46,010 bases of DNA from an uncultured Gammaproteobacteria bacterium (GTDB taxonomy: Bacteria > Patescibacteriota > Microgenomatia > Daviesbacterales > UBA10151), in the NCBI GenBank assembly GCA_964504665.1, contig CAZDEH010000005.1, forward strand, positions 1 through 46,010, read 5' to 3'. Positions within the stretch are counted from its first letter, which is position 1; each line of letters begins with the position of its first letter. The position numbers were made by a program, and so were the translations under genes. Below are positions 1-46,010 of this stretch, one piece after another. The notes under the pieces were generated by a model. It searched no databases, was not told the DNA's origin, and worked only from the letters and a program-made list of their open reading frames with translations.

Positions 1-1
1 A

Positions 2-160
2 TTTCCCGTGATTCAATGATTCAATTTCATTCGGATTTTTGATGAGTCATATCGGGGTATTGCACCAGATATTGCTTTTGATATAATTCTTGCAACAGCA
101 ATTCCGAGCTCTTTAGCACTTTTTTATTTTTTGTTTAAAAAACGATTCCGTTTACCCTAG
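2..160 (+). pseudogene. 3' fragment of a probable membrane protein gene, with in-frame TGA at 17-19
   Basis: Frame 2 reads FPVIQ*FNFIRIFDESYRGIAPDIAFDIILATAIPSSLALFYFLFKKRFRLP* (TM helix plus basic tail); truncated by the window edge. Confidence 0.3.
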
Positions 161-174
161 GATTTTATTTAGCT

Positions 175-193
175 TTCCACCTCCGAGGTGGAA
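175..193. repeat. REP-like palindrome TTCCACCT-CCG-AGGTGGAA
   Basis: 8-bp perfect arms; shares the CCACC...GGTGG core with the hairpins at 4301-6364. Confidence 0.65.
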
Positions 194-302
194 GCATAAA
201 TTCTATTACATTATAATGACGATCGGCAATATTTTATAATATTTATTTAAGGAAAATTATTCAATCCCGGATTGGCAGGCTAGATAATAGCAATTTGATA
301 TC

Positions 303-332
303 TTGACTAGGACGTACGTAATAACGTACAAT
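303..332 (+). promoter_or_regulatory. Sigma70 promoter and probable operator of the TA operon
   Basis: TTGACT-18-TACAAT, 6 nt before ATG 339; palindrome ACGTACGT (312-319) and a second ACGTAC (324-329). Confidence 0.65.
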
Positions 333-338
333 CATTTC

Positions 339-656
339 ATGACTACAGTTTCTGTGACTACAGCCCGTGATAATTTATATGATTTAATAGAAGAAGTTGC
401 CAGGAGTGGTAAAAGCATTGGTATTACCAATAAAGGTGAAACAAAGGCAGTTTTAGTTAATCCTGATGAATTAGCTTCTTGGGAAGCCACTCTGGATGTA
501 ATGTCTGATCCAAATTTAGTCAAATCTATTAAAGAAAGTGAAAAAGATATAAAATCTGGAAGATATGTGACTTGGGATGAGCTAAAAAAGGAGCTTAGTT
601 TAGATGCATCAGATAAGATTCACAAGGCGCGCCGAAAAGGACTTAAGAAAACTTAA
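339..656 (+). CDS. Phd/YefM-family antitoxin
   Basis: MTTVSVTTARDNLYDLIEEV...IGITNKGETKAVLV Phd-fold pattern; start moved to ATG 339. Confidence 0.9.
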   Translation: MTTVSVTTARDNLYDLIEEVARSGKSIGITNKGETKAVLVNPDELASWEATLDVMSDPNLVKSIKESEKDIKSGRYVTWDELKKELSLDASDKIHKARRKGLKKT

Positions 657-858
657 TAAAATTTATTTACCTAAGGTTAGTAAGTCTTTTGAGGCTTTAC
701 AATTAAATCCCCTTCTGGGTCAAAAAATGAGCGGAGAATTTGATGGATCATATCGAATTAAAATTCCTCCGATCAGGATTATCTATTTTCCAGATTTTAA
801 AAATAAAGTTATATGGATTGAGGCGATTGGACAAAGACAAGGAATTTATAAAAATTGA
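604..858 (+). CDS. RelE/ParE-family toxin
   Basis: IRFTRRAEKDLRKL...NPLLGQKMSG...YRIKIPPIRIIY...IGQRQGIYK; overlaps the antitoxin. Confidence 0.88.
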   Translation: MHQIRFTRRAEKDLRKLNKIYLPKVSKSFEALQLNPLLGQKMSGEFDGSYRIKIPPIRIIYFPDFKNKVIWIEAIGQRQGIYKN

Positions 859-875
859 TATTACTCAAAAAATAA

Positions 876-915
876 TAGAAACTTCAGGCTTTACAGGCAG
901 AGTAGAACACTAAAT
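876..915 (+). repeat. 40-bp direct repeat, copy 1
   Basis: tagaaacttcaggctttacaggcagagtagaacactaaat; 32/40 identical to 1813-1852. Confidence 0.8.
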
Positions 916-916
916 C

Positions 917-1381
917 TTATTTAACTGCAGTGTAAATAAAATAAAAAAAGGGTATAAGTATTAGAGATTCAGCAATTATAATCCATAGAACATGCCTTGA
1001 TTTATCAGAGTTTATTTTTCTAAATAATATAAACAATAACATATAAAATAAATAGCCTGAAAGAGATGCAAAACCTATTAAAATAAGAACTAAAGATAAA
1101 TGGTTATTTAATAAGGAAGTCAATAAAGAAAAACTACTAAATTTAATAAATATAAATAAAGAAATAGCTATTATTATAAATCCCCAAAAAACAGCTCCAC
1201 TTCCTGATCTAGTACCAAAAAATGGTGTCTTAAAAAAGGGATCGATATACCACTTTTTGCAGATTGCCGCGATAGCATAAGTAACTAAAAAAGAACATAT
1301 TGCTAAAATTGCTAGAGCAAAAATTTGATCTTTAGAAACTTCATATAGAAGTAATTGGAGAGGGAATTCTAAAGCTGTCAT
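917..1381 (-). CDS. Hypothetical membrane protein (~4 TM)
   Basis: 154-aa hydrophobic ORF. Confidence 0.7.
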   Translation of the reverse strand: MTALEFPLQLLLYEVSKDQIFALAILAICSFLVTYAIAAICKKWYIDPFFKTPFFGTRSGSGAVFWGFIIIAISLFIFIKFSSFSLLTSLLNNHLSLVLILIGFASLSGYLFYMLLFILFRKINSDKSRHVLWIIIAESLILIPFFYFIYTAVK

Positions 1382-1386
1382 TTGTA

Positions 1387-1764
1387 CTATATTTTAGTAA
1401 TACCAGCAATAATAGATAAAACATATAAAATCACAAGAGTAATATAAATTACAACTATAATCCAAGCATATTTATTAGCCTGTTTTGCTTTATTAGGAAA
1501 TATCTTCTTTAAGCCATAGTAATAAAAGCCCCCTGAAATTACCGGATTAAATAATTCTGTGATGATTACCGTCATTTTTTCATTGCTAGTTAATGAACTA
1601 TTATTAGTTGAAGTCGAAGTTAAATTAGATATTAGCTTATAAGTAAACCATAAACTCAATCCGCTGACTATAGGAATTACTGCCCTAAATAATTCTCTAG
1701 CTAATAGGTTTGTTACAGCAGATAAAATATAGAAGGCTATAAAGAGATAGAAAACCATTTTCAT
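1387..1764 (-). CDS. Hypothetical membrane protein
   Basis: 125-aa hydrophobic ORF, 5 nt upstream of the previous gene. Confidence 0.75.
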   Translation of the reverse strand: MKMVFYLFIAFYILSAVTNLLARELFRAVIPIVSGLSLWFTYKLISNLTSTSTNNSSLTSNEKMTVIITELFNPVISGGFYYYGLKKIFPNKAKQANKYAWIIVVIYITLVILYVLSIIAGITKI

Positions 1765-1812
1765 ACTAATTTAAATATACAGCTTTTTTTTGGGAGAAGC
1801 AATGATTTTAGG

Positions 1813-1852
1813 TAGAAATTTCAGATTTTATTGGTAGTTTAGAACACTAAAT
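1813..1852 (+). repeat. 40-bp direct repeat, copy 2
   Basis: tagaaatttcagattttattggtagtttagaacactaaat. Confidence 0.8.
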
Positions 1853-1859
1853 AAATTAC

Positions 1860-2099
1860 CTACTCTGTTCTTGCTACTTTTAAACACTCCTGGTAAAGTT
1901 TGGTGAGAGCCTTAACAAGAGCATTTAGTTTATCATGATCAGCGACACTTCCTGTTAATATCCACCTTGCTCCTTCACTAAAAAGTTCTTCCGAAGATGA
2001 TTCTTTACCTTCTGGATGATCTTTTTCTTGCTGCTTTTGTTGGTTAAGGTACAAGCCTCGGCGGGACGCCTCTATTTCAGCTCTCCTGTCTGGGTTCAT
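1860..2099 (-). CDS. Hypothetical protein
   Basis: 79-aa soluble ORF with ATG start. Confidence 0.55.
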   Translation of the reverse strand: MNPDRRAEIEASRRGLYLNQQKQQEKDHPEGKESSSEELFSEGARWILTGSVADHDKLNALVKALTKLYQECLKVARTE

Positions 2100-2242
2100 G
2101 ATAAGTTCAAAGTATACCAGAAAAGAAGGGGAAATTCTGTGAGGTCGGATACATTTTATTTTTTGTTACCCCGCCAAAATCTTTTAATAAATGTGATGAG
2201 AATTAGTTTCCCAACTTCGAGATAGAAATTAATAATGTGGTA

Positions 2243-2271
2243 TTGCATTTTTAAATAAGTTTTGGTAAACT
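2243..2271 (+). promoter_or_regulatory. tuf promoter
   Basis: TTGCAT-17-TAAACT with TG extension, followed by hairpin ccagctt-cagtt-gagctgg. Confidence 0.55.
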
Positions 2272-2314
2272 AACTTACCAGCTTCAGTTGAGCTGGATTT
2301 TTAGAGGATTATAT

Positions 2315-3499
2315 ATGGCAGACCAGAAAAAATTTGATAGATCAAAACCACACGTAAATATTGGTACTATTGGTCATGTTGACCATGGTAAAACGACTTT
2401 AACCGCAGCTATTACCAAAGTTTTAGCTTCTAAAGGTTTAGCTGAAGCCCGTTCCATAGATCAAATTGATGCTGCACCTGAGGAAAAAGCCCGCGGTATT
2501 ACAATTAATATTTCCCACCAGGAATATGAAACAGAGAAAAGGCATTACGCCCACATCGATATGCCGGGTCATGCTGACTATATTAAAAACATGATTACCG
2601 GCGCAGCCCAAACAGACGGGGCAATTTTAGTAGTTTCTGCTCCTGATGGTCCGATGCCACAAACCAGAGAACATATTTTACTTGCAAGACAGGTAGGAGT
2701 TCCGGCTATTGTGGTTTATCTGAATAAGTGCGATATGGTTGATGACGCTGAGCTTTTAGACCTAGTTGAAGAAGAGATTAGAGATTTACTGAAAAAATAT
2801 GAATATGATCCTAAATCACCAATTATTAGAGGCAGTGCTAAAAAAGCCTTAGAAGGCGATCCTGAAGCAATTAAATCTATTGAAGCTCTTATGGATGCAG
2901 TAGATGAATGGATTCCAACTCCAGTTAGAGATACAGATAAACCATTTTTGATGGCTGTGGAAGATGTTTTCTCTATTAAAGGGCGTGGAACCGTAGTTAC
3001 CGGTAGAATTGAAAGAGGGAAGATTAAAGTTAATGAAGAAATTGAAATTGTCGGAATTAGACCAACTAAGAAAAGTATTGTAACTGGAATAGAAATGTTT
3101 CACAAAATGCTTGATGATGGTCAGGCTGGGGATAATGCCGGAATATTACTCCGCGGTATTGAAAAAGATGATGTAGAACGCGGCCAAGTTTTAGCAAAAA
3201 CTGGTTCAATTACTCCACATGCTGAGTTTGAAGCAGAAGTTTATGTTTTAAGTAAAGAAGAAGGTGGAAGACACACTCCATTTTTTAAGGGTTATAGACC
3301 ACAATTTTATGTCAGAACCACTGATGTGACCGGTGAAGTGATTTTACCAGAAGGAGTAGAGATGGTGATGCCGGGAGATACTACAAAAATAAACGCTAAA
3401 CTTATTACCCCTGTTGCTATGGAAGAAGGACTCCGTTTTGCTATCCGTGAAGGTGGTAAAACAGTGGGAGCAGGAGTTATTACTAAGATCATTAAATAA
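2315..3499 (+). CDS. tuf: Elongation factor Tu
   Basis: [31 protein letters not shown]; start set at ATG 2315. Confidence 0.99.
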
Positions 3500-3525
3500 T
3501 GATTCTTGTAAGAAAAGAAAAAATA

Positions 3526-3548
3526 GGGGGCTAAAAAGCCCCTTTTTT
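3526..3548 (+). terminator. Intrinsic terminator after tuf
   Basis: GGGGCT-AAAA-AGCCCC followed by TTTTTT. Confidence 0.8.
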
Positions 3549-3590
3549 GTTTCTAGGTAGAAATGTGTTAAAATATTATTGCACTTTAAC

Positions 3591-3663
3591 AGGAGGAGGT
3601 AGTGATGGACGATCTGGCTGCGAAGATTAAATAGCAGCTAAAAGATAAGTCCAGATCTGTCCA
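3591..3663 (+). promoter_or_regulatory. Structured rpsJ leader with SD-led mini-ORF (3605-3634, MDDLAAKIK*)
   Basis: AGGAGGAGGT at 3591; stem tggacgatctgg(3606-3617)/ccagatctgtcca(3651-3663); TG-n-TAAAAT at 3566-3574. Confidence 0.5.
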
Positions 3664-3671
3664 AATTAATT

Positions 3672-3980
3672 ATGGCAAAAGGACGCATCAGAGTAAAACT
3701 GAAAAGTTACGATCATAGGGTACTTGATAGTACTGTAGAGCAATTACTTGATACTGCTCTTAGAACCGGTGCTAAAATTGTTGGTCCCATACCTCTTCCT
3801 ACTAAAACTTCCAGATTTACCATGCCCCGTTCCCCTTTCACAGATAAAGATTCCCAGGAAGCTTTCGAAATTAAAATTCATAAAAGACTGATAGAAATAG
3901 TAGAACCGACAGATAAGACCATAGACTCTCTGATGCATTTAGAACTACCTGCAGGAGTTGACATAGAAGTCAAGATGTAA
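3672..3980 (+). CDS. rpsJ: 30S ribosomal protein S10
   Basis: IRVKLKSYDH, GPIPLPT, HKRLI, LPAGVDIEVK. Confidence 0.99.
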   Translation: MAKGRIRVKLKSYDHRVLDSTVEQLLDTALRTGAKIVGPIPLPTKTSRFTMPRSPFTDKDSQEAFEIKIHKRLIEIVEPTDKTIDSLMHLELPAGVDIEVKM

Positions 3981-3993
3981 TACACCTAAAGTA

Positions 3994-4275
3994 ATGGGCA
4001 ATAGAGCTGAAAGCCCCCTTTTTATCATTTCTGATTCCAGATTAAGACAGCAAGAGATGGTTGAATTTGCAACTAGCATGACTTCCAGTTTTGGGTTGGT
4101 TTCAATCAAAGATGCAGAAAAACAAATTGCAGAATGGTATTTTAGAAGGCATGTACCCATCCCACTGTTAACCGAATTAACAGGTCTATATATCAGACCA
4201 TTCTGGAGAGATGGTAACGTTACTCCCTCTTTAAAACCTACACTTCCGAGAGGGTATTATTCGCATCATTATTAG
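3994..4275 (+). CDS. Hypothetical protein
   Basis: 93-aa ORF immediately after rpsJ; no recognisable family. Confidence 0.5.
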   Translation: MGNRAESPLFIISDSRLRQQEMVEFATSMTSSFGLVSIKDAEKQIAEWYFRRHVPIPLLTELTGLYIRPFWRDGNVTPSLKPTLPRGYYSHHY

Positions 4276-4300
4276 AAGTCTCATCTGCGATGAAATAAAA

Positions 4301-4321
4301 CCCACTCGAGGGGTGGAATAG
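4301..4321. repeat. REP-like hairpin, type A
   Basis: cccactcgaggggtggaatag, directly downstream of the transposase stop. Confidence 0.75.
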
Positions 4322-4329
4322 ATTGGCAC

Positions 4330-5004
4330 CTATTCTTCTATAATTAAATGCTTGATCTTATCTAGTTCCTGAGAATAAGATATTTGGTCAAAAACAAAAT
4401 TTTTGTAATCATTTACAGAGTGAAATTGTTTAGTTATTATTTCCTTTTGGCAGAATGCTTCTTCTGATTCTAAATATTCTTTTAATGAGGACCAGGGGTA
4501 AGATTCAAGTCCCTTTTCTTTAATAATATATGATGTAACTGGATTCAGGTGAATATATCTGGATAAATGGATCAACTGTTCATTAGACTCAATATAAACA
4601 GACTTGAATGGTCCTTGAATCAGAGAACCGTTTCAGTCATGTTTTGTATTGAAATATTTAGTGTAACTGTTTGTAAAATTGGCTATAAAAGTTGATATGC
4701 CATTATCACTTAATTGTTTTATTAAGAAATGAAAATGATTAGGCATTAAACAAAAACTGACAATATCAACAAGTTTATTTCCAGGTTTAACAATCTGGGT
4801 AAGAATTTTTTCTTGATTTTGTGGAGTTTGGACAAGAAATTTAGAGAACTTTATAGCAAGGTTTCTATATTGGTAGTACTTTAAGGTACCTAGGGCACGT
4901 TTGTATTCTCTCTTGTCAGTAAAAATATCTCTTTTTTCTACACCTCTATTAAATATATGGTAGAATTGGTCGTTTGCTAGTATTGTTTTTCTTAATGTTG
5001 CCAC
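4330..5004 (-). pseudogene. REP-associated tyrosine transposase (RAYT, Y1 HUH) interrupted by in-frame TGA at 4633-4635
   Basis: YHIFNRGVEK, FCLMPNHFH (HUH), KYFNTKHD*NGSLIQGPFKS...RYIHLNPV, YPWSS all in one frame across the stop. Confidence 0.9.
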
Positions 5005-5048
5005 GATAATTATATGTAATCATATCAAATGAAGGGTGTCAAGCTAAA

Positions 5049-5078
5049 CCACCCGAGGGGTGGGCTACCCTATACTCG
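5049..5078 (-). repeat. REP-like hairpin, type B (GTAG-led on the minus strand)
   Basis: ccacccgaggggtgggctaccctatactcg; minus strand reads GTAG-cccacccctcgggtgg. Confidence 0.85.
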
Positions 5079-5132
5079 ATTTAATACTAGTACTTGACAG
5101 CAAATATTATTAGAGTTAAATATAATATATAG

Positions 5133-5306
5133 GTGAAAAAATCTGCTCAACAAGGAATTACAGCAATTTATTTTATTTTACTGCTAACAGTTCTTTGTTT
5201 ACTTGCTTTCTTTGTGCTTACCCAGTTTATGCCTTTTAGCGGCGAACTAAATGCTCTACTTTTTCCCAAACAAGAATCTAAAGCTGTTGACTGGGCTTTG
5301 TGGTAA
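5133..5306 (+). CDS. 57-aa prepilin-like signal/TM peptide, possibly a truncated secreted protein (absent from ORF track)
   Basis: GTG start; MKKSAQQG|ITAIYFILLLTVLCLLAFFVLTQFMPFSGELNALLFPKQESKAVDWALW*; TATAAT 6 nt upstream. Confidence 0.55.
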   Translation: MKKSAQQGITAIYFILLLTVLCLLAFFVLTQFMPFSGELNALLFPKQESKAVDWALW

Positions 5307-5384
5307 TCTTCCCTGTGTTGATGTAACAAAAGACTTAATCTGATCAAAATCTCTTTCCTAAAAACTCCCAACATATCATGGTTC

Positions 5385-5412
5385 TTGACTTCCTGAAAAG
5401 ATATCTTATAAT
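5385..5412 (+). promoter_or_regulatory. Sigma70 promoter
   Basis: TTGACT-16-TATAAT upstream of ORF 5432. Confidence 0.65.
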
Positions 5413-5431
5413 TAACGAAAGTTTTTGATTT

Positions 5432-5923
5432 ATGGAAAGATCTACTCTCAGTATGTTAATTGTTGATGAGGATGACCACTGGATTAAAGCTGTTCATAGC
5501 GTGGCTGAGTCTCTTAATTTTGACCCAATAGATATTGCACATTCTCAAGAAGAAGCTTTAGCAAGCGATGTTTATGAGTTATTCTTTGGAGGAGCTTTAG
5601 CATCCCGCGTTTTTTATGATTTAAGTATTGTAGGAGTGTCTGTTGGTAGAGAAATTTTAATATGTGCCCGCGCGTTAAGATTGGCCACTATAGATTGGCG
5701 TTATCGTTTGGGTATTGGGCAAAAAGGTGTAGGAGCTATTGTTGCTGCTTCGGCTACAGGTAAACCTGAAATAGCTCGTGAGGCTTTAAGACCTGTTAAT
5801 GGTGGGTCCATTGCTGATGATATTATTATGAAAAGCTTACAGCCTGAAAAGTTAGCTCCTTATTTTAGAGATTATAAAGCATTTTTACTGGAAGAAAAAC
5901 AAAGAGCTGGAATTGAAAGCTAA
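5432..5923 (+). CDS. Degenerate receiver (REC)-like domain protein
   Basis: MLIVDEDD, AHSQEEAL, YDLSIVG, IVAASA, ADDIIMKS follow CheY-fold landmarks; expected phospho-Asp position is Gly. Confidence 0.6.
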   Translation: MERSTLSMLIVDEDDHWIKAVHSVAESLNFDPIDIAHSQEEALASDVYELFFGGALASRVFYDLSIVGVSVGREILICARALRLATIDWRYRLGIGQKGVGAIVAASATGKPEIAREALRPVNGGSIADDIIMKSLQPEKLAPYFRDYKAFLLEEKQRAGIES

Positions 5924-5934
5924 TAACTAAATTC

Positions 5935-5964
5935 CCACCCGAGGGGTGGGCTACCATATACTCG
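5935..5964 (-). repeat. REP-like hairpin, type B, second copy
   Basis: 29/30 identical to 5049-5078. Confidence 0.88.
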
Positions 5965-5983
5965 TCGAGATTCCTCAGAATGA

Positions 5984-6015
5984 CAGGATATTGACATTAG
6001 AATGAAGATGTAATA
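5984..6015 (+). repeat. Degenerate copy of the rpsJ 3' end, doubling as a promoter
   Basis: ttgacattagaatgaagatgtaata vs rpsJ ttgacatagaagtcaagatgtaata (20/25 ungapped), both preceded by cagga; TTGACA-17-TATAAA. Confidence 0.65.
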
Positions 6016-6025
6016 TAAATTGAGC

Positions 6026-6333
6026 ATGCCTGATAGATTACCTGCATACCCGAGAGATATCGAGAGACGTCCAGACATAGATAGGGGAATTTCCCCTCTT
6101 TTAGCCAAAGAGAATTGACTAGGATTCAAAGATTATTCAGAGATGAGAGATTTCCAGAACGACCTCGCTTGTTTTTTACCGAAGAAGTCTTTAATCCTGC
6201 CTCAGATTGGGATAGATTTAGGAAAGAGGCTTTTCGAAGAATACCGGGTACGGTAAAAATTTGTACAAGTGATATTGAGGTTCAGCTTAGAGGTCAAGGA
6301 ACTTTAGACCCAATCGGTAATAATGAAGATTAG
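6026..6333 (+). pseudogene. Orphan gene, probably frameshifted near 6105-6115
   Basis: ATG 6026 ORF (MPDRLPAYPRDIERRP...) stops at 6118 while ORF 6115-6333 continues in the -1 frame. Confidence 0.45.
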
Positions 6334-6344
6334 TTATGAAATAT

Positions 6345-6364
6345 CCGTCCGAAGGGTGGAATAG
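6345..6364. repeat. REP-like hairpin, type A, degenerate
   Basis: ccgtccgaagggtggaatag, preceded by atgaaata as is the copy at 4290-4321. Confidence 0.6.
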
Positions 6365-6371
6365 TTAAAGG

Positions 6372-6401
6372 TTGCAATTTAGGTTCACTTCGTGCTAAAA
6401 T
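6372..6401 (+). promoter_or_regulatory. Promoter for the rplC-led operon
   Basis: TTGCAA-18-TAAAAT with TG extension. Confidence 0.55.
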
Positions 6402-6464
6402 TCCTATATACCATGCGAATGGTTTTAACTTAACAAAACAAGAAATAATTTCAGTAGATCGCGC

Positions 6465-6493
6465 GTCCCCCTTCGCTATAGCTACGGAGGGAC
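6465..6493. repeat. GC-rich hairpin element in the rplC leader
   Basis: gtcccccttcgctatagctacggagggac; related sequence inside rplC at 7331-7390. Confidence 0.6.
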
Positions 6494-6544
6494 AAGTCGG
6501 ATCAGACAGGTGATACGGCGATTTGATAAAAAAAGCGATATACT

Positions 6545-6568
6545 GGGTCGAAGTTTCGGCCCTTTTTT
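6545..6568 (+). terminator. Terminator-like hairpin in the rplC leader (candidate attenuator)
   Basis: GGGTCGA-AGTT-TCGGCCC-TTTTTT ending 15 nt before the rplC ATG. Confidence 0.65.
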
Positions 6569-6583
6569 GTGTTTTAAAAAACA

Positions 6584-7408
6584 ATGATAAATACATTATT
6601 TGGTATAAAACGGAATATGACATCCAGTTATGATGCCCGCGGCAGACGGACGGGTGTCACCGTACTCGAGATTCAACCAAATATAGTTACCCAAATTAAA
6701 TCAGTGGACAGTAAAGATGGATATAATGCAATCCAAATCGGAGTAGGCCACAAAAAATCAATCAAAAAACCTCAGATCGGACATGCTGCTAAAGCTGGAA
6801 TAGACAAAAAACTCAGATGGTTTAGAGAAGTCAGAGAATCAGATGAAAATTTAGAACCTGGTCAAGAAATAACAATAGACCAGGTTTTTTCTAAGGGTAA
6901 CTCAGTCAAAATTACCGGTATTTCTAAAGGAAAAGGTTTTCAAGGTGGAGTCAGACGTCATGGTTTTCATGGCGGACCAAAAACCCACGGTCAATCAGAT
7001 CGTCACCGTGCTCCCGGTTCTATCGGATCCGGAACTACCCCGGGAAGGGTGTTAAAAGGTAAAAAAATGGCCGGACATATGGGGAACGAAACTTCCTCTG
7101 TAAAAAATTTAGAAGTTGTTGCAGTTGATAAAAAAGAAAATTTATTGTTAGTAAAAGGAGCGATCCCTGGTTTTTCCGGAGGTTTAGTGCAAATTACTAA
7201 ACTTGGACATATTAAAGGCTATACTCCTCCACCTGAGGAAAAAGAAGAAGAGTCGGAGGAGGAATTAAGCGTTGAGAATCAAGGATTAAGTGAGGAAAAA
7301 GTGGAAACAACAGAAAAAGTTGAAGGAGAATCCTCCTCCGCTGACAGCCGTCGGTCAGAGCCTATGGCGTCGGACGAAGCTACGAAGGACAAGGAAAATG
7401 CCAGTTAA
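6584..7408 (+). CDS. rplC: 50S ribosomal protein L3 with acidic C-terminal tail
   Basis: DGYNAIQ, GKGFQG, THGQSDRHRAPGSIG, MAGHMG. Confidence 0.99.
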   Translation: MINTLFGIKRNMTSSYDARGRRTGVTVLEIQPNIVTQIKSVDSKDGYNAIQIGVGHKKSIKKPQIGHAAKAGIDKKLRWFREVRESDENLEPGQEITIDQVFSKGNSVKITGISKGKGFQGGVRRHGFHGGPKTHGQSDRHRAPGSIGSGTTPGRVLKGKKMAGHMGNETSSVKNLEVVAVDKKENLLLVKGAIPGFSGGLVQITKLGHIKGYTPPPEEKEEESEEELSVENQGLSEEKVETTEKVEGESSSADSRRSEPMASDEATKDKENAS

Positions 7409-8156
7409 AAAAGAAATTAAAAAAGAATCTACAGTAAAACGTTTACCGTCTACCGCAAAAAAAGCGGAAAGCGGCTCGCCTCGCGAAGCGGGAAGTCGGA
7501 AGTTGATTGGCTTATCTGTTCCTATGGTGAATATAGGTGGTAAAGATGTAGGCATTCTAGCTTTGCCGAAAGAAATTTTTGGAGCTAAAATAAATAAACC
7601 ACTCCTTTCCCAGGCTCTCAGAGTTTATTTGAATAATGCAACTGCTCATCACTCAAATACAAAAACCAGAGGTGAAGTAAAAGGTTCTACCAGAAAAATT
7701 AGGGCTCAAAAAGGGACAGGAGGAGCCAGACATGGATCAGTGAGAGCTCCTATTTTTGTAGGTGGAGGTATTTCACTTGGTCCTAAATACAGAAAAGTGA
7801 TATTAGACTTGCCTAAAAAGATGAAAAAAGCAGCATTGATCTCTGCTTTATCTGAAAAAGTTCATGATAGCGAGATAATGGGTATTACAGGTTTGGAAAA
7901 AATAACAGGTAAAACTAAGGAAATGCATTCTTTGGCAGAAAAAATGCAAAAGAAAAGTCTCTTAATTGTGACCGGTGAGAAAAATGAAGCTTTAAGGAGA
8001 GCTGTTGGTAATTTATCAAATGTAAACTCTTTATTAGCAGATCAACTGAGCGTGATGGATTTAATTAAATATCAAACTGTTATGATGACAAAAGAAGCCG
8101 TAAAAAATATAGAAGGCAGAATTAAGAGTGAAAAAGTAGAGGAATCCCCAAAATGA
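7398..8156 (+). CDS. rplD: 50S ribosomal protein L4 with N-terminal extension
   Basis: TKTRGEV, QKGTGGARHGS, GGGISLGP; start ATG 7398. Confidence 0.98.
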   Translation: MPVKKEIKKESTVKRLPSTAKKAESGSPREAGSRKLIGLSVPMVNIGGKDVGILALPKEIFGAKINKPLLSQALRVYLNNATAHHSNTKTRGEVKGSTRKIRAQKGTGGARHGSVRAPIFVGGGISLGPKYRKVILDLPKKMKKAALISALSEKVHDSEIMGITGLEKITGKTKEMHSLAEKMQKKSLLIVTGEKNEALRRAVGNLSNVNSLLADQLSVMDLIKYQTVMMTKEAVKNIEGRIKSEKVEESPK

Positions 8157-8587
8157 ATGTATTAATTAAAAAACCAATTATTTCTGAGAAAACAATGAGG
8201 CTTGCTAAAGCTGGTTGCTATTCTTTTATTGTCGCAAAAATGGCAAGGAAACTGGAGATTAAAGCCGCCGTTGAACACCAATTTGATGTGCATGTTGTGG
8301 ATATTAGAACCACCAATTTTAAAGATCAAAAAAAACAACAAAGAAGAGTGAGGTCAACATATATTATTCCTGGATTCAAGAAAGCAATTGTAAAACTGAA
8401 AAAAGGTCAGAAAATAGGTTTATTTGAAATAGCATCTGTACAAACTGAAACTGATGAAGGAGAGATAGAAGTGAAAGAGAAAAAGAGTTTATTAAGAGGA
8501 ACAAAGGTAAAAATAGAAAGAAATGACAAAGTAAAAACATCAAGTGATAAAACAGAAGATAAAGAAAAGAAAGGGAAGAAACAATAA
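8153..8587 (+). CDS. rplW: 50S ribosomal protein L23 with charged tail
   Basis: PIISEKT, KLEIKAAVE, KKAIVKL. Confidence 0.97.
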   Translation: MNVLIKKPIISEKTMRLAKAGCYSFIVAKMARKLEIKAAVEHQFDVHVVDIRTTNFKDQKKQQRRVRSTYIIPGFKKAIVKLKKGQKIGLFEIASVQTETDEGEIEVKEKKSLLRGTKVKIERNDKVKTSSDKTEDKEKKGKKQ

Positions 8588-9432
8588 TGGGACTCATAAA
8601 TTATGAGCGAGACTCTAAGCTAATCGCTTATAAAGAAACAACAAAAACCAGAAGGTTTGCCTCCAAAATGGCAAGACCGAAGAAAAATAAAACCGCCCCA
8701 AAAAAGTTAATGGCAATACTCCAAAAACATAGTGGTAGGTCAAGAGGAACCATCACTGTCCGTCATCAAGGGGGAAGACATAAAAGGTATTATCGGGAGA
8801 TTGATTTTAAAAGAAATAAATTTGGAGTAATGGGTGCAGTAGCAGCGTTGGAGTATGATCCTAACAGAAATGTGGATATTGCTCTCATCAAATATGTAGA
8901 TGGTGAATACCGGTATATATTATCTCCTAAAGGTTTAAGGGTTGGGGATAAAGTACAGTCTGATGAGAAAGTTGAATTAAATATTGGGAACGCTTTAAAG
9001 CTGAAAAATATGCCTGTAGGGACGGAGGTTCATAACGTTGAACTGACACCTGGTAAAGGTGGACAACTGGGTCGGGCTGCCGGTACTTCTTTAACCCTGC
9101 AAGCAAAACAAGCTCCCTATGCTCACTTGAAACTTCCTTCAGGAGAGATTAGAATGATTTCCTTGGAATCCTTGGCTACAGTTGGGGTTTTGGGTAATGA
9201 GGAATGGAAAAATATTGAACTTGGTAAAGCGGGAAGAAAAAGACACCTGGGAATAAGACCTACTGTTAGGGGGACAGCACAAGATCCTCACTCACATCCG
9301 CACGGAGGTGGAGAAGGCAGGTCAGGTGTGGGAAGAAAGAAACCAATGACTGTTTATGGCAGACCGGCTGTAGGTAAAACCAGAAATAAAAAGAAATTGT
9401 CACATAAAATGATCATTAAGAGGAGAAAATAA
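8587..9432 (+). CDS. rplB: 50S ribosomal protein L2
   Basis: [21 protein letters not shown]. Confidence 0.99.
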
Positions 9433-9437
9433 ATAAT

Positions 9438-9722
9438 ATGTCACGAAGCTTAAAAAAGGGACCATATATTGATGCCAAATTATTAAAAAAGATTATGGCT
9501 CAAAAAAACGGTGGACAAAAGACCCCTATTAAAACATGGGTCCGGGCTTCTCAAATTTCACCTGATTTCGTTGGGGCTACTTTAATGATCCATAATGGTA
9601 AGAATTTTATTTCAGTGTATATTTCAGAATCAATGGTAGGGCACCGTGTAGGAGAATTTTCTCCCACCAGAACTTTTAGATCACATGGTAAAAAGACTGA
9701 AAAATCATCAGCCAAAACTTAA
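9438..9722 (+). CDS. rpsS: 30S ribosomal protein S19
   Basis: [22 protein letters not shown]. Confidence 0.99.
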
Positions 9723-9730
9723 AAAATAAT

Positions 9731-10084
9731 ATGGAAATTACATCAATACAAAAAAATATTCGCAGTTCTCCCCGTAAAATGAGACTCGTAGTGGATATGA
9801 TTAGAAATATGAAACCTGTGAGAGCAGTGCAAATATTAGAGTTTACGAATAAAGCTGCAGCCCTGCCTTTATCTAAAGCAATAAAAACAGTTTTAGGCAA
9901 TGCTAAATCACAAAATCTGGATGTAAACTTGATGGTTTTTAAGGCTATAGAGGTAAACGAAGGAACTAAAATGAAAAGATTCCGTGCTGGGACCAAGGGC
10001 AGAGCTAAACCATATAAAAAGAGACTCAGCCATATCAAAATTGTTTTAACAGATGAAATTAAAGGAGAAAAAAATGGGACGTAA
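9731..10084 (+). CDS. rplV: 50S ribosomal protein L22
   Basis: SSPRKMRLVVD, SHIKIVL; operon position. Confidence 0.98.
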   Translation: MEITSIQKNIRSSPRKMRLVVDMIRNMKPVRAVQILEFTNKAAALPLSKAIKTVLGNAKSQNLDVNLMVFKAIEVNEGTKMKRFRAGTKGRAKPYKKRLSHIKIVLTDEIKGEKNGT

Positions 10085-10718
10085 AGTAAATCCGATAAGT
10101 TTTAGAATGGGCAATGTTTCTACTTGGCAATCCAGGTGGTTTGCTGATGATAAAAAATACAGACAGTTTGTATTAGCCGATATCAAAATCAGAGATGTCC
10201 TGATGAAGAAACTCCGACCTGCCGGAATAGTTAAGGTGGAGATAGAAAGAGCCAGTAATAAATTAAAAGTAATTATTTTTGTTGCGCGTCCCGGTGTTTT
10301 AATCGGGAGAGGAGGTCAGGGGTTAACGGATTTGAAGAAATTCTTAATGACTGAACTTCAAATTAAAGATGAAAACACACTCGAAATCACCCCGATGGAT
10401 GTCCGTACCCCGGATTTATCTGCCTATTTAGTCGCTCAAAACGCTTCTGAACAATTAGCTAAAAGGTTACCGGCTCAACGGGTGATGAATCAGTCTGTTG
10501 ATCGGGTAATGCGTGCCGGGGCTAAAGGTGTCAGGATAGTTTTAGCAGGTAGAATTGGTGGAGCAGAAATTGCCCGTCGGGAATGGAAAGCACAAGGAAC
10601 AATGCCTCTGCATACACTCAGGCAAGATATTGACTTTGCCTCTGTTCCAGCACTCACAAAATCAGGATATGTTGGAGTTAAGGTTTGGATTAACCGTGGG
10701 GAGGCGGTAGTAAATTAA
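10074..10718 (+). CDS. rpsC: 30S ribosomal protein S3
   Basis: [30 protein letters not shown]. Confidence 0.99.
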
Positions 10719-11134
10719 TGGCACTTCTAGTCCCGAAAAGAGTGAAACACCGCAAAACTTTCAGAGGAAAAAGAGGTGGAGTTGCTACCCGTGGAAATCA
10801 GTTAAATTTTGGTACATATGGCTTGAAGGTAGTGGAACGGGGATGGATTTCGTCACGTCAGATTGAAGCGGCAAGACGTGCTGCTACCCACTTTACTTCC
10901 CGTGGAGGAAGATTATGGATTCGGATTTTTCCCGATAAACCGGTGACTAAACACCCGGCTGAGGCGAGAATGGGATCGGGAAAAGGGGATGTTATCGGTT
11001 ATGTTGCAGTTGTCAGACCTGGTAATGTTATTTTTGAAATTGGTGCGGTATCAACTGTGATTGCAGAAGAAGCCATGCGTTTAGCAGCTCATAAATTACC
11101 GCTCAAAACTAAATTTGTAATGAAAGAGAGTTAA
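10718..11134 (+). CDS. rplP: 50S ribosomal protein L16
   Basis: [23 protein letters not shown]. Confidence 0.99.
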
Positions 11135-11171
11135 AGATATAAGCAGAGCTTGAAATTTTGAAGACAAAATT

Positions 11172-11420
11172 ATGAAAAAAACTGAGTTTGTTGAAATAAA
11201 AAAGATGGATATACCAGCATTAAAGGAAAAGGCTAAGAAAATAAAAGAAGAAATCGCAGGATTGATAATTGATAAAAATATGAATAAAATGCCTAATCTA
11301 AAATTAATTAAAAGTAAAAGAAATGAGTTGGCTAAAACTTTAACCGTTTGGCAGCAAAAAAGATTACTGCAAGAGTTAGAACAACAAGAAGAAAAGAATG
11401 AGGAGGAAAGAATAAAATGA
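11172..11420 (+). CDS. rpmC: 50S ribosomal protein L29 (divergent)
   Basis: Lies between rplP and rpsQ; IKSKRNELAKTLT resembles the L29 helix. Confidence 0.85.
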   Translation: MKKTEFVEIKKMDIPALKEKAKKIKEEIAGLIIDKNMNKMPNLKLIKSKRNELAKTLTVWQQKRLLQELEQQEEKNEEERIK

Positions 11421-11923
11421 TAGTTAAAAAAAATGAACCTCTCCCCGCTGCAAGCAGCGGGGTATCCCACAAAAGTGGGATAAGTTCTTTTGAGCATTCA
11501 TCCTCGCGTAGTAAACTACGAGGTATTCTCGCTCAAAATAAAACCAAGGAATTAAAAATCAATCTGACAAAAAAAACTATGGAAAAAACAAAGCAAGTAT
11601 TTAAAGGAAGGGTAATAGCTGCAAAAACTTTGCATACAGCGACTGTATTGCTAGAAAGCAGAAAAACGCATCCTTTATATAAAAAATCTTATGCCCATAG
11701 TAAAAAATATCTTGTAGAAGATGATTTAGGAGTAAAAGCGGGTGATTTGGTAGAAATTATCAAGTGTAAACCGATGTCTAAAAATAAACATTTTAAGATT
11801 ATGAAAGTAATTGGACGTGATATGGAAGCAATTGTGACGGAGCAATTAAAAGAAGAAGCGCAAGCTGCAATTGAGGAAGTTCTGCCTGTCGAAAAAGAAG
11901 AAGCGATTGCTGCTGCCGAATAG
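11417..11923 (+). CDS. rpsQ: 30S ribosomal protein S17 with N-terminal insertion; conserved core starts at ATG 11579
   Basis: FKGRVI, HPLYKK, GDLVEIIKCKPMSKNK. Confidence 0.95.
   Translation: MIVKKNEPLPAASSGVSHKSGISSFEHSSSRSKLRGILAQNKTKELKINLTKKTMEKTKQVFKGRVIAAKTLHTATVLLESRKTHPLYKKSYAHSKKYLVEDDLGVKAGDLVEIIKCKPMSKNKHFKIMKVIGRDMEAIVTEQLKEEAQAAIEEVLPVEKEEAIAAAE
11432..11542. mobile_element. ~111-bp MITE-like multi-hairpin element, in frame in the rpsQ 5' region
   Basis: ccccgctgc-aa-gcagcgggg; tatcccac-aaaa-gtgggata; ttttgagc...gctcaaaa enclosing cgtagt-aa-actacg. Confidence 0.75.
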
Positions 11924-12004
11924 CCTGAAGATAAAAATGAAAAACCAAAAAAATCAAGTAAAAGAAAGGGAAAGTCTGAAAACTGAAGACTGGTAGCTAA
12001 TTTT

Positions 12005-12373
12005 ATGTTACAGCACAGATCAATGGTAAAAGTTGCCGATAATAGTGGGGCTAAAGTAGTGATGGTTATTCAGCCACTGGGAGGTTCCGGTAAAAGAAAG
12101 GCGACCCTTGGGGAACTAGTAACCGGAGTCGTAAAAGGGGCTGATCCAAATGGGCAGGTTAAAGATCACGAGTTAGTCAGGGCGGTAATTGTAAGAACTA
12201 AAAAAGAGAGAAGAAGAGACGATGGATCGTACATTAAATTTGATGAAAATGCAGTGGTGATTATAGATAAAGACGGTAATTTACGGGCAACCCGGGTGTT
12301 TGGCCCTATTGCCAGGGAAGTTAGAGATAAAGGATTTACCAAAATAGCATCTTTAGCACCGGAGGTATGGTAA
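12005..12373 (+). CDS. rplN: 50S ribosomal protein L14
   Basis: [31 protein letters not shown]. Confidence 0.99.
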
Positions 12374-12377
12374 ATAT

Positions 12378-12728
12378 ATGAAGATAAAAACAGGAGATAC
12401 TGTACAAATACTCTTAGGAAAAGACCGGGGTAAAACCGGCAAAGTTCTCCGTGTTTGGACTAAAGAAAATAAGATATTAGTAGAAGGAGTAAATATCTAT
12501 AAAAGACATATTAAGAAAACAAAGCAACATGAAGGAGGCATTATAGATATCCCCAAACCACTTAATTTCAGCAATGTATCTTTAATTTGTCCGTCGTGTA
12601 AGAAGAAAACTCGAATCAGTATGAAAATTGAATTAAATAAGCAAAGCTTGCGATCTGAAGATCTTAAAAAAATACGGATATGCAAGAAGTGCCATGAGGA
12701 AATAAAGATGAAGAAGGAGAGTAAATAA
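12378..12728 (+). CDS. rplX: 50S ribosomal protein L24
   Basis: KOW GDTVQILLGKDRGKTGKV, VEGVN; two CxxC. Confidence 0.98.
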   Translation: MKIKTGDTVQILLGKDRGKTGKVLRVWTKENKILVEGVNIYKRHIKKTKQHEGGIIDIPKPLNFSNVSLICPSCKKKTRISMKIELNKQSLRSEDLKKIRICKKCHEEIKMKKESK

Positions 12729-13285
12729 TGAATCGTTTGAAAGATAAATACCAAAAAGAAATATTGCCAAAATTAAAAGAGGAATTTGGTATAAAAAATA
12801 ATTTTGCTGTACCAATTTTAACAAAAATCGTTATTAATACCGGTATGGGAGATGCTAAGGATAATAAAGATATAGCATTGAAAGTTGTCGAAAATTTAAC
12901 TGCTCTGACCGGTCAAAAGCCAATTACGACTGTTGCCAGGGATTCAATTGCTGGGTTTAAACTCGGTAAAGGCAACACAATTGGAGCAATGGTTACGTTG
13001 CGCGGCAGTAGAATGTATGATTTTTTAGATAAATTGATAAGTATTGTTTTACCGAAAGTAAGAGATTTCCGGGGGATCCCCAATACCTCATTTGATACCC
13101 GTGGCAATTATACTTTAGGGCTACCAGAAATTGTTATATTTCCAGAGGTAAACTTTCAAGTTGTCACGACTGGTAGTAAAATAAGAGGCTTAGAAATATC
13201 TATCGTGACAAGCGCTAAAAAAATGGAGCAGGGCAAAAAATTATTAGAATTACTTGGAATGCCATTTAAAAAGGAGGCTAGGTAG
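12728..13285 (+). CDS. rplE: 50S ribosomal protein L5
   Basis: TGQKP, VTLRG, LPKVRDFRG, GNYTLG. Confidence 0.99.
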   Translation: MNRLKDKYQKEILPKLKEEFGIKNNFAVPILTKIVINTGMGDAKDNKDIALKVVENLTALTGQKPITTVARDSIAGFKLGKGNTIGAMVTLRGSRMYDFLDKLISIVLPKVRDFRGIPNTSFDTRGNYTLGLPEIVIFPEVNFQVVTTGSKIRGLEISIVTSAKKMEQGKKLLELLGMPFKKEAR

Positions 13286-13288
13286 TTT

Positions 13289-13468
13289 ATGGCAAAAACA
13301 AGTAATGTAGTTAAAGCAAAAGAAAAATACCAGGTCAGGTACCATTCTAGATGTCAGAGATGTGGTAGATCCAGGTTTGTTTATAGGAAATTTGGTTTAT
13401 GCAGACTTTGTTTTAGAGAACTAGCTAACTTAGGGCAATTACCCGGAGTTAAGAAATCGAGTTGGTAA
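13289..13468 (+). CDS. rpsN: 30S ribosomal protein S14, zinc-binding type (absent from ORF track)
   Basis: MAKTS...[39 protein letters not shown]. Confidence 0.97.
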
Positions 13469-13472
13469 TAAT

Positions 13473-13850
13473 ATGCATGATAAAGTAGGAGATTTATTGA
13501 TTAGAATAAAAAATGGCTATATGGCCCGCCTCAATGAGGTTGTTTCCCCATACTCAAAACTCAGTATGGCGATCTGTCAGCTTCTAAAAAATGAAGGTTT
13601 TATAGAGGATTTCGAAAAGGGTGAACGGAACATAGAAATCACTCTAAAATATGAAAACAGAAAACCAGTGCTTACTAACGTAAAAAGAATCTCAAAGCCT
13701 GGTAAAAGAGTTTATAAAGGTAGTAAACTAATTCCGAGAGTTTACAATGGTTTAGGATTTGCGATTATTTCAACACCAAAGGGTGTAATGTCTGATCGAA
13801 CAGCACGAAAGGAGGGTCTGGGCGGAGAGATAATGGCTTTCGTCTGGTAA
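13473..13850 (+). CDS. rpsH: 30S ribosomal protein S8
   Basis: RISKPGKRVY, ISTPKGVM, GGEI. Confidence 0.99.
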   Translation: MHDKVGDLLIRIKNGYMARLNEVVSPYSKLSMAICQLLKNEGFIEDFEKGERNIEITLKYENRKPVLTNVKRISKPGKRVYKGSKLIPRVYNGLGFAIISTPKGVMSDRTARKEGLGGEIMAFVW

Positions 13851-13852
13851 AT

Positions 13853-14410
13853 ATGTCAAGAATAGGTGAGGCAAAGATTCAAATACCAAATGGGGTGACT
13901 TGTGAAGTTCTGACCCGAAAAGTTATTGTTAAAGGTCCTTTGGGAGATCTTAGTATGAATCATTTATCAAAAGTTACAGTTGAAGTTTTGGGGGATCAGA
14001 TACTTGTGAAAAGAAAAAACGAAGATAAGTTCTCTAAATCATTGCATGGTTTAACCAGGTCTTTGATAAATAATATGGTTCTCGGAGTAGAAAAAGGATG
14101 GGAGAAAAAAATGGAGCTTGTAGGAGTTGGATATCGTGCTCAAGCAATCGGAGATAAATTATCACTCGCTGTGGGATATTCACATCCGGTAGAAATTGAA
14201 ATGCCAGAAGGAATTAAATTTATTGTGGAGGATAATACAAAGATCACCATTTCCGGGATTGATAAAATAAAAGTCGGACAAATGGCAGCTAAAATTAGGG
14301 GTGTTAGACCACCTGAGCCCTATAAAGGAAAGGGTATTAGGTACATCGGTGAGTATGTGAGAAGAAAAGCTGGTAAAGCCGGAAAGGTAGGAGTCGGAGC
14401 AGCAAAATGA
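13853..14410 (+). CDS. rplF: 50S ribosomal protein L6
   Basis: [24 protein letters not shown]. Confidence 0.99.
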
Positions 14411-14739
14411 AAAACAGACAAAGAAGGCATTTCAAAATTAGAAAACATGTAATTGGAACAAGTGATTGCCCGAGGCTTTGTGTATTTCGGTCTAACACAC
14501 ATATTTATGCTCAAATTATTGATGATAGTTTGGGAAAAACACTCGTGGCTGACTCTGACATTAAACCTGGGACAACCACAAATAAAACCGATAAGGCATA
14601 TGAGGTTGGTAAGATATAAGCAGAAGTAGCTTCCAAAAAAGGAATTACAAAGATTGTCTATGATCGGGGTGGGTTTTTATATCACGGGAGAATTGCAAAA
14701 CTGGCAGAAGGAGCCAGAGCAGGAGGTTTAAAGTTCTAA
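14407..14739 (+). CDS. rplR: 50S ribosomal protein L18 with in-frame TAA at 14617-14619
   Basis: PRLCVFRSN...[46 protein letters not shown]. Confidence 0.93.
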
Positions 14740-14740
14740 T

Positions 14741-15196
14741 ATGAATCCTGATTATCAACAATCTGAATATTTAGAGAAAGTAGTCCAAGTGAACCGGGTT
14801 TCCAAAAAAACTAAAGGTGGAGATAAAAGATCGTTGTCGGTTATTGTGGTAGTTGGGGACCGCAAAGGAAAGGTTGGTGTAGGTCTTGGCAAGGCTGCCG
14901 ATGTACAATCAGCTGTTCGGAAAGCAACTGCTTATGCTAAAAAACATTTAATAACTGTTCCCCTTAGAGAGAATAGAACTATTCCTCATGGAATTAATAT
15001 AAAGCTTGGTGCAGCTAGGGTCATGTTAAAACCGGCTCCGGCAGGAACCGGTATTATTGCTGGTGGTGCTGTTAGGGTGGTTGTGGAAGCTGCCGGAATT
15101 TCTGATATTGTTTCTAAAATACTGGGAACAAAGAATCAGGCTTCCAATGTTTATGCTACTTTGGAGGCCTTGGGGAGGTTGAAAAACAAAAAATGA
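14741..15196 (+). CDS. rpsE: 30S ribosomal protein S5
   Basis: [28 protein letters not shown]. Confidence 0.99.
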
Positions 15197-15633
15197 AACT
15201 AAATAGTTTGTTAAAGTTAACAGATAGAAAAAAGAAAATAGTTGGTAGAGGGCTTGGTTCCGGTAAGGGTAAAACTGCCGGTCGGGGGACAAAAGGACAA
15301 AAAGCCAGAGGAAGAATACCGGTTGGGTTTATTGGAGGTACACTACCTTTATATAAAAGATTACCTTACAATCGAGGGCAACGGAATCGGAAATCACAGT
15401 CAAATACACTCGCCATAAATATTTCAAAGTTACAAAACTTTAAATCCGGTTCAGAAGTAGATTTACAAAGTTTAATTAATGCAAATATTGTGAGTATTAA
15501 TGACGCCAAAAAAAGAGGGGTAAAGATTGTAGGAAGCGGTGTCGTTCCCGCTAAACTTACGGTTAAAGTTAAGGTGAGTGCGGTAGCGGGAAAAATGATT
15601 GAGAAAGCAGAAGGAAAGGTGGTTTGTGGATAG
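15193..15633 (+). CDS. rplO: 50S ribosomal protein L15
   Basis: [22 protein letters not shown]. Confidence 0.99.
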
Positions 15634-16912
15634 TATCCTTGCCCCCATCATTAATTCCTTAAAGATCTCTGAGCTTCGTCGAAAAATTATTATAACCACA
15701 ATCATTATCATCATCTACCGGATTGCGTCCCACATTCCTATTAGCGGCGTTGATTTACAAGCCTTGCAGGCTCTTTTTAATAGTAACCAATTTCTAGGAC
15801 TTTTGGATATTTTTTCCGGTGGTGCTTTAGTTAATTTTTCCGTACTTTCACTTGGACTAAATCCTTATATTAATGCTTCAATCATTTTGCAGTTGTTAAC
15901 AATGGTCATTCCTTCCCTGGAGGCATTATCAAAAGAGGGTGAATACGGTCGGCAAAAAATTAATCAATACACACGTTACTTAACAGTCCCTTTGGCAATT
16001 GTTCAATCTATCGGGATGTTTACGTTGCTGAAAAATCAGGGTATTGTACTCGATATTACCCCTGTCTCAATACTGGCAATTATTATAACAATGACAGCCG
16101 GGACAATTTTGGCAATGTGGTTGGGAGAACTTATTACCGAATATGGAATCGGTAACGGAATCTCTCTTTTGATTTTCGTTGGAATCGTAGCCCGTGCTCC
16201 GGTCGCTTTTTTTCAGACAATTTCTATTACAGATCAACAACAAATCATAAATTTATTAATTTTCGGAGCTTTAGCTGTAGCAATGACTGCAGGAATTGTT
16301 TTTATTAACGAAGGACGGAGACAAATCATGATTCAATATGCCAGAAGATTTGTCGGCGGTAGAGAAGTGGGTGGATCTTTTACTTATTTGCCTCTCCGTG
16401 TTAATCAGGCGGGAGTCATCCCGATTATTTTTGCTGTTTCTTTAGTTCTGGTTCCCAGTTTTGGTGGACAATATTTATCACAAGCTGCAAATCCGCAAAT
16501 ACAAAATATCGGTAGATGGCTTGCAGCTAATTTTGACTCTTTGTCGATGACATATAATTTAGTTTATTTTCTGTTGGTGATTGGTTTTACATATTTTTAT
16601 ACCGCTGTTATTTTTAACCCGGTTAAGATTGCTGACGATATAAAAAAATCAGGAGCTTTTATTGCCGGTATCAGACCTGGCGTGGCAACAGCGGCTTATT
16701 TGAATCATATTTTGGTAAGAATTACTTTGGCAGGAGCGGTTTTTTTAGGTACAGTGGCGATTTTACCATCACTAGTTTCCCAAATGACAGGGGTTCAGAC
16801 TTTAGCAATTGGCGGAACAGGTCTTTTGATTGTTGTGTCCGTTGTTTTAGATACTGCCAAACAATTTGAAAGTAAATTAGTAGAACAGCGTTATGAGGGA
16901 TTTTTAAAATAA
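15626..16912 (+). CDS. secY: Preprotein translocase SecY
   Basis: [42 protein letters not shown]; GTG start 15626. Confidence 0.99.
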
Positions 16913-17448
16913 TGAAAATACTACTAATTGGTCCACAAGGATCCGGTAAAACAACACAAGCAAAGATCTTAGCCCAAAAGTTAGGGCTTAAATTTTCAGG
17001 TACAGGTGAAATGCTTAGAGAAATTGCTAAAGAGGGTGGTCCTGAAGCCGAAAAATTAAACGAAATATTTGCGACAGGTAAATTGCTTGACGATCAGACA
17101 ATCTGCAGATTAGTTAAAGAAACACTAAGCGACTCTGATTATCGAAATGGGTTTATTATTGACGGTTATCCAAGGACTATACAACAAAAAAATATTTTTG
17201 ATCCAAACTTTGATATCGTTTTTTATATCAAAATTACTGATAAAGAAGCAATAAGAAGACTGGTAAATAGAGGTAGGTTTGACGATACCCCTGAAGTGAT
17301 CAAAAACAGGTTGGATCTTTATCATCAAGAAACCGGACCACTGCTTGACATTTTTTTAAATGAAGGCAAGCTATGGGTGGTGGAAGGTGAGCAATCTATA
17401 GAGGCAGTTACTGAGCAGATCTTCAAGCGCCTTAATCTAAAAATTTAA
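16912..17448 (+). CDS. adk: Adenylate kinase (short LID)
   Basis: GPQGSGKTT, DGYPR, RGRFDD. Confidence 0.95.
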   Translation: MKILLIGPQGSGKTTQAKILAQKLGLKFSGTGEMLREIAKEGGPEAEKLNEIFATGKLLDDQTICRLVKETLSDSDYRNGFIIDGYPRTIQQKNIFDPNFDIVFYIKITDKEAIRRLVNRGRFDDTPEVIKNRLDLYHQETGPLLDIFLNEGKLWVVEGEQSIEAVTEQIFKRLNLKI

Positions 17449-17449
17449 T

Positions 17450-18235
17450 ATGGGAAAGCGATCAAGGTTGAAATCGAGTACAGTAGCGATTAGAACTGAG
17501 CCAGAAATTAGTTATCTTCGAGAAAGCGGAAGGATTACAGCATTGGCTCTAAAAAAAGCAATTAGTTTCGCAAAAGTCGGAGTGAGCTTAATAGAAATTG
17601 ATAAAATTGCCGAAGAGGAAATTCTACGTCTTGGAGGGCAAGCATCTTTTAAAAGCGTACCGGGATATTTTTGGGCTACGTGTTTAACAGTTAATGAAGA
17701 AGTTGTTCATGGGATCCCCCGGGACATCAGGTTGAATAATGGTGATGTTTTAAGTATCGATTTAGGTGCAAATTATAAAGGTTGGCATACAGACTCTGCT
17801 TGGACAATAATAGTTGGCTCAGGGGATAGTGAGAAAAAAAGATTTTTACGTATTGGGGAAGAAACCCTATGGAAATCTATTGCAGAGTGTAAAAAAGAAA
17901 ATCAAATTGGTGATATTTCAGCTACCATTCAATCTGGCATTGAACAAGCAGGATACAGTGTAGTAAAGAGTTTGTCAGGTCACGGCGTCGGAAGAAAACC
18001 GCACGAAGAACCGGTTATCCCTGAATATGGTAGTTTTAAAACAGGTATGTTTTTGAAATCAGGTATGAGTTTAGCAATAGAAGTGATCTATACTGAAGGT
18101 AAAGGTGATATCTATCAAAAAGAAGATAACTGGACATTAGCCTCAGTTGATAAATCTCTTGGAGGTCTTTTTGAGATGAGCGTTATTGTAAATAAAGAGA
18201 AAGCTAATGTGTTGACAGACTGGAGAAAGGTATAA
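17450..18235 (+). CDS. map: Methionine aminopeptidase type I
   Basis: NEEVVHGIP, DLG...DSA, GHGVG...HEEP, AIE. Confidence 0.96.
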   Translation: MGKRSRLKSSTVAIRTEPEISYLRESGRITALALKKAISFAKVGVSLIEIDKIAEEEILRLGGQASFKSVPGYFWATCLTVNEEVVHGIPRDIRLNNGDVLSIDLGANYKGWHTDSAWTIIVGSGDSEKKRFLRIGEETLWKSIAECKKENQIGDISATIQSGIEQAGYSVVKSLSGHGVGRKPHEEPVIPEYGSFKTGMFLKSGMSLAIEVIYTEGKGDIYQKEDNWTLASVDKSLGGLFEMSVIVNKEKANVLTDWRKV

Positions 18236-18284
18236 ACTCATAGTCTTGTAATTTGAGGCTATTTTTGTTAAAATATTAAATTAC

Positions 18285-18527
18285 ATGGATCAGGATACAA
18301 TTGAGGTTGAAGGAAAGATTATCGCGGTTCTGCCAAATACTCTGTTTAGGGTGGAAATTGATAGAGCTTCTGATTTGCCGGAGCTTGTGGGGAAGACGAT
18401 TTTGGCCCATATTTCAGGTAAAATGCGGTTACATTATATTAAACTTTTGACAGGTGACCGGGTGAGGATGGAGATGAGTCCGAAATATGATCTGACGAAA
18501 GCGAGAATTACTTTTAGGTTAAAATAA
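18285..18527 (+). CDS. infA: Translation initiation factor IF-1
   Basis: [20 protein letters not shown]. Confidence 0.97.
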
Positions 18528-18537
18528 ATAAATATAT

Positions 18538-18654
18538 ATGAAAGTACAAGCAAGTATTAAAAAAAGATGTAAATTTTGTGAAGTTGTAAAACGAGAAGGT
18601 ACCCTTTATGTTATTTGTCCAAGAGATCCGAGGCACAAACAGCGTCAAGGATAA
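18538..18654 (+). CDS. rpmJ: 50S ribosomal protein L36 (absent from ORF track)
   Basis: [38 protein letters not shown]. Confidence 0.97.
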
Positions 18655-18661
18655 TAAAATT

Positions 18662-19057
18662 ATGAGAATTGCCGGAGTAAATTTACCTGATAATAAAAGA
18701 GTTGATATAGGGATTACTTATCTTTTTGGGATAGGGAGATCAAACGTATCAGCAGTACTTAAAGAAGCGGGAGTTGATGCCGCAAAAAGAATAAAAGACT
18801 TAACTGAAGAAGAAGTTGGTAAGCTGCAAAAAGCTTTAGATAAAGTTAAAATTGAAGGTGATCTAAGACAGGAAATTAATCAAAATATCAGAAGACTTGA
18901 AGAAATTGGGACTTACCGGGGGTCAAGACACCGGAAAGGTTTACCTGCTAGGGGGCAGCGGACCAGATCTAATGCCAGAACCAAACGGGGTAAAAGGAAA
19001 ACAGTAGGAACAGTCAGGAAAGAAGCAGAAGTGAAAGCCGCTCCAAAGACAACTTAA
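18662..19057 (+). CDS. rpsM: 30S ribosomal protein S13
   Basis: [28 protein letters not shown]. Confidence 0.99.
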
Positions 19058-19064
19058 CAAAAAT

Positions 19065-19475
19065 ATGGCTAAAGTACAAATTAAAAAAACAATTAAACAG
19101 GTCAAAGCTAAGAAAGCGACAATAAAAGATGTAACATCGGGCAGAGTTTATGTCACTGCTACTTTCAATAATACTTTAGTGACTATTACTGACAACAAAG
19201 GTAACACAATTGCTTGGAGTAGTGCCGGGGCATCGGGATTTAAAGGTGCCAGAAAATCAACTCCATTTGCTGCAATTACTGCTGTGGAGAAAGTTGCAAC
19301 GAAGGCGAAATCTATGGGTATGGTTTCAGCAGAAGTATATATTAAAGGTCCCGGTTCAGGACGTGATGCGGCGATTAGGGCTCTTAAATCAGCCGGATTA
19401 AATATTACAATGATTGCTGATGTTACACCAGTTCCACATAACGGTACCAGGGCTAAAAAGAAAAGGAGAGTTTAA
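19065..19475 (+). CDS. rpsK: 30S ribosomal protein S11
   Basis: [22 protein letters not shown]. Confidence 0.99.
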
Positions 19476-20078
19476 GTGGCTAGATATACCGGACCAAAAA
19501 GAAAATTAAGTAGACGTGAGGGAGTTGCATTATTTGCTAAAGATGCAGCCTTTATTGAAAGAAAAGGGGCAGTTATTCCGGGCTTTCATGGAACCAGAAG
19601 AGCCAGAAAGCAATCAGAATATGGCTTACAACTTAGGGAAAAACAAAAAGCAAAAAGAATGTTTGGATTAATGGAAAGGCAGTTTGCCAATTATGTGAAG
19701 AAAGCTAACAAAAGCCGCGGAAATACAGGTGAAAAGTTGTTATCACTTTTGGAAACGAGATTAGATAATGTGATTTACCGTTTGGGATTTAGCTCATCCC
19801 GGGCTTTTGCCAGGCAAATTGTGTCGCACGGTCATGTTAGCGTAGATAGTAAAAAAGTGACGATCCCTTCTTATCAACTGAAACTAGGAGCAACTGTTGC
19901 TATTTTAGGTAAAATGTCGGATAATACGGAGGTTCGAAAGAGTTTATCTTCGGACGTGACCTTGCCAGAGTGGTTGGAGCGGAAAGCCATAGTGGGCAAG
20001 GTTTTGCGATTGCCAAAACGCGACGAGATGGAACAGGGGATAAACGAAAAACTTATTGTGGAGTATTACAGCAGATAA
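19476..20078 (+). CDS. rpsD: 30S ribosomal protein S4
   Basis: ARYTGP, QLREKQK, LETRLDNV, VEYYSR. Confidence 0.99.
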   Translation: MARYTGPKRKLSRREGVALFAKDAAFIERKGAVIPGFHGTRRARKQSEYGLQLREKQKAKRMFGLMERQFANYVKKANKSRGNTGEKLLSLLETRLDNVIYRLGFSSSRAFARQIVSHGHVSVDSKKVTIPSYQLKLGATVAILGKMSDNTEVRKSLSSDVTLPEWLERKAIVGKVLRLPKRDEMEQGINEKLIVEYYSR

Positions 20079-20090
20079 ATTTATGATTTT

Positions 20091-21002
20091 ATGTTAAATT
20101 TTAAAATTAAAACAATTGCAGAAAATAGTAACAAAGGTACTTTTGAAATGGATCCCATGGAGCGTGGATTTGGGCATACAGTTGGTAATTGCCTGAGAAG
20201 AGTTTTATTAACTGCACTTCCCGGAGCAGCTATTTCAACAGTGAAGATTGACGGAGTTTCTCATCAATTTTCTACTATCACCGGAGTATCAGAAGACGTT
20301 ATTCAAATAATACTAAATCTAAAACTGGTTAGGTTAAAAGTTTTTTCTGATGGTCCTGTGAAGCTGTCTTTAAAAATAAGTGGTAAAAAAGAAGTGACAG
20401 CCAAAGATATCGAAGTTTTGAGCGGGGGAGAAATTGTTAACCCCACTCAACATATTTGCTCACTCACCAGCCCTTCTGCTAAATTAAATATTGAGATGAT
20501 TGCAGAGAAAGGTGTTGGATATATTGGGGCAGATGAAAAGAAAACTCAAGAAATTGGTGTAATGTCAATTGATTCTATTTTTACTCCTGTTTTATCTGTT
20601 GATTATAAAATAGAACCAACTAGGGTAGGTAGAAGTTCTAACTTTGATAAACTAATTATGGATATTGAAACAGATGGAACTACTTCTCCACTGGAAGCTT
20701 TGAACGAAGCAGCTAAAATTTTAAGCATTTATTTTCGTCAAATATACGAACCATCTTTTGAAGGTGAGGAGGTTATTATTGAACCTACCGTTTCCGAAGA
20801 TGTGCTAAAGATGAGTGTGGAAGAACTGGATTTACCGGTTAGGATTACAAACGCACTAAAGGCTGTTGACATTAATATGGTTGGTGAGTTAGTAATAACT
20901 CCCAGAGTGACTCTTCTAAAAGCTAAAAACTTAGGAGTTCAATCTTTAACTCTAATTACAGAGAAGTTAGCAGAAAGGGGTTTAACCTTAAGTGAGGCAT
21001 AA
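20091..21002 (+). CDS. rpoA: RNA polymerase alpha subunit
   Basis: GFGHTVGNCLRRVLL, IDSIFTPV, ETDG; CTD present. Confidence 0.99.
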   Translation: MLNFKIKTIAENSNKGTFEMDPMERGFGHTVGNCLRRVLLTALPGAAISTVKIDGVSHQFSTITGVSEDVIQIILNLKLVRLKVFSDGPVKLSLKISGKKEVTAKDIEVLSGGEIVNPTQHICSLTSPSAKLNIEMIAEKGVGYIGADEKKTQEIGVMSIDSIFTPVLSVDYKIEPTRVGRSSNFDKLIMDIETDGTTSPLEALNEAAKILSIYFRQIYEPSFEGEEVIIEPTVSEDVLKMSVEELDLPVRITNALKAVDINMVGELVITPRVTLLKAKNLGVQSLTLITEKLAERGLTLSEA

Positions 21003-21477
21003 TGTTTATGGTAAACACCTTGGAAGAGATAAAAATCAACGTACAGCCCTTTTTAGAGGGTTAATCCGCTCCCTGATCTTGCAAGGTTATATTGTTTCTA
21101 CAGAAGCCAAAATTAAATCTATTAAAGGTTTAGTAGATAAATTATTTGTTAAAGCCAAAAAAGGTGATCAAGCTTCATTAAATGTTTTGACCCGCACCAT
21201 TTTTCAAGCCGACGTTACCAAAAAAATTATCGAACTGGCAAAAGGATTTAAAACCAAAAACTCAGGTTTTACAGAAACAGTCAGACTTGGGATGAGGCAA
21301 GGAGATGGTAGTATGATGATGAGGATGAGCTTGATTAATGAGTCATCAGTCGTCAGTCGTCAGCCATCAGACGTCAAAGAAGAAAAAATAGTGGAGAAAA
21401 AAGAAGAAGTAGAATCTAAAGAAGAAATAACGAAACCTGAAAAAAAAGAAAAAAAGACGAGAAGGGTTAAAAAATAA
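20992..21477 (+). CDS. rplQ: 50S ribosomal protein L17 with charged tail
   Basis: MRH...LGR...RTALFR, RQGDG. Confidence 0.97.
   Translation: MRHNVYGKHLGRDKNQRTALFRGLIRSLILQGYIVSTEAKIKSIKGLVDKLFVKAKKGDQASLNVLTRTIFQADVTKKIIELAKGFKTKNSGFTETVRLGMRQGDGSMMMRMSLINESSVVSRQPSDVKEEKIVEKKEEVESKEEITKPEKKEKKTRRVKK
21341..21375 (+). repeat. Five degenerate heptamer tandem repeats inside rplQ
   Basis: agtcatc agtcgtc agtcgtc agccatc agacgtc. Confidence 0.7.
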
Positions 21478-21480
21478 TAT

Positions 21481-21918
21481 ATGTCCACAAATGCATTAAA
21501 AGCCTCGGAAATTAAAAGAAACTGGCATCTAATTGATGCTAAAGGGAAAATTTTGGGGAGATTATCCACTGAAATAGCCACTTTGTTGATGGGGAAGAAT
21601 AAACCAAATTATGTTAGCTATTTAGATTGTGGTGACTATGTTGTGGTTATAAATGCAAAATCAGTCAAAATAACAGGTAAAAAAGAATCTCAAAAGATCT
21701 ATACCAGACACTCAGGTTATCCCAATGGTTTAAGGCAAGAAAGTTTATCTGCCTTGCGCGCCCGAAAGCTGGAAGATATTATTATGCATGCAGTTAAAGG
21801 GATGATTCCGAAAACTAAATTAGGTAGAGATATGATTACAAAACTACATGTTTATGGAGGGGGCGAACACCCATATAAAAATCAATTGAAAGTTGAGGAT
21901 AAAGAGCATGCTAAATAA
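21481..21918 (+). CDS. rplM: 50S ribosomal protein L13
   Basis: WHLIDA, LGRL, GDYVVVINA, HSGYP. Confidence 0.99.
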   Translation: MSTNALKASEIKRNWHLIDAKGKILGRLSTEIATLLMGKNKPNYVSYLDCGDYVVVINAKSVKITGKKESQKIYTRHSGYPNGLRQESLSALRARKLEDIIMHAVKGMIPKTKLGRDMITKLHVYGGGEHPYKNQLKVEDKEHAK

Positions 21919-22306
21919 AGTACCGGTCCAAACTACAGGTAGAAGAAAAGAAGCAGTAGCCAGAGTCAGAGTTATGGAAGGTAACAGTCAGATAATTGTT
22001 AATGGAAAACCCATTGCGGAAATATTCCGTGGACAAATTTTTCAAAGACGTTATTTAAAACCTTTTGAAATCACTAAGACAATTGGTAAGTATACTGCTA
22101 CTTGTAAGGTTAGTGGTGGTGGACAGATGGCCCAACTTGATGCTGTAGTTCATGGGCTCGCCAGATCATTAGCTAAAATCTCCTCTGGTTTTAAAGATGA
22201 GGTCAAAAAAGCAGGACTCTTAACCCGTGATCCCAGAGCCAGAGAAAGAAGAAAATTTGGCTTAGCCCATGGCGCCAGAGCTAAAAAACAATCTCCAAAA
22301 AGATAA
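21908..22306 (+). CDS. rpsI: 30S ribosomal protein S9
   Basis: GRRKEAVAR, GGG, LLTRDPR.ERRK, C-terminal KR. Confidence 0.99.
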   Translation: MLNKVPVQTTGRRKEAVARVRVMEGNSQIIVNGKPIAEIFRGQIFQRRYLKPFEITKTIGKYTATCKVSGGGQMAQLDAVVHGLARSLAKISSGFKDEVKKAGLLTRDPRARERRKFGLAHGARAKKQSPKR

Positions 22307-22312
22307 TAAGTT

Positions 22313-22804
22313 TCAATTAGTAGATATATTAAGAGGTATTACTGTTTGTTTGGGGTTGGTTAAAAAAACACCATTGAAGATAGCTTTTCTTAATATTCTG
22401 CTTTCTGCAAAAGCAAAAGACCCATATCCTAAAAAACTTGATTGTTGTGGAACCTTCTTTAAGAGAAGATTTTTTAATCTAGCCTCTGTTGTATAAAAAA
22501 AGCCCAAAGCTGCTTCTGCCGCAGTAAATTGATCGATTGGCTGCAAGTATTCGCCTAGCTTACTGTCAGTATGTTCGGGATATGATATCTTCTTTGCTTT
22601 TACCAGCATTCTGGAAACCCAAGCCTCTTTTTTATTCCATCTAGAAACCATACCCTGGGAAATATAATATGGATCTACGAGTTGTGTTACTCTTTCATGG
22701 ACAATTGTTGGACTTAGTTGGGGAGATAATTCTTGCAAATTTTCAATACATTTATCAGCAACTTTTAGATTTTGTTCTATCAGATCACGGGAGGCTTCCT
22801 GCAA
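22313..22804 (-). CDS. Hypothetical protein
   Basis: 163-aa ORF with TTG start; true start uncertain. Confidence 0.5.
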   Translation of the reverse strand: MQEASRDLIEQNLKVADKCIENLQELSPQLSPTIVHERVTQLVDPYYISQGMVSRWNKKEAWVSRMLVKAKKISYPEHTDSKLGEYLQPIDQFTAAEAALGFFYTTEARLKNLLLKKVPQQSSFLGYGSFAFAESRILRKAIFNGVFLTNPKQTVIPLNISTN

Positions 22805-23108
22805 ATGTTGAGTATGAAAATCTTCAGCTAAATAAATTTTAATTTCAGCCGTATAATTACTACTATAATAGTAATTTTTAATACTTTTCCAAAATTAAAT
22901 CAATGGTTAGTTGTTAATTAAGGGAAAATGGGATATTGACGTTTGGGTTTTATTTGGTGTAATGTAAATCAATAGTCACAAAATTGGTAATTTTTGGAAT
23001 CTGCCTATGAATATTCTAATATATTCCGAAGACTAGATTATTGGGTAGGGTTATAGGTATACTTTAGAATATCAAAACTAATACGACAATAAAATATAAT
23101 TATTAATT

Positions 23109-23963
23109 ATGACTACAAATTTACTTAAGGCATTAATAAATTTAATTAACAATCCAATTATAAATTTAGCTGATCATTACCGTTCCACAAACAGGGTAAA
23201 TAATATGGGTAATGCCTTAGAATTTTATATAAAGGACCTCTTTTGTGGTTCACTCAATGAAAACAATCTTGAAAAGAAAAATGAAACTTACAACCGATAT
23301 TTTTCCTATATTGGGAACCAGAATAATCCACCGGATATTATAATTAAGCAAGGTGATGCGATTGAAGTAAAGAAAATAGAAAGTTTGCGTTCGGGAATTG
23401 CATTAAATAGCTCATACCCAAAAGATAAATTATATTCCGATAGTCCGATGATTACTACGGCTTGTCGAAACTGCGAAAATTGGCGCGAGAAAGATTTAAT
23501 TTATGCTATCGGCGTTTCGAAAGAAAACAAGCTGAAAGCGTTATGGTTTGTTTATGGTGATTGCTATTCGGCAAATAAAGAAGTTTACGAAAGAATAAGG
23601 GGTAAAATTTCAAAAGGTGTTAATGAGTTGCAAGATGTTGGATTCTCGGAAACAAACGAATTAGGACGAGTTAACAAAGTTGATCCTTTAGGGATTACTT
23701 ACCTACGAATTCGTGGGATGTGGGGGATTGAGAATCCAATTAAAGTTTTTAACTATATTACTACTATCAGCCAAGAAGCCGAATTTGCAGTTAATGCCGT
23801 TATTCTTAGAGAGAAATACTTATCATTTCCAGAAGATGATAGAGAAGATATTGAGCAATTAATTAGTGGGAATTTCACTATAAAGGATGTTAAAATAAAG
23901 TCTCCGAACAATCCAGCAGACTTACTTGAAGCAAAACTTGTTAATTTTACAAAAATAATATGA
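23109..23963 (+). CDS. Type II restriction endonuclease, NgoPII-like (GGCC)
   Basis: GNQNNPPD...DAIEVKK (PD-ExK), LNSSYPK, VDPLGITYLRIRGMW recalled from the NgoPII family; coupled to a C5 MTase. Confidence 0.85.
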   Translation: MTTNLLKALINLINNPIINLADHYRSTNRVNNMGNALEFYIKDLFCGSLNENNLEKKNETYNRYFSYIGNQNNPPDIIIKQGDAIEVKKIESLRSGIALNSSYPKDKLYSDSPMITTACRNCENWREKDLIYAIGVSKENKLKALWFVYGDCYSANKEVYERIRGKISKGVNELQDVGFSETNELGRVNKVDPLGITYLRIRGMWGIENPIKVFNYITTISQEAEFAVNAVILREKYLSFPEDDREDIEQLISGNFTIKDVKIKSPNNPADLLEAKLVNFTKII

Positions 23964-25000
23964 AGATTGTATCTTTATTTACTGGTGCAGGTGGCTTGGA
24001 TCTTGGTTTTAAAAAAACAGGGTTTGAAATTATTTGGGCTAATGAATTTGATCCAACTATTTGGGATACTCTCGAATATAATTTTCCAGAAACCAAGCTA
24101 GATAAACGAAGTATTGTCAATATTCCTTTGGTTGATATACCTTTTACTGACGGAATTATAGGTGGACCTCCATGTCAAAGTTGGAGTGAAGCTGGGGTTG
24201 GTCGGGGGATTAATGATAAGCGCGGGCAATTATTTTTTGATTATGTAAGAATCTTAAAAGATAAGCAACCTTTGTTTTTTTTAGCAGAAAATGTTTCAGG
24301 AATTCTTTTACCAAGACATAGAGAAGCGTTTAAGGAAATATTAAGGCAATTTAATGAAGCTGGATATAACGTTAGTTTTAAATTACTTAATGCAAATGAT
24401 TATGGAGTCCCAGAGGACCGTTTGCGGGTTATCATTGTAGGATATCACAAACAAAAATTAGGAATTACTTTTGAATTTCCAAAATCACGTAGTCATAAAC
24501 CAACATTAAAAGAGGCAATTTGGGATTTACGTTTAGCAAAACCGGCAAAACCATTTAATAAAACTAACGGAGAGAATTTACATGTTTCGAACCATGAATA
24601 TATGATAGGAGGGTTTTCGTCTATTTATATGTCTAGGAATAGGGTAAGAAGCTGGAATGAACCATCTTTTACCATACAAGCCGGGGGAAGGCATGCACCC
24701 ATCCATCCACAAGCACCTAAAATGAAATTTATTGAACAGAATATAAGAATTTTTATCCCTGGTCAAGAGCACCTATATCGCAGACTTTCAGTTAGGGAAT
24801 GTGCAAGAATACAAACTTTTCCTGATGACTTTATCTTCAAGTATAAAAATATTGCCGATGGGTATAAAATGATTGGAAATGCTGTTCCTGTCGAATTCGC
24901 AAAAGCCATTGCCCAAAAGATTATAGAGGATTTAAAAGCATTCAAGGAGATTTCTTTAGAAGAAAGTCTCTTAGGTCAAGGCCCGCACAATTTTGTTTAA
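23960..25000 (+). CDS. DNA (cytosine-5) methyltransferase, M.HaeIII-like
   Basis: LFTGAGG, GGPPCQ, ENV, MSRNRVR.WNEP.FT.QA.GR, IGNAVP. Confidence 0.95.
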   Translation: MKIVSLFTGAGGLDLGFKKTGFEIIWANEFDPTIWDTLEYNFPETKLDKRSIVNIPLVDIPFTDGIIGGPPCQSWSEAGVGRGINDKRGQLFFDYVRILKDKQPLFFLAENVSGILLPRHREAFKEILRQFNEAGYNVSFKLLNANDYGVPEDRLRVIIVGYHKQKLGITFEFPKSRSHKPTLKEAIWDLRLAKPAKPFNKTNGENLHVSNHEYMIGGFSSIYMSRNRVRSWNEPSFTIQAGGRHAPIHPQAPKMKFIEQNIRIFIPGQEHLYRRLSVRECARIQTFPDDFIFKYKNIADGYKMIGNAVPVEFAKAIAQKIIEDLKAFKEISLEESLLGQGPHNFV

Positions 25001-25372
25001 AGATCTCTCAAAATCCTTCAATAGTTAATGTTCCCAAACCCTTACAACTTTCCAGCCTGCATTCTTTAATTTTCTAGTGTACACTTTATCCCTTTTCTTA
25101 TTTTTTTATAATTTTGTTTAATTAATATTTTGATAGTTTGCCTGCCCTCTTTTGTAAGATATAACCGTGCCAAAAATCACCATCAATGAAAATTGCTACC
25201 TTCTTTCTTGTATAAACGATATCTGGCTTACCAAAAACTTTAAATTTGTGTAGGCGATAACCTTTAAAACCCAAAGACCACATTTTTTTCTAACAATCAG
25301 CTCTATTGAAGTGTCCCTGTCCTTAATGTGCGACATAATAAAACTTCTCTTTTCTTTAGAGAATTTGTCCAT
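24971..25372 (-). pseudogene. vsr: Very-short-patch repair endonuclease pseudogene (absent from ORF track)
   Basis: MDKFSKEKRSFIMSHIK..DTSIE / GKPDIV...AIFIDGDFWHG / NKKRD...GWKVVRVWEH; two A-run frameshifts and two in-frame TAA. Confidence 0.9.
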
Positions 25373-25632
25373 GCCTTTGTATTTGATGTATGATACTATA
25401 AAATCTACCTGAGGTCTAAATCTTGGTAGTTTATTAATATAATTTTGAAAAACCTAAAGAAATAGTTGATGAAAATAAATTAAATAGACTCACGTTGAAA
25501 TAATCACAAGACAACTTTTTGATTTTGTTTTGGATAAATTATAATTATGGAACAATCAAAAGAATTCATCCAATATCTTGACTTCGGGGAATATTTGGCT
25601 TAATGTAGGATGAAAGTTTCCTGTTAAAGCCA

Positions 25633-26895
25633 ATGAAAAAAATCATAAAAAGAGTAAAGATATTTTTCAAAAATTTACTACTGAAACTGAGGGCTTATTT
25701 TAAGAGGTTGCTTTTTCCTGTCTATTTATTTCCTTTTAAAATTATCACTTATTCCCTGTATTATCTTATTTTATTTACAATTAAATTAATTATTGCTTTT
25801 TTAGGATTAGTTTTGGACTGTCTAAGATATCCGTTTAAATCCCTGAAACATTTTTTAAGATTTGTTTTACTTCTTGTGGTATTTTTATATCTTGTGGCGT
25901 CACTGTTTGTAATTGCTGATTATCTACGCACTCAATACGGGTTTTACGGTAAGTTTCTATGTTCATTCGATACTAAAGAGAGATTATTAAATTCAGTAGT
26001 TCGGATAGTCGGGGGCTATTCTGAAGGTTCTGGATTTTTTATAGCTCCTGGTCAGGTGATTACCAATTTCCATGTTATCGCTGATGAACCCAGTCCGAAG
26101 ATTATTTTTCCTGACGGAAGTTTTACTACTCCTGTAAAAATTGTCGGTGATAAAAATATTGACTTGGCAGTTTTATTTACCGGAAAAAACTATCCCGAAA
26201 AGGTTTTTAATATGCCTGATAAAGTGGTCCTATATGGTGAAGAGCCACTGATCTCAGCAGGTTATCCTCTGGGAACCAGTTTAGCCGGAAATGCTACAAT
26301 CCTTAGGGGTAATTTTATTGATTACCGCGGTGGGAAAAAAAGTCCAGTATATTATATCCAGACCGGAATTAGTTTGGTGCAGGGAATGAGCGGGGGACCT
26401 CTAACTGATCAATGCGGGCAAGTCGTAGGTATTAATACTTTAAGTTTGACCGGAATGTCGCTTTTTATCGCTGCTGATCAGGCTAAATCAATTATTCCCG
26501 CCTTTACTGATCAGGCAATCACCAAAATTAACGTTGATCCTTCTCTCTCGCCGCAAGATTCAGTCAAAGCTTTTTATACATACCTTAAAGCCCGCAGAAT
26601 GGAAGACGGTTTTAATCTTTTAAGCCGCGAATATCTGAAAAAGACCAATTTTGAGGAGTGGACTAACAGATTTAAGGATATTTTAGATGTAGATATAATT
26701 AAATCTGAGAAGTACCAGGATATTACTGATACTGCTTTTATTAAGTTCTCCACCAAAAATTGGGTGGATGGTGAAGCTGAAGTTCACTTTTATGAAGGAA
26801 TTTGGCAAACTATTAGAGAGGATGGAGTTTATAAAATGCTTAAAAGTAAAATTTTAGAGGTTGATAATCCCGGGATGAGCTGGTTTTATGAGTAA
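25633..26895 (+). CDS. Membrane-anchored trypsin-like (S1) serine protease with C-terminal extra domain
   Basis: GSGF, TNFHV, DLAVL, GMSGGPL; N-terminal TM region. Confidence 0.9.
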   Translation: MKKIIKRVKIFFKNLLLKLRAYFKRLLFPVYLFPFKIITYSLYYLILFTIKLIIAFLGLVLDCLRYPFKSLKHFLRFVLLLVVFLYLVASLFVIADYLRTQYGFYGKFLCSFDTKERLLNSVVRIVGGYSEGSGFFIAPGQVITNFHVIADEPSPKIIFPDGSFTTPVKIVGDKNIDLAVLFTGKNYPEKVFNMPDKVVLYGEEPLISAGYPLGTSLAGNATILRGNFIDYRGGKKSPVYYIQTGISLVQGMSGGPLTDQCGQVVGINTLSLTGMSLFIAADQAKSIIPAFTDQAITKINVDPSLSPQDSVKAFYTYLKARRMEDGFNLLSREYLKKTNFEEWTNRFKDILDVDIIKSEKYQDITDTAFIKFSTKNWVDGEAEVHFYEGIWQTIREDGVYKMLKSKILEVDNPGMSWFYE

Positions 26896-27063
26896 TAAAA
26901 AATAGTTGTTGAGATGGGGAGAGTTGTAATCTGTTCAATTTTAAATACTTATCCTCAGAGATATACTAGCCATAGGCTGATAATCATTTCTGGTATATTA
27001 AATTGAAAGTTAAATTGACATCTAAGTTCTATAAGTATAATATCAGTACAAACAAACGGATAG

Positions 27064-27777
27064 ATGAAAATCAAAATTATAAATTTAGTGGTTGTGTTAG
27101 TATTCTTCCTCGGATTAACTGCTACTTCTGCATATGCTAGTACATTCTCTGATAATTTTAATGATGGTAATGCTGACGGATGGTGGTTGGGATATCAACA
27201 AGGAGCACCCTGGAAGCCTGGTAACTGGAGGGTTGAGGATGGTATGTTGGTGCAGGATGACGGCGGTGATAATTTTATAGCTACATATGAAGGATTACAA
27301 CTTTCTTCCCAAAAAGTCCAAGCGGACTTTAGTTTTAAGAACGCTTCTGGTTATGGGGGATTAATACTCTGGTATAAGAATGATGATAACTGGGTGTATG
27401 TTAGGTTATACCCAGGGGTACAGGGCTTATGGTTCTCGGAAGATATTAATGGTGAAGATACTAACACTTTTTATACGTATATTGCACCCGATACTACTTG
27501 GTACACAATAAAGGTGAAAGCAAATAAATCTGGAATTTTAGATGTTTATGTTAACGGCAGTTACATCCTAAGTCATCAAACACAAACCTCTGACCGTTAT
27601 GGTAAATCAGGAGTATTTAACGGAAACGCTGGAGGGTATATTGATAATTTTTCTCTTACGTGGGGTCCCACTAATAAAAATGAGTGTAAAAATAGCGGAT
27701 GGAAAGTATTTACTAACCCCACCTTTAAAAATCAAGGAGCTTGTGTAAATAATCTTGAAAAACACATATTTCAATAG
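27064..27777 (+). CDS. Secreted beta-sandwich (lectin/ConA-like) protein with short Cys-containing C-terminal motif
   Basis: Signal peptide; FSDNFNDGNADGW; CKNSGW...FKNQGACV. Confidence 0.7.
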   Translation: MKIKIINLVVVLVFFLGLTATSAYASTFSDNFNDGNADGWWLGYQQGAPWKPGNWRVEDGMLVQDDGGDNFIATYEGLQLSSQKVQADFSFKNASGYGGLILWYKNDDNWVYVRLYPGVQGLWFSEDINGEDTNTFYTYIAPDTTWYTIKVKANKSGILDVYVNGSYILSHQTQTSDRYGKSGVFNGNAGGYIDNFSLTWGPTNKNECKNSGWKVFTNPTFKNQGACVNNLEKHIFQ

Positions 27778-27822
27778 TTAGGTCAAGGAAAGTTAAATAA
27801 AAAAGAGTATAATAAGCCTATA

Positions 27823-29010
27823 ATGCTAAATCAAAAAGGAATAGCTTTTATTCCTGTAATTATTTACTCTCTGGTTGCTTTAATTGGTATAGGTACACTT
27901 GGAGCAATAGCAACAAAAACGGGGGTTATATCATCAGTTCCTGCTGAAACCCGAACTTGGGAGAAAAGGATTATTGATAATATTAATGAGAAAAGAATAT
28001 CTAATAATTTAACTTCATTATCAGAAAATCAACTTCTTGATAAATCTTCACTCGCTCAGGCTCAAGATATAGTGAAAAGTGGGGTGTGGGCAATTGATAA
28101 TAGCTTTAAATTCATTAAAGATGCAGGTTATGATGACTTAGGCGCAGGACAAAGTATCGCAAGAAATTTTAATTCACCCGAGGATGCTGTAAAATCTTTA
28201 ATGGCAGATAAAATTAACAAAGATAATATTCTTAATAAAGAGTACAAAGACATTGGAATAGGAATAGCAGAAGGGAGAATGAACGGTTCTCAATCAAAAG
28301 TAATAGTTGTACATTTTGGCATTCAAAAAAATCGACCATCTATTACTGTAGCTACAACAGCATCGAACCTTACCCAAATACCAACTTCCAAAAAGGTACA
28401 ACCTATTAATATGGATAGCGATCCTATAATAACTTGTACCTCCTCATATCCAAATTGCTTGGGGCAAAGTATAAAGGTTAAGCAGAGTGTATGTTCTAAA
28501 ATTTATTGCTGTGGGATTGGTGATAAATGGAGTGTTTATCCCTCAAGCGATCAATGCAAGAGAGATCAAGAGGCTTATCTTGCGAATAGACAAATATTAC
28601 CACCATCTAACACACAAACTACTAATACTTACATACCTCCATCTTATCCGCCTTGTACTGTTTATTATCCTTCATTAGGTTACTCTCAAACATATAATTA
28701 TACTTCTCCAGAAACTTGTAGGATGTGGCAAGATTCAGCTCAGCGAACACAGACCACCATTGATACCTTATTTGATTGTAATGTTGACGGACAGAATATA
28801 GGAAAAATGACTGTTCCTGAATGTAGTCAAAAAATGATTGAGGATTTTAATACTTATACAATACCTGATACTACCCTTCCAACCTTAGATACGAGAACTC
28901 TGGATTATGATAGTGCAGTTTCAGCTTGTAAAAACAGAATGAGGACTTTAGGTATAGCAGATAGTTCTGTTGCTCAACAGTGTTATAGTAATCCTAATTT
29001 GGGGTTATAA
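27823..29010 (+). CDS. CAP/SCP-domain protein with prepilin-like leader and Cys-rich C-terminus
   Basis: NQKG|IAF; INEKR..NNL..L..N..L; NILNKEYKDIGIG; VVHFG. Confidence 0.8.
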   Translation: MLNQKGIAFIPVIIYSLVALIGIGTLGAIATKTGVISSVPAETRTWEKRIIDNINEKRISNNLTSLSENQLLDKSSLAQAQDIVKSGVWAIDNSFKFIKDAGYDDLGAGQSIARNFNSPEDAVKSLMADKINKDNILNKEYKDIGIGIAEGRMNGSQSKVIVVHFGIQKNRPSITVATTASNLTQIPTSKKVQPINMDSDPIITCTSSYPNCLGQSIKVKQSVCSKIYCCGIGDKWSVYPSSDQCKRDQEAYLANRQILPPSNTQTTNTYIPPSYPPCTVYYPSLGYSQTYNYTSPETCRMWQDSAQRTQTTIDTLFDCNVDGQNIGKMTVPECSQKMIEDFNTYTIPDTTLPTLDTRTLDYDSAVSACKNRMRTLGIADSSVAQQCYSNPNLGL

Positions 29011-29028
29011 ATCCTGTTTTAATTTCTG

Positions 29029-29233
29029 ATGAAAACAGAAAAACAGTTTGCTTTTAGTGGCCTTATTTTTGCTAATTCTTTCTCTATTTCCCATTTGGCC
29101 CTACCTATTTCTACTAATTGGATCGGTTTTGAATTACAAAGTGACCAATAAGCTTCTGCCCGAAGACCCATTTTATAGACACAAAAGGTTTCACCCTTTG
29201 AGACTAAATTTTTGGTTAAATTTTAGTTGTTGA
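29029..29233 (+). pseudogene. Probable frameshifted or truncated membrane protein fragment
   Basis: ATG AAA A CAG: removing one A joins MKQKNS to LLLVALFLLILSLFP. Confidence 0.35.
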
Positions 29234-29273
29234 TTTGAAGGGAATTGTGATATTCTAAAAAGAGGATAAAAAA

Positions 29274-29522
29274 ATGAGCAAAAAGTCTATTATTATAATT
29301 TTGGTTTTGAGTGTATTGGTAACTTATGGGGTGGCAATTGCGGATGCTTTAAGAAGAAAAAGTCTTTTGGCAGGGGAAGCCGGTTTACCATTTAGATTTA
29401 GTTCTGCCTCTCTTTTTGGATCTGAAAGTACTGATCAATTTATGTTTTTGCTAGATGTATTTTTCTGGACAATTGTTTTATTTGGAATTTGGAAGTTAAT
29501 TTTAAAAGCTTTTAAAAAATAA
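29274..29522 (+). CDS. Small 2-TM membrane protein
   Basis: 82 aa, GAGGA SD, two hydrophobic segments around GLPF. Confidence 0.75.
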   Translation: MSKKSIIIILVLSVLVTYGVAIADALRRKSLLAGEAGLPFRFSSASLFGSESTDQFMFLLDVFFWTIVLFGIWKLILKAFKK

Positions 29523-29525
29523 ACT

Positions 29526-32249
29526 TTATTTTAATCCAAAACTAAATTCTATAATAGTTCCGTCATTTAAGTTAATTTTATAAAAATATGTTTTTCCTGC
29601 AGAAAGAGTTTTTGTATTCATATTAAAGATCCATTGTTGGTTTGTAGCATCCCACCTAAAGCTTACTTCTGGTGTAGTGGAATCAACAGGATCGTTAACA
29701 CTATTGATTGTTGTTTCTGAAACTGTGCTGATTAGACTGAAATTATTAATTACACCCAATGTACCTACAGATATTCCATTATTATTACAAACCCTGAATT
29801 TAGCTGGTACAGTACTGCCTTGTTTAAAGATACTGGTTCCATCATTATTTATAGGTTGTAAAATTGTGTGTCCTGAATTTCCTAAACATGTGCCACTGGA
29901 ATATTGAACTTTATAAGTAATAGTTTGCAAAGTTGTATTCCCAGCCCTATCTTCTGCAAAAACCTTAAATTCCTTAGTTCCTACCGAGCTAGTATCTATA
30001 TTTTCTCCAGCATTAATAATTCCTTGGCACTTATCTATGTCGGAATTTTCATCATTACATTGAAAGTCTGCTGTAACTGGCTGGTTTAATATTAAAACAG
30101 CATCTTTTATGGGAAAATTAATAGTAATTGTGGGTGAGGTATTATCATAATTTGCATCACCAGTTAAAATAGCGGAGTTATTCACTTGAGAATCAATAGT
30201 ACCATTACCATCTGTATCAACTTGTAAAATCGGTGGTTCTGTTGAGTTAGTGTCAAAAACAGTTTCAGCTTTTGTTGTATTTGTTAAAGGTACTGATTTA
30301 TATAGAATAGTTTTATCATTGATATCGTTTTTATAATCTCTGATTTTGAAATCAAAACTGCCATTATCTGTGACCTCAAATTCTAAGGTATAGATTCCGT
30401 CATCCGGTAAAAAGATAAACTTAGCATCATCTAAAGTATCATAGGAACTCTCTGGGATATCAACTTCAAAATCTCCGTTTGGTAAGGGACCCGTATGATT
30501 TCTCAACTGATCATAAGCATGGATATTGACTGGAGAATGAACTGAAAATTCATGACCGTCTAATTTATATGGTTCCAAAGATATTCCTGCTGATAAGAGA
30601 TTACTATCACCCAGAATAGTTTTAACCATATCCATGGCAGGTCCATTAAAAACTAGCTGACTATGCTTTTGTTTGGTATAGTAAATTGTAGCATTGCCGT
30701 TCAAAAATAGATTTTTATGAGGATCGGATAAAGAGGCACTTAGTAAAGGTACTGTCTCGTCACCATTAATTTTTACCATATCCTTATAAGGAATTTTAAT
30801 ACCTGCGAAATCAATTCTATTTTTCTCTATAATTTGTCCTAAAGTATCAATACCTGATCCTACAATAATTGATACATCAACACCATTAGTATTTGGTAAA
30901 TTATTATCCAGACCATGAAATGTTTCAGTGGGATCAAAAAGAGGAGTATTATAACCGAGATTTGTAAGTAATGTTTTAGTTTGGGCATAATTTAATGGTC
31001 CTGTTATCCCGTTAGTATCAATATCCCGTTCGTCGCGGAAAGGAAAAGAGTGTAATTCATCTTCACCAGAATAGAAATTAAAATATTTTTGAGATGGAGC
31101 TAATTCAAAACCACCGACCATATTTTGTAGTACATCTTTTATTTCAGAAGGAGCTAATGAAAGGCAAAATGGACCTGCTTCGAACCTTAAACAACCTCCA
31201 TACATTAAATTCTTTAGAAAATCTACTGCCCCTAAATAAGGAGTACCTAAAGTAATTAATTTTCTGACCTTTTGGGCTTTTATTGGATCAGCTATATAGT
31301 TTCTGGCTACTAATCCTCCCATGGAATGGGCTACTAGATCAACTTTTTGACTGCCCGTTTGAGTTTTAATAGCTTCTATCTTTTGATCTAATAGTGGAGC
31401 AGTTAGAGAAACATCTTTTCTCCAGTCATAAGGGAAAACGAAAAAATTTTGATTTAGGGTATACCCATTGGTTGTAAAAAAATCTATTGTGGGATGATAA
31501 GCTCCGGCAAAAATATTATCTGTCAGTTCTAAATTTGCTTCACTGGTTTGTCCATCAGACTGTAATCTTAAGATATCAAAATAATCATCATTTCCAGGCA
31601 TAATCGCTTCCCCTTCATTAACCCAAACTTTTTCTTCAGCAGGATAGGTATGAGTATAAGTACCTCCATGACCATCAGGAGCTGTCCAAAGATAGGTATC
31701 CTTAACTTTTAACTCTGACCCACCTATTCCTGGGATAAAAATAAGTGGAGTTTTGGAAGGGGTTGGGGTGGGGGTGGAAATAGGAGTGGGTGTTGGGGTA
31801 GGATCAGGGGCATTAGTGTTTGCAAGATAAAGTGAGGAGCTGCCGACAGATATACCGCAGACATCAAATAATTTTATATGTACTTGATTTATACCTGGTC
31901 TAAAATAATTTGTGATATCAGCTGGTGGCATATCACTTAGCGACCAGCAACCATTATTGTAATAATGAGTATATGTGCGAGTGATGTTATCAGGTCCTAT
32001 GACAGTTATTCTTATGGCATCATCTACAATTGTGTTTCCTGTAGAATCATGTTTGCTACTTAATACAATGTTTCCTGACTGAAAATTTATACTTAAATCT
32101 GTTTCAAAAAATGTTATTCCATTATGATGCGGACGGTAACCTGGAATGCCTGTTGTTATAGTATAAGGAATAATTGTTGCACTGGCGAGTTGAGGAAAAA
32201 AGAGAAAAAGACAAATTACCAAAATAAATGCCTTTATTATTTTATCCAC
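29526..32249 (-). CDS. Secreted multidomain alpha/beta hydrolase (LCAT/PGAP1-like lipase) with PT linker and C-terminal PxKF-type domain
   Basis: IFIPGIGGS, PYDWR, AHSMGG, LGTPYLG, GDETVP, GSTVPAKF. Confidence 0.88.
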   Translation of the reverse strand: MDKIIKAFILVICLFLFFPQLASATIIPYTITTGIPGYRPHHNGITFFETDLSINFQSGNIVLSSKHDSTGNTIVDDAIRITVIGPDNITRTYTHYYNNGCWSLSDMPPADITNYFRPGINQVHIKLFDVCGISVGSSSLYLANTNAPDPTPTPTPISTPTPTPSKTPLIFIPGIGGSELKVKDTYLWTAPDGHGGTYTHTYPAEEKVWVNEGEAIMPGNDDYFDILRLQSDGQTSEANLELTDNIFAGAYHPTIDFFTTNGYTLNQNFFVFPYDWRKDVSLTAPLLDQKIEAIKTQTGSQKVDLVAHSMGGLVARNYIADPIKAQKVRKLITLGTPYLGAVDFLKNLMYGGCLRFEAGPFCLSLAPSEIKDVLQNMVGGFELAPSQKYFNFYSGEDELHSFPFRDERDIDTNGITGPLNYAQTKTLLTNLGYNTPLFDPTETFHGLDNNLPNTNGVDVSIIVGSGIDTLGQIIEKNRIDFAGIKIPYKDMVKINGDETVPLLSASLSDPHKNLFLNGNATIYYTKQKHSQLVFNGPAMDMVKTILGDSNLLSAGISLEPYKLDGHEFSVHSPVNIHAYDQLRNHTGPLPNGDFEVDIPESSYDTLDDAKFIFLPDDGIYTLEFEVTDNGSFDFKIRDYKNDINDKTILYKSVPLTNTTKAETVFDTNSTEPPILQVDTDGNGTIDSQVNNSAILTGDANYDNTSPTITINFPIKDAVLILNQPVTADFQCNDENSDIDKCQGIINAGENIDTSSVGTKEFKVFAEDRAGNTTLQTITYKVQYSSGTCLGNSGHTILQPINNDGTSIFKQGSTVPAKFRVCNNNGISVGTLGVINNFSLISTVSETTINSVNDPVDSTTPEVSFRWDATNQQWIFNMNTKTLSAGKTYFYKINLNDGTIIEFSFGLK

Positions 32250-32312
32250 TTTTTTAGTATTATCGATATTATAATCTTAGTCAATGAAGGAGATTTTGTT
32301 AAAGAAAAAATA

Positions 32313-33710
32313 TTAAGCAGTTTCTTTCCACTCTTTACTGATTTCAGGAAATTGATCTAATTTAGATTTAAATAATTCTTTGAGTCTTTTAATTCCTTCT
32401 GGAGTTTTTGCTTCAAATCTTAATACTAACATTGGAGTAGTGTTTGAAGCTCTGACTAGTCCCCATCCCCCTTCTGCATAAACTCTAGCCCCATCTACAT
32501 CAACTACATTGTATCCTTCATCTTTAAATTGCTGAGTTATTTTTTTAATAATATCGTGTTTTACTTCATCAGGCGCATCAATATTTATCAGTGGTGTTGA
32601 TAAATAATGTGGGAGTGTTGAAACTATTTCTGATAAAGGTTTATCTTGCTTGGATAAAAATTCTAGTACTTTAAGAGCAGCAAACATGGCATCATCAAAT
32701 CCGTAATAATCAAATTCTTTGCCCAAAAAAACATGCCCACTCATCTCCCCGGTTAAAGAAATATTTTGCCGGTGCATCTCAGCTTTAATTAAAGAGTGAC
32801 CTGTTTTGTACATGATAGGAACCCCTCCATGAGCTTTTATATCTTCAGGTAAACTTTCGGAAACCTTAACATCAAACATAATTTTTGCTCCAGGATGCTC
32901 CTCTAGGAATAATCTAGATAAAAAAATCAGCATTATATCGGCAGGTATAAGATGTCCTTTATTATCAACCATTCCCAGCCTATCTCCATCACCATCAAAA
33001 GCAAAACCAAAATCACATGTTTGAGATACTGTTTGTTCTCCTGTATCTTTCATCATGGCTGCATTTTCCGGATTAGGGGTGTAGTTTGGATAAGTAGGAT
33101 CGATATTTGTATTGTGTTCTATAATTTCACAGCCGGCACGGCGGAGTAATTCTGGGGCGATAATTGCAGCTGTACCATTACCGGTATTAACAAGAATTTT
33201 AAATTTTTTGGTGAACTTTATTTTTGAGAGCAAATCTTTGATATAAATTTCACGGATGTCTTCTTTTTTAACAGTTCCCTGACCATTTTCAAAATCATCA
33301 CTGATAATTAACTCGTAAATTTTTTGGATTTCTACCCCGGATAATGTTTTAGATAAATCGTCACTGATCTTTGCGCCATTCCAACCAACTGGATTGTGAC
33401 TTGCTGTAATAACAGCTCCACCTCTTACATTAAAATGATGTTGTGCCCAATATCCCATTGGAGTGGTGGCAGTGCCAATATCGATAACGTTAATACCACA
33501 CTGTGTAAAACCTTTAATAAATTGAACAGTAAAAGATTCAGAAGTAGCCCTAACATCATGCCCGACCACAGCCTCTAAAATATCTTTTCTGCGAAGGTAA
33601 GTACCAAATCCGCGACCAATAAAATACATAGATTTTTCATTTAGTTCATCATCAGTTTCGCGCCCCCGGAGGTCATATTCGCGAAACATAGTTTGTTTAA
33701 TTTTCGGCAT
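32313..33710 (-). CDS. Phosphomannomutase/phosphoglucomutase
   Basis: FREYDLRG, TASHNP, DGDGDR, GEMSGH, RASNT. Confidence 0.97.
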   Translation of the reverse strand: MPKIKQTMFREYDLRGRETDDELNEKSMYFIGRGFGTYLRRKDILEAVVGHDVRATSESFTVQFIKGFTQCGINVIDIGTATTPMGYWAQHHFNVRGGAVITASHNPVGWNGAKISDDLSKTLSGVEIQKIYELIISDDFENGQGTVKKEDIREIYIKDLLSKIKFTKKFKILVNTGNGTAAIIAPELLRRAGCEIIEHNTNIDPTYPNYTPNPENAAMMKDTGEQTVSQTCDFGFAFDGDGDRLGMVDNKGHLIPADIMLIFLSRLFLEEHPGAKIMFDVKVSESLPEDIKAHGGVPIMYKTGHSLIKAEMHRQNISLTGEMSGHVFLGKEFDYYGFDDAMFAALKVLEFLSKQDKPLSEIVSTLPHYLSTPLINIDAPDEVKHDIIKKITQQFKDEGYNVVDVDGARVYAEGGWGLVRASNTTPMLVLRFEAKTPEGIKRLKELFKSKLDQFPEISKEWKETA

Positions 33711-33743
33711 TTGTTTTAAAAGTTTTTATTATTCTAACATTTT

Positions 33744-34325
33744 TTACAAGTTATTTGGAAGTTTATTTGTAGGATATATACCTTGGCGTAAGATTTCTAT
33801 TTTCCCCTCATCAATTTTTATTAAAGTTGAAGGGTTTGATATGAGCTCTCCTGTATCTTGATAAAAATCAATTTGACCCCCAAAATATTTTTTTGCCTCA
33901 TTAATAGTTTTTGCATAAGGGTATCCTTCAATATTAGCACTGGGGGCAATTAATGGACCAATTTCTTGCAATAAACTTAATAATTCTGGATTGTTAGGAA
34001 TTCTGAAAGCCAGCGAGTTAGTTCCCCGATGAAGATAGGCAAAATTGTTTGAGATAACAGGTAAAATTACACTAATGGGATTTGGCCAGATTTTTTGAAG
34101 AAAATCTGAAATAGACTTATCTATATTTATTCCAAAAAGTTTTAAATCTGCAAGATTGGATATTAAAATAATAAATGGTTTACTGGGTGATCTTTTGCGC
34201 AAGGTATAAACTCGTTCAACTGATTTTTGGTTTAGGGCTGATGTAACCAAACCATATTGGGTATCAGTTGGAAGCACTCCCACACCACCATTTTTTAAAA
34301 TATTTATTAAGTTATTGTCAGGCAT
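33744..34325 (-). CDS. tsaC: Threonylcarbamoyl-AMP synthase (Sua5/YrdC)
   Basis: PTDTQYGL, KR...KP, APSAN, PST, LRQG; start ATG 34325. Confidence 0.93.
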   Translation of the reverse strand: MPDNNLINILKNGGVGVLPTDTQYGLVTSALNQKSVERVYTLRKRSPSKPFIILISNLADLKLFGINIDKSISDFLQKIWPNPISVILPVISNNFAYLHRGTNSLAFRIPNNPELLSLLQEIGPLIAPSANIEGYPYAKTINEAKKYFGGQIDFYQDTGELISNPSTLIKIDEGKIEILRQGIYPTNKLPNNL

Positions 34326-34373
34326 GAATTTATTATATATTAATACAAGATCATATTGTGTTAGTATTATTTT

Positions 34374-36740
34374 ATGGATCAAAAATTCATTATTCCACTT
34401 GAAAGCGTTGGAATTGAAGATGTGCCTGAGGTTGGTGGGAAAAATGCTTCCTTGGGTGAGATGATTCAATATTTAGTGCCAAAAGGAGTTAATGTTCCCG
34501 GAGGTTATATTGTGACAGCTACAGCCTACCGTTATTTTCTTGAGTCAACACCTCTAAAGGAATTTATTAAAAAAACTCTTGATGGATTAAATACCTCCAA
34601 TATGGAAGATTTATCTAAAAGGGCAAAATTAGTCCGGGATGAAATTGTCTCCACCCCTTTCCCAAAAGATTTGGAAGAAGGAATTGAGCAAGCACATCGT
34701 GAAGCAGAAAAAAAATATGGTAAAGGAGCTGATTTTGCCGTCCGTTCTTCTGCTACAGCAGAAGATCTTCCTGATGCTTCATTTGCCGGAGAACATGAAA
34801 CCTACCTAAATATTAGAGGCGTTAGTGAAATTGTAAAGGCAGTCAGAAGATCAATGGCATCCCTTTTTACAGCCCGTGCAATTTCTTATAGAGTAGATAA
34901 AAAATTTGACCATTTTTCGATTGCTTTATCGGTTGGAGTGCAGAGAATGGTCAGATCTGATTTAGGCTGTTCCGGAGTGATGTTTACCCTTGATACTGAG
35001 TCTGGTTTTGCTGATGTGGTGATAATAGATGGATCTTGGGGGCTTGGTGAAATGATTGTACAGGGAGAAGTTACCCCGGATGAGTTTTTAGTATTTAAAC
35101 CAACCATGGGTATAATCCAGAAAAAGCTGGGAGTTAAAAACCAAAAAATGATTTATTCAGACAATACCCCCACCAAAATTGTTTCCACCAATGAAAAAGA
35201 ACGAGCATCATTTGTTCTATCTGATACCGAAATTTTAAAACTGGCTGCTTGGGGGAAAGAGGTAGAAAAACATTACTCGGCAAAGCACGGCAGATGGACA
35301 CCGATGGATACTGAGTGGGCTAAAGACGGTAAAACAGGCGAGCTTTTTATGATACAAGCCAGACCAGAAACCATTCATGCCACCCGTGATTTTACTAAAG
35401 TAAAAGAATATATCAGAGAAGAAAAAGGGGAAGAAATTGTAAAGGGTGCTTCCGTGGGTGGGAAAATTGTCAGTGGCCATGCCCGGGTAATTTTAGATCC
35501 TACTGATATTAACAAATTTAAGGCTGGGGAAATATTAGTCACTGTAATGACAGATCCTGATTGGGAACCGATCATGAAAATTGCCGCAGGAATTGTAACT
35601 GATAAAGGAGGAAGGACCTCCCACGCTGCAATTGTTTCGCGGGAGCTTGGTATTCCTTGTATTGTGGGTTCGCTTGATGCCACCGAAAAAATAAAAACTG
35701 GGGATGAAGTTACAGTAGATACTTCCGGTTCAGACGGCATTGTTTTTGCCGGAGCATTAAAGTTTAGAGTTGTAGAACACGACACTAAGACTTTGCCAAA
35801 AACTAAAACACACATTATGATGAATATTGCCACTCCTGATACAGCTTTTGAAAAATCTTTTTTACCAAATTCCGGAGTAGGGCTTGCCCGGGAAGAATTT
35901 ATTATTGCCTCTATTGGAATACACCCGAATGCGTTATTGAATTATCATAAATTATCTGCCTCACTAAAACGGAAAATTGATGATAAAACTTTCGGTTATC
36001 CTGACAAGGTTAAATTTTATGTAGACCAGTTATCTTATGGAATCGGCAAAATCGCTGCCGCTTTTTATCCAAAACCGGTTATCGTCCGTTTTTCTGATTT
36101 TAAAACTAATGAATATAGGACTCTCTTGGGAGGAGAAGAATATGAACCGGTCGAAGAAAACCCGATGATTGGTTGGCGGGGCGCTTCCCGTTATTATCAT
36201 CCGGATTTTACCAAAGCTTTTGAGCTAGAAGTAATTGCTATGAAAAAAGTCAGAGAAGAGATGGGTTTAACAAATTGCATGGCAATGATTCCGTTTTGTA
36301 GAACACCGGAAGAAGGAAAAAAGGTTGTTGATTTGATGGAAAAATATGGACTCAAAAAATCTTCTGATTTTAAAATTTATGTAATGTGTGAAATTCCTGC
36401 CAATATTATTTTGGCTGATGAATTTTTGGAAATTTTTGATGGTATGTCGATTGGATCAAATGATTTAACACAGTTAACTTTAGGAATAGACCGCGATGGA
36501 AATGAGATGATTAAAAGTATTAGCAACGAAAAAGATGAAGCAGTAAAAAAACTTATTTCTGAAGTTATCAAGAAATGTAAAGCCAAAAATAGATACATTG
36601 GTATTTGTGGACAGGGTCCAAGTGATTATCCGGACTTTGCTCAATTTTTAGTTAAAGAGGGGATTGAAAGTATGTCTTTAAATCCTGATTCTGTTATCAA
36701 TACCATTATTAAAGTCCACGAACAAGAGCAGAAGAACTAA
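34374..36740 (+). CDS. ppsA: Phosphoenolpyruvate synthase
   Basis: VGGKNASLGEM, AVRSSATAED, GGRTSHAAIVSRE, SIGSNDLTQ. Confidence 0.98.
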   Translation: MDQKFIIPLESVGIEDVPEVGGKNASLGEMIQYLVPKGVNVPGGYIVTATAYRYFLESTPLKEFIKKTLDGLNTSNMEDLSKRAKLVRDEIVSTPFPKDLEEGIEQAHREAEKKYGKGADFAVRSSATAEDLPDASFAGEHETYLNIRGVSEIVKAVRRSMASLFTARAISYRVDKKFDHFSIALSVGVQRMVRSDLGCSGVMFTLDTESGFADVVIIDGSWGLGEMIVQGEVTPDEFLVFKPTMGIIQKKLGVKNQKMIYSDNTPTKIVSTNEKERASFVLSDTEILKLAAWGKEVEKHYSAKHGRWTPMDTEWAKDGKTGELFMIQARPETIHATRDFTKVKEYIREEKGEEIVKGASVGGKIVSGHARVILDPTDINKFKAGEILVTVMTDPDWEPIMKIAAGIVTDKGGRTSHAAIVSRELGIPCIVGSLDATEKIKTGDEVTVDTSGSDGIVFAGALKFRVVEHDTKTLPKTKTHIMMNIATPDTAFEKSFLPNSGVGLAREEFIIASIGIHPNALLNYHKLSASLKRKIDDKTFGYPDKVKFYVDQLSYGIGKIAAAFYPKPVIVRFSDFKTNEYRTLLGGEEYEPVEENPMIGWRGASRYYHPDFTKAFELEVIAMKKVREEMGLTNCMAMIPFCRTPEEGKKVVDLMEKYGLKKSSDFKIYVMCEIPANIILADEFLEIFDGMSIGSNDLTQLTLGIDRDGNEMIKSISNEKDEAVKKLISEVIKKCKAKNRYIGICGQGPSDYPDFAQFLVKEGIESMSLNPDSVINTIIKVHEQEQKN

Positions 36741-37951
36741 TGCGGATTGATGATATTTCTCTAAAAATTATTCCAGATTCCCGTGGGAAAGATACTTTAG
36801 AAGTAGAAATGAAATCTGGGAATTTTATTGTTACTGCTTCTGTTCCTTCCGGTAAAAGTACAGGAGTAAATGAAGTCTTTGTACTAGAGCCTCAAAAAGC
36901 CATAGTAAAATTTACAGAAATTAAACCTCAGCTTTTAGGAAAAGATTTTAACTCACTGGAGAAATTTGATAATTTGATGCTTGGTTTAGATGGAACTTCA
37001 GGAAAAAATAATTTAGGAGGTAATTTAATGCTTGCCCTAAGTATTGGTTTTACTAAACTTTTAGCTAGATCTCAAAACCTGGAAATTTATGAGTTAATAT
37101 CCCACACCTGCCTGCCGGCAGGCAGGGTCGGGGGTGGAACAAAAAATACAAAATTACCTTTATGTTTTTTTAATGTCATAAATGGGGGGCTGCATGCCAA
37201 AAATTCTCTACCTTTTCAGGAATATATGTTTGTGCCACAGTATAATTTGCCCTCGGAAAATTTAAATTCAGTGATGTTATTATTAAAAACTTTAGGAGAT
37301 AAGATTCAAGTGAGTTATGAACATTTAAGAATGGGGGATGAGGGGGGGTATGAAGTGCCGGAAAAAGATCCGGAAATAGGATTGCAAATTTTAACTGAAG
37401 TAATGCAAGCAAGCGGACGAATGAATGGAAAACTAAGTTTAGATGTTGCTGCCTCCTCTTTTTTCAAGGATAGTCTATATTTAGTTGGAGAAAAAGTATA
37501 TACCAAAGATCAACTCTTGGATTTGTACCAAATACTAAATACAAAATACCAGATACTTTCTATTGAAGACCCCTTTAATGAAGAAGATTGGGAAGGCTTT
37601 TCAAACTTCCAATCCCGGATTGGAAACTCAGTTTGGGTTGTAGGGGATGATCTTACAACTACGAATGTTACAAGAATTAAAAAAGCTCATGAGCTAAAGG
37701 CTATAAATGCTGTTATCATAAAACCTAATCAAATTGGGACTGTTACGGAAACTATCAAAGCAGTGGAGATGGCTAAAAGTTATGGTTGGAAAATTATTGT
37801 TTCTCACAGGTCAGGTGAGACTATGGATACTTTTATTGCAGATTTAGCAGTAGGGGTGGGGGCAGATGGGTTAAAAAGCGGTTGTCCATTACAAAAGGAA
37901 AGATTAGTTAAATACCAGAGATTGGTAGGAATAGAAAAACTTTTAAATTAA
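36740..37951 (+). CDS. eno: Enolase
   Basis: DSRG, VPSGKSTG, GDEGG, VGDDL, IKPNQIG, SHRSGET. Confidence 0.97.
   Translation: MRIDDISLKIIPDSRGKDTLEVEMKSGNFIVTASVPSGKSTGVNEVFVLEPQKAIVKFTEIKPQLLGKDFNSLEKFDNLMLGLDGTSGKNNLGGNLMLALSIGFTKLLARSQNLEIYELISHTCLPAGRVGGGTKNTKLPLCFFNVINGGLHAKNSLPFQEYMFVPQYNLPSENLNSVMLLLKTLGDKIQVSYEHLRMGDEGGYEVPEKDPEIGLQILTEVMQASGRMNGKLSLDVAASSFFKDSLYLVGEKVYTKDQLLDLYQILNTKYQILSIEDPFNEEDWEGFSNFQSRIGNSVWVVGDDLTTTNVTRIKKAHELKAINAVIIKPNQIGTVTETIKAVEMAKSYGWKIIVSHRSGETMDTFIADLAVGVGADGLKSGCPLQKERLVKYQRLVGIEKLLN
37107..37126. repeat. Perfect 20-bp palindrome inside eno
   Basis: CCTGCCTGCCGGCAGGCAGG, translated within TCLPAGR. Confidence 0.9.
37527..37557 (+). repeat. Heptamer tandem repeats inside eno
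   Basis: accaaat actaaat acaaaat accagat act (YQILNTKYQIL). Confidence 0.65.
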
Positions 37952-38131
37952 ACGCTCTTTTGCTTCTTTTGGTGTTAGAATTTTAATTATAATTCCCATT
38001 TGCACTAAAACATAATCACCAATTTTAATTTTTTCATCCCCAGCTAGGGCTTGACGTACCTCACCTGGGTACTGAATCTCTACTTTTTTGCCTGAAATAT
38101 TTTTTATCTTACCTGCAATTGCCAAGCACAT
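37943..38131 (-). CDS. hypC: HypC/HybG/HupF-family hydrogenase chaperone
   Basis: MCLAIAGKI...GDYVLVQMG; usual His replaced by Gln. Confidence 0.9.
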   Translation of the reverse strand: MCLAIAGKIKNISGKKVEIQYPGEVRQALAGDEKIKIGDYVLVQMGIIIKILTPKEAKERLI

Positions 38132-38148
38132 GTTATGATTATACCAGT
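38132..38148. promoter_or_regulatory. Overlapping divergent -10 boxes
   Basis: 17-bp gap; minus-strand TATAAT 7 nt before the hypC ATG, plus-strand TATGAT 9 nt before ATG 38149. Confidence 0.55.
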
Positions 38149-38637
38149 ATGGAAGAAAAGAAAAAAATGATGGTAGGTTGGTTTTCTTTTACCTGCTCTG
38201 AGGACAGTACTATTCTTTTTACTGAACTTCTAAATGATCATTTTGATGAATGGCGGGACAAGGTAGAGTTTAGATATTTAAGAGCTTTAAAAACAAATAA
38301 TTCGATTAAAGATTTAGATGTGGCTTTTATTGAAGGGGCTATTTCTTCTGAGGCTCAGGCTATAGAAGCCCAAAAAATTAGAGATAATACTAAATATGTT
38401 GTGGCTATCGGGGCGTGTGCTTGTACAGGGATGCCATCTGCTTCCCGGAATAATTTTCACAGCACTGAAATTAATTATAAAATTGCCTGGTACATGAGTC
38501 ATTTTGACTATAGTGCAAAAGTCAAAAAATTGGCTGACGTGATAAAAGTTGATGATGAGGTTCCTGGCTGTCCGATGGATATCCCAACATTCTTAGAGTT
38601 ACTTGGTAAATATTTAAAAGTATTTAATATAACTTAA
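38149..38637 (+). CDS. NiFe hydrogenase small subunit (short, group 3-related)
   Basis: FTCSEDS, FIEGAI, AIGACACTG, VPGCP; no distal cluster domain. Confidence 0.9.
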   Translation: MEEKKKMMVGWFSFTCSEDSTILFTELLNDHFDEWRDKVEFRYLRALKTNNSIKDLDVAFIEGAISSEAQAIEAQKIRDNTKYVVAIGACACTGMPSASRNNFHSTEINYKIAWYMSHFDYSAKVKKLADVIKVDDEVPGCPMDIPTFLELLGKYLKVFNIT

Positions 38638-38638
38638 G

Positions 38639-39940
38639 ATGCATAGCGGTCATATCACCATCGATAATATTACCAAGATTGAAGGCACAGCTGGATTAAC
38701 AGTGACAATCGATGATGATCAAGTTACTGATTTGAAATTCATGATTAAAGACTACCGCCGTTTTTATATAGAAGCAGTAAGAGGGAAGCCGGCGATTGCA
38801 GCTCCTTCTTTTTTATCCAGAATTTGTGGAACTTGTTCTATTGCCCATCTTTTTGCTGCTATTGAAGCGATTGAAAAATCACAAGGAATTCAAGTTTCTG
38901 AACAAACAAGGCTACTCCGGCGGTTAGCCTATGACGGATTGATGATCCGTGACCATGCGCTGCATCTTTATTTTTTTGTTCTGCCTGATGTTTTAAGTAT
39001 TGATTCGATTTTAGATATTCCTGATGATCCATTAAACCCGGGACATATTCTACTCCATGACTCTTTTGATATTAAGAAGCTTGGTTCTGATATCACAGAG
39101 GTAATAATTGGAGCAGCCATACACGCACCACTGCCAACTGTAGGTGGTTTTTTGAAATTACCTGATCCTTTGAGGTTTCCTGAACTAATTTCACGGTTAG
39201 AGATAATCAGGTCACAAGTTATCCGAGGTATTAAGACATTTTTTGAGTATCCGGCAAAATTAATCCGTGATAGTGATTATCTGTGTCTCCGCAATGATAA
39301 AAGTTTTGATTTTTTACAAGGTGAGATTATCAATTCTGATGGGAGACGAATTCCGGAAGAAAAATTCCATGATTTTTTAAAAAGTGTGATTATTCCCTAT
39401 TCTCAAGCTGAGGGTTATATTTTTTCCGATACACATGACGATTATTTGGTGGGTTCCTTAGCCAGACTTAATTTTAATCATGATTTATTGCATCCACGAA
39501 CTATCAAAGATATTGCGCCGTACCTCTCGGTTTTTCCATCTAATAATATTTATCATAATAATTTAGCTCAAGCGATAGAAATTTTGCAATGTGTTGATGA
39601 TGCTATCCAAATCCTTAAATTTATTGAAATTAAAGACGAGCAACCCATCAAAAAACCATTTCAGGCAGGTTTAGGAATGGGAGTAGTAGAAGCTCCCCGG
39701 GGAACACTTTATCATATGGTAAAAGTTAATGACCAAGGAATAATTATTGATTATGATGTAATTGTCCCCACTTCTCAAAATCAGATTAATATTGCTAATG
39801 ATCTAAAAAAATACTTTGCTCTGAATTTACAAAAAGATGAAAATATTTTAAAGTTAGAAGCAGAAAAAATTATTAGGGCTTATGATCCTTGCATGTCTTG
39901 TGCCACTAATTTTTTGAAAATAGATTGGATTCGTAAATAA
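38639..39940 (+). CDS. NiFe hydrogenase large subunit (group 3b-related)
   Basis: TKIEG, L1 RICGTCSIAH, EAPRGTLYH, L2 RAYDPCMSCATN. Confidence 0.95.
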   Translation: MHSGHITIDNITKIEGTAGLTVTIDDDQVTDLKFMIKDYRRFYIEAVRGKPAIAAPSFLSRICGTCSIAHLFAAIEAIEKSQGIQVSEQTRLLRRLAYDGLMIRDHALHLYFFVLPDVLSIDSILDIPDDPLNPGHILLHDSFDIKKLGSDITEVIIGAAIHAPLPTVGGFLKLPDPLRFPELISRLEIIRSQVIRGIKTFFEYPAKLIRDSDYLCLRNDKSFDFLQGEIINSDGRRIPEEKFHDFLKSVIIPYSQAEGYIFSDTHDDYLVGSLARLNFNHDLLHPRTIKDIAPYLSVFPSNNIYHNNLAQAIEILQCVDDAIQILKFIEIKDEQPIKKPFQAGLGMGVVEAPRGTLYHMVKVNDQGIIIDYDVIVPTSQNQINIANDLKKYFALNLQKDENILKLEAEKIIRAYDPCMSCATNFLKIDWIRK

Positions 39941-40281
39941 TCAATATTGCCTGTTGGCGGCAAACCGATAAGAGTTATTTTGCCCAATTTTCCTAACTTT
40001 TTTAGATATTTAATTTGAAAACTTAGATCAAAATCATGAACAGAATTTCTGGGTGGTAGAACTAATTTTTCAATATCTTGATCTTCAATAAGACTAACTT
40101 TATTTATTCCTAATACTGTATCCAAGATTACCACATGTTGTTTTTCTGTGAAAGGTAGGTCCTCATTCGGCTTAACAATGATAAATTGTATATCTGAAGT
40201 TTTTTCTTTTAATTTCTGGAGTACCTTAAAAACCAGATTATCTTCTGCTACATCTTCATTGCCAAACACATAAACTTTCAT
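39880..40281 (-). CDS. Hydrogenase maturation endopeptidase-like protein
   Basis: VFGNEDVAED, VILDTV, SVHDFDL, TLIGL parallel HycI/HybD motifs; start ATG 40281. Confidence 0.75.
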   Translation of the reverse strand: MKVYVFGNEDVAEDNLVFKVLQKLKEKTSDIQFIIVKPNEDLPFTEKQHVVILDTVLGINKVSLIEDQDIEKLVLPPRNSVHDFDLSFQIKYLKKLGKLGKITLIGLPPTGNIDYLRIQSIFKKLVAQDMQGS

Positions 40282-40295
40282 TAGAATTAATTCTA
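40282..40295. promoter_or_regulatory. Perfect palindrome giving a TAGAAT -10 box on both strands
   Basis: TAGAATTAATTCTA fills the 16-bp gap between divergent ATGs. Confidence 0.65.
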
Positions 40296-40297
40296 CC

Positions 40298-41011
40298 ATG
40301 ACGGATATCAAAGCTTTGCAGTTGTTATCTAGATTTTCCCTCCCCCCAAACTCACTAGGATATTGTGGAAAAAATAGTGCTGCAGAAAAATTTAAAAGTT
40401 GTATTATTTCTGGTAACTGCCTGGGAGTTAAGGAAGAGATAGATAAATTTCTGGTGCTTTTTCCATATCTTAAAACAATAGCTAAAATTACTAATCTGTC
40501 AACTTTAGATTATAAAGTAATTGAAAGTTTTTGGTTAGGTAACAGTTTATTAAAAAAAGCTACATCAAAAGATTATCCTCTGCTGTTAGAAAATTTCTCA
40601 ACACAAGGTATTCCGAAATGGTTAATAGAAGAATTAAAACAAAGGCCCCCACAAAAATTTATTCCTCATCATCTATTTCAAGTTCTGCACGTTGGAGTGG
40701 GAAGAGCCAGTAATGGAGTTGTCCCTTTCAATCTGGAGTCTATCAACAATTGTATGATCCGTTGGGGAAATGTAAAAAAACTTGGCAAGAATAATATTTT
40801 AGTGGAGCTAAATTCTTTAGAAAAAAGTGGTAAAAGTTACAACTTAATAAAGTTAGAAGAAAAAATACCAATTAATAAGGAGTTAATTCCTGAAATAAAA
40901 ATTGGTAATACAGTAGCTGTACACTGGAAACAAGTAATAAAAATTTTAGATAAAACTGAGGAAAAAAATCTACACTTCTGGACAAAAGAAGTTTTAGACG
41001 TTGTTTCTTAA
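40298..41011 (+). CDS. Hydrogenase-associated protein (DUF6390-like) with HypC-like C-terminal domain
   Basis: PPNSLGYCG, PHHLFQV, NCMIRWG, TVAVHW; family name recalled, not searched. Confidence 0.75.
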   Translation: MTDIKALQLLSRFSLPPNSLGYCGKNSAAEKFKSCIISGNCLGVKEEIDKFLVLFPYLKTIAKITNLSTLDYKVIESFWLGNSLLKKATSKDYPLLLENFSTQGIPKWLIEELKQRPPQKFIPHHLFQVLHVGVGRASNGVVPFNLESINNCMIRWGNVKKLGKNNILVELNSLEKSGKSYNLIKLEEKIPINKELIPEIKIGNTVAVHWKQVIKILDKTEEKNLHFWTKEVLDVVS

Positions 41012-41109
41012 CAATATTTTCAACCACTGGTCGAGAATAGCTTCTAACTTCATGATTGATATCTTGATTGATTTGTATAACTATAATAAATCTAGGTATA
41101 ATTAAATAC

Positions 41110-41622
41110 ATGAATATTGTGATTGAGTCTGAAAGACTGATGCTTGCACCAATTACCAGAGAATTTGCCGAGCAAATCTTCAGGGAATTTACAGAAAATA
41201 TAACTACATACATGTATCCTAAATCTCCTAGTAAAATTAAAGAAACTTATGAATTTATCGATAAGGCTATCAAAAATATGGAGGAGAACAAAGAATTACA
41301 AATGGTGGTTCTTGATAAATCTACTAAGGAATTTTTGGGATGTGTTGGATTACATAGTATCAATACAAAAACACCAGAGCTGGGTATTTGGATTAAGAAA
41401 GGGGCTCATGGTAAAAAATATGGGAGGGAAGCCGTTGCTACTATAGCTGATTGGGCAAAAAATAATTTGACATTTAAATACCTAAAATATCCTGTTGATA
41501 AAAACAATATTACCAGTCGTAAGATCCCTGAGTTTTTAGGAGGAGTTATTGAGGCAGAATATAAACAAACTACTCCTTATGGAAAACAGTTAGATGAGGT
41601 TGAGTATAGGATATATAAATAA
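41110..41622 (+). CDS. RimJ/RimL-type GNAT acetyltransferase
   Basis: IESERLML, ELGIWI...HGKKYGREA, NITSRK. Confidence 0.9.
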   Translation: MNIVIESERLMLAPITREFAEQIFREFTENITTYMYPKSPSKIKETYEFIDKAIKNMEENKELQMVVLDKSTKEFLGCVGLHSINTKTPELGIWIKKGAHGKKYGREAVATIADWAKNNLTFKYLKYPVDKNNITSRKIPEFLGGVIEAEYKQTTPYGKQLDEVEYRIYK

Positions 41623-41635
41623 TATAAATAAAAAA

Positions 41636-42661
41636 TTATTTTACTAACACAATTGTTGGATTTTGACCCAATAAGCCTATCTTAAAAGTTTTAATATCAG
41701 GATTTTGTTTATACTTTTTAACAAATTTTATAAAAAGCTCAGGATTTGAAATTAGAACACATATAATTCCATCAGGTTTTAGAATCCTTATATATTCACT
41801 AATTGTCCCCTCGTAAAGCTTAATGATACTTTGGATTTCTATCTGTTTACCCCAAGGAAGATTGGAAACTGCAGCATCAAATTGCTGGTTAGACCACTTA
41901 GTTGATGTAGCATTTAGATGTTTAACTTTTTCTTCTCTATCATATCCCAGGTTAGCTAAATTTTTTCTGGTAATAATTACACTTTTTGGATCAATATCTC
42001 CACCACAAACTTGATTTCCCATTAATAAACTTTCAGCAAGTACTGTCCCGCTACCACAAAAATTGTCTACTATTTTTAAATTTATCTTTCCATCAGTTGC
42101 AAGATAAACCATGGCAGCTGCGATGGTTGGTTTAAGAGAGCCTTCTTTGGAAATAGTTTTATATAATCTGTGCTGCAAGCTTTCTTTAGTTAATCTCACT
42201 GATATATAAACGATGTTTCTATCTATAAATATTCTGATGTCTAAGTTTGTATGATCTAATTCTGTAAAACTCCAATTATATTTTTTATAAATACTTTTAG
42301 AAAGTATTTTAACTAAATCTGATGCAACAAAATTTTTAACTCCCACAATACCTGTAGTAATAGAAAAATTATTAGAAGCAATTTCCCTATATTGATCAAG
42401 CTCTTTTTTGATCTTATTAAAATCAATTTTATCTATTTCTAAGATGAGTTTATCTAAAGTCTCAACAGTAGGAATAGCTTGAATAATTAGTCCTAAATCG
42501 TCAACGGTTCTAAGTTCTGTAAGCTTCTCAAAAGTGGCATTACTTTCAAAGATTATTCTTTTATCCCCAACTTCAATAATTTGGGCGTCAAAGATTTTTG
42601 AACTTATTTCTTTTTCAGAAACAAATTCTAAACCCTTAGTTGTATAGGCAATAAATTTCAT
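41636..42661 (-). CDS. THUMP-domain RNA methyltransferase (Trm14/RlmL-like)
   Basis: TTKGLE, SLQHRLY, DNFCGSGT, SNLPWG. Confidence 0.88.
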   Translation of the reverse strand: MKFIAYTTKGLEFVSEKEISSKIFDAQIIEVGDKRIIFESNATFEKLTELRTVDDLGLIIQAIPTVETLDKLILEIDKIDFNKIKKELDQYREIASNNFSITTGIVGVKNFVASDLVKILSKSIYKKYNWSFTELDHTNLDIRIFIDRNIVYISVRLTKESLQHRLYKTISKEGSLKPTIAAAMVYLATDGKINLKIVDNFCGSGTVLAESLLMGNQVCGGDIDPKSVIITRKNLANLGYDREEKVKHLNATSTKWSNQQFDAAVSNLPWGKQIEIQSIIKLYEGTISEYIRILKPDGIICVLISNPELFIKFVKKYKQNPDIKTFKIGLLGQNPTIVLVK

Positions 42662-42713
42662 ACAAGAGGAATTCTACCAAAAAAAGTTAGGTTAGAGTTA
42701 TAGCAAACTATGT

Positions 42714-43634
42714 TTATTCTAAAACTGCCTTTGGGGTTAAGAGAGGGTGTTTTTTGATAGAAAAATATATTAATGTGCCTCCTAAAATTATTAGTAATGC
42801 TTGTAGCCCCATCTCCATGGACCAGACTTTGGTAATAAATATAGCTGATAATAAATTGGTGATGAGCGTTGAGGTAACTAAGACTGATGTAACTATAATA
42901 GCTGGGGCAAGTTTTAAAGCTCGGTACCAAATGCTAACATACCCTAGCAGTAAAATTGCTGATAGAATAATCCACAACCATTGAGTCTGATTAAAAAGTA
43001 TTATCTGACCAAATCCTGAGGGGTTACTAAAGAGCATGATAAATATCAAGATTAATGATCCAAAACCCATTCTGGCTGAAGTAACTAAATCGCTATCAAC
43101 TATACTTAACACTTTTTTGGCAATAACATTTTCTACTGCCCATAAAATTGTAGCCAGTAAAATTAACAGTTCCCCTGATGAAAATTTGAATCCTGTAAAG
43201 CCACCAATAAAAAGATTGCCACTAAAAAGTAAAATTATTGCTAAAAGCTGTAATTTTGATAATTTTTCTTTCAGTAATGGAAGCGCTAAAATTATTACCC
43301 AAAACACAAGCGTTTTTTGAATAATAGCAGCATTAATAGCTGGAATTTGTGATAAGCCTGTAAAAAATAGATAAAAAGGAAGAGATCCTCCGATAATACC
43401 AATTAAAAATAATTTGATAATTTGAGATTTATTCAATTTTTTTATCAACTTCCATTTTCCAGAAATTAAAATAAAACTAAGAATAAAAATTCCTACTAAA
43501 ACATTTTTAGTAGTAGTAAAAATAAGAGGATTTTTTACAGCTTCAACAGCAAATTTATTTAAAAATATTGATATTCCTGAAATAAAGGCTGTAATGAGAG
43601 CTAAATAAAAACCTTTTTGGAGACTTGATGACAT
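42714..43634 (-). CDS. EamA/DMT-family transporter
   Basis: ~10 TM; LKEKLS; GELLILLATILWA. Confidence 0.9.
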   Translation of the reverse strand: MSSSLQKGFYLALITAFISGISIFLNKFAVEAVKNPLIFTTTKNVLVGIFILSFILISGKWKLIKKLNKSQIIKLFLIGIIGGSLPFYLFFTGLSQIPAINAAIIQKTLVFWVIILALPLLKEKLSKLQLLAIILLFSGNLFIGGFTGFKFSSGELLILLATILWAVENVIAKKVLSIVDSDLVTSARMGFGSLILIFIMLFSNPSGFGQIILFNQTQWLWIILSAILLLGYVSIWYRALKLAPAIIVTSVLVTSTLITNLLSAIFITKVWSMEMGLQALLIILGGTLIYFSIKKHPLLTPKAVLE

Positions 43635-43641
43635 TTAATTT

Positions 43642-43893
43642 TTAAACAGGCCAAACTTGTTTTCCGGTCTCGGTATCAATCACAATAATTGCTTGTGTCG
43701 GACAAGCCTGGGCTGCTAATAATACATTTTCAGGAGTTTCAGTAGATCCTTCTTTAATGATGGCTTTTTTCTCCGGATCCAGTTCAAAAGTGACAGGGGA
43801 TACGCCAACGCAAGTGGCTGCCCCGATACAAATATTTCTTACAACTTTAATCTTATATTTCCCAATTTGAACTTCTTTATCCTGATTATCCAT
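43642..43893 (-). CDS. Monocluster ferredoxin (probably 3Fe-4S)
   Basis: CIGAATC ... ACPTQAI; second Cys replaced by Ala. Confidence 0.9.
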   Translation of the reverse strand: MDNQDKEVQIGKYKIKVVRNICIGAATCVGVSPVTFELDPEKKAIIKEGSTETPENVLLAAQACPTQAIIVIDTETGKQVWPV

Positions 43894-44318
43894 TATTTTT
43901 TATGAAGATGCTGATAAATAATATCTTTTGTTTTAAAAGGGTCATCAACCCATTCTAATTCCATTTCCTCTTCTCCCTCAGGTGTATTCCCAGCAGAATC
44001 TAATGTAATTGTTCCAGTGTGAAGAAGTATTCTACCTAAAATTCCTTGTTCAACATGTACATCAGTTATCTTGGAATAAGAGAGGCTTTGAGTGGATTGA
44101 CCTATCAAACCTCTCTTAATAATTACCCTTTGATCAGTCACAATATATTTAATAGTAATTAAACGATAAATAGCTCTGAATATAAAATATAATCCCGCAA
44201 TGACAATGAGTAGAACAAAACCCCAAACTAGTTCCCAGATAAATTGGGCTTTGGAATAATTCATAACTTCAACAACCTTTTCACCAGGTGCCAAAAACTT
44301 TTCTAACGACTTATCCAT
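43893..44318 (-). CDS. Membrane-flanked bacterial PH-domain protein
   Basis: YIVTDQRVIIKRGLI, ITDVHVEQGILGRI..GTI. Confidence 0.88.
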   Translation of the reverse strand: MDKSLEKFLAPGEKVVEVMNYSKAQFIWELVWGFVLLIVIAGLYFIFRAIYRLITIKYIVTDQRVIIKRGLIGQSTQSLSYSKITDVHVEQGILGRILLHTGTITLDSAGNTPEGEEEMELEWVDDPFKTKDIIYQHLHKK

Positions 44319-44331
44319 TATTATTATTGTA

Positions 44332-45186
44332 TCATAGATATTTTTCAAATAACTCTTCTAAATCTCTATCTACAGAATTTTTTATTAAAGGTTTTTCTTT
44401 GAGCTGCGGAAGCTCCGATTCATAAGATAGTTTATTTTCCTTATAAAATATACCTAAGGGAATTTGTTTTAATCCCCATTCCAGAGATTTTTTGAATGCT
44501 TCTACTTTATCTGCCGGATTATATTTTTCATCAAGCTCATAACAATTTTCTTGAAAAAATTGATGAGAGTACTCTTTATTAAATGTCTGACATGGTTGCA
44601 AGACATCAATGATAGAAATACCCTGGTGTTCATTTGCTTTAATTATCAGCTCAGTTAGATTCGGAATATCTCCAGTATATCCACGGGCTACAAAAGTTGC
44701 TCCTGCTGCAATAGCCAAAGCTAACGGATTAATTGGATAATCTAAATTACCACCCGGAGTTGATTTGGTTTTAAAGCCAAGTGGAGAAGTAGGAGAAGTT
44801 TGACCAACAGTGAGTCCGTAAGCTGCGTTATCATGCAAGATAACAGTTATATTGTGATTGCGTCTACAAGCGTGAATAAAATGATTACCTCCTTCTGCCA
44901 GTGAGTCTCCATCACCTGTGAAAACAAAAACATTTAAGCGATGGTTGGCTATTTTTATGCCAGTTGCTACCGGAATTGGGCGACCATGTAACCCTTCGAC
45001 CGATGTTATTTTTGTATAATTTACAATATGCCCATGGCATCCAATTCCGGCAACTAAACAGGTATTAGTGTTATCCCAACCTTGTTTTACAGCAGCATTT
45101 TTAAAGGCTCCCCAAATCCCAAAATCTCCACAACCTGGACACCAGGTGGGAGAGCAGGGAGTAATTAAATCTTGTAAGTTACTCAT
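44332..45186 (-). CDS. 2-oxoacid:ferredoxin oxidoreductase beta subunit
   Basis: WCPGCGD, GIGC, HGR, GDGD, DNAAYGLT.GQ.SPT, LQPC. Confidence 0.96.
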   Translation of the reverse strand: MSNLQDLITPCSPTWCPGCGDFGIWGAFKNAAVKQGWDNTNTCLVAGIGCHGHIVNYTKITSVEGLHGRPIPVATGIKIANHRLNVFVFTGDGDSLAEGGNHFIHACRRNHNITVILHDNAAYGLTVGQTSPTSPLGFKTKSTPGGNLDYPINPLALAIAAGATFVARGYTGDIPNLTELIIKANEHQGISIIDVLQPCQTFNKEYSHQFFQENCYELDEKYNPADKVEAFKKSLEWGLKQIPLGIFYKENKLSYESELPQLKEKPLIKNSVDRDLEELFEKYL

Positions 45187-46010
45187 TTTAATATATAACT
45201 AATTTTTTCCATTATTTCTTCAGGATAAATAGGACGTCCATCGTATTTCAATAGTTTATCAGAAATTTCGAGACCTGTTTTTTCTTTGATAAGTGAAGCT
45301 AATTGTCCGGTATAGTTGCATTCAATATTCAAAATATGTTCAGCTTTACTTAAGATTTCTGTAACTTCTGTTGCAGGAAAAGGACTTAGGTGTGTCAGGT
45401 GCAGGAAATTAACTTTTCCTGTAAAACCTTCCATTGCTTGTAAAATACTACCTTTATTACTTCCCCAGGAAACAATAGTAAGCTTTGCTTCAGGAGGACC
45501 AAATAACTGTTGGGTTGGTAATTCTTTTGCGTATGATTCAAGTTTGCTCATCCTTTTTTCCATGGAAGCTTTTCTATCAGCAATACTTTCTGATGAATAG
45601 CCTGTGGAGTCATGTTCATCTGAGTTGGCAATAAAGAAATTTCCTGTTCCCGGAATGGTTCTGACAGATATTCCATCATTTGAGGAAGCAAAACGATGAT
45701 AATCGGTAACTCTCTCCGTTGTAAATTTCCCCCGGGAGTATTTATATGATGAAATATTAAAAATTGGGAGACTTAGGTCTCCCTCGCAAATATTTTTGTC
45801 GACTAATAAAATTACCGGAGTCTGATATTTATCTGCTAAATTAAATGCTTCCATAGTAAGGTCGAAAGCTTCTTTAGCGTTTCCAGCTGCTAAAACGATT
45901 CTTGGAAAATCTCCCTGATGAGCACTTAGGACAAATTTTAAATCTCCCTGCTCGTTCCAAGTAGGTACACCTGTTGCCGGTCCCGGTCTCATCCCTTCAA
46001 TAATGACCAG
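45183..46010 (-). CDS. 2-oxoacid:ferredoxin oxidoreductase alpha subunit (3' part, runs off window)
   Basis: MRPGPATGVPT, AFNLADKYQTPV, SDEHD, WGS, IECNYTGQL, YDGRP. Confidence 0.95.
   Translation of the reverse strand: MVIIEGMRPGPATGVPTWNEQGDLKFVLSAHQGDFPRIVLAAGNAKEAFDLTMEAFNLADKYQTPVILLVDKNICEGDLSLPIFNISSYKYSRGKFTTERVTDYHRFASSNDGISVRTIPGTGNFFIANSDEHDSTGYSSESIADRKASMEKRMSKLESYAKELPTQQLFGPPEAKLTIVSWGSNKGSILQAMEGFTGKVNFLHLTHLSPFPATEVTEILSKAEHILNIECNYTGQLASLIKEKTGLEISDKLLKYDGRPIYPEEIMEKISYILK

Follow-up and report, generated by a model that had tools for sequence, protein, structure and literature searches.

When e14 or phage 21 occupies icd in Escherichia coli, the element supplies a replacement 3′-end for the gene, and the displaced native end persists as a pseudo-fragment. 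In Rhs/CDI-like toxin loci, recombination across conserved upstream sequence installs a new 3′-end and shifts the old one downstream, yielding arrays without a dedicated recombinase. Integrons hold small, often single-operon cassettes, each with a recombination-site repeat; entry is proximal, and toxin–antitoxin (TA) cargo is frequent. The ssrA islands of Dehalococcoides form a tandem stack behind a single-copy essential gene, and a direct repeat of that gene's 3′-end bounds each of them; their target is an RNA gene and their repeat has a constant length of 20 bp. A serine-recombinase module is present in 16 islands, and the 15 without an integration module are interpreted as cis-mobilizable units joined by accretion (PMC3146451). 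The dif modules of Acinetobacter plasmids are described as small, recombinase-less units that often hold TA pairs, are bounded by short repeats (28-bp XerC/XerD sites) and are thought to use the housekeeping Xer proteins (PMC6449649, PMC13141974). Family 1 casposons (at aEF-2) and Tn7 (at glmS) target the 3′-distal coding region of a conserved essential gene and leave the gene intact (PMC4046053); casposons are large elements with inverted ends that encode Cas1 and PolB and generate 13–15 bp duplications (PMC8464041).

The locus described here lies at the start of the window, the whole 46,010-nucleotide stretch that was analysed (contig C5, CAZDEH010000005.1, of genome G000, GCA_964504665.1), upstream of tuf in a member of Candidatus Daviesbacteria. 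The best reading of the arrays found at this position is that they are a new variant of 3′-end displacement and tandem accretion. Whereas e14 and phage 21 are prophages with their own integrase and a single insertion, the fusA cassettes are tiny, integrase-less and serially stacked. The displaced ends of Rhs/CDI-like loci are functional toxin domains with immunity genes, whereas the fusA copies are non-functional scraps of a housekeeping gene with cargo between them. The arrays resemble those of integrons in their small cassettes, each followed by a site-like repeat, and in their TA cargo, but they have no IntI or attI, the repeat is a host gene end and not a folded attC, and genes lie in both orientations. 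The stacking of units between target-3′-end repeats resembles that of the ssrA islands and of CIME accretion; in the fusA arrays, however, the target is protein-coding, the repeats are 27–63 nt long with variable left edges, and no tyrosine or serine recombinase was found among the 191 cargo ORFs scanned across the arrays of 90 genomes. With the dif modules the cassettes have in common small size, frequent TA pairs and short bounding repeats, but unlike pdif sites the copies show no dif-like dyad by eye and lie in the chromosomal str operon. The site itself recalls that of family 1 casposons, aEF-2 being the archaeal counterpart of EF-G (PMC4046053), although Cas1, PolB and inverted ends were not found, the cassettes are small and the repeats are longer than 13–15 bp.

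The initial annotation had reported a 40-bp direct repeat at gene boundaries and read it as leftover fusA termini. The repeat was confirmed (876–915 and 1813–1852, 32/40 positions identical); on the plus strand both copies read as peptides followed by a stop codon, DITQKIIETSGFTGRVEH and VEISDFIGSLEH. When the 998-kb genome was searched with up to 11 substitutions allowed, only these two sites and one on contig C32 were recovered. The latter is the true fusA 3′-end, closing the gene for a 725-aa EF-G that ends in ...YQEVPNNITQKIVETSGFTGRVEH (C-terminal end ...NNITQKIVETSGFTGRVEH, then the stop), and it aligned with copy 1 at 49 of 55 positions, as the annotation had predicted for the host's own fusA. 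Copy 1 was detected by nhmmer with E = 1.9e-12 in the genome plus loci and with E = 7.9e-13 in the family-wide search of loci. Copy 2 was missed by nhmmer genome-wide at E ≤ 10 and gave E = 0.028 when only the 2.3-kb interval was searched; its Smith–Waterman score against the fusA end was 40 (null mean 16.1, sd 3.4), a value that roughly one random genome window in 4000 attains (p ~0.00025). Judged by these alignments, 857–915 and 1812–1852 are decaying duplicates of the last 40–57 nt of the genome's own fusA. A weaker third echo had been suspected at ~253–290. The stretch at ~235–291 scored 31 against the fusA end (null mean 16.1, sd ~3.5; p ~0.001 for one pre-specified window) and reached p = 0.026 against copy 1, both by Smith–Waterman; it was absent from the nhmmer output of the interval search, and is probably a third fusA-end copy. 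A degenerate pattern was derived from copies 1 and 2, so its match count is no independent evidence. One weak nhmmer match at C25:7305–7352 (E = 0.019) lies inside an ORF on another contig and was taken as chance.

Two further expectations of the annotation, that fusA lies upstream of the window and that insertion had occurred at its stop codon, stood in part. C32 carries rpsG followed by fusA and then a 78-aa ORF, C5 carries the start of the array followed by tuf and rpsJ, and fusA and tuf share one contig in 76 of the 90 relatives; since fusA is on C32 and the window on C5, we infer their adjacency from synteny and not from the assembly. The copies do derive from the fusA end, but they start ~57 or ~30 nt before the stop, which places the break inside the end and not at the stop itself.

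The copies fall at cassette boundaries, in the order Phd/YefM–ParE pair, two membrane genes, orphan ORF and tuf (Table 1), in agreement with the proposal of a cassette stack between fusA and tuf. The antitoxin and toxin genes overlap at 604–656, antitoxin first, and both score above curated family cut-offs; 339–858 is accordingly a predicted type II TA pair, Phd/YefM with a ParE/RelE-superfamily toxin. The stop codon of the toxin gene abuts copy 1, the junction running ...TATAAAAATTGA and then TATTACT. The promoter-like site ahead of the pair was the top match within 1–2400 (10/12) and is suggestive only, as the total number of matches equalled the shuffle expectation (12 sites versus 12.0); the scan is uninformative on copies acting as promoters. 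In three relatives (G067, G100 and G107) a fusA end or copy is likewise followed by TTGAC..ACGTACG. Neither the 154-aa membrane ORF nor the orphan ORF matched a Pfam/NCBIfam family, and the 178 cargo ORFs from relatives included no homologue of the former; the 125-aa membrane ORF had no family above cut-off (DUF1129 at a sub-threshold 16.8 bits versus 29.1).

Table 1. Features at the start of the window
Feature	Position	Strand	Remarks
Probable third, most decayed fusA 3′-end copy	235..291 (approx.)	+	Directly upstream of the promoter-like site of the TA pair
Promoter-like site of the TA operon	303..332	+	TTGACT, 18 nt, TACAAT; palindromic ACGTACG...CGTAC operator-like stretch
Predicted Phd/YefM-family antitoxin gene, 105 aa	339..656	+	PF02604 E 6e-15, 55.2 bits vs cut-off 29.8; TIGR01552 31.3 vs 20.8
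Predicted ParE/RelE-superfamily toxin gene, 84 aa	604..858	+	PF05016 E 5.5e-10, 40.1 bits vs cut-off 23
Copy 1 of fusA 3′-end	857..915	+	Reads DITQKIIETSGFTGRVEH then stop; 49/55 vs last 55 nt of own fusA (858–912)
Predicted membrane protein gene, 154 aa	917..1381	-	ORF; cassette gene
Predicted membrane protein gene, 125 aa	1387..1764	-	Cassette ORF; singleton among relatives' cargo
Copy 2 of fusA 3′-end	1812..1852	+	Reads VEISDFIGSLEH then stop; shorter, more decayed; 32/40 vs copy 1
Orphan 79-aa ORF between copy 2 and tuf	1860..2099	-	ORF; singleton among relatives' cargo
tuf (EF-Tu), downstream limit of the array	2315..3499	+	394 aa, 94–95% identical to EF-Tu of two same-genus genomes

To follow the locus across the family, 94 loci from 90 Candidatus Daviesbacteria genomes (543 kb) were searched, extra copies being counted at nhmmer E ≤ 0.01. 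Variable fusA–tuf intervals, which the annotation had proposed to look for in relatives, were found: the gap spans 79 to 9276 nt, and cassettes followed by fusA-end copies occur in 25 of the 90 genomes (31 extra copies). All 31 lie on the fusA strand (no minus-strand matches), and where tuf is on the contig no copy is found on its far side; a reversed-pattern control gave no matches across all 96 genomes. Cassettes measure 0.3–2.3 kb, genes of both orientations are present, and the cargo directly 5′ of a copy consists mainly of type II TA pairs and of NYN and GIY-YIG nucleases. The fusA gene remains intact, with the full 725-aa frame in the window's genome and the stop reached at every locus where the fusA end was located. 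In 11 genomes from other families of the class the fusA–tuf gap was 36–920 nt, no copy of the own fusA end was seen at z > 4 in the nine testable gaps, and the EF-G ends were without SGFTGRVEH. Metagenomes scanned for a pattern tailored to the two best copies of the window's genome gave zero matches. The family pattern gave 86 stretches, with at least two same-strand ends in 22 of the 80 loci examined (16 of 73 distinct contigs) and two exact pattern matches in separate loci on a seventeenth contig; these contigs, from which the same MAGs may have been built, do not count as independent cases. The locus is split over two contigs in four genomes (G000, G109, G074 and G095), and a contig end falls within or at the array in about ten more; with such frequent breaks, binning and annotation pipelines may lose or mis-join the region. 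Full-text literature searches brought up no published description of fusA-end scar arrays.

The right edge lies within 8 nt of the stop codon in 22 of 29 copies, and left edges cluster at −54 to −63 (14/29) and −27 to −36 (10/29), two classes common to five unrelated cassette families; in the ParE cassettes the start of the copy varies, from profile position 5 to 36. Lengths run from about 27 to 63 nt (28 of 29 copies are ≤63 nt, one alignment reaches −78, and the shortest are 27–32 nt). The short class is 96–97% identical to the own fusA end (29/30, 31/32, 29/30 and 28/29), a figure that partly reflects detection bias. An origin as remnants of a duplicated fusA gene was considered and rejected, the copies never clearly exceeding ~63 nt and the cargo differing between them. 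A perfect palindrome, TAATATTA, sits at the left edge of the long class. Third-codon entropy was 1.44 bits in the fusA end versus 1.34 upstream, which indicates conservation as protein and not as DNA; invariant first and second codon positions give 16 fixed bases in 24.

As to age, the copy nearer fusA scored better in five of the six arrays with at least two extra copies. G109 departs from the expectation that the newest copy is the one nearest fusA, and so does G000 if the third echo is real (it lies nearer fusA than copy 1 and is more decayed); in G000 decay would then not rise steadily with distance from fusA. As to origin, in 24 of 32 comparisons the copy was closer to the fusA end of its own host than to those of the three nearest relatives (reverse in 7, tie in 1). 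When the same 32 copies were used to ask which end is native, the relatives were closer to the working end in 19 cases and to the copy in 12, a difference that was not significant (Wilcoxon P = 0.20). In G090 both copies match the fusA end of the nearest relative (0.93 and 0.92) while the working end does so poorly (0.73 and 0.69), so that the working end looks imported and the copies native; fusA identity between the two genomes drops from 0.85–0.88 to 0.72 over the last 60 columns. Splitting the ParE-linked copies into left and right halves gave no clean partition between element and host, and the long copies resemble the host in both halves.

The remark of the initial annotation that no integrase was in view holds well beyond the window: PF00589 had no match on its contig, and when 191 cargo ORFs from the family were scanned with Pfam (109 from the 178 of the first set plus 82 from 32 later loci), no tyrosine or serine recombinase was found. 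In G000 (98% complete) PF00589 matched only on contigs C8 and C1, in two Xer-like tyrosine recombinases that look like housekeeping Xer proteins; Cas1 (PF01867) and resolvases were not found in this genome, nor was Cas1 among the scanned cargo ORFs. Terminal inverted repeats were present in 1 of 30 cassettes at p ≤ 0.01, and these results set the arrays apart from casposons and transposons. Fold signal was absent (mean z −0.2, none of 30 ends below −2, with RNA energy parameters and 30 of 89 ends sampled); with no IntI or attI at the locus and ends without an attC-like fold signal, the arrays are not integrons. No dif-like dyad was recognised in the copies by eye. By its layout in the sequence the locus resembles an att-remnant array, direct repeats of the target's 3′-end bounding the units next to an intact target gene, although the integrase-encoding units of such arrays had no counterpart among the 191 cargo ORFs. 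Transposases occur in the arrays of only three genomes (an rve DDE enzyme in G083, Y1 enzymes in G022 and G081). The IS200/IS605 family is not known to make long duplications, and an insertion of this type, considered because Y1 transposases lie nearby, was rejected. In public reads (four runs, window 1–3000) the organism is present at 3–5x depth in short contigs; at that depth neither an excised circle nor an empty-site read nor strain polymorphism came to light, and the sole read-contig joint across the array (142 to 2327) is unreliable, occurring in a single contig with a shorter arm of 21 letters.

Our preferred reading, to which we give about an even chance, is that the arrays arose by serial insertions into the last ~30–60 nt of fusA, probably driven by homology without an integrase of the element. 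A cassette would enter by recombination inside this stretch, bringing its own copy of the fusA end so that EF-G stays intact; the previous end would be stranded downstream as an untranslated remnant and decay, and repeats of the event would build the stack. Circular or transformed DNA with a fusA-end fragment could insert by a single Campbell-type crossover at the chromosomal fusA end, recombination between flanking copies would let a cassette pop out as a circle with one copy, and TA cargo would resist such loss. The first junction of each cassette type may have been an illegitimate join at microhomology. The terminal AAATAA of the ParE toxin gene equals the AAATAA of fusA just before TATTACC, this junction is common to the ParE cassettes of G000, G004, G022 and G109, and ParE homologues elsewhere in CPR have the same TATAAATAA ending with no fusA end after it. 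The points counted for the homology reading were the identity to the own fusA, the family recurrence, the edges, the host resemblance, G090, the lack of a recombinase, the protein-only conservation, the shared microhomology junction and the better score of the copy nearer fusA in five of six arrays. Counted against it, the clustering of left edges at two positions looks more site-specific than predicted, and homology of 27–57 nt at 70–97% identity would be marginal for RecA-type recombination. The failure to see circles, empty sites or strain variants in the 3–5x reads, the non-significant native-copy test (P = 0.20), the order exceptions of G000 and G109 and an adjacency of C32 and C5 drawn from synteny were also set on this side.

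That clustering would be better accounted for if the cassettes were integrase-less, CIME-like elements mobilised in trans by a site-specific recombinase whose gene lies outside the arrays (one of the two Xer-like proteins, or a virus or plasmid enzyme), which we consider unlikely. The enzyme would read either the AATAATATTA palindrome or those bases of the SGFTGRVEH codons that the protein sequence constrains, with crossover near −57 or −30, and the element would restore the rest of fusA. Two sharp left-edge classes in five unrelated cassette families, the perfect palindrome at the long-class edge and the 16 fixed bases are consistent with it, as is the divergence of the G090 working end, which begins at about that edge, and the host-like halves of the ParE-linked long copies, as expected with a crossover at the extreme left; 3′-ends of essential genes under protein constraint are the targets of Tn7 (glmS) and family 1 casposons (aEF-2) (PMC4046053). 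Yet no array encodes a dedicated integrase (0/191 ORFs), the sole tyrosine recombinases of G000 look like housekeeping enzymes, synonymous sites of the supposed target drift freely, the ends (30 of 89) show no dyad symmetry or fold signal (mean z −0.2), and junctions vary within a cassette family, the ParE copies starting anywhere from profile position 5 to 36. The absence of a recombinase agrees with one-sided homologous recombination of linear transformed DNA (homology-facilitated illegitimate recombination), in which a donor fusA 3′ region with its cassettes pairs with the recipient fusA, the far end makes an illegitimate join at microhomology within the fusA end of the recipient, and that end is stranded. 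The AAATAA microhomology of the ParE junction, the imported working end and native-looking copies of G090 and the conserved anchors (EF-Tu 86–95% and EF-G 76–88% identical across genera) fit this route, but it should leave a broad spread of copy lengths with long fusA fragments, whereas 28 of 29 copies are ≤63 nt; the divergent tract of G090 is not visibly upstream of the end (a weak test given the 0.85 baseline), and the recurrence of one junction in several genera would require that it formed once and then spread. We hold this route to be quite unlikely.

Duplication at the target itself, by a transposase or casposase-like integrase making staggered cuts ~30 or 57 nt apart with gap repair of the fusA end, in the manner of target-site or CRISPR repeat duplication, is already weakly refuted and highly improbable. 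It would explain why copies are usually closest to the host's own end, why the short class is 96–97% identical to it (partly detection bias) and why the newest copy tends to be proximal. Against this, G000 has no Cas1, inverted repeats were found in 1/30 cassettes (p ≤ 0.01), DDE or Y1 transposases occur in the arrays of just three genomes, the G090 working end is unlike its copies, and transposases are not known to produce target duplications of 30–60 nt. Family 1 casposons do target the aEF-2 3′-end (PMC4046053), a point in favour. A broader proposal, which we regard as doubtful, is that Daviesbacteria, and perhaps CPR more widely, have an integron-like cassette system without an integron, in which the fusA end would be a universal docking site and cassettes would circulate as circles via Xer-like recombinases or RecA acting on 27–60 nt. 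Small selfish cassettes (TA pairs, NYN and GIY-YIG nucleases) would then each carry a fusA-end copy as recombination site, and a mobile, highly expressed TA or defence array would lie inside the str operon.

CPR bacteria have genomes of ~1 Mb in which few mobile elements are recognised, and little is known of how new genes reach them. On the reading of serial insertion, the fusA end would be a family-wide site of gene entry inside a core translation operon, at which each event leaves a readable scar. The scars would offer an ordered record of insertions and help to locate cassette boundaries in metagenome bins; the fusA arrays give a concrete target for testing whether cassettes can move without an integrase, by short homology or through housekeeping Xer proteins.

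The 40-nt direct repeat described in the initial annotation (876-915 and 1813-1852, 32/40 identical) was confirmed; read on the + strand, each copy gives a peptide that runs to a stop codon (DITQKIIETSGFTGRVEH and VEISDFIGSLEH). The genome under study (G000) is assembled as 998 kb in 42 contigs, the window being the initial 46 kb of contig C5.

Features at the start of the window (positions in nt)
Feature	Position	Strand	Remark
Third echo, probable fusA-end copy	~235-291		
Phd/YefM antitoxin	339-656		above Pfam cut-off
ParE-family toxin	604-858		above Pfam cut-off
Copy 1 of fusA end	857-915	+	
Predicted membrane-protein ORF	917-1381	-	no family matches
Predicted membrane-protein ORF	1387-1764	-	no family matches
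Copy 2 of fusA end	1812-1852	+	
Orphan ORF, 79 aa	1860-2099		
tuf	2315-3499		followed by rpsJ

When the two copies were used to search the whole genome with at most 11 substitutions permitted, one additional site was found, on contig C32. This is the true end of fusA, which encodes a 725-aa EF-G ending in ...YQEVPNNITQKIVETSGFTGRVEH; rpsG lies upstream, and just 264 nt of contig lie beyond. Alignment with this end showed that the repeats are, as had been proposed, similar to the fusA 3′-end. Copy 1 (858-912) matches the final 55 nt of fusA at 49 positions (E = 1.9e-12 with a profile built from 24 fusA ends of the family). Copy 2 covers the final ~41 nt and is far more decayed: it went undetected by the profile genome-wide at E ≤ 10, reached E = 0.028 when the search was confined to the 2.3-kb interval, and scored 40 in pairwise alignment (null 16.1 ± 3.4). 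A weaker third echo had been suggested at ~253-290; it was missed by nhmmer, scored 31 on the copy-2 null (p ~0.001 for that single window), and occupies the position predicted for a boundary copy, directly ahead of the promoter-like site of the toxin–antitoxin (TA) pair. It is probably a fusA-end copy. A hairpin with a T-run (CCAGCTTCAGTTGAGCTGG ATTTTT, 2278-2296) immediately precedes the tuf start; as a hairpin of similar type (CCAGCTGAGCTAGCTGG) also lies ahead of tuf in two relatives (G094 and G107), the structure could be a conserved leader of tuf or could terminate the upstream unit.

Since the minus strand of C32 terminates with fusA and a 78-aa ORF, C5 starts with the array followed by tuf and rpsJ, and 76 of 90 relatives have fusA and tuf in this arrangement on a single contig, we infer that C32 and C5, which are not joined in the assembly, are very probably neighbours across a gap. 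The assembly also breaks inside the array in several other genomes. Two bins each hold two differing fusA 3′-ends on separate contigs (G095, loci L088 and L089; G074, loci L108 and L109), which suggests two strains per bin or mis-binning at the locus. On the minus strand of C32 (locus L031, 2457-4003) rpsG and fusA are separated by three additional genes: a 74-aa ORF, GreA-like by eye only, and two encoding secreted or pilin-like proteins that start MQKGF or MNQKGF. As proteins with this type of N-terminus also occur in the fusA–tuf gap of G006 and G009, the operon may be variable at a second place, the rpsG–fusA junction.

The fusA end was found in 90 of 96 genomes of the family, and the DNA downstream was taken. 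As anticipated, relatives carry variable cassettes here: the fusA–tuf gap spans 79-9276 nt (median 1226), being <150 nt in 8 genomes and >1 kb in 44. A uniform profile search of 94 loci (543 kb) yielded 31 extra fusA-end copies in 25 genomes at E ≤ 0.01, and 36 in 28 genomes at E ≤ 1. All share the strand of fusA, with none on the minus strand of these loci and none past tuf on tuf-bearing contigs; a reversed-pattern control gave no matches in 96 genomes. In the two relatives that share the genus of G000 the gap is 91 or 883 nt long and contains no copy. Eleven genomes representing other families of the class have EF-G ends that differ from the family type and gaps measuring 36-920 nt, and no copy was present in the nine gaps of testable length. 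A search of metagenomes with the family pattern found at least two same-strand ends on 16 of 73 distinct contigs, which may overlap the MAG sources; the most complete end was upstream in all except three short or cut contigs. The interpretation of the repeats as decayed, duplicated fusA termini bounding stacked cassettes is thus supported.

Interval ORFs were clustered and 191 of them (109 + 82) scanned with Pfam. Units directly before a copy are mostly type II TA pairs: Phd/YefM-ParE (a copy comes after it in nine genomes, G000 among them, and none could be detected in three), HTH_17 with PIN, DUF433 with DUF5615 on the opposite strand, DUF5674 with an unnamed partner, and HicA. NYN-domain and GIY-YIG nucleases occupy the same place. 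The remaining cargo includes SPFH proteins, a helicase, glycoside-related proteins and a GpsA homologue that usually adjoins tuf and may be native. The lack of an integrase noted in the window extended to the family, none of the 191 ORFs being a tyrosine or serine recombinase by Pfam; transposases were limited to one DDE and to Y1 enzymes in two arrays. The whole G000 genome encodes two Xer-like tyrosine recombinases, neither on C5; resolvase and Cas1 were not found in it.

Just 3′ of rpsJ in the window, a Y1 (IS200-like, RAYT-type) transposase gene (4330-5004, minus strand) is broken into two ORFs (123 and 81 aa), and GC-rich hairpin repeats that are almost identical occur nearby (CCACCCGAGGGGTGG..., 5049-5078 and 5935-5964). 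A hairpin within the array (TTCCACCTCCGAGGTGGAA, 176-194) resembles these, and the G022 array holds an intact 214-aa homologue of the split transposase. Of 30 cassettes, only the GIY-YIG one adjoining the fusA stop in G109 (locus L092, oriented 330-598) has inverted ends that reach significance (score 24, z 6.6); in G092, G093 and G109, GIY-YIG cassettes start no more than 1-3 nt from the fusA stop. In loci L075 (G049), L080 (G069) and L085 (G090) a small ORF starting MSEH lies 2-3 nt past a fusA-end stop, that of the working gene in G049 and G069 and of a displaced copy in G090. TAAAATG starts, common among first genes after fusA, suggest translational coupling to it.

Alignment of 29 copies to their own host's fusA end showed 22 terminating ≤8 nt from the stop codon. 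Left edges fell at -54 to -63 (n = 14), -27 to -36 (n = 10) and -42 to -47 (n = 4), one alignment reaching -78. For the short class, identity with the host end reaches 86-97% in the five clearest cases (25/29 to 31/32), which is partly detection bias, because diverged short copies would evade detection. Many copies bear frameshifts or stop codons and are therefore untranslated. One 298-aa ORF without a Pfam match (L082, G083, oriented 1379-2275) runs in frame through a copy, ending ...GFTGRVEH at its stop, and adjoins the only DDE (rve) transposase of all arrays. Another copy, 3′ of an NYN-domain gene (L041, G008, oriented 6653-6742), is interrupted by a 46-nt insert with an inverted repeat that looks like a miniature hairpin element. 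The ParE toxin gene end ...TATAAATAA abuts TATTACC of the copy in G000, G004, G022 and G109; fusA has ..AAATAATATTACC.. at the corresponding position, which places the junction in a microhomology of 6 nt. It is eroded in other genomes, and ParE homologues elsewhere in CPR share the ending with no fusA end after it.

The nearest match of a copy was its own genome's fusA end in 24 of 32 cases (opposite in seven, one tie). In G090 both downstream copies match the fusA end of the nearest relative, G013 (0.93 and 0.92), unlike the working end of G090 (0.73 and 0.69); identity between the two fusA genes is 0.85-0.88 over the last few hundred nt and 0.72 in the final 60 columns. Here the copies look native and the newest insert seems to have brought in the working end, a pattern that was not significant over all 32 copies. 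Where an array has at least two extra copies, the fusA-proximal one scores better in five of six, G109 being the exception; the third echo of G000, if counted, likewise breaks this order.

The copies show repeated insertion inside the final ~30-60 nt of fusA, with that end duplicated; how it occurs we infer. The favoured reading, to which we give about an even chance, is Campbell-type insertion and excision driven by homology and free of any recombinase, in which rare microhomology joins would seed the first cassette junctions. A site-specific step is suggested by the two sharp left-edge classes common to unrelated cassettes, by a palindrome (TAATATTA) that marks the edge of the long class, and by the host-like state of both halves of ParE-linked copies; a site-specific recombinase acting in trans is considered unlikely. 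A recombinase that is element-encoded or bound to a fixed site is disfavoured by five features: no array contains an integrase, the sampled fusA ends give no fold signal, inverted ends are lacking (one of 30 cassettes excepted), synonymous positions at the fusA end drift freely (third-codon entropy 1.44 vs 1.34 bits upstream), and junctions vary within one cassette family. One-sided homologous recombination on linear DNA appears quite unlikely, and duplication of the end by an integrase making a staggered cut very improbable.

Comparable cases include e14 in icd, integron TA cassettes, displaced Rhs/CDI ends and homology-facilitated illegitimate recombination. Tandem islands at ssrA in Dehalococcoides are the closest described system: 20-bp repeats derived from the ssrA end flank them, 16 have a serine-recombinase module, and the 15 that lack one have been interpreted as cis-mobilizable elements that accreted there (PMC3146451). 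In family 1 casposons, insertion is directed to the 3′-end of aEF-2, which corresponds to EF-G in archaea (PMC4046053), but these elements have Cas1, inverted ends and 13-bp duplications (PMC4046053, PMC8464041), whereas G000 has no Cas1. Acinetobacter dif modules are small, recombinase-less and often TA pairs (PMC6449649, PMC13141974). A search of full-text articles returned no description of fusA-end cassettes. The fusA arrays stand apart from each of these systems in that a protein-coding gene is the target, the cassettes are tiny, TA-dominated and serially stacked, and the arrays of 90 genomes hold no recombinase. The finding in the window extends to the family, as one case of a family-wide insertion hot spot.

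Follow-up and report, generated by a model that had tools for sequence, protein, structure and literature searches.

Features of the rpsJ-rplC interval

We analysed a window of 46,010 nucleotides, by which we mean the whole stretch of DNA, and concentrated on the interval between rpsJ and rplC. The features of this interval and of a second site near the start of the window are listed in Table 1. The rpsJ-rplC spacer was 2607 nt long, compared with 243 nt in G002, a genome of the same genus, and 180-293 nt in 7 of 14 related genomes (both genes on the stretch examined). Only rpsJ and the last ~210 nt ahead of rplC were conserved with the relatives. An earlier, sequence-only reading of this DNA had proposed an insertion at the rpsJ terminus and had suggested comparing rpsJ-rplC intervals across relatives; the short spacers bear the insertion out.

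Table 1. Positions of the genes, hairpins and gene-tail relics in the window
Position	Strand	Feature	Evidence or remark
303..858	+	Two overlapping small ORFs, putative antitoxin-toxin pair, ahead of the fusA-tail relic	Naming from sequence reading
857..913	+	fusA (EF-G) tail relic, in frame, second scar of the window	49/55 nt identical to working tail, contig C32
3672..3980	+	rpsJ (ribosomal protein S10), complete, 102 aa	PF00338, E 9e-35; protein 100% identical to that of same-genus G001
3952..3984	+	Working rpsJ tail (final codons, stop codon, 4 nt more), the proximal one of the two copies	
3994..4275	+	Orphan ORF, 93 aa, first cargo	No Pfam family; one homologue (70% identity) among 5.8 billion proteins
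4301..4317	.	GC hairpin A, REP-like, then ATTGGCACC; 3' flank of the Y1 gene	
4330..5004	-	IS200/RAYT-like Y1 HUH transposase gene, one in-frame TGA (4633-4635)	PF01797, translation
5049..5065	.	GC hairpin B; on the minus strand followed by TTGACA-17-TATAAT ahead of the Y1 gene	
5133..5306	+	ORF, 57 aa, hydrophobic stretch, cargo	No Pfam family
5432..5923	+	Orphan ORF, 163 aa, cargo	No Pfam family; no homologue except itself
5934..5964	.	Solitary hairpin copy B', 29/30 identical to B, 12 nt after the 163-aa ORF	
5984..6016	+	Decayed rpsJ-tail relic, distal copy: 28 positions identical, three indels of 1 nt, stop codon retained	Spanned by a contig from run X3
6026..6333	+	Further non-conserved DNA with ORFs 6026-6118 and 6115-6333	Missing from the short spacers of relatives; no Pfam family
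6343..6364	.	Hairpin-like copy A', similar to A (CGAAGGGTGGAATAG)	
6372..6562	+	Native part of the spacer: promoter-like TTGCAA-18-TAAAAT, conserved leader, intrinsic terminator (6545-6562) directly before rplC	Conserved in relatives
6584..7408	+	rplC (L3), first gene of the remaining S10 operon	PF00297, tblastn

The G+C content was 34.8% for the insert and 35.4% for the window. The insert contained orphan ORFs and a dead, hairpin-flanked IS200/RAYT-like gene, and no integrase was detected in it by a Pfam scan. There were ten Y1 copies in the genome, and only the copy in the insert carried a stop codon. Its HUH domain (PF01797) lies between the inverted hairpins A and B, the arrangement by which a REPtron is recognised. 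GC hairpins were listed with a stricter pattern (30 sites); the 282 sites of a looser pattern were mostly irrelevant and were left out. A consensus scan found a promoter-like site upstream of the 163-aa ORF (5385-5412, 11 of 12 matches). We found no homologue of the 72-aa ORF within 6026-6333, a segment which is probably an older insert and may be the older, frameshifted orphan of the earlier reading, and no Rfam family in the spacer and insert region.

The rpsJ end is repeated at the far edge of the insert

The rpsJ product ends in VDIEVKM. We observed that a decayed copy of the gene end lies at the far edge of the insert, where it reads QDIDIRMKM and stop in frame. Positions 5991-6015 matched 3958-3982 in 20 of 25 positions without gaps, and a gapped alignment paired 3952-3984 with 5984-6016 (direct repeats of 31-33 nt). 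Both copies contain TTGACA, at 3958 and 5991, with an ATG 36 and 35 nt further on (3994 and 6026). All the sequence statements of the earlier reading (the 20/25 match, TTGACA, the spacing of the ATG, the endings VDIEVKM and IDIRMKM with stop) were thus reproduced, as was the second copy of the gene end that it claimed beyond the insertion. The segments behind the two repeats (3984-4290 and 6016-6338) were not similar (score 5, shuffle mean 6.7; no match in tblastx). Therefore the orphans that follow the repeats are not copies of one gene.

The whole genome, cut into 14,290 overlapping 200-nt pieces, was searched on both strands with the last 40 nt of rpsJ. The relic gave the top non-self score (35, with the 99.9th percentile at 24), on the right strand and within 2 kb. 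The second-best score, 33, came from an acetyltransferase gene that encodes PAGVEI by coincidence. When 5965-6030 was shuffled 5000 times, a score of 35 was never reached. The flanks of the relic TTGACA matched with a score of 29, the highest among 561 genomic TTGACA sites (the next was 21), so promoter consensus alone is insufficient as an explanation. The relic also matched rpsJ tails from other genomes, with scores of 32 for G002 and 29 for G004. The match between 5984-6016 and the rpsJ end exceeds chance. The sequence-only reading had named equally good matches in shuffled sequence, and promoter consensus as the sole cause of the similarity, as findings that would speak against it, and we saw neither. 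The relic marks the distal edge of an insertion of ~2 kb of accessory DNA in the rpsJ-rplC spacer.

We also noticed that 5984-6017 is colinear with the flank of hairpin B at 5094-5129 (score 25, met by 8 of 2000 shuffles). In the genome search 5094-5129, a possible third copy of the tail, scored below 23 against the rpsJ tail itself.

It is hardly credible that the similarity is due to chance, to a shared promoter consensus or to an assembly artefact of a low-coverage metagenome bin. Coverage was only 3-5 in the two public groundwater runs used (which possibly include the source sample), the chance match mentioned above scored 33, the colinearity with the hairpin B flank was occasionally attained by shuffles, and G001, a closed genome of the same genus, was without a genome-wide excess of such repeats. 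However, the relic was the best match of the genome in the expected strand and neighbourhood and ranked first among the TTGACA sites, and the scar was replicated in nine other assemblies and, as a YchF relic, in closed G001. Independent contigs from the two runs spanned the window junctions without differences (3775-4073, 3970-4143 and 5809-6055). Moreover, relic and working tail in this genome begin to differ within 4-11 nt, counted from the left edge of the relic, unlike joins made at shared k-mers. An artefact in which strain bubbles were joined in series was rejected because of these left-edge differences and the independently bridged junctions.

Second rpsJ tails in related genomes

We searched 96 genomes of the order with a codon-degenerate pattern for GVDIEVKM and stop. 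In 9 of the 95 other genomes the pattern occurred twice on the same contig and strand, at a distance of 112-1203 nt. With the genome of the window, a second rpsJ tail was found in 10 of 96, about one in ten of the order. The reversed pattern gave no matches across all 96 genomes. In all nine relatives the first copy ended a full rpsJ, and the second was a fragment in frame, 10-22 codons long with the stop counted (9-21 residues). The length of these nine relics, stop codon included, was 27-66 nt, which speaks against a single fixed attachment core; three of the nine (G058, G076 and G082) had an identical boundary. All ten rpsJ relics were at most 66 nt long, compared with 309 nt for the gene.

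Further, we compared the two tails of each of the nine relatives codon by codon. Out of 148 codons, 64 were identical, 78 synonymous and 6 non-synonymous, and the nucleotide differences were distributed over the three codon positions as 13/9/79. Beyond the part fixed by the search pattern, the picture was the same (25 identical, 39 synonymous and 3 non-synonymous codons; nucleotides by position 12/4/40). Clean tail copies were 70-85% identical, and diverged pairs shared identical runs of at most about 8-12 nt. Clean pairs were seen in G042, G058, G076, G081 and G082 and, in the genome of the window, at AlaRS, LamG and ComF. Since the differences of clean pairs are almost only synonymous, the copies represent two separate working alleles and not a fresh target duplication. 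This pattern comes from the clean pairs of the relatives; the relic of the window is too decayed to display it.

Some inserts of the relatives were only 49-105 nt long. The short inserts of G058 and G076 were built of hairpins and began with the reverse complement of the duplication boundary (fold z-score of -4.6 for G058). The relatives' inserts held 47 ORFs of at least 60 aa, and among the 23 cargo ORFs scanned none matched a recombinase above the cut-off. The cargo was unrelated between genomes, one Sigma70_r4 pair excepted. The relics of G018 and G056 shared an A-to-V change, which was absent from the working tails examined upstream of the pattern. As a donor for G082, the working tail of which is deviant (EIKT) and resembles that of G006, we considered G006; the DNA after rpsJ in G006 was unlike the G082 insert, and this candidate was rejected.

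Gene-tail relics elsewhere in the genome

The fusA-like repeat reported in the earlier reading was confirmed as a copy of the fusA tail (Table 1). Compared with the working tail, its 17 codons were identical in 10 cases, synonymous in 6 and non-synonymous in 1. We also carried out the comparison which that reading had recommended, of gene tails with the DNA downstream of them, with controls. For 731 ORFs we compared the terminal 40 nt with the 3 kb that follow, in the same orientation, and scores of at least 34 occurred 13 times, versus 0, 0 and 0 in three controls; under a second scoring scheme 19 ORFs were at threshold, versus 1, 2 and 0. Case 12 (C1 7152-7571) was a low-complexity false positive and case 6 a doubtful 19-nt match. 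We did not observe any comparable excess at gene 5' ends or gene middles in this genome (three 5'-end matches were left out as contig-edge errors).

Scars lay behind about 11 other core genes, a dozen per megabase, and often bracketed toxin-antitoxin pairs. The genes concerned included those for AlaRS, FtsH, FtsK, RecF, a ComF-like protein, prepilin peptidase and an epimerase. The pattern proposed earlier for the 3' ends of translation genes holds for gene 3' ends of this genome in general, and its restriction to translation genes falls with FtsH, FtsK, RecF, prepilin peptidase and the epimerase. The cargo comprised Gp49+HTH, YafQ+RelB, HicA(B), ParE+RHH, KilA-N and AAA_14/DUF4143. The distal copies read in frame as C-termini. 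The duplications varied in length from 19 to 140 nt and shared no ends. The same sites were empty or shorter in G001. In this closed genome the scan gave no genome-wide excess (8 versus 10, 3 and 7 in the controls), and a YchF tail relic was present, as was a 37-nt repeat around a 500-bp insert.

The sequence-only reading explained the repeat by a transposition-like insertion at the ends of essential translation genes, with a fresh target duplication and with the TTGACA of the gene end acting as a promoter, and saw in it an undescribed accretion system. We give this explanation little probability. The 78 synonymous versus 6 non-synonymous codons of the nine relatives speak against a de novo duplication, since by this measure neither clean copy was produced from the other at the site. 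The duplicated target and the stacked cargo do agree with transposition, as does the fusA-tail copy within the same window, and long target duplications for which the mechanism is not known are on record in the cited part of PMC2853133. The variable length of the duplications and their lack of shared ends nevertheless differ from the fixed short duplication beside terminal inverted repeats that marks a classical transposon, the hosts extend beyond translation genes, and the sole transposase in the insert is the dead Y1 gene with hairpin ends of its own. In favour of a -35 box at the gene end, TTGACA is present in both copies with an ATG 35-36 nt further. However, it consists of the codons V-D-I, many working tails of relatives are without it and read GTTGATAT, and the consensus scan listed neither site as promoter-like. 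The claim of an undescribed system was not supported either, as the pattern fits the insertion with long target duplication outlined in parts of PMC2853133 and the orphan 3' ends outlined in parts of PMC5361080.

Several observations recall site-specific integration. We did not observe a joint skipping from 3984 to 6016, or a circular form, in the contigs of the two runs over 3600-6700; at a depth of 3-5, and with contigs dropping rare variants, this is uninformative on excision. Integration into gene 3' ends is known from tRNA/tmRNA islands, from e14 in icd and from streptococcal elements in rpsI, rplL and rpmG. Such islands have a second copy of the gene end at their far edge, and the replacement end is supplied by the element, so silent-site differences are possible. 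The scars could be remnants of elements that had a gene 3' end in the attachment site, left attL and attR at the tail and lost the integrase and most genes, and the addictive toxin-antitoxin pairs and orphans would be what stayed. Strict 3'-end specificity, repeated use of the rpsJ tail (10/96 genomes) and cargo of the mobile-DNA type (toxin-antitoxin pairs, KilA-N, AAA_14/DUF4143) would suit this origin. Diverged tails are expected when an element brings a foreign tail copy, and the A-to-V change common to the G018 and G056 relics points the same way. Even so, we regard it as unlikely. An integrase is absent from the window insert, from the other cases of the genome (its two PF00589 genes are both elsewhere, and PF00239 was not found) and from the 23 cargo ORFs of the relatives. 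There is no fixed core, the rpsJ boundaries varying over 27-66 nt or 10-22 codons with one boundary common to 3 of 9, inserts go down to 49 nt, and, except for the Sigma70_r4 pair, the cargo differs between genomes.

Comparison with described insertions

Insertion with long target duplication reportedly goes back to Nobusato et al. in 2000. In the part of Furuta, Abe and Kobayashi 2010 (PMC2853133) cited here, the repeats are mostly 93-100% identical, the cargo consists of restriction-modification systems and the species are mostly naturally competent. In those cases the accessory genes have no mobility gene of their own. There, as here, such genes are bracketed by long direct repeats, for which the empty genome has a single counterpart; the repeats are long and variable, some overlap gene 3' ends, the cargo is of the addiction type and the mechanism is not known. 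The insert of the window has no integrase, but it does contain a Y1 transposase cassette, dead and with hairpin ends of its own. Relatives lack the insert at this site, and the repeats of more than 30 bp align to a single target copy. The near identity expected of young repeats is lacking (78 synonymous versus 6 non-synonymous codons). Compared with the cited part of that study, our cargo is toxin-antitoxin pairs and orphans instead of restriction-modification systems, the target is nearly always the last 20-140 nt of a core gene, and clean copies are only 70-85% identical with synonymous differences, which makes a true duplication at the moment of insertion unlikely.

A second parallel is the sequential displacement described, in the part cited, by Kirchberger et al. 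2017 (PMC5361080) for T6SS effector-immunity, Rhs and CDI loci with orphan 3' ends, for which homology-facilitated illegitimate recombination was proposed as the mechanism. There, as here, a new module arrives after a conserved upstream region and moves the former 3' end, along with its neighbour, further downstream, and repetition produces arrays. In the loci of that excerpt, however, the variable 3' part is a functional toxin domain followed by an immunity gene, whereas what has been displaced here amounts to a few housekeeping-gene codons that have no function of their own.

Campbell-type crossover of circular DNA, as reported in the cited part of Amarir-Bouhram et al. 2011 (PMC3240628), likewise leaves an insert flanked by a duplicated homologous segment (109-950 bp). 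It requires a crossover within the duplicated segment, whereas diverged pairs here share identical runs of at most about 8-12 nt.

Probable capture of DNA from relatives

The rpsJ relic is a recombination scar of a known kind. It probably arose when DNA from a relative, bringing its own gene tail and cargo, recombined in and displaced the old rpsJ tail. We infer that the distal copy is the native one: 5984-6016 would be the displaced former rpsJ end, left at the far edge of the insert and decaying, and ~2 kb of accessory DNA would have entered at the rpsJ terminus with replacement last codons. The present end of the working rpsJ would be the incoming tail or a mixture of the two tails. The incoming DNA came most likely from a related lineage, and its capture probably used the cell's own recombination, a dedicated integrase or transposase being unnecessary. 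On one side there would have been homologous pairing in the conserved tuf-rpsJ region, and on the other a non-homologous joint within the gene tail of the recipient. Possible routes are homology-facilitated illegitimate recombination after DNA uptake, or break repair copying foreign DNA. Repeated events would stack cargo behind core genes.

The genome encodes ComEC, DprA and RecA, as well as a prepilin peptidase and a ComF-like gene. ComEC and DprA matches were also obtained in non-competent control genomes, and therefore say little about competence. Patescibacteria are described as naturally competent in the cited part of PMC12455944.

The bias towards 3' ends is not obviously predicted by random one-sided joints, and agrees with a mechanism or break that targets gene ends. 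REP/RAYT systems (REPtrons) consist of a Y1 HUH gene with flanking REPs. The insert resembles them in its Y1 HUH gene between inverted GC hairpins and in the solitary hairpin copies behind ORFs, but the likeness concerns a passenger of the insert and not the duplication, the family having 10 copies and the insert copy being dead. RAYT/IS200-like Y1 enzymes might break REP-like hairpins close behind gene ends, and repair might then copy foreign or ectopic template. We consider a start of the events by such putative Y1-made breaks to be very improbable. Hairpin breaks would account for the 3'-end bias, and the genome has 10 Y1_Tnp genes and dispersed GC hairpins, with hairpin B' 20-35 nt ahead of the window relic and a hairpin 6 nt ahead of the relic in G018; the hairpin-built inserts of G058 and G076, described above, belong here too. 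The relics of G042, G056, G081 and most other cases of this genome, however, have no adjoining hairpin, and hairpins behind genes are commonplace anyway.

A wider form of this proposal, which seems to us quite improbable, makes the last codons of core genes reusable, integrase-free landing pads, at which Y1-cut REP hairpins are repaired from imported DNA of relatives. That each repair installs a foreign tail with cargo and pushes the old tail downstream, as the main route of accessory genes into this lineage, we likewise hold to be quite improbable. On this proposal the second tails, which are surprisingly intact, may be kept for clean loss or exchange of the cassette.

Significance of the scars

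The type of scar is ordinary and its density notable: about one in ten genomes at rpsJ, two scars in the window and a dozen per megabase. The almost purely synonymous clean pairs can be read as natural documentation of the uptake of accessory genes from relatives, without enzymes of mobile elements, by uncultured bacteria that are streamlined and probably competent. The scar sites also offer concrete junctions for testing insertion with long target duplication, which has long been unexplained. For annotation, gene-tail relics should not be called genes or promoters. The host is a tiny groundwater bacterium, and such scars are unusually common in its genome and in its relatives.

Organization of the rpsJ-rplC interval

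The window is the beginning of contig C5. The genome, approximately 1 Mb in 42 contigs, has a G+C content of 36%. In the window rpsJ (the S10 gene) and rplC (the L3 gene) are separated by approximately 2.6 kb. We call the 3' end of an intact gene the working tail, and an extra copy of it at the far edge of inserted DNA a scar or relic. ORFs located between the two are referred to as cargo.

Features of the window from tuf to rplC
Feature	Position	Strand	Remark
tuf	2288-3499
terminator behind tuf	3525-3544
rpsJ	3672-3980
orphan ORF, 93 aa	3994-4275		first in the rpsJ-rplC interval
GC hairpin	4301-4317		inverted with respect to 5049-5065
Y1 HUH gene (IS200/RAYT-like)	4330-5004	minus	one in-frame TGA at 4633-4635
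GC hairpin	5049-5065		on the other side of the Y1 gene
ORFs of 57 aa and 163 aa			after the Y1 gene and its hairpins
solitary hairpin copy	5934-5964		29/30 identical to hairpin at 5049
rpsJ-tail copy	5984-6016
approximately 350 nt with two small ORFs			after 5984-6016
further hairpin-like copy	6343-6364
promoter-like site, conserved leader and terminator	6372-6583 region		directly 5' of rplC
rplC	from 6584		remaining S10 operon behind

The Y1 gene is dead, and nine intact paralogues of it are present elsewhere in the genome. The inverted hairpins that flank it carry inward-pointing TTGACA-type boxes, and the two solitary hairpin copies are placed just behind ORFs. We observed 83% identity over 18 nt between the start of the 93-aa orphan (4006-4023) and the 3' half of the tuf terminator (3530-3547), a likeness that may be due to chance.

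The rpsJ-tail copy and the inserted DNA

The whole genome was cut into 14,290 overlapping pieces, and the terminal 40 nt of rpsJ were aligned to each of them on either strand. Apart from rpsJ itself, the highest score (35) was obtained for 5984-6016, and none of 5000 shuffles reached this score. The 99.9th percentile of the genome-wide scores was 24, and the second-best score (33) was located within an acetyltransferase gene which encodes PAGVEI by coincidence. Among the 561 TTGACA sites of the genome the copy was also the best in flank match (29 vs 21 for the second), therefore promoter consensus is not the explanation of the match. All features of the copy described in the sequence-only reading were found to be present. 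Three 1-nt indels were identified in this relic and its frame is broken upstream. Both junctions of the insert were spanned without differences by contigs from two public groundwater runs, which may include the source sample.

Further, we located rpsJ and rplC in 14 family genomes (three further genomes extend past the fetched stretch). The spacer was 180-293 nt long in seven of them (G017, G010, G009, G007, G002, G014 and G003), 819-1140 nt in five, 2165 nt in G004 and 2607 nt in the window, which agrees with the earlier claim that DNA was inserted at the end of rpsJ. Only rpsJ and the final 210 nt or so before rplC (promoter, leader and terminator) were conserved across the family, therefore we regard this site as a hot spot for variable DNA. 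The G+C content of the window's insert was similar to that of the genome, and its cargo was essentially without relatives.

Paired rpsJ tails in other genomes of the order

In an initial pass over 17 genomes, a significant rpsJ-tail copy in the spacer was detected only in the window and in G018, where it was clean, in frame (LPVGVDIEVKM-stop) and 494 nt after the working tail. A codon-degenerate pattern for GVDIEVKM-stop was then run over 96 genomes of the order and matched in 93. Two matches on the same contig and strand, 112-1203 nt apart, were present in nine genomes (G018, G042, G056, G058, G076, G079, G081, G082 and G084), and the reversed pattern gave no match in any genome searched. In all nine pairs the first copy was the end of a full-length rpsJ and the second was a fragment of 10-22 codons with its own stop (9-21 residues). 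The boundary of the duplication was identical in three genomes.

Copies made from each other in place would be identical at birth, and the unused one would decay randomly. Of the 148 duplicated codons in the nine pairs, 64 were identical, 78 differed synonymously and 6 non-synonymously, with 13, 9 and 79 nucleotide differences at codon positions 1, 2 and 3, respectively. Since the search pattern favours intact last codons, we also counted only the codons upstream of this pattern (25 identical, 39 synonymous, 3 non-synonymous; 12, 4 and 40 nucleotide differences, respectively). Judging by these codons, both tails look as if they were shaped by long purifying selection. As the differences were mainly synonymous, we infer that the two tails came from separate functional alleles of rpsJ, of which one was native and the other arrived with the insert. 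The fresh target duplication proposed in the sequence-only reading does not account for such pairs. The relic in the window is an older, decayed example of them.

The relics of G018 (L005 2266-2301) and G056 (L094) had an alanine-to-valine change in common (LPVGVDIEVKM); PAG was present in all working tails examined upstream of the search pattern (17 family genomes and the nine pairs). Both tails of G058 (L095 1078-1219) carried a D-to-N change (GVNIEVKM) seen in no other genome searched, and 18 of their 22 codons differed synonymously despite this common change. In G058 (L095 1038-1116) and G076 (L096 1217-1306) the short insert follows the working rpsJ stop immediately, and its first nucleotides are the reverse complement of the 10-13 nt with which the duplicated segment begins; together they form a long stem that encloses the working tail (z = -4.6 and z = -2.3, respectively). 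G082 showed a compensatory A/T swap, and the stem was absent from its minimum-energy fold.

Gene-tail scars across the genome

A simple longest-ORF rule gave 945 ORFs, and for 731 of these the terminal 40 nt were aligned to the following 3 kb of the same strand; the three controls were the upstream DNA of this strand and both flanks on the opposite strand. There were 13 cases with a score of at least 34 downstream vs 0, 0 and 0 in the controls, and 21 vs 5, 5 and 1 with a score of at least 30 (19 vs 1, 2 and 0 under an alternative scoring scheme). No excess was observed for gene 5' ends (11, three of them contig-edge artefacts, vs 9, 2 and 4) or gene middles (4 vs 6, 1 and 5). We accepted 11 of the top 13 cases; one of low complexity and one doubtful 19-nt match were dropped. 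The host genes encode AlaRS, FtsH, FtsK, RecF, a ComF-like phosphoribosyltransferase, a prepilin peptidase, an epimerase, a GT2 glycosyltransferase, a large LamG protein, a TRAM-domain protein and S10. Scars at gene ends are thus general in this genome, as had been suggested, and not restricted to translation genes.

Duplicated lengths were 19-140 nt. The distal copies were in frame as C-termini, mostly with the stop at or near the same place. The cargo included Gp49 with HTH_3, YafQ with RelB, HicA with HicB-like partners, ParE with RHH, KilA-N, AAA_14/DUF4143, a formyltransferase and a PfkB kinase. At 857-913 the window has a second scar, a relic that derives from the end of fusA (EF-G) and is still in frame (ITQKIIETSGFTGRVEH-stop), identical in 49 of 55 nt to the working tail on contig C32 of the same genome. 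It lies directly behind a small overlapping ORF pair (303-858) resembling antitoxin and toxin, and presumably corresponds to the fusA-like repeats of the sequence-only reading.

The corresponding sites in G001, a closed genome of the same genus, were empty or shorter, and G001 itself showed no downstream excess (8 vs 10, 3 and 7 in controls). We identified there a 79-nt YchF-tail relic, 627 nt downstream of the gene (920733-919627), with synonymous differences as in the rpsJ pairs. In addition, 37 nt of the rplC promoter region occur twice in G001 as direct repeats, 86% identical (L002 2065-2101 and 2565-2601), around a 500-bp insert with one minus-strand membrane ORF.

We considered whether the assembly had placed strain bubbles one after another, and rejected such an artefact. 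The relics diverge from the working tails no more than 4-11 nt from their left edge, unlike what joins at shared k-mers would give, and the junctions in the window were bridged by independent contigs.

Possible mechanism and known systems

No integrase was seen behind the scars; the two PF00589 genes of the genome lie elsewhere, and it has no PF00239 gene and ten Y1_Tnp genes. In relatives, 23 cargo ORFs out of 47 ORFs of at least 60 aa were scanned, and none gave a recombinase above the cut-off; the matches were two Sigma70_r4, DUF1554, DUF2283, an HSP70-like protein and a matrixin-like peptidase. Cargo was unrelated between genomes, one pair excepted, and scar boundaries varied. ComEC, DprA and RecA are encoded in the genome, and the available excerpt of one paper describes Patescibacteria as naturally competent (PMC12455944). 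These observations favour host recombination, and we consider it reasonably likely that DNA of a relative was captured in this way. Homologous pairing in a conserved gene would provide one side of the capture, and a non-homologous joint within the recipient's gene tail would provide the other.

Capture does not explain well why the scars so strongly favour gene 3' ends and the last 20-140 nt, nor why three genomes have an identical boundary. The 3'-end bias and this boundary leave room for decayed integrative elements, which we find unlikely, and for breaks at hairpins involving RAYT-like enzymes, which we find highly improbable.

Known systems are described in the available excerpts of earlier papers. 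Furuta et al. 2010 reported "insertion with long target duplication" for restriction-modification genes, mostly from competent species, with some cases overlapping gene 3' ends and the mechanism given as unknown (PMC2853133). Kirchberger et al. 2017 described orphaned 3' ends resulting from sequential displacement at T6SS and Rhs loci, and proposed homology-facilitated illegitimate recombination (PMC5361080). According to Amarir-Bouhram et al. 2011, single crossovers of circles lead to a duplicated homologous segment (PMC3240628). None of the literature matches listed combined a mention of Patescibacteria or CPR with one of illegitimate recombination, of target duplication or of a gene remnant. 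This kind of scar is already known, and our findings are moderately notable for scar density, recurrence and the clean synonymous signal. Insertion at gene ends and its generality were upheld, while promoter donation and an undescribed system, also put forward in the sequence-only reading, were not.

The leader region of rplC

A promoter-like site, a conserved leader of approximately 100 nt and an intrinsic terminator (6545-6562) precede rplC, therefore rpsJ appears to be transcribed separately from rplC. The region 6372-6583 had no match among Rfam families. It is conserved in 13-14 genomes of the family, among which a few compensatory pairs occur, and may represent an undescribed ribosomal-protein leader or attenuator.
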